From NCBI GenBank assembly GCA_037917675.1, contig JAVCBW010000052.1, forward strand, positions 1 to 16,577: DNA of 16,577 nt, written 5' to 3'. Positions 1-16,577 of this stretch are shown one piece after another. Under the pieces are notes generated by a model. The model did not search any database. It saw only the letters and a list, made by a program, of their open reading frames with translations, and was not told the origin of the DNA. Positions within the stretch are counted from its first letter, which is position 1. Each line of letters opens with the position of its first letter. Source of the DNA: Thermoproteota archaeon (GTDB taxonomy: Archaea > Korarchaeota > Korarchaeia > B14-G2). The position numbers and the translations under genes were made by a program.

Positions 1-12
1 GCTCAGCTGCTT

Positions 13-996
13 TCACACACGTCTCCTCGCCTTCACTACAGCTAGCACTATTATGGCTGCCTCTACTGCAGCTAGCAGCGCCAAGCCTACTGCCGTATAC
101 TGCCAGAGTCTCGTAGCAGCTCTGCAGGCTTCAAGCTCAGCCTTATACTCAAAGTGCTTCAAGCCGTCAGCGAGGACCCTGGCATTATAGAGCATCATCT
201 CAGTCACATTATGCACCTCAGGGACAGCTTCTGGGAAGTTTATCAGAGCAACTTGAACTATACCTGTATCCTCTGCTATCTTCCTCCCAACCTCCACTCC
301 ACTATGGAGGTTATCTACTATGAGCTTAGCTCCATATCTCGTGATGTTCCTTTCAATCTCCTCGATGTCACGCTGAGACAGGTACTCTGTAGGCCCATAG
401 ACTGCAACCACCCTGAAGCCAAGGTACTGGATGAAGTCCCTCTGCCATAGCATGCATGCAACAGGAGTCTCACTGAACCCATATCTGCTAGCCATGCTCT
501 TGAGCTCAGCATCAACCCTATCTATGGCAGCAAGACACCCTGAGAGCTCACTGGAGACATCTAGGCCTAGCACCTCTCCTAGCACTGACGCCACTCTCCT
601 ATATCTCTCCTTAAGCATCTGAGGGGTGTTCCAGGGCCCTGTGACATTGCGTATGGCAGCCTTCAGGCTGCCAGTTTGGTTTGCAGACTTTATGAGCTCT
701 CTAAGCCAGCCACGCCACTCCATTCCATGAGCTAAGATGAGAGCTGCACTCCTGATGCTCTCAATGTCTCCAGGCTTCACGTCATAGTGGCCTGGGCACA
801 TTGCTGGAGAAACCAGATACCTCACCTCCACTCTTCCACCTGCTAGGTCCTCTACTATGCTCGCAAGCACGCTGGTAGTGCATAGCACAAGAGGCCTACC
901 TCCACTAGCAGCTGGCTGAGCTGAAGACAAGAAGACAGCTGCTAGCATACAGCTAGCCAAGGTGGCAGAGAGCACCTCTATAGCATATCCTCTCAT
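13..996 (-). CDS. Metal ABC transporter substrate-binding protein (ZnuA/TroA cluster A-I like) with N-terminal signal peptide and C-terminal membrane anchor
   Basis: The 327-aa ORF has a hydrophobic signal peptide, then VLCTTSVLASIVEDLAG...VRYLVSPAMCPGHYDVKPGD...ALILAHGME, which matches the TroA/ZnuA N-terminal pattern (with CPGH in place of DPH). It ends in a TM helix (YTAVGLALLAAVEAAIIVLAVV) followed by KARRRV, typical of archaeal binding proteins. Confidence 0.85.
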   Translation of the reverse strand: MRGYAIEVLSATLASCMLAAVFLSSAQPAASGGRPLVLCTTSVLASIVEDLAGGRVEVRYLVSPAMCPGHYDVKPGDIESIRSAALILAHGMEWRGWLRELIKSANQTGSLKAAIRNVTGPWNTPQMLKERYRRVASVLGEVLGLDVSSELSGCLAAIDRVDAELKSMASRYGFSETPVACMLWQRDFIQYLGFRVVAVYGPTEYLSQRDIEEIERNITRYGAKLIVDNLHSGVEVGRKIAEDTGIVQVALINFPEAVPEVHNVTEMMLYNARVLADGLKHFEYKAELEACRAATRLWQYTAVGLALLAAVEAAIIVLAVVKARRRV

Positions 997-999
997 CTA

Positions 1000-1046
1000 G
1001 TAACACCAATTTCAAGATGGTAACACCACCTCTTAATAAGCATTAC
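1000..1046. promoter_or_regulatory. Promoter and candidate metalloregulator (NikR/RHH-type) operator of the ABC binding-protein gene
   Basis: GTAACAC occurs at 1000 and 1020 and GCATTAC at 1040, a 20-bp period. 1020-1046 forms the imperfect palindrome GTAACAC-N13-GCATTAC, which encloses a minus-strand TATA-like CTTATTAA (1040-1033) about 37 nt upstream of the ATG. Confidence 0.45.
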
Positions 1047-1126
1047 TCTCTCCATCAGCCACCATCCTCGAATAGCACATGGAATCCAGCCTGACGCCAG
1101 GGGGCCTCTGAACACCAGCCTCTAGC

Positions 1127-1726
1127 CTAGTAGCCAAGTTCTATGATAGCCTTCTCCCTATGGCTGCAGCATACCCTCCTCACAGAGATCACATAAGACC
1201 TCCCATGTAGAGCCTCCCTCACCTCTACACCTGAGCTCCCTCCACACCATGGGCACCTCCCACTGCTCAGCCTACTCCTCTCAGCTACAGCCTTAGAGGC
1301 GAGCTCAAGAGCCTCATAGACGTCGCCTTCTCTCCTCCCATATGAGCTCCTCCACCTCCTCAATATGCCTGTAGCAATCCTCTGAATAACTCTCACACTC
1401 TGAAGGTCTTGGATCAGTGAGGCAGCTACCCTAGAGGCCTCTCTCCCAAGCATGACCCCATAGCTTAAGCCACACCTATAGACTCCAAAGTCTACCCCAT
1501 GTCTAAGCCCCCTCCTCAAGAGGAGAGCACACACTAGCAGAGCTTCATCAAATGGCAGGCAGTCCACCAGGTCGCAGGCTGACAGGCACTGCCTAGGGGA
1601 GCTCAAAGCCTCCCTAGCCTCCTCCATAGACCCATCGTCCAGCAGGTACATCATCCTCAGCAGCTCCTGAGAAGCGCCCCTAACCTCCAGACTGATACCA
1701 TAGGCTCTAGGCTCCACACCACACAC
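1127..1726 (-). CDS. Hypothetical protein, Cys-rich, possible C-terminal Zn-ribbon
   Basis: 199-aa ORF with host-like codon use, a CPWCGG...RVCC motif, and a minus-strand TATA-like TTTTTAAA at about 1768-1761. Confidence 0.6.
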   Translation of the reverse strand: MCGVEPRAYGISLEVRGASQELLRMMYLLDDGSMEEAREALSSPRQCLSACDLVDCLPFDEALLVCALLLRRGLRHGVDFGVYRCGLSYGVMLGREASRVAASLIQDLQSVRVIQRIATGILRRWRSSYGRREGDVYEALELASKAVAERSRLSSGRCPWCGGSSGVEVREALHGRSYVISVRRVCCSHREKAIIELGY

Positions 1727-1969
1727 CAGCTACCCTACCATAGGCGCTATGAAGCAGGCCTTTAAAAATGGCACACCCCACTTAAGTGAGGGAGCTCTCG
1801 GCTCCCCAGCCCTGAGAGCTTCATCACACCGAGCTCTGGGTGTCAAGGCACCTCAACAGCCCTAAAGCAGCACACAGACATGGTAGTGGAGCAGACTTAA
1901 CCCGAGACAAGAGGCCCACAGCAACACTTTTAAGCTAAAAGCTAGCTCCAAGTTTCAAAGGGCTCTAAG

Positions 1970-2938
1970 TTGCTACGCAAACTCAAGGTTATAGCTGAGT
2001 TCAGCAAGGAATATGAGGTAGGGTGGCTAGGCTATACGATCAGGGGGGTATTAGGCTATGTGCTCAGAGAAGCATTCTGCATAGCTGGAGGGAAATGTAG
2101 CAGATGCTACATGGCTCAGACATGCCCCACAGCATACCTATTCGAAACCTCACCTAGCTGCTTCCCACCAGCCTACAGAGAGATAGCCTCAAAAGCCAGT
2201 GGGATAACAAAGCCCTATGTACTAGAGCCACAGCCAGCTCATGGAAAGACACTAGCATTCAACATGACCCTGATAGGCAACGCGAGAAAATACGAGGGAA
2301 TCCTGCCTAGAATACTAGAGAGAGCAGGTGAAATAGGCCTAGGAAGATGCCCCAAGACACATGAGAGAAGAAAATACACACTACTAGAGATCAAGGCATA
2401 CAACCCCTACACTAAGGAAGAGCACACAACCTACAGCAGGCAACAAGGCTACAACCCAACACCAAACCACATAGACATAACAGAAGAACAGCTACAGCAG
2501 AGAGCCAAGCAGCTAGCCAAGCCCAACATAACCATAAAACTCGAAACCCCTCTTAGACTAGTACTCAAAAACAGGCTAATGACAAAACCCAAGCTACACC
2601 ATCTAACAGCCCACCTAGCCAGAAAATACAGCCTAATAAGATACTACCACCTCCAGCTTCCACCGATAACACCCAAAGAAGCCAAAGCCATGACACAACA
2701 CACAAGAAAAAACACAGAATCCATACCGGAGACAGCAGCAGTAAAGCTAACAAGATACTCAATAGAAAGAAACAGACCAGAGCAGATAACAGCCATAACA
2801 GGCAGGATAAAAGTCAAGCTCAAACCAGAATTCCAGGGGAAAACAGCTGAAAAGGTGCTCAAACTCCTAGCCCTAGCAGAACAGGTACACGCAGGAAAGC
2901 TGACGACAGCAGGACTAGGAAAGATCACAATAAGCTAA
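1970..2938 (+). CDS. cas6: CRISPR-associated endoribonuclease Cas6
   Basis: N-terminal GYTIRGVLGYVLR followed by a Cys cluster (C..GGKCSRC....TCP..YLFE), KPYVLEP, a GEIGLG loop, ETPLRL, and the C-terminal G-rich loop HAGKLTTAGLGKI. TATA-like TTTTAAG at about 1928. Confidence 0.9.
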   Translation: MLRKLKVIAEFSKEYEVGWLGYTIRGVLGYVLREAFCIAGGKCSRCYMAQTCPTAYLFETSPSCFPPAYREIASKASGITKPYVLEPQPAHGKTLAFNMTLIGNARKYEGILPRILERAGEIGLGRCPKTHERRKYTLLEIKAYNPYTKEEHTTYSRQQGYNPTPNHIDITEEQLQQRAKQLAKPNITIKLETPLRLVLKNRLMTKPKLHHLTAHLARKYSLIRYYHLQLPPITPKEAKAMTQHTRKNTESIPETAAVKLTRYSIERNRPEQITAITGRIKVKLKPEFQGKTAEKVLKLLALAEQVHAGKLTTAGLGKITIS

Positions 2939-3088
2939 AGCCTACAGAGCCTCAAGTCCTCTACACCATCCTATAGCAAACCTCTCAGCTCAGGCACAAG
3001 CCTAAAAATCTCACAACACTCCTCCTCCTACATCCTCTCAAGAGAAGAAGCCTCTGAAGGAATACTTATATCCTAGCAGATACTACTG

Positions 3089-4615
3089 ATGCTAGAGTTG
3101 CCGGGGCTAGACTTGAGGAGCCTGAAAGACCCAAGCCTAGAGGTTAGGGCAAAGCTGGATAAATGGAGTCATGTAGTTAGCTTATGGTCCACTGGGAGAG
3201 CCAGCGAGGCCCTAGAGATCTATCTTAAAGAGATTCTGCCTGCTGTAGCTCTGAGTGAAGCTGAAAGGTTTCGTAGAGAAGAAGCTGCTGGCGTACTTAC
3301 TCCACCTGATATACTGCTTACATGCGTTGGCGAGCGATTCTATCCTATCGTAATCTTCCTTGTCACCTCAGCTTCCTATGCTAAAGGACATAAGCCTACA
3401 GCCTACCTAGTGCATTCTAATGAAACCAAGGAGGAAGCTAAGCAGGCAGCTAAGCTTGCCTCTCAGCTCACTGAGCTTGAAGTAAAATATGTTGAAGTCG
3501 ACCCTGCCTCAGTTACTGATGTAGCCTCCAAGCTAAGCAAGCTCCCTATATCAGAGAACAACACAGTATACGTCGACCTGACAGGTGGAACAAAGGCTAT
3601 GGTAGTAGGCCTACTGTCTTCAGCCTGGGCTTTCAGAGACACAAAGGGAGCTAGAGTCTACTTCTTCTACACCACCAGCATACCTGAACCCAAGCTGAGC
3701 GATAAGAGAGCCCCTCACAAGCCCTTCACAGAGAAAGTCAGGCTGCAAGGTAGCCCACAGCAGCTTCTCAGCCAGCTATACCTAGCTAGGGTAAGAGAGC
3801 TTATAGCTCAAGGTGAAGTCGAAGCTGCACTCCCACTGCTAAAAGAGCTCATAGCCTACTCCATTGAGAGCAGTGAGAGAGCACTCTACACACACCTCCA
3901 CAACGTATATGAGGTGATAAACCTCCTCAAGGACCTCAAAATAAGAAAGTACGTGAAACATGCCAAGGAACTGCAGCTCCCTGAACTCGACATAGCCAAG
4001 AAGCTCACAGCACAAGGCATTATAGTAGAGCACATAAAGGCTCTCAAGCTCCTAGCAGAGGAGCTAGAGCTAGTCAAGAAAGCTCAGTCAGACCACAGCC
4101 TCCTCCTAAAAGACCCACAGGCTCCGAGAGCTCTAGCTATACTTGCAGCAACCATCCTCTGGATAGCAGAATACATGAGACAGCCATGGGCTTCAGCACA
4201 GCTATACTACAGGACAATAGAGCTCTCACTGCAAGCACTCCTCCTAAAACATGGCCTCTGGACAGGAGCACTATCAGAGGAGAAGATGAAGCAGCTAGGG
4301 ATACCAGAAGACACCATAAGAGACGCAGAGAAGTGGGGGTGGAAAGTAGGCCTCAAAATAGCCCTCAAAATAGCAAAGCACCTAAACCCTAAGCTACCAC
4401 TATCCCCCAGCGAAGTAGACAGCTACACACAAGAAAGAAACACAAGCATAGCAGCACACGGCCTAAACCAACCAGACAGAAAATCCAGAGGATACGAGAA
4501 GCTCGTCCAAAAAGCAAAAGAAATAACAGAATACACGCTAGCAGAACTCAAAGCACTAGAGCGAGCAAAGCAGATAACAGAGGCACTAACAGCACTGACA
4601 ACCAGAAGCAGCTAA
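3089..4615 (+). CDS. csx1: CARF-HEPN cyclic-oligoadenylate-activated RNase (Csx1/Csm6-like, TIGR02710-type)
   Basis: CARF motifs LLTCVG, LVHSNET and VYVDLTGGTKAM, a helical middle region, then YYRTIELSLQ and the HEPN-type motif RNTSIAAHG near the C-terminus. TATA-like CTTATAT at 3065, so the start may be the TTG at 3098. Confidence 0.85.
   Translation: MLELPGLDLRSLKDPSLEVRAKLDKWSHVVSLWSTGRASEALEIYLKEILPAVALSEAERFRREEAAGVLTPPDILLTCVGERFYPIVIFLVTSASYAKGHKPTAYLVHSNETKEEAKQAAKLASQLTELEVKYVEVDPASVTDVASKLSKLPISENNTVYVDLTGGTKAMVVGLLSSAWAFRDTKGARVYFFYTTSIPEPKLSDKRAPHKPFTEKVRLQGSPQQLLSQLYLARVRELIAQGEVEAALPLLKELIAYSIESSERALYTHLHNVYEVINLLKDLKIRKYVKHAKELQLPELDIAKKLTAQGIIVEHIKALKLLAEELELVKKAQSDHSLLLKDPQAPRALAILAATILWIAEYMRQPWASAQLYYRTIELSLQALLLKHGLWTGALSEEKMKQLGIPEDTIRDAEKWGWKVGLKIALKIAKHLNPKLPLSPSEVDSYTQERNTSIAAHGLNQPDRKSRGYEKLVQKAKEITEYTLAELKALERAKQITEALTALTTRSS
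4275..4307 (+). repeat. 33-bp perfect inverted repeat, copy 1 (inside csx1)
   Basis: cagaggagaagatgaagcagctagggataccag is the exact reverse complement of 5359-5391. Confidence 0.95.
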
Positions 4616-5344
4616 ACCACAGCATCAGACAAAGCCAAGATCAGAACACATGAGACAGCACCATAAGCTTCTCAACATGTCATATAGCAAAGCTAACAAT
4701 CCACTAGAGAAACATACCAACATACACTCACAAGATCCTCACGATACCAAGGTCACCTTGTAGATAACGGTGACTTCAATGAAAGACCTTAACCTACCTC
4801 ACCATCTCTCATTTACCTGCCTCGAGATTATGTGTAGAGTATGCTTACCTTCTTCTTGGAGCTGCTGAATGTGAAGCTCTCTAGCTAAGATGGAGTTGAT
4901 AAACTAGCCCTCTCTACTAGAGGGTAATGTATCATAAGTCATAACCTGTACCCTAAACATCTCCCTTAAGGATGAGATTCTCCACTCTAAGGATCACACT
5001 GGCCTTTTTTGGTGTGAAAAAACCTTATTAAGTTTGTTCTTGAGACTGGATACAGAAGATAGCTGGCAGTACCTTGGACAGCAAGAACACTACGCGAGCA
5101 ACACGGCTTATTCCCTCTAGATAGGTCCTCTCCAACCCTTCTCCTACAGCGCTTAAACGCTTGATGAGGCTTCACAGCTAGCATGCTCATCTATGAAGGC
5201 AGCTATCCACTAGCCTCCACTCTCATGATGAACCTCCTGGCTTTCGGACCTCCCATGAGGTACATAGCTATGATACTATAGAGTCAACTGTGACCTTGCA
5301 CTTACCTTGCATGTGAGAAGCTTACGCCAGCTGTTATAAGAGCA

Positions 5345-5716
5345 TTATAAGCTGGATCCTGGTATCCCTAGCTGCTTCATCTTCTCCTCTGCAGGCTTCT
5401 TTGGCTCAAGCGGGCTCTTAGCCTTCTGATCTAGCTCCTGGAGGCAGCTAGCTAGCTCTTTCCAGTTCTCTGGAAGGACTGCCCCAGCTGTGTAGCAGCA
5501 GTCTAGTAGATCTCTCCATGTTAAGTCTTCTGAAGCCCTCTTTGGCAGCATGCTTCTCGCTGGAAGCTGAGCCCACAGTTCCTCCAAGCTCAGCTTCATC
5601 AGAGGATAGCTGTGTGAGGGGCTTCTCAACTCTACTACTGGGCCATATAGCCTCCATATCCCATTGAAGACTAGCATAAGCTCTCTTGGCGCAAACGTAA
5701 GCTCTTGGAGAGGCAG
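5345..5716 (-). pseudogene. Truncated gene, probably the N-terminal part of an archaeal CRISPR-associated PIN-domain protein
   Basis: The frame is open from CTG 5716, 4 nt after a GGTGA RBS that overlaps the upstream CARF stop. The segment LTWRDLLDCCYTAGAVLPENWKEL resembles, from recall, the region preceding the DTN catalytic motif in archaeal CARF-adjacent PIN proteins. The ORF switches into csx1-derived sequence and stops before any DTN motif. Confidence 0.45.
5359..5391 (-). repeat. 33-bp perfect inverted repeat, copy 2 (3' end of the truncated ORF)
   Basis: ctggtatccctagctgcttcatcttctcctctg. Both ORFs translate it as EEKMKQLGIP, and identity stops abruptly on both sides. Confidence 0.95.
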
Positions 5717-5720
5717 GGTC

Positions 5721-6173
5721 TCACCTTATCTTGACCAGCTTATGTGCTCCAATTGGAATTAGAGGGTAGAGTTCATTTAGGTAGCTTTGGTCTCTCAGGT
5801 GCAGGTAGTAGACCTCTAGGTTTAGCTGGGATGCTGCAGCGAAGATGGCTGCTGACATCGTCTTCCTACCTCCTGTTATATCTGCTATGACCCTCCTACC
5901 AGCTTCAATCTCTCTTTCAGCTATAGCCTTCACTGTGCTTATAGCTGAGCTCACGTTGTCTTCACTTACCATCTTGAGCTCTACTCTAACTGGCACTAGA
6001 GTAGGTAGAGCTTTCTTGAGAGCTTCAGCTACATGAGCTGAACCCTCACTATATAGGAGGATTATCTTGCTAGGCTCTATACCATGCTCTATCAGAGCCC
6101 ATGCTGCATTCAGGACTGCAGCATGGCTTAGACCTACTGGCATTATGAAGACTGTCTCCCTGGGATTAGCCAT
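5721..6173 (-). CDS. Stand-alone CARF-domain protein (candidate cOA ring nuclease or sensor)
   Basis: About 150 aa with FIMPVGLS, IILLYSE, VIADITGGRKTMSAA and VYYL: a complete CARF Rossmann fold with no effector domain. The ATG at 6173 follows an AGGAG RBS. Confidence 0.85.
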   Translation of the reverse strand: MANPRETVFIMPVGLSHAAVLNAAWALIEHGIEPSKIILLYSEGSAHVAEALKKALPTLVPVRVELKMVSEDNVSSAISTVKAIAEREIEAGRRVIADITGGRKTMSAAIFAAASQLNLEVYYLHLRDQSYLNELYPLIPIGAHKLVKIR

Positions 6174-6177
6174 ACTC

Positions 6178-6936
6178 CTAGCTTGCTCCAAGAGCCTTCG
6201 CTAGCGCTTCTCCAATAACCCTGCCTTCTGGTGTAGGGATGAGCTTCCCCCCAGGTGTCTTCTGGAGGAGACCTGCCTCTACTAGCCTGTCTATACTCCA
6301 GTTTGACGGCCTATGGGCTTCAACTCCCCTGAGAGCACCTACAACATCAAGGAGCTCCCCTCTAGGATATGGGAGAACTGGGATCTCCACTACAGTATAC
6401 TCTCTGGGGTCAGGGTACATCACTGAATCTAGCTTGCTGCTGTACCTCCTGTATGCTTCAGCTGGATCTTTTGCTGCAGCTACCTCCTCTAGCAGAGGTC
6501 TAACCTGCTCTAATGCCGTGTTCACAAGCTCCACGTCCCTGTGGATTACATGGAGAACCTTAGATGCTCCTAGGAGCTGCGCTACCAAGACTGCTGCAGC
6601 AGCCATCGTCTTCCTCCCTCCTGCAGCAAGCAAGTAGACTCCAGCAGCTGAGTGCTCTCTCACAGCTCTCCCACAGGTCTCTATGAACTCAGCTAGCTCC
6701 TCTAGTGTAGCCACATCCTCTGCCTTACAGAAGTACCCGTTGACTTCAGCTCTAGGCCACCTAGCGAGGACAGCTCCCTCCACAACCCTAGCTGCTGAGA
6801 CAACCTTAGGGTGGCTTGTGCCGACAACTCCAAGCTTCCTACCCCAGGCTCTCCTCCTATCAAGGTAGTCTATACAGGATGTGACAACTGGAGGTGAAAG
6901 CCCGATCAACGCGACAACATTAGGCAGGAATACCAC
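6178..6936 (-). CDS. csx14: CARF plus C-terminal wHTH protein, Csx14/NE0113-like
   Basis: LIGLSPPVVT, EDV and LLAAGGRKTMA motifs, VLHVI, and a C-terminal wHTH-like segment IDRLVEAGLLQKTPGGKLIPTPEG. Minus-strand TATA-like TTTTTATC near 6965. Confidence 0.75.
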   Translation of the reverse strand: MVFLPNVVALIGLSPPVVTSCIDYLDRRRAWGRKLGVVGTSHPKVVSAARVVEGAVLARWPRAEVNGYFCKAEDVATLEELAEFIETCGRAVREHSAAGVYLLAAGGRKTMAAAAVLVAQLLGASKVLHVIHRDVELVNTALEQVRPLLEEVAAAKDPAEAYRRYSSKLDSVMYPDPREYTVVEIPVLPYPRGELLDVVGALRGVEAHRPSNWSIDRLVEAGLLQKTPGGKLIPTPEGRVIGEALAKALGAS

Positions 6937-7121
6937 CAGTCAGCTAGCCTCCCATCAGATAAAAAAGTTGCTATAGCACTCGAGGAGCCTCTCTTGCAGG
7001 CCTTCTCCTAGGCGCCCCTATCTCAAAGCAAGCTCTATGAAAAAGATCGCAGGACATCTACTAGACAGACCACTGGGCCAGGTAGCTGCTGAGCTGTTAA
7101 GAGCCGCCTTAGGCTTATAGT

Positions 7122-7781
7122 CTAGAGCTGCCTTATCTTCCTATATAGAAGTATGCCCACTAGCAGCCTCATCAAATATGATACCATCTGGCCGAGTGGG
7201 CCTATGAGAGATAGTGCTTCAAGCGGGACTCCTGCTAGTATTGCATCCAGCTCCATGGCTGCTTTCTCCTCTGGTGTTCTCTTCACCTTCAGCTGGTGTG
7301 GTGGAGGAAGCTCTACTATCCTCCTGGATTTCTCGTGTATAGTATGCTTTTAGCCCTCTTTCTGCCGCTAGGACGCTCAAAGATGCTATCTCAACCTTAA
7401 ACCCCCTGTCAAGTTTAAGAGCACCTCGCTGCGTCTGTCCCCTTCTACTATAACCTTCACCTTCTGAGTGAGGTTTTTTAATGCCTCCTGGAAGTCTTTT
7501 GTCCCAAACCCCACTACTGTCATGACTTCAGCTATGTCTCTACCAGCCAGCTCATCCAAGTAGCTTTCAACTACTCTAGCACATAACTTGCCATGTGGCA
7601 TGTCTGTAGACATCAGATACACTCTCTCTACATCTCCTATGGACATGTTTCTGTCCTCTAGATAAGTTAAGAAAGCATTAAGTTCAGCTGAAGCCCCCTT
7701 AGGATCCTCTCTGACTGCTAATGAGTTTCCTATCGACCCCCTGGAGTATACTAACTTAATGGAACTTCCTAGGGTCTTTTT
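7122..7781 (-). pseudogene. Frameshifted APE2256/Crn1-family CARF gene with a hydrophobic C-terminal extension
   Basis: Manual translation gives ...SIGNSL.VREDPKGASAELNAFL...VYLMSTD..HGKLCARVVESYL...GFG.KDFQEALKNL...VLLNLTGG. After a 1-nt loss near 7400 it continues (F)KVEIASLSVLAAERGLKAYY. After a 2-nt loss near 7340 it continues (I)HEKSRRIVELPPP...LLVGILLYRKIRQL to a stop at 7124-7122. SAELNA, NxTGGFKxE and YYIHE....VELP are APE2256-family hallmarks. No intact start codon lies upstream of these motifs. Confidence 0.8.
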
Positions 7782-8120
7782 CTATACTCCCAGCCAAGGG
7801 AGGTAGGTACCCATGAGTTCATATATTTGATGACATCTCTCTAGACATACGAGCAGCATCATCCTGGAGATGGGGGAAGTTACCCAAAGAAAGTGATCTA
7901 GGCTTTAAAGCCACTGAACGCCTAGAGAAGCAGCTGCATTTATGTTGTGCTAGGAACCTACTGGCCTAAGCTCGTCCATAATACATTGCTCTATAAAACT
8001 GCTAACGTCTACAGCTTAAATTATTTTAGAAACTGCTATAGCTGACCTCTTGTTAGCTTTGGTTCGCTATAGACCTCATCTTGATTAAGATGCTGTGGCT
8101 TGCTGGTATAAATTAAAGAA

Positions 8121-8140
8121 ATGAAATCTTTATTTATCAG
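8121..8140 (+). promoter_or_regulatory. Putative BRE/TATA promoter of the cas10 operon
   Basis: GAAAtcTTTATTTAT lies about 32 nt upstream of the cas10 ATG, in an AT-rich intergenic region. Confidence 0.5.
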
Positions 8141-8168
8141 TGGTTTACAGGGTTTGTTATAGAGATGT

Positions 8169-10604
8169 ATGCAGGTATTAAGAGGGCTGTTTGTTCCATA
8201 TAGAGTGAAATTCATGGAGTATAGGTGGGTTCTATCTCAGGCAGAGCTCGAAGACAGCTACCTGTGGTTTAAGAGGCTTGTTGACAGCTTGCAGCCTGCT
8301 CTAAATAGGATAGATGATGAGAAGGCTCGTGTTGATCTGCTAGCTTGCCTGTTTAAGCTAGCTTACCCTGGAGAGAAGTATGCTAAAGCCTACTTAAAGA
8401 GACACCTGAAGAGGTTTCTGCCAGGTGTACTTGGGGATCCAGCTATTGAGGAGGCTTTAAGGGGGAACTTGTGGCTTATTCCAGCTGACACACGCCCTGG
8501 CATGAATACTTCATCTCTTATAGCTCACCAGCTTGCTACAGCAGCCATATCAAATGCTTTAAGCGGGGGGGAGCTGAATTTTAGGGTGGCTTGCCTCCTC
8601 CATGACATAGGGAAAGGCTACCTTGATGAAGGTGTTGAGAAGCCTTATGTCAAGCATGCTGAGAGAGGAGCCAAGGTTCTGCAGTCTAAGCTAAGTACCT
8701 TTGCTAGCGCTGCAAGCTTAGTTGAGGAGCACCATAGAGCTGAGAACATAGTGAGTAGATGTGACCGCATAGCCTCAGCTATAGATAGGCTTCTAGAGCT
8801 CATAGAGCTGGCTATAGGCAGTGAGCTGAAGGAGCTCGCGAGGGAAGCTGGCATCATCAGAGAGGAGGGCTTGACTAGGGCGCTATACATGGATAAGAGC
8901 CTCCAGTACTTCTGGGATAAGGTGCCCTTAGAGAAGCAAGCTAAGCTTTCAGAGAAATTCGTCAGAGAAGCGCACATGTATAGGGATAAGCTTACCCTCA
9001 CAGGAGAGCCCGTGAGCGGGGTTCTTCTGCTGTACGCTGACGCCAGGAGGATAAAGCGGTTCGTTGACGGGAGCAGTTACATCAGAGAGATGCGTGGTGG
9101 AAGCAAGCTTGTGAGCAAAGCTGTAGAGCGGCTTGCTCATGTTGTAAGTCAGAGGCTTGGCCCAGAGAATGTCATCGTAGCTGGCGGGGGAGTGCTCTTT
9201 GCGATAGCTAACAGGGAGGTAGCTGAAGACGTTAGGAGAGAGGCTGCTAACTGTGAGAGCGAGCTAGGCCTCTCGTTCACTGTGACAGAGGAGACCCTGC
9301 TGGATCAAGTGCCATTAGGAATCCAGTGGCAGAAGCTTGTCTCCAGGTGTGGAGTTGAAAAGCTGGACCTCACTAAGCTGAGAAAGCCTGTGATACCAGG
9401 GTCAGCTGAATTATGCTCCTCATGTGGCGAGAGGCCTGCAACAGGCTACATAAGGGAGGAGCCTGTATGCGCCCTCTGTGAGAGGAAGTATAATGAAGGC
9501 GAGTCTACTATCATGGAAATCTTACGAGCTCTTGGAGAGGTAGTTAAGCCTGGCGCCTTCGAGGGAATTTTAGACAACATTCCTGATTTCCTAGCTGGAG
9601 TGCCTCAGGAACTGCTTAAAAAGGAGCTCAGGGAGCACCCTATGGACTTGGCTGTTGTTAAGGCTGACGGGAACCTAATGGGGTGGTTTATAGGGTCTTC
9701 TGTGAGCTTAACTGAGCTCATTGAGAAGAGCAGCAGGATATATGGCGCTATGGATGCTGTTAAGCATGAGGTAATGGAGATGGCTAGGAGCTTAGGTGGC
9801 AGCTACGAGCTCAGGTTCAGGTGTGGGCGCATATACTGTGAGGGAGACGACTTCCTCTGGCTTATGCCAGCTTGGGCGTCTCTCAGGGCTGCCCTGAAGG
9901 TAGCTGAGACCTTCTATGACATGATGGGTGGTGTATGCAGCCTGTCAGTTGCTGTAGTAGCCTTTAACCCAAGGTACCCGCTTTACATGGCTATGTCGCT
10001 GGCTGAAGCCATGCTGAAGCACACTAAGGAGGTTTACAGGAGGAGGATGAGTGAGAAGCTGCCTGATGGGAGGCTAGCTGACATCGGATACATGGACTTC
10101 GAGGACCTATCCACGACTAAAGTTACAGCTAGAAGCTTCAAGGCTGTCAGAGCTAGGCAGGGGAAGACAACTGCTAGGCCATATAGGATCCCAGCTGATG
10201 GCAGGGGAGGGATCCTAGAGCTGCTTGAGATCATGCTGGGTAAGGAAAGTGAAGGCCGTAGTGTGAAGCCTAGTGATAGGGCAGCATTCATCAAGGAGCT
10301 AGCTGGAGAAAGCTGTAAGAGCAGGCTTCAGAGGATTAAGGATGCAAGGAGGATTGTAGGCAGAATGCTCAGCTACTTTAAGCTCGAGGACATCGAGACT
10401 GAAGCTAAGCTGGCTTTGATGTATGCTGCCAGGCAGCATGCTAGGGGGGTTGAGAGAGCGCAGCTCTACCTCGACTGCTTCAACCTTCTCTATCCCATGC
10501 TGTCTGAGAGCGGAGCATCCATGCTCATGGATGCCTACATAGCTTTGAGGATCTGTGGGGCAGCTGTCGACGAGGAGGTGCTGTGCATTGGAAGAGAGAA
10601 TTAG
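8169..10604 (+). CDS. cas10: Type III CRISPR large subunit Cas10 with HD nuclease and Palm domains
   Basis: PADTRPG..SSLIAH; HD motif LLHDIGK...H...EEHH...DRIAS; Palm1 ADARRIKRFV/RGGS/AGGG; Zn finger CSSC...CALC; Palm2 KADGNLMG and YCEGDD. Confidence 0.95.
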   Translation: MQVLRGLFVPYRVKFMEYRWVLSQAELEDSYLWFKRLVDSLQPALNRIDDEKARVDLLACLFKLAYPGEKYAKAYLKRHLKRFLPGVLGDPAIEEALRGNLWLIPADTRPGMNTSSLIAHQLATAAISNALSGGELNFRVACLLHDIGKGYLDEGVEKPYVKHAERGAKVLQSKLSTFASAASLVEEHHRAENIVSRCDRIASAIDRLLELIELAIGSELKELAREAGIIREEGLTRALYMDKSLQYFWDKVPLEKQAKLSEKFVREAHMYRDKLTLTGEPVSGVLLLYADARRIKRFVDGSSYIREMRGGSKLVSKAVERLAHVVSQRLGPENVIVAGGGVLFAIANREVAEDVRREAANCESELGLSFTVTEETLLDQVPLGIQWQKLVSRCGVEKLDLTKLRKPVIPGSAELCSSCGERPATGYIREEPVCALCERKYNEGESTIMEILRALGEVVKPGAFEGILDNIPDFLAGVPQELLKKELREHPMDLAVVKADGNLMGWFIGSSVSLTELIEKSSRIYGAMDAVKHEVMEMARSLGGSYELRFRCGRIYCEGDDFLWLMPAWASLRAALKVAETFYDMMGGVCSLSVAVVAFNPRYPLYMAMSLAEAMLKHTKEVYRRRMSEKLPDGRLADIGYMDFEDLSTTKVTARSFKAVRARQGKTTARPYRIPADGRGGILELLEIMLGKESEGRSVKPSDRAAFIKELAGESCKSRLQRIKDARRIVGRMLSYFKLEDIETEAKLALMYAARQHARGVERAQLYLDCFNLLYPMLSESGASMLMDAYIALRICGAAVDEEVLCIGREN

Positions 10605-11166
10605 GGCTGTAATAGAGCTTAAGCTTAAAGCGCTTACTAGACTTAGGGTTGGTAGCGGTGTATCAGAGCTGCCAACTGTAGACGCCCCCATAATAAGGTA
10701 CAGTAATGGGAGGCCTTATATCCCTGCTTCCACAATTAAAGGCAGGCTAAGGAGCATATTCTCATCACTCTACCCAGATGAAGTCAAGGAGCTCTTCGGT
10801 GACCCAGGGAAGGAGGGCAAGCTCTACTTCAGCAACGCAGACCTGGCTTCAGAGGCTAAAGTGGAGACTACTGCAGGTATAGCAATCGACAGAAGCTCCC
10901 AGGCAGTTAAGAGAGGGAGGCTCTACTTCTATGAGTACCTTCCACCTAGCTCAGAGCTCACGTGCACCATCGAGGCCACGGATGTAACCAGCACACAGCT
11001 GCTTCACCTAGTGGACTGCTTGATGAAGCTAGAGTACTACCCCATTGGTAGAGGAAGCTTCCTGAAGGCTGAGCTTAAGGTGAAGCCTGCTAGAGGAAGC
11101 TCTCTCCCAGGGAAGCTGGCTGCTAAGCTAAGGGAGGCTGATCTGCTTGGAGAGCAAGCTATATGA
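10588..11166 (+). CDS. cas7: Cas7-group RAMP (Csm3-like)
   Basis: LRVGSG...VDAPII...PYIPASTIKGRLRS...LFG...KLYFSNA...GIAIDR...LYFYE. The TTG at 10588 follows a GAGGAGGTG RBS, so the ORF-track start at 10555 is probably too early. Confidence 0.9.
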   Translation: MEERIRAVIELKLKALTRLRVGSGVSELPTVDAPIIRYSNGRPYIPASTIKGRLRSIFSSLYPDEVKELFGDPGKEGKLYFSNADLASEAKVETTAGIAIDRSSQAVKRGRLYFYEYLPPSSELTCTIEATDVTSTQLLHLVDCLMKLEYYPIGRGSFLKAELKVKPARGSSLPGKLAAKLREADLLGEQAI

Positions 11167-12349
11167 GATCTTAGCTGAAGTCAAGTCTCCACTACACATC
11201 GGAGTCGGCAGAGTATTCAGAGGCATCCTCTCAGAGAGCATGGAGTACATTCCAGCTACAGCTGTAAGAGGAGCCTTCGGACGTGAGGTATTCAGAGAGC
11301 ACTGCAAGCGTAAGGAGTGCACTCCAGACTGCGTCGAGAGAGGAAGCTGCCCATATGACCTAGCCTTCAGCGAGTATGGTGATGAAGCAGGCTTCTACTC
11401 CACACCCCTCCTACCAGCTTGCGAGAGCAGCTTAGAGCATGAGACCATGATAACCCCAAGCTACGTGGTGGAGTGCAAGCTACAAGCTAAGAACTGCAGG
11501 CTATCAAGCTTCCACAAGGAGATACTTGACAAACGCTCCTTCAATGTAGATTACAAGTGCAAGTACTGTAAATCACCCTACGTCGAGAGAGCTGGTGGAG
11601 TAGTATGCTCAACATGCAAGAAGCTAGTCTCATCCAAGATGACCCAGATCACGTCAACCAAGATATCTGAGAGCAGTGGGGCAGCCGAGGAAGCCCAGCT
11701 CTTCGTAAAAGACTACATAGCAGAAGGACAGGCGCTAAAGGGCTACATCCTGGCAACAAAGCACCCTGACCCAATAGAATACCTAGCTGAAGCAGGCGCC
11801 ATGGAGAAGAAAGGCAGCACATACACCTGGGACACACGCCTAGGTGGAGCTAAGTCAAGAGGCTATGGGAGAGTACACTTCACAATGAGAGAGATCAGCT
11901 TAAGCAGCTACCTAGAGGAGAGAGCTAGAAGAATAAAGGACAGCATGCAAGACGAGGTGCTCCTAGCTACATGCACAACCCCACTATTCACCCTGACTCT
12001 AGAGCATGGAGTGTTCACCAGCAAGCCCATGATAGAAGCAAAAGAGCTTAGAAGACACCTAGCTAGAGCCCTAGCCTCAGCCACTGGAGAGAACCTAGCA
12101 GGCTTAAAGCTAAGCGTGATAGCAGCCTCAGGAGATCCATGCTACACCTCAGGCTGGAGCAGCAAGACATCACTCAGAAGACCATACATCATGGCAGCAG
12201 CACCAGGCTCCACATTCCTACTAAAACTAGAAAACGTTACCCAAGAGGCACTCAAGGCGCTAGCTCTCCTAGAGCTCATAGGCTACTCATCTCCCCAATT
12301 CTACTCCAAGCTCGGATACGGGAAGCTAATATGCTACAAGGTGATATAG
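11147..12349 (+). CDS. csx10: Csx10-like RAMP (Cas5 group, type III-D) with Cys-rich insertions
   Basis: SPLHIG...YIPATAVRGA, a central LGGAKSRGYG loop, a second RAMP half with SGWS...RPYIMAAAPGSTF and a terminal KLGYG, plus several CxxC motifs. Confidence 0.8.
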   Translation: MESKLYEILAEVKSPLHIGVGRVFRGILSESMEYIPATAVRGAFGREVFREHCKRKECTPDCVERGSCPYDLAFSEYGDEAGFYSTPLLPACESSLEHETMITPSYVVECKLQAKNCRLSSFHKEILDKRSFNVDYKCKYCKSPYVERAGGVVCSTCKKLVSSKMTQITSTKISESSGAAEEAQLFVKDYIAEGQALKGYILATKHPDPIEYLAEAGAMEKKGSTYTWDTRLGGAKSRGYGRVHFTMREISLSSYLEERARRIKDSMQDEVLLATCTTPLFTLTLEHGVFTSKPMIEAKELRRHLARALASATGENLAGLKLSVIAASGDPCYTSGWSSKTSLRRPYIMAAAPGSTFLLKLENVTQEALKALALLELIGYSSPQFYSKLGYGKLICYKVI

Positions 12350-12350
12350 C

Positions 12351-12810
12351 TTGATAGAAAGCTGGCATATAAAGCTTGCACTCAAGATGATAGCAGAGGG
12401 AGTAAACCCAAATGCTCTGGTTGAAATCCAGAACCTCATCCTGAATGGTAGAGAAGGAGAGTGAGGCTGGCATGACAACCATAGAGAAGGGGCTCCAAAG
12501 CATCAAAAAGTACATAGAGAGCAGGCGGGAGAAATTTAATAAGCTGACGAAGGACCAGCTATTAAGCAGAGTAGACGAGGCGGCTAAGACCCTCAATACA
12601 AAGAGCTTAACAGAGGATCTAGCCCTAGTGAAGTGGATAGTGGAAGCCTTAAGTGAGCTAGAGCAGGCAGCCAGAGGCTTAAGGAAGAAGAGGGTAAGAC
12701 CACTTGACATCTGGTATAAGCTTGAAGCTTACTCTTCTCCAGAGCAGCTTAAGCTGCTCTGGGTTAGAGGAGCTAGCCTTCTTTCTAGTCGTATTGATGC
12801 TAGGAGGTGA
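12351..12810 (+). CDS. Small alpha-helical Cas protein (possible second small subunit), apparently split by a +1 frameshift
   Basis: A TTG at 12351 after an AAGGTGA RBS opens a 37-aa ORF (MIESWHIKLALKMIAEGVNPNALVEIQNLILN...; stop 12462-12464). It overlaps the 121-aa ORF 12445-12810 in the next frame. Removing one A at 12444-12445 fuses the two. Confidence 0.55.
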
Positions 12811-12814
12811 GCCC

Positions 12815-13180
12815 TTGAGTATGGATAAATCCCTCCTGAAAGAGATCCTTGATAGGTTAGCTCATACATCCTGGGTGTGTGTTAAGAAGGAGCAGGGCAT
12901 GGAGAAAGCTCAGATAAGCAACATGATAGGTGTATACAGGGCATATGGCCTTGACGTCCTAAAGGTGTTCATCATGAGACAAGTTAAGAGACGCACAATA
13001 GGTAGGGACGCTGGGCTAGCGATAATAGAGGATTTGGAACAGCTAGAGAAGAAGGCCGCGGATTTGGATGAAGCTGTAACCAGCTACTTAGGCCTACTAA
13101 GGTGGTACTACGATATACAGGAGAGTAGGGAAATTAAGGCTAGAAGCCTAGAGGAGCTGCTTAAAGCCTGGAAGAGGTGA
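12815..13180 (+). CDS. cas11: Type III small subunit Cas11 (Csm2-like)
   Basis: About 120-aa helical protein with KAQISNMI...LKVFIMRQVKR...YLGLLRWYY. It starts at TTG 12815 or ATG 12821 after a GGAGGTGA RBS and precedes the cas7 genes. Confidence 0.7.
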   Translation: MSMDKSLLKEILDRLAHTSWVCVKKEQGMEKAQISNMIGVYRAYGLDVLKVFIMRQVKRRTIGRDAGLAIIEDLEQLEKKAADLDEAVTSYLGLLRWYYDIQESREIKARSLEELLKAWKR

Positions 13181-13186
13181 TTACAG

Positions 13187-13882
13187 TTGAGCCAGGCAGA
13201 TTACGCTGACTTCAAGATAGCTCTCAGGAATCCTGTAGTGATAGAAGGCACCCTAGAGTTCACAACCCTACTCCACATAGGGGCAGGGGGAGTCCAATTA
13301 GGCTCAGATAACCCACTCTACACATGCAATGGAAGATACCTGATACCTGCTACAAGCCTTAAGGGAGCCTTCAGAAGCGAGTTTGAGAAAGTCGCTAGGG
13401 AAAGCGGGGAAAGGGTCTGCGACATAGTATCAAAGCCCTGTGAGCCAAGAGAGTGGTGCATCGTATGTGGGACATTTGGTGGGAGAGAGCTAGCATCTCA
13501 CATAAGGTTCTACGACGCGGAGCTGGAGGGGCAGCCTGAAGTAGTCTTGAAGACCGGAATAGCCATAAACAGGTTCACTAGGACAGTCCATCCAGAGAGG
13601 CTCTATAACATAGAGGCTCTAGTGAACCCAAAGTTCAAGTTTAAGGCAGTATACTACCTAGCCAGGGTAGATAACAGGTGGAAGCTGCTTACAGAAGTTC
13701 TGAAGAAGGCAGCAAGAGGAGAGCTCCAGATAGGAGGACGTAAGTCAACTGGATTCGGTATGTTCTACCTCAACTTGAGCAAGATAACTCCACCTACTGA
13801 AGAGGCAGAGGAGATAGCTAAGGCAGAAGAGGATATCAAAAAGGCATATAAGGAAGCGAGAGGTGATGAAAGCTGGCTGTAG
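13187..13882 (+). CDS. cas7: Cas7-group RAMP (Csm3/Csx7-like)
   Basis: LHIGAG...SDNP...IPATSLKGAFRS, Zn-binding cysteines (CD...C...CIVCGTFG), GIAINR and the G-loop IGGRKSTGFG. TTG start after GAGGTGA. Confidence 0.92.
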   Translation: MSQADYADFKIALRNPVVIEGTLEFTTLLHIGAGGVQLGSDNPLYTCNGRYLIPATSLKGAFRSEFEKVARESGERVCDIVSKPCEPREWCIVCGTFGGRELASHIRFYDAELEGQPEVVLKTGIAINRFTRTVHPERLYNIEALVNPKFKFKAVYYLARVDNRWKLLTEVLKKAARGELQIGGRKSTGFGMFYLNLSKITPPTEEAEEIAKAEEDIKKAYKEARGDESWL

Positions 13883-14682
13883 AGATCCGAGGAAGGATCA
13901 TAGCTGAGTCTCCAATACATGTCGGCAGCGGCCAGCAGGGAGTCTCACTCCAGCCGGTAGACAACTATGTCATCAGAAGAAGGATGTCAGATGGCTCAGA
14001 GCAGCCTTACATACCTGGAAGCAGCCTAAAAGGAGTGCTAAGGTCTACGGTTGAAAGAATACTAGCCACAAATGGGCTATACTGCTGTGACATAATAGGT
14101 CAACAAGACTGCTCAACACGCCTCTCAAGCAAGCTCTCAGGGATATCTAGAGTCAGGAAGCTTGTAGGCGAAGTTGAAAGTTTCCAGGATCTAGTTAACA
14201 AGGTCTTTAAGATCAAAGACATGGATTACAGAAGCAAAATCCAACTTCTCAAGGAGGTAGTCGATAAGACGTTCTGTGAGGCATGTAAGATATTCGGTAA
14301 CGCAGGCTATGCCTCAAGAGTCTATGTCTATGATGCCACGCCAGCAAAGAGCTCAGATGGCAAGTATGCTGTGTGGACAGGCATAAGGCCAGGCGTAGCC
14401 CTAGATAGAGAGAATGGGACAGTAGCCAGAGGCCCCTTCTTCATAGAATACATTGAGCCCGGGAGCATCTTCAACTTCAAGCTAATAGCAGACAGCTTAG
14501 AGAAGTATCAGATAGGCCTCATCCTAGAGTGCATAAACCTAATTAACAGTGGCCTAGTCCTGATAGGTGGTGTAAAAAGCCGCGGGATGGGCAAGGTTAG
14601 AATAGAGCTAGAGGCCCCAAAGGAGCGTGAGCCCTACCTAGAAGAGTGGGGGAGCTACCTTGCTAAGTCAAAGAAGCCTTAA
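13873..14682 (+). CDS. cas7: Cas7-group RAMP (Csx7/Csm3-like)
   Basis: The frame is open from 13870 and encodes LAVEIRGRIIAESPIHVGSG...VDNYVIRR upstream of the tracked ATG at 13984. It continues with PYIPGSSLKGVLRS, CEACKIFG, GVALDR and IGGVKSRGMG. Confidence 0.9.
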   Translation: MAVEIRGRIIAESPIHVGSGQQGVSLQPVDNYVIRRRMSDGSEQPYIPGSSLKGVLRSTVERILATNGLYCCDIIGQQDCSTRLSSKLSGISRVRKLVGEVESFQDLVNKVFKIKDMDYRSKIQLLKEVVDKTFCEACKIFGNAGYASRVYVYDATPAKSSDGKYAVWTGIRPGVALDRENGTVARGPFFIEYIEPGSIFNFKLIADSLEKYQIGLILECINLINSGLVLIGGVKSRGMGKVRIELEAPKEREPYLEEWGSYLAKSKKP

Positions 14683-15718
14683 GACAATAAATGTAGCCTA
14701 CACGCTGAGGACAATAGGTGTAGCCTACAGGCTGAAGTTCTGCTTAAAAGCCCTCGGTAGAATTCACGTTGGATCAGGGCTATTAAACCTGAGCTACATA
14801 ACTAGAATGAAGCTTGAAGACATACAGTGGATCCGCTCACAGAGGAAAGTAAGGTTAAAAATAATAGAGGAGGGCGTAAAGCAGCCAGAGCTCAAGGAGA
14901 GTAGGAGCTACGAGAAGATAACGCAGTCCACTCCAATAATACCAACGCAGTTCACTCCAATAATACCTGGCTCAACTCTAAAAGGCCTAGTGAGGCAGAG
15001 AATACATCATGCTATCTCATCCAAACAGAAGCCAAACATCGAACACCTAATAAGAAACATTGCTAAAAGCAGGAAAAGCTGGAGACACGTTGTCCTATAC
15101 GGCAACTGGAATCCCGACGAGAAGAAAGAAGAAGTTGAGAAGCTGTTTGGAAGCACCAGCATGCAATCAAGGGTCTACTTCTCAGATGCAGTCCCAGTAA
15201 CTGAGCCAATCACCATAGTCTACTGGAGCGGGAGAGCATACCACACAGAGCCACCTAGCATGGGGAAAGCATTTAGGTTCAACTATGTTGCCATAGAAGA
15301 GGGCACCGAGTTTGAGTTCCACATGACCTGCTTGAACACAAGCATATATGAGCTAGGGCTCCTCCTTAGAGCTCTCAACTTAAACCCCAGCAATCCATGT
15401 GAGTACAGTGACAAGCACTACATCCTGATAGGGAGAATGAAGTACAGGAAAAATCTGGCAGGTAAGCCAGTAGGAAAGTGTAGCGTGAAGCTGGTAGCTG
15501 GAGCAAAATACGTGAAGTTAAAGGAGGAAGAGATAAAGGACTTAGCCGGCTTCGCTAAGGAGGCTATAAGCCAGTCTAGAGAGCACTTCGCTGACAACAG
15601 AGTACGCTTCGCTGACAACAGAGTACTTGAAAAGCTACCTGAAGAATACCATGGGCAAACACAGGGAGACTGGAAGAAGGTACTTAACGCAGTCATCTCA
15701 GGAAGCTACCCATACTAG
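14660..15718 (+). CDS. cas7: Divergent Cas7-group RAMP with insertions (Csm5-like terminal subunit)
   Basis: IHVGSG, IIPGSTLKGLVR, LFG...SRVYFSDA, ELGLLL and a degenerate G-loop IGRMKY...VG. Confidence 0.8.
   Translation: MLSQRSLKTINVAYTLRTIGVAYRLKFCLKALGRIHVGSGLLNLSYITRMKLEDIQWIRSQRKVRLKIIEEGVKQPELKESRSYEKITQSTPIIPTQFTPIIPGSTLKGLVRQRIHHAISSKQKPNIEHLIRNIAKSRKSWRHVVLYGNWNPDEKKEEVEKLFGSTSMQSRVYFSDAVPVTEPITIVYWSGRAYHTEPPSMGKAFRFNYVAIEEGTEFEFHMTCLNTSIYELGLLLRALNLNPSNPCEYSDKHYILIGRMKYRKNLAGKPVGKCSVKLVAGAKYVKLKEEEIKDLAGFAKEAISQSREHFADNRVRFADNRVLEKLPEEYHGQTQGDWKKVLNAVISGSYPY
14681..14734 (+). repeat. In-frame 27-bp tandem duplication (KTINVAYTL/RTIGVAYRL)
   Basis: aagacaataaatgtagcctacacgctg / aggacaataggtgtagcctacaggctg, 4 mismatches. 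Confidence 0.85.
14920..14967 (+). repeat. In-frame 24-bp tandem duplication (TQSTPIIP/TQFTPIIP)
   Basis: aacgcagtccactccaataatacc / aacgcagttcactccaataatacc, 1 mismatch. Confidence 0.9.
15586..15626 (+). repeat. In-frame tandem duplication with 21-bp period (FADNRV twice)
   Basis: cttcgctgacaacagagtac occurs exactly at 15586-15605 and 15607-15626. Confidence 0.9.
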
Positions 15719-15726
15719 GTGGGAGA

Positions 15727-16011
15727 TTGCTTAGAAAGCTAGCTGAGGAGGCTGGGCTAAAGGCTACACACGTGATAATCTGGAAGAAAGATGGAGCAGA
15801 GTATCTGAAGAAAATAAATGATGTAGTTGACGAGGACCTAGAGGAAGCATACGGAGGCTACATACTAGCTCAAGACAAGGCAGTAGCCTGGATCCTCAGA
15901 TGTGGAGAAGTAAAGACAGAAGAACCAAGGAAAGCTACTCAAGCAAATCCACATAAAGCAGTCCCGACACAGAAGCTAGAGCTAAATAAAGTAGCCATCC
16001 CAGAGCCATAG
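15727..16011 (+). CDS. Small beta-rich protein closing the operon, Csx19-like (possibly 3'-degraded)
   Basis: TTG start after GGTGGGAG, 8 nt after the upstream stop. HVIIW...GGYIL...AVAWIL pattern and terminal position fit type III-D csx19, but the match rests on position and resemblance only. Confidence 0.45.
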   Translation: MLRKLAEEAGLKATHVIIWKKDGAEYLKKINDVVDEDLEEAYGGYILAQDKAVAWILRCGEVKTEEPRKATQANPHKAVPTQKLELNKVAIPEP

Positions 16012-16149
16012 CCTACAGCAGTCATCCCACAGCCTACAACATAGCAGCAAGCCAGCAGCATCCACAGAGAAGCAGATACTGCTAGCAGCCACAAGCTCAA
16101 CGCCTCCTAGAGCACCACTGAATCTGAACACTTGCGCACATGGCCTTTA

Positions 16150-16577
16150 CAGCATGATGCAAGCAAAAACATAAGAGTTATAGGAACATGAAAGAATACT
16201 TCTCAAATACATGTAGTACAATGCAAAACACCATAGATACCGCCTCATACAGCCAGAGTGCAAAAATAGCGTATACACAAAACAGAAATTTCGACGAGCC
16301 AAAACACTCAAATAACACATAAATGAAGAGATAACATACATGAAAACCAAGATTTGAAGAGACTTATAAATTACAGCAATACCATATAATATGAAGAGGT
16401 GATTCAGCAGCAAAAGGAGAAAGCAGACAGCTATATGCTAGCTAACAAAGCTAAAAATGCATATAATCCATGTATTTAAAAATCAACAAGCTAAATGAGC
16501 TATTCATATCCACCAGCGACACACTACCATACCCCGTTTACTTATAAACAAAAGCATTACTCAACAGACACCAAAAC
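16150..16577 (+). promoter_or_regulatory. AT-rich non-coding tract, candidate CRISPR leader
   Basis: Sharp drop in GC and no credible ORF. TATA-like CTTATAAA at 16541-16548, 29 nt before the sequence ends, directly downstream of a cas operon. Confidence 0.5.

Follow-up and report, generated by a model that had tools for sequence, protein, structure and literature searches.

A 33-bp inverted copy of csx1 sequence at the truncation point of a CARF-linked nuclease gene in an uncultured archaeon is most likely a repair scar

The DNA analysed here, called the window throughout, is one whole contig of 16.6 kb (16,577 nucleotides) from a 62-contig draft genome of an uncultured archaeon (Table 1). 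Its plus strand carries a csx1-type gene, the product of which, P0001, has an N-terminal CARF domain (Pfam CARF_Card1, 29.8 bits, above the cut-off) and a C-terminal HEPN domain (Csm6 HEPN, residues 368-481, 24.4 bits against a cut-off of 27) with an R-x6-H motif at R450-H457 of the translation. This is the arrangement that defines CARF-HEPN proteins, in which the motif takes the form R-x4-6-H. By domain architecture P0001 is a predicted Csx1/Csm6 CARF-HEPN effector whose scores stay below the curated whole-protein cut-offs (TIGR02710, 39.1 bits against 83.9). Beyond a stretch of filler follows a minus-strand block that begins with a Csx14/Crn1-like gene (NCBIfam cas_csx14, 63.5 bits, below the cut-off), continues with a CARF-only gene and ends in the remnant of a gene for an N-terminal domain joined to a PIN nuclease (NTD-PIN). 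In an intact metagenome locus, L007, the stop codon of the CARF-only gene overlaps the start of the NTD-PIN gene. A further Cas_APE2256 CARF gene at 7386-7700 is frameshifted within the motif ...LNLTGG/FK.... The gene cluster shows clear signs of decay and seems to differ among near-identical strains. The minus-strand block is bordered at its other edge by an inverted 20-nt copy of a cas10 segment, beside which the best match to a CRISPR repeat is 8/16 only. A match to the Cas10 of one related genome, G040, spans the cas10 arm (residues 102-763), and the Cas10 proteins of relatives, at only 25-32% identity, are too distant to judge seven codons.

Table 1. Features of the window discussed in the text.
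Feature	Position	Strand	Remarks
csx1-type CARF-HEPN gene, P0001, 508 aa; donor of the copied segment	3089..4615	+	domains and homolog
33-mer, native copy	4275..4307	+	inside HEPN domain, S396 second base to E407 first base; upstream of R-x6-H motif
Unique non-coding filler, 743 bp	4616..5358		csx1 stop to derived copy; GC 44% (window 48.6%)
Imperfect palindrome ccagc-tg-TTATAA-gagca-TTATAA-gctgg	5327..5355		hexamers 5334-5339 and 5345-5350
16-mer like 3' end of CRISPR repeat	5336..5351	+	13/16; relevant to crRNA-like reading only
NTD-PIN gene remnant, open frame of 126 codons	5345..5725	-	5392-5719 match P0006 residues 3-111
33-mer, derived inverted copy	5359..5391	-	in frame as ...A/EEKMKQLGIP/GSSL-stop
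CARF-only gene, P0003, 156 aa, directly upstream of remnant	5721..6191	-	Pfam Cas_APE2256 and CARF_Card1
Csx14/Crn1-like CARF gene, P0004, 252 aa, first of minus-strand block	6178..6936	-	Cas_NE0113, E 2.2e-16
Perfect 20-nt inverted copy of cas10 segment	6939..6958		between TATA-like T-run and P0004 GTG start
cas10 arm of 20-nt inverted repeat	10063..10082	+	in frame (...LPDGRLADIG...), intact 811-aa Cas10 ORF

The segment at 5359-5391 is the exact reverse complement of 4275-4307 (33/33), which confirms the antisense csx1 copy of the original prediction, and with up to three mismatches the 33-mer occurs at exactly two sites in the 1.78-Mb genome, both in the window (reversed control pattern, 0). 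A repeat search returned these arms, separated by 1,051 bp, as part of the longest inverted repeat of the window (44 nt at 89%, arms 4275-4318 and 5348-5391), which a hand count resolves into 33 perfect bases, an inner side with 6 of 11 bases paired and an outer side with 1 of 10. The borders are therefore as sharp as had been claimed, the outer one more so than the inner. The next longest exact repeats in the window measure 20, 20 and 15 nt, and none of 80 simulated sequences reached 20 nt (40 of Markov order 3 and 40 of order 5; maxima 17 and 19), so that the 33-nt match is not due to chance. Each copy is in frame with the ORF that contains it, and the two are translated into one and the same peptide, EEKMKQLGIP. 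When the two host proteins were compared by BLASTP, the alignment was limited to a 15-residue stretch around the copy, in agreement with the earlier statement that no wider paralogy exists.

The direction of copying is indicated by a homolog of P0001, P0005, which is 72% identical over 486 residues without gaps and collinear through the copied segment (SEEKMRQLNIPEDTI). Because this homolog runs collinearly across the segment, the copy within csx1 is native and the second derived, with csx1 as the donor of the segment at 5359-5391.

The second copy marks the point at which the neighbouring gene breaks off. P0006, encoded at L007 and the sole intact relative of the remnant, is a protein of 342 residues with an N-terminal domain followed by a PIN nuclease domain (PIN_4, residues 114-245). 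In the window, about 111 codons of the NTD-PIN gene are kept; EEKMKQLGIP then follows in frame, with four codons and a stop that falls inside the second TTATAA (5345-5350) of an adjacent palindrome. The remnant matches P0006 with 61% identity in phmmer (E 1.5e-31, query 2-96, target 17-111) and with 58/95 identities in BLASTP, the match ending at remnant residue 96, the equivalent of P0006 residue 111. At the DNA level, the blastn alignment of the window with L007 (72% identity, 899 columns) ends at window position 5391, and in the codon alignment E-P-R-K-P-A/V-A-V-D-T-N of L007 stands opposite E-P-K-K-P-A/E-E-K-M-K-Q-L-G-I-P of the window. Homology to the intact relative is thus lost at 5391/5392, the outer edge of the 33-mer, in both protein and DNA, with one comparator at 72% DNA identity that covers the intact-gene side only.

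The remnant retains only the region that precedes PIN_4. In a six-frame search of the 92.7%-complete genome the PIN part of P0006 was not found, and only its residues 3-112 were matched; the best tblastn candidate for a hidden PIN part, at 15694-15984 (E 0.11), was rejected by BLASTP (E 7). The label "CARF/PIN operon" given to this block earlier is accordingly wrong, since the PIN part is absent from the window. In the DNA alignment, the ancestral GTG start no longer lies in the conserved frame, and the first in-frame ATG, at 5677, opens a 110-residue ORF, P0002. The remnant is probably a pseudogene, and the ORF at 5345-5677 is better read as the stump of a CARF-linked NTD-PIN nuclease gene than as a new small protein. 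P0002 has no relative among 40 related genomes, and P0006 has none in 39 other genomes of the class or 42 other genomes of the phylum. Word-index searches returned neither longer P0002 alleles nor P0006 relatives, and neither these nor the related genomes yielded a pre-event allele closer than L007/P0006. The other three matches to P0002 (P0007-P0009) are long proteins, P0007 being a repeat protein, and were not taken as relatives.

The filler that separates csx1 from the second copy has stop codons in all six frames. It has no second copy in the genome, a six-frame comparison matched it neither to the genome nor to the C-terminus of P0006, and the 40 relatives gave no match. It was also considered as a fragment of a mobile element; this was rejected, there being no phage, plasmid, genomic-repeat or Rfam match. 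When the DNA from 3089 to 6200 was compared with the 40 relatives, nothing meaningful was found, the one match being 31 nt in a CARF gene (G024). The combination of 33-mer and TATA pair, for which a comparison of orthologous loci had been proposed, occurs in none of them.

Based on these data, a simple model would be that the 33-mer is the scar of a rearrangement, a short inverted patch templated by csx1, 1.05 kb away, as fold-back or template-switch synthesis mended a break in or beside the NTD-PIN gene. This account has, in our judgement, an even chance of being right. The gene downstream of the small CARF gene would once have been a complete NTD-PIN gene of 342 codons, as in L007, and a break would have cost it all that followed codon 111. 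From the filler side, the 3' end at 5358 may then have folded back, or switched template, onto csx1 at 4308-4318, where an imperfect inverted microhomology (6/11) exists; 33 nt would have been copied, from 4307 back to 4275, before 5392, the other end, was joined on abruptly. Both this order of steps and the pathway of repair are inferred. The perfect inverted repeats left behind could now allow 4308-5358 to invert from time to time, which would separate csx1 from its catalytic R-x6-H motif.

Several observations favour a scar. The patch is inverted, has a defined donor and sits exactly where collinearity with the intact gene is lost, and the PIN part is missing, which supports the earlier suggestion that the neighbouring gene was truncated by template switching or an inversion. 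The asymmetry of the borders (inner 6/11, outer 1/10) fits what fold-back priming predicts, the inner complementarity being weakly above chance and the outer microhomology anywhere between 0 and 3 nt (CAG), depending on the ancestral sequence. The surroundings are decaying as well, as seen in the out-of-frame GTG start and the frameshifted Cas_APE2256 CARF gene, and a second short inverted copy, the 20-nt cas10 segment, marks the other edge of the block. The event would not have been a simple deletion, because 743 bp of filler of unexplained origin lie at the site. Against a scar stands the single intact comparator (L007/P0006, 72% DNA and 61% protein identity). Moreover, the in-frame position in both genes, with a chance of 1 in 3, and the two promoter-type hexamers nearby must both be coincidence.

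Public data for this interval consist of the contigs of two DNA runs, X1 and X2, from near-identical strains; a third run had none, and no RNA run with the locus was listed. In both X1 and X2, the contigs break at 4656-4685 and at 5643, and the mean word depth of the contig covering 4656-5388 lies below that of the adjoining contigs (36 against 133 and 158 in X1; 26.6 against 110.5 in X2), these depths being whole-contig means in a metagenome and not copy numbers. Compared with the window, X1/X2 have 5-6 differences in 4656-5388 and none or one in the flanks. The breaks and the low filler depth would fit a recent structural variant, without proving one. The X1/X2 contigs showed neither joints nor loose ends. 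No public contig crosses the outer junction at 5391/5392, and 5391-5642 is uncovered in both runs, although such gaps prove nothing.

The contig structure lends some weight to a different origin, in which the filler was once followed on its right, and in some strains may still be followed, by an inverted partial copy of csx1 comprising its promoter and codons 1-406; a later deletion would have joined this copy to the NTD-PIN gene, with only its last 33 bp surviving. In X1, a contig that ends at 4307 holds the whole csx1 copy of the repeat, and two further contigs, 4278-4685 and 4656-5388, are attached to it through its last 30 nt, overlaps that fit a contig assembly at what was presumably k=31. 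By the logic of de Bruijn graphs, the repeat would then have one way in and two ways out, so that in X1 the second copy may be followed by csx1 upstream sequence instead of 5392 onward. The X1 depths run in the same direction, from 158 upstream of the repeat to 133 downstream and 36 in the filler, but they are metagenome means and not copy numbers, and contigs drop rare paths. Within the window, identity to csx1 extends over only 33 bp with a sharp outer border, and two events are needed where a templated patch needs one. We consider a longer duplication rather unlikely.

Alternatively, the contig may have joined two strain haplotypes at a shared short repeat, in which case filler, copy and remnant would not lie on one molecule. 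The genome is a 62-contig draft, branch points of the public contigs lie at 4656-4685, at the repeat and at 5643, a sign of structural heterogeneity between strains in this very interval, and the differences in X1/X2 are concentrated in 4656-5388 (5-6 places, against 0-1 in the flanks). In addition, 33 is a k-mer size in common use in assemblers. However, both flanks of the second copy differ from those of the csx1 copy. Because a graph assembler switches paths only inside a shared word, one real molecule must carry the copy with the sequence from 5392 onward and one the copy with the filler. The X1 contig 4656-5388 enters the second copy by 30 nt, one letter below what would count as bridging, and common metagenome assemblers end with k-mers longer than 33, for which reads spanning the whole copy are needed. 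An assembly artefact is, on balance, quite unlikely.

The in-frame placement of both arms raises the question of an invertible switch, in which recombination between them would flip 4308-5358, swap the ends of the two genes and toggle the toxic RNase off. In the inverted state, csx1 would end in ...EEKMKQLGIP-GSSL-stop and lack R-x6-H, and the NTD remnant would gain the last 102 csx1 codons together with the motif. The arms are perfect over 33 bp, both products are open, and R450-H457 lies inside the exchanged segment. There is also precedent, in that inversions within genes that recode or truncate proteins are known in bacteria and 12 putative archaeal invertons are listed in the part of the report available to us (10.1101/2023.03.11.532203). 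Flanking inverted repeats are thus present, but no site-specific recombinase is found nearby, as none of the 22 window ORFs scanned with Pfam matches a recombinase family. One of the two arms coincides with the point where a pseudogene decays, and the arrangement occurs in no related locus found. The contigs contain neither a joint nor an alternative orientation, although contigs built at k=31 cannot tell orientations apart across a 33-bp inverted repeat. A programmed switch is, in our view, very improbable.

Next to the copy lies the twin-TATA palindrome at 5327-5355, present as earlier described. The window has 3 palindromes of this class, where 30 Markov-1 simulations gave 0.4 on average and 2 at most; those at 4040, 8108 and 5327 were examined for a shared motif, of which there is none. 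TTATAA is a genuine promoter-type hexamer in this genome: it is about 10-fold enriched at -60 to -20 of 678 upstream regions, where it ranks 5 among 1242 hexamers, and its enrichment peaks 30-40 nt before start codons. TTATAA pairs within 15 nt occur only twice in the genome. In one of its readings, the original prediction had a plus-strand RNA start from these hexamers. Such a putative transcript, starting at about 5360-5375, would carry 33 nt complementary to the csx1 mRNA, run antisense to the CARF genes and restrain the HEPN RNase.

The promoter-type hexamer bears that proposal out in part, as do the rarity of the twin arrangement, the AT-rich palindrome that the confirmed cas10 promoter region has too, and the pairing with csx1 mRNA that any plus-strand transcript of 5359-5391 would show. 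The signals of conservation and structure do not. The element occurs in no related genome or contig, and a single X2 contig runs unbroken through the csx1 copy with no branch to a second one. The RNA fold of the palindrome is no better than that of shuffled sequence (z -0.9 and -0.5), no Rfam family matches, and a scan for bacterial-type promoters and terminators gave nothing relevant at the palindrome. TTATAA is itself palindromic and gives no direction, and the borders of the copy coincide with the gene-truncation point, which needs no function. Of the earlier readings, the scar thus gains from the truncation point and the loss of the PIN part, and an antisense RNA would have to be regarded as a slim prospect.

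A more specific form of RNA-based regulation is suggested by the 16-mer overlapping the palindrome. In this reading, 5344-5391 might be a single repeat unit in degenerate form, from which the adjacent type III complex would obtain a crRNA-like guide. Matches of 13/16 to the 3' end of the repeat are infrequent outside arrays (only 32 among 3.56 million positions), and the candidate handle agrees with the last 8 nt of the repeat at 6 of 8 positions. The candidate guide would be 40 nt long, against 38-39 nt for native spacers, with perfect pairing to csx1 mRNA over its last 33 nt but at no more than 3 of the first 7 positions. Mismatches beside the handle abolish cOA synthesis in a type III system from Sulfolobus, whereas backbone cleavage continues (PMC6053304); handle-adjacent mismatches would spare the complex its cOA synthesis, so that the guide could trim csx1 mRNA without raising its own alarm. 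If true, this would be RNA-level self-regulation of a toxic HEPN effector, by a type III cr-like regulator whose target is known; for cr-like RNAs of type III loci, the accessible portion of a survey identifies no targets and sees no enrichment between cas genes (10.1101/2023.03.03.530964).

The resemblance to the full repeat is only 19/35, a value reached at about 1,300 genome positions, and downstream of the 33-mer a second repeat is absent (6/35 by hand count). Shmakov et al. use a 16-bp repeat match for crRNA-like units; the best here is 13/16. The genome search for the 33-mer as a CRISPR spacer, an earlier suggestion, returned the two window sites alone at up to three mismatches. As an array spacer it was rejected, the single assembled array (contig C29, 4 repeats) having unrelated spacers, which is weak evidence with most arrays unassembled. 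The description of the copy as being of about spacer length was loose, at 33 nt against 38-39 nt. We regard a crRNA-like unit as exceedingly improbable.

Taken together, what had been proposed as an antisense regulator is most likely a repair scar. Read in this way, the locus offers a base-resolved example of a templated inverted patch at a gene-truncation junction, within a CRISPR accessory cluster of an uncultured archaeon. A perfect 33-bp inverted repeat could also invert and inactivate csx1, and the copy would pair with csx1 mRNA if transcribed. Either the csx1-inverting repeat or the csx1-pairing sequence could be co-opted, although nothing here shows that it has been.

Differences and likenesses emerge when the locus is set beside known systems. 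Regulatory crRNA-like RNAs from mini-arrays or single repeat units, of the CreA, CreR and scaRNA type, have been described, as far as the available parts of two reports go (10.1101/2023.03.03.530964; 10.1101/2023.03.10.532045). As in those systems, a segment of about spacer length in a CRISPR-cas locus matches a gene of the same locus (10.1101/2023.03.03.530964), and a sequence like the 3' end of the repeat precedes it, oriented such that the resulting guide would be complementary to the target RNA. Unlike in those systems, the repeat match (13/16 and 19/35) falls below the 16 bp that the authors require in the available text (10.1101/2023.03.03.530964), the second repeat is missing, and all 33 nt match the target, which is coding sequence, where the described matches are partial and lie in promoters. 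The copy also resembles self-targeting spacers in being roughly as long as a spacer and identical to part of a chromosomal gene, but it is not in an array, has no array copy in the assembled genome and measures 33 nt against the native 38-39 nt.

With intragenic inversions and shufflon-type swapping of C-termini the locus shares inverted repeats that lie in coding sequence and in frame (10.1101/2023.03.11.532203). The intragenic invertons described in the accessible part of that report are presumed to be enzyme-mediated and pre-programmed, whereas no recombinase is found nearby here and one partner is a pseudogene remnant (10.1101/2023.03.11.532203).

The closest parallels for a scar come from break repair in yeast. 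In the available portions of the literature, repair junctions carry templated inverted insertions of 2 to about 150 bp that are primed at imperfect inverted microhomology and have their other end joined with 0-5 bp of microhomology (PMC11724301), and templated insertions with template switches at microhomology are described for MMBIR (PMC8421209). The present template lies 1.05 kb from the junction, whereas those of the yeast fold-backs lie within tens of bases (PMC11724301). Also unlike in the yeast case, the patch comes with 743 bp of sequence that has no explanation, a 72%-identical relative is the only source for the pre-event allele, and the pathway is here proposed for an uncultured archaeon. 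As in the yeast insertions, a 33-nt inverted patch identical to nearby sequence sits exactly at the junction and is of a size within the reported range, with possible imperfect inverted microhomology on one side and an abrupt border on the other (PMC11724301).

The window is one entire contig (16,577 bp) of a draft genome (62 contigs, 1.78 Mb, 92.7% complete), and, as originally predicted, 5359–5391 is the exact reverse complement of 4275–4307, next to the palindrome ccagc-tg-TTATAA-gagca-TTATAA-gctgg at 5327–5355. Genome-wide, with up to 3 mismatches allowed, the 33-mer has two sites, both in the window. It is the window's longest exact repeat by a wide margin (runners-up, 20, 20, and 15 nt), and exact repeats of at least 20 nt appeared in 0 of 40 order-3 and 0 of 40 order-5 Markov simulations (maximum, 19 nt over the 80). 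Complementarity past the 33 nt, counted by hand, is 6/11 on the inner side, toward csx1, and 1/10 on the outer side, toward 5392. Both copies encode the peptide EEKMKQLGIP in the same frame; elsewhere, the csx1 protein and that of the minus-strand remnant ORF holding the second copy are not alike, consistent with the absence of wider paralogy proposed at the outset.

In the csx1 protein, the 33-mer corresponds to residues 396–407 (...S-EEKMKQLGIP-E...), which belong to the HEPN region and precede the catalytic R-x6-H motif (R450–H457). A homolog, P0005 (488 aa), is 72% identical to the csx1 protein without gaps and collinear through this segment, where it reads SEEKMRQLNIPEDTI. Because P0005 runs unbroken through the segment, the csx1 copy is the native, ancestral coding sequence and 5359–5391 the derived copy.

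Coordinates of the genes, repeat arms, and public metagenome contig pieces discussed in the text (window positions)
Feature	Position	Strand	Mean word depth	Remarks
csx1-type gene	3089–4615	+		508 aa; CARF-HEPN protein of the Csx1/Csm6 kind
Remnant ORF	5345–5677	-		110 aa; ends ...KKPA-EEKMKQLGIP-GSSL-stop
20-nt arm	6939–6958			between T-rich TATA-like run and GTG start of Csx14-like CARF gene
20-nt arm	10063–10082			inside intact cas10 ORF; encodes ...LPDGRLADIG...
X1 piece	3900–4307		158	contig of 1,302 nt
X1 piece	4278–4685		133	
X1 piece	4656–5388		36	versus window: 4 base differences and 1 gap
X1 piece	5643–6000		107	
X2 piece	3900–4685		110.5	single contig, unbroken through csx1 copy
X2 piece	4656–5147		26.6	
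X2 piece	5643–5798		92	
X2 piece	5800–6000		73	

The derived copy marks the end of a truncated gene. Among 1.84 billion representative proteins, a single true relative of the remnant ORF emerged, P0006 (342 aa; identity, 61%; E 1.5e-31), with ORF residues 2–96 aligned to P0006 residues 17–111. P0006 carries a PIN_4 domain at residues 114–245 (24.4 bits versus a cut-off of 21.9). With P0006 as query, a six-frame search of the genome matched only its residues 3–112, at 5387–5719; its PIN part was found neither in the window nor elsewhere in the 92.7% complete genome. The intact arrangement is seen in a metagenome contig, L007, in which a CARF gene like that at 5721–6191 is followed by a 342-codon NTD-PIN gene, whose GTG start overlaps the CARF stop; beyond these lie a gene for Cas4 and a region resembling a leader. 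L007 is 72% identical to the window at the DNA level over 899 columns, and this homology stops at 5391, where the 33-mer has its outer edge. At the breakpoint, L007 codons run into the PIN domain (...E-P-R-K-P-A|V-A-V-D-T-N-Q-L-Y), whereas those of the window turn into the copied segment and end (...E-P-K-K-P-A|E-E-K-M-K-Q-L-G-I-P-G-S-S-L-stop). The window GTG also overlaps the CARF stop, yet it does not lie in the conserved reading frame, so the natural start of the remnant has probably been lost as well. Of the three options in the original prediction, a repair or rearrangement scar, here one truncating the CARF-linked NTD-PIN gene, is thus best supported by the end of homology at the 33-mer edge and the absence of the PIN part.

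NTD-PIN proteins seem extremely rare: P0006 and the window remnant (5392–5719) were the only ones in the 1.84 billion representative proteins and a 5.8-billion-sequence word index, and a search of 42 other genomes from the phylum yielded none. Their N-terminal domain matches no Pfam family. In L007, the NTD-PIN gene (547–1575) comes after a small CARF gene with overlapping stop and start; this CARF gene (127–550) aligns with 5721–6191 in two frames (tblastx pieces 127–177 and 176–550) and may be frameshifted or reflect an error in the contig.

A second option, that a plus-strand RNA from the TTATAA box, with its 5' end antisense to the csx1 mRNA, would restrain the HEPN RNase, is very improbable. 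Its promoter premise is reasonable: in 678 crude upstream regions from the genome, TTATAA is enriched about 10-fold between -60 and -20 (rank 5 of 1242 hexamers), with its maximum at -40 to -30, as for the other TATA-type hexamers. Twin TTATAA pairs are rare (2 in the genome), and a plus-strand RNA over 5359–5391 would pair with csx1 mRNA. However, the palindromic hexamer gives no direction, the antisense element lacks conservation, and no function is needed to account for its placement at a breakpoint. The csx1 and remnant mRNAs share identical sense sequence and are not complementary.

The segment could also be read as a crRNA-like guide against csx1 mRNA, preceded by a repeat-like 16-mer. 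The genome's sole assembled CRISPR array (C29 7533–7787, at a contig end) has four repeats, unusually long at 35 nt, and 38–39-nt spacers. Positions 5336–5351 match the last 16 nt of this repeat at 13/16, in the right orientation for such a guide, and lie 40 nt from match end to copy end. Equally good non-array 16-mers number 32 among 3.56 million positions, giving a post hoc chance of about 1e-4 for one ending 0–12 nt upstream of a given site. The idea is mechanistically coherent because mismatches beside the handle eliminate cOA synthesis but not target cleavage (Rouillon et al., PMC6053304). Against it, the whole-repeat match is 19/35, a level reached at about 1,300 positions, 25% of windows satisfy a generic local-alignment null, no repeat lies downstream of the copy, and transcription from the TATA box at 5334 would begin downstream of the putative handle. 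The survey by Shmakov et al. (10.1101/2023.03.03.530964) required a 16-bp repeat match and describes type III loci without identified targets and without enrichment between cas genes. Once tested, this reading proved weak, and its odds are low.

The place of the PIN part, from the csx1 stop to the derived copy, is taken by a 743-bp filler (4616–5358; 44% GC) with stop codons in every frame. It has no second copy or coding similarity in its own genome, no match in 40 relatives, phages, or plasmids, and no Rfam family. Mid-filler, a T6...A6 motif (4999–5024) provides an oligo-T run on either strand. Oligo-T is the archaeal terminator signal, and the motif could terminate both convergent transcription units.

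Contigs covering parts of the stretch occur in two runs, X1 and X2, which are sediment metagenomes from separate studies; graph branch points, marked by 30-nt overlaps, lie at 4656–4685 and 5643 in both and at the repeat in X1 only. An assembly error at the junction, the third option, has a low probability; the X1 piece 4656–5388 extends 30 nt into the second copy, one letter short of counting as a bridge, and hence lends near-independent support to the filler–copy adjacency. Lower contig depth suggests that the filler is a minority variant, contig means from metagenomes being no proof. A longer inverted duplication, in which the second copy continues in X1 into inverted csx1 sequence, is a possibility: the X1 piece ending at 4307 contains the entire repeat, which by graph logic implies a repeat with a single entrance. 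An intact gene of P0006 length starting from the GTG (5722–5724) would end near 4696, close to the branch point at 4685/4686, a hint that the complete NTD-PIN gene may be present in the other haplotype.

The neighborhood of the derived copy is decaying. A Cas_APE2256-type CARF gene at about 7386–7720 (minus strand) is frameshifted within the conserved motif ...LNLTGG|FK..., after which its coding sequence carries on in a different frame; it is a pseudogene, of which the listed 86-aa ORF is just a piece. Another inverted repeat, perfect over 20 nt and linking 6939–6958 to 10063–10082, exceeds every exact repeat of the 80 simulations in length. With short inverted copies at both ends, the minus-strand block 5392–6938 is bracketed by coding pieces of the flanking plus-strand cas genes, which fits repeated template switching or repair in the interval. 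A single simple inversion with staggered breaks does not fit, because the arms are in the wrong order for it.

Elsewhere in the window, the cas10 start is preceded, at a distance of 30–60 nt, by an AT-rich palindrome (8108–8140) that looks like the promoter of the type III operon and has no motif in common with the palindrome at 5327. Near its 3' end, a 352-aa RAMP gene (14660–15718) has seven codons duplicated in tandem, as an exact direct repeat of 20 nt at a spacing of 21 nt (15586–15626). The A-rich 3' contig end (16262–16555), 67% identical to the post-cas4 region of L007 (2432–2723), is probably a CRISPR leader, the contig stopping where the array would begin; it contains the window's only other two TTATAA hexamers (16364 and 16542).

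The proposed scar recalls fold-back templated insertion at yeast double-strand breaks (PMC11724301). In those events, priming by one break end on imperfect inverted microhomology close by is followed by the copying of 2 to about 150 bp, after which the new end is joined to the other break end with 0–5 bp of microhomology. By analogy, a 3' end at 5358 would have paired imperfectly with 4308–4318, copying would have proceeded from 4307 back to 4275, and the newly copied end would have been joined to 5392. Microhomology at the outer junction could be 0–3 nt (CAG), depending on the true ancestral allele. The asymmetric borders of the 33-mer patch match such a pathway and resemble those of the yeast insertions, whereas the loop, at 1.05 kb, is larger than in the yeast cases. 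The junction would represent a clean, base-resolved case of a mutational signature already known, here in an unusual setting, rather than a new kind of element.
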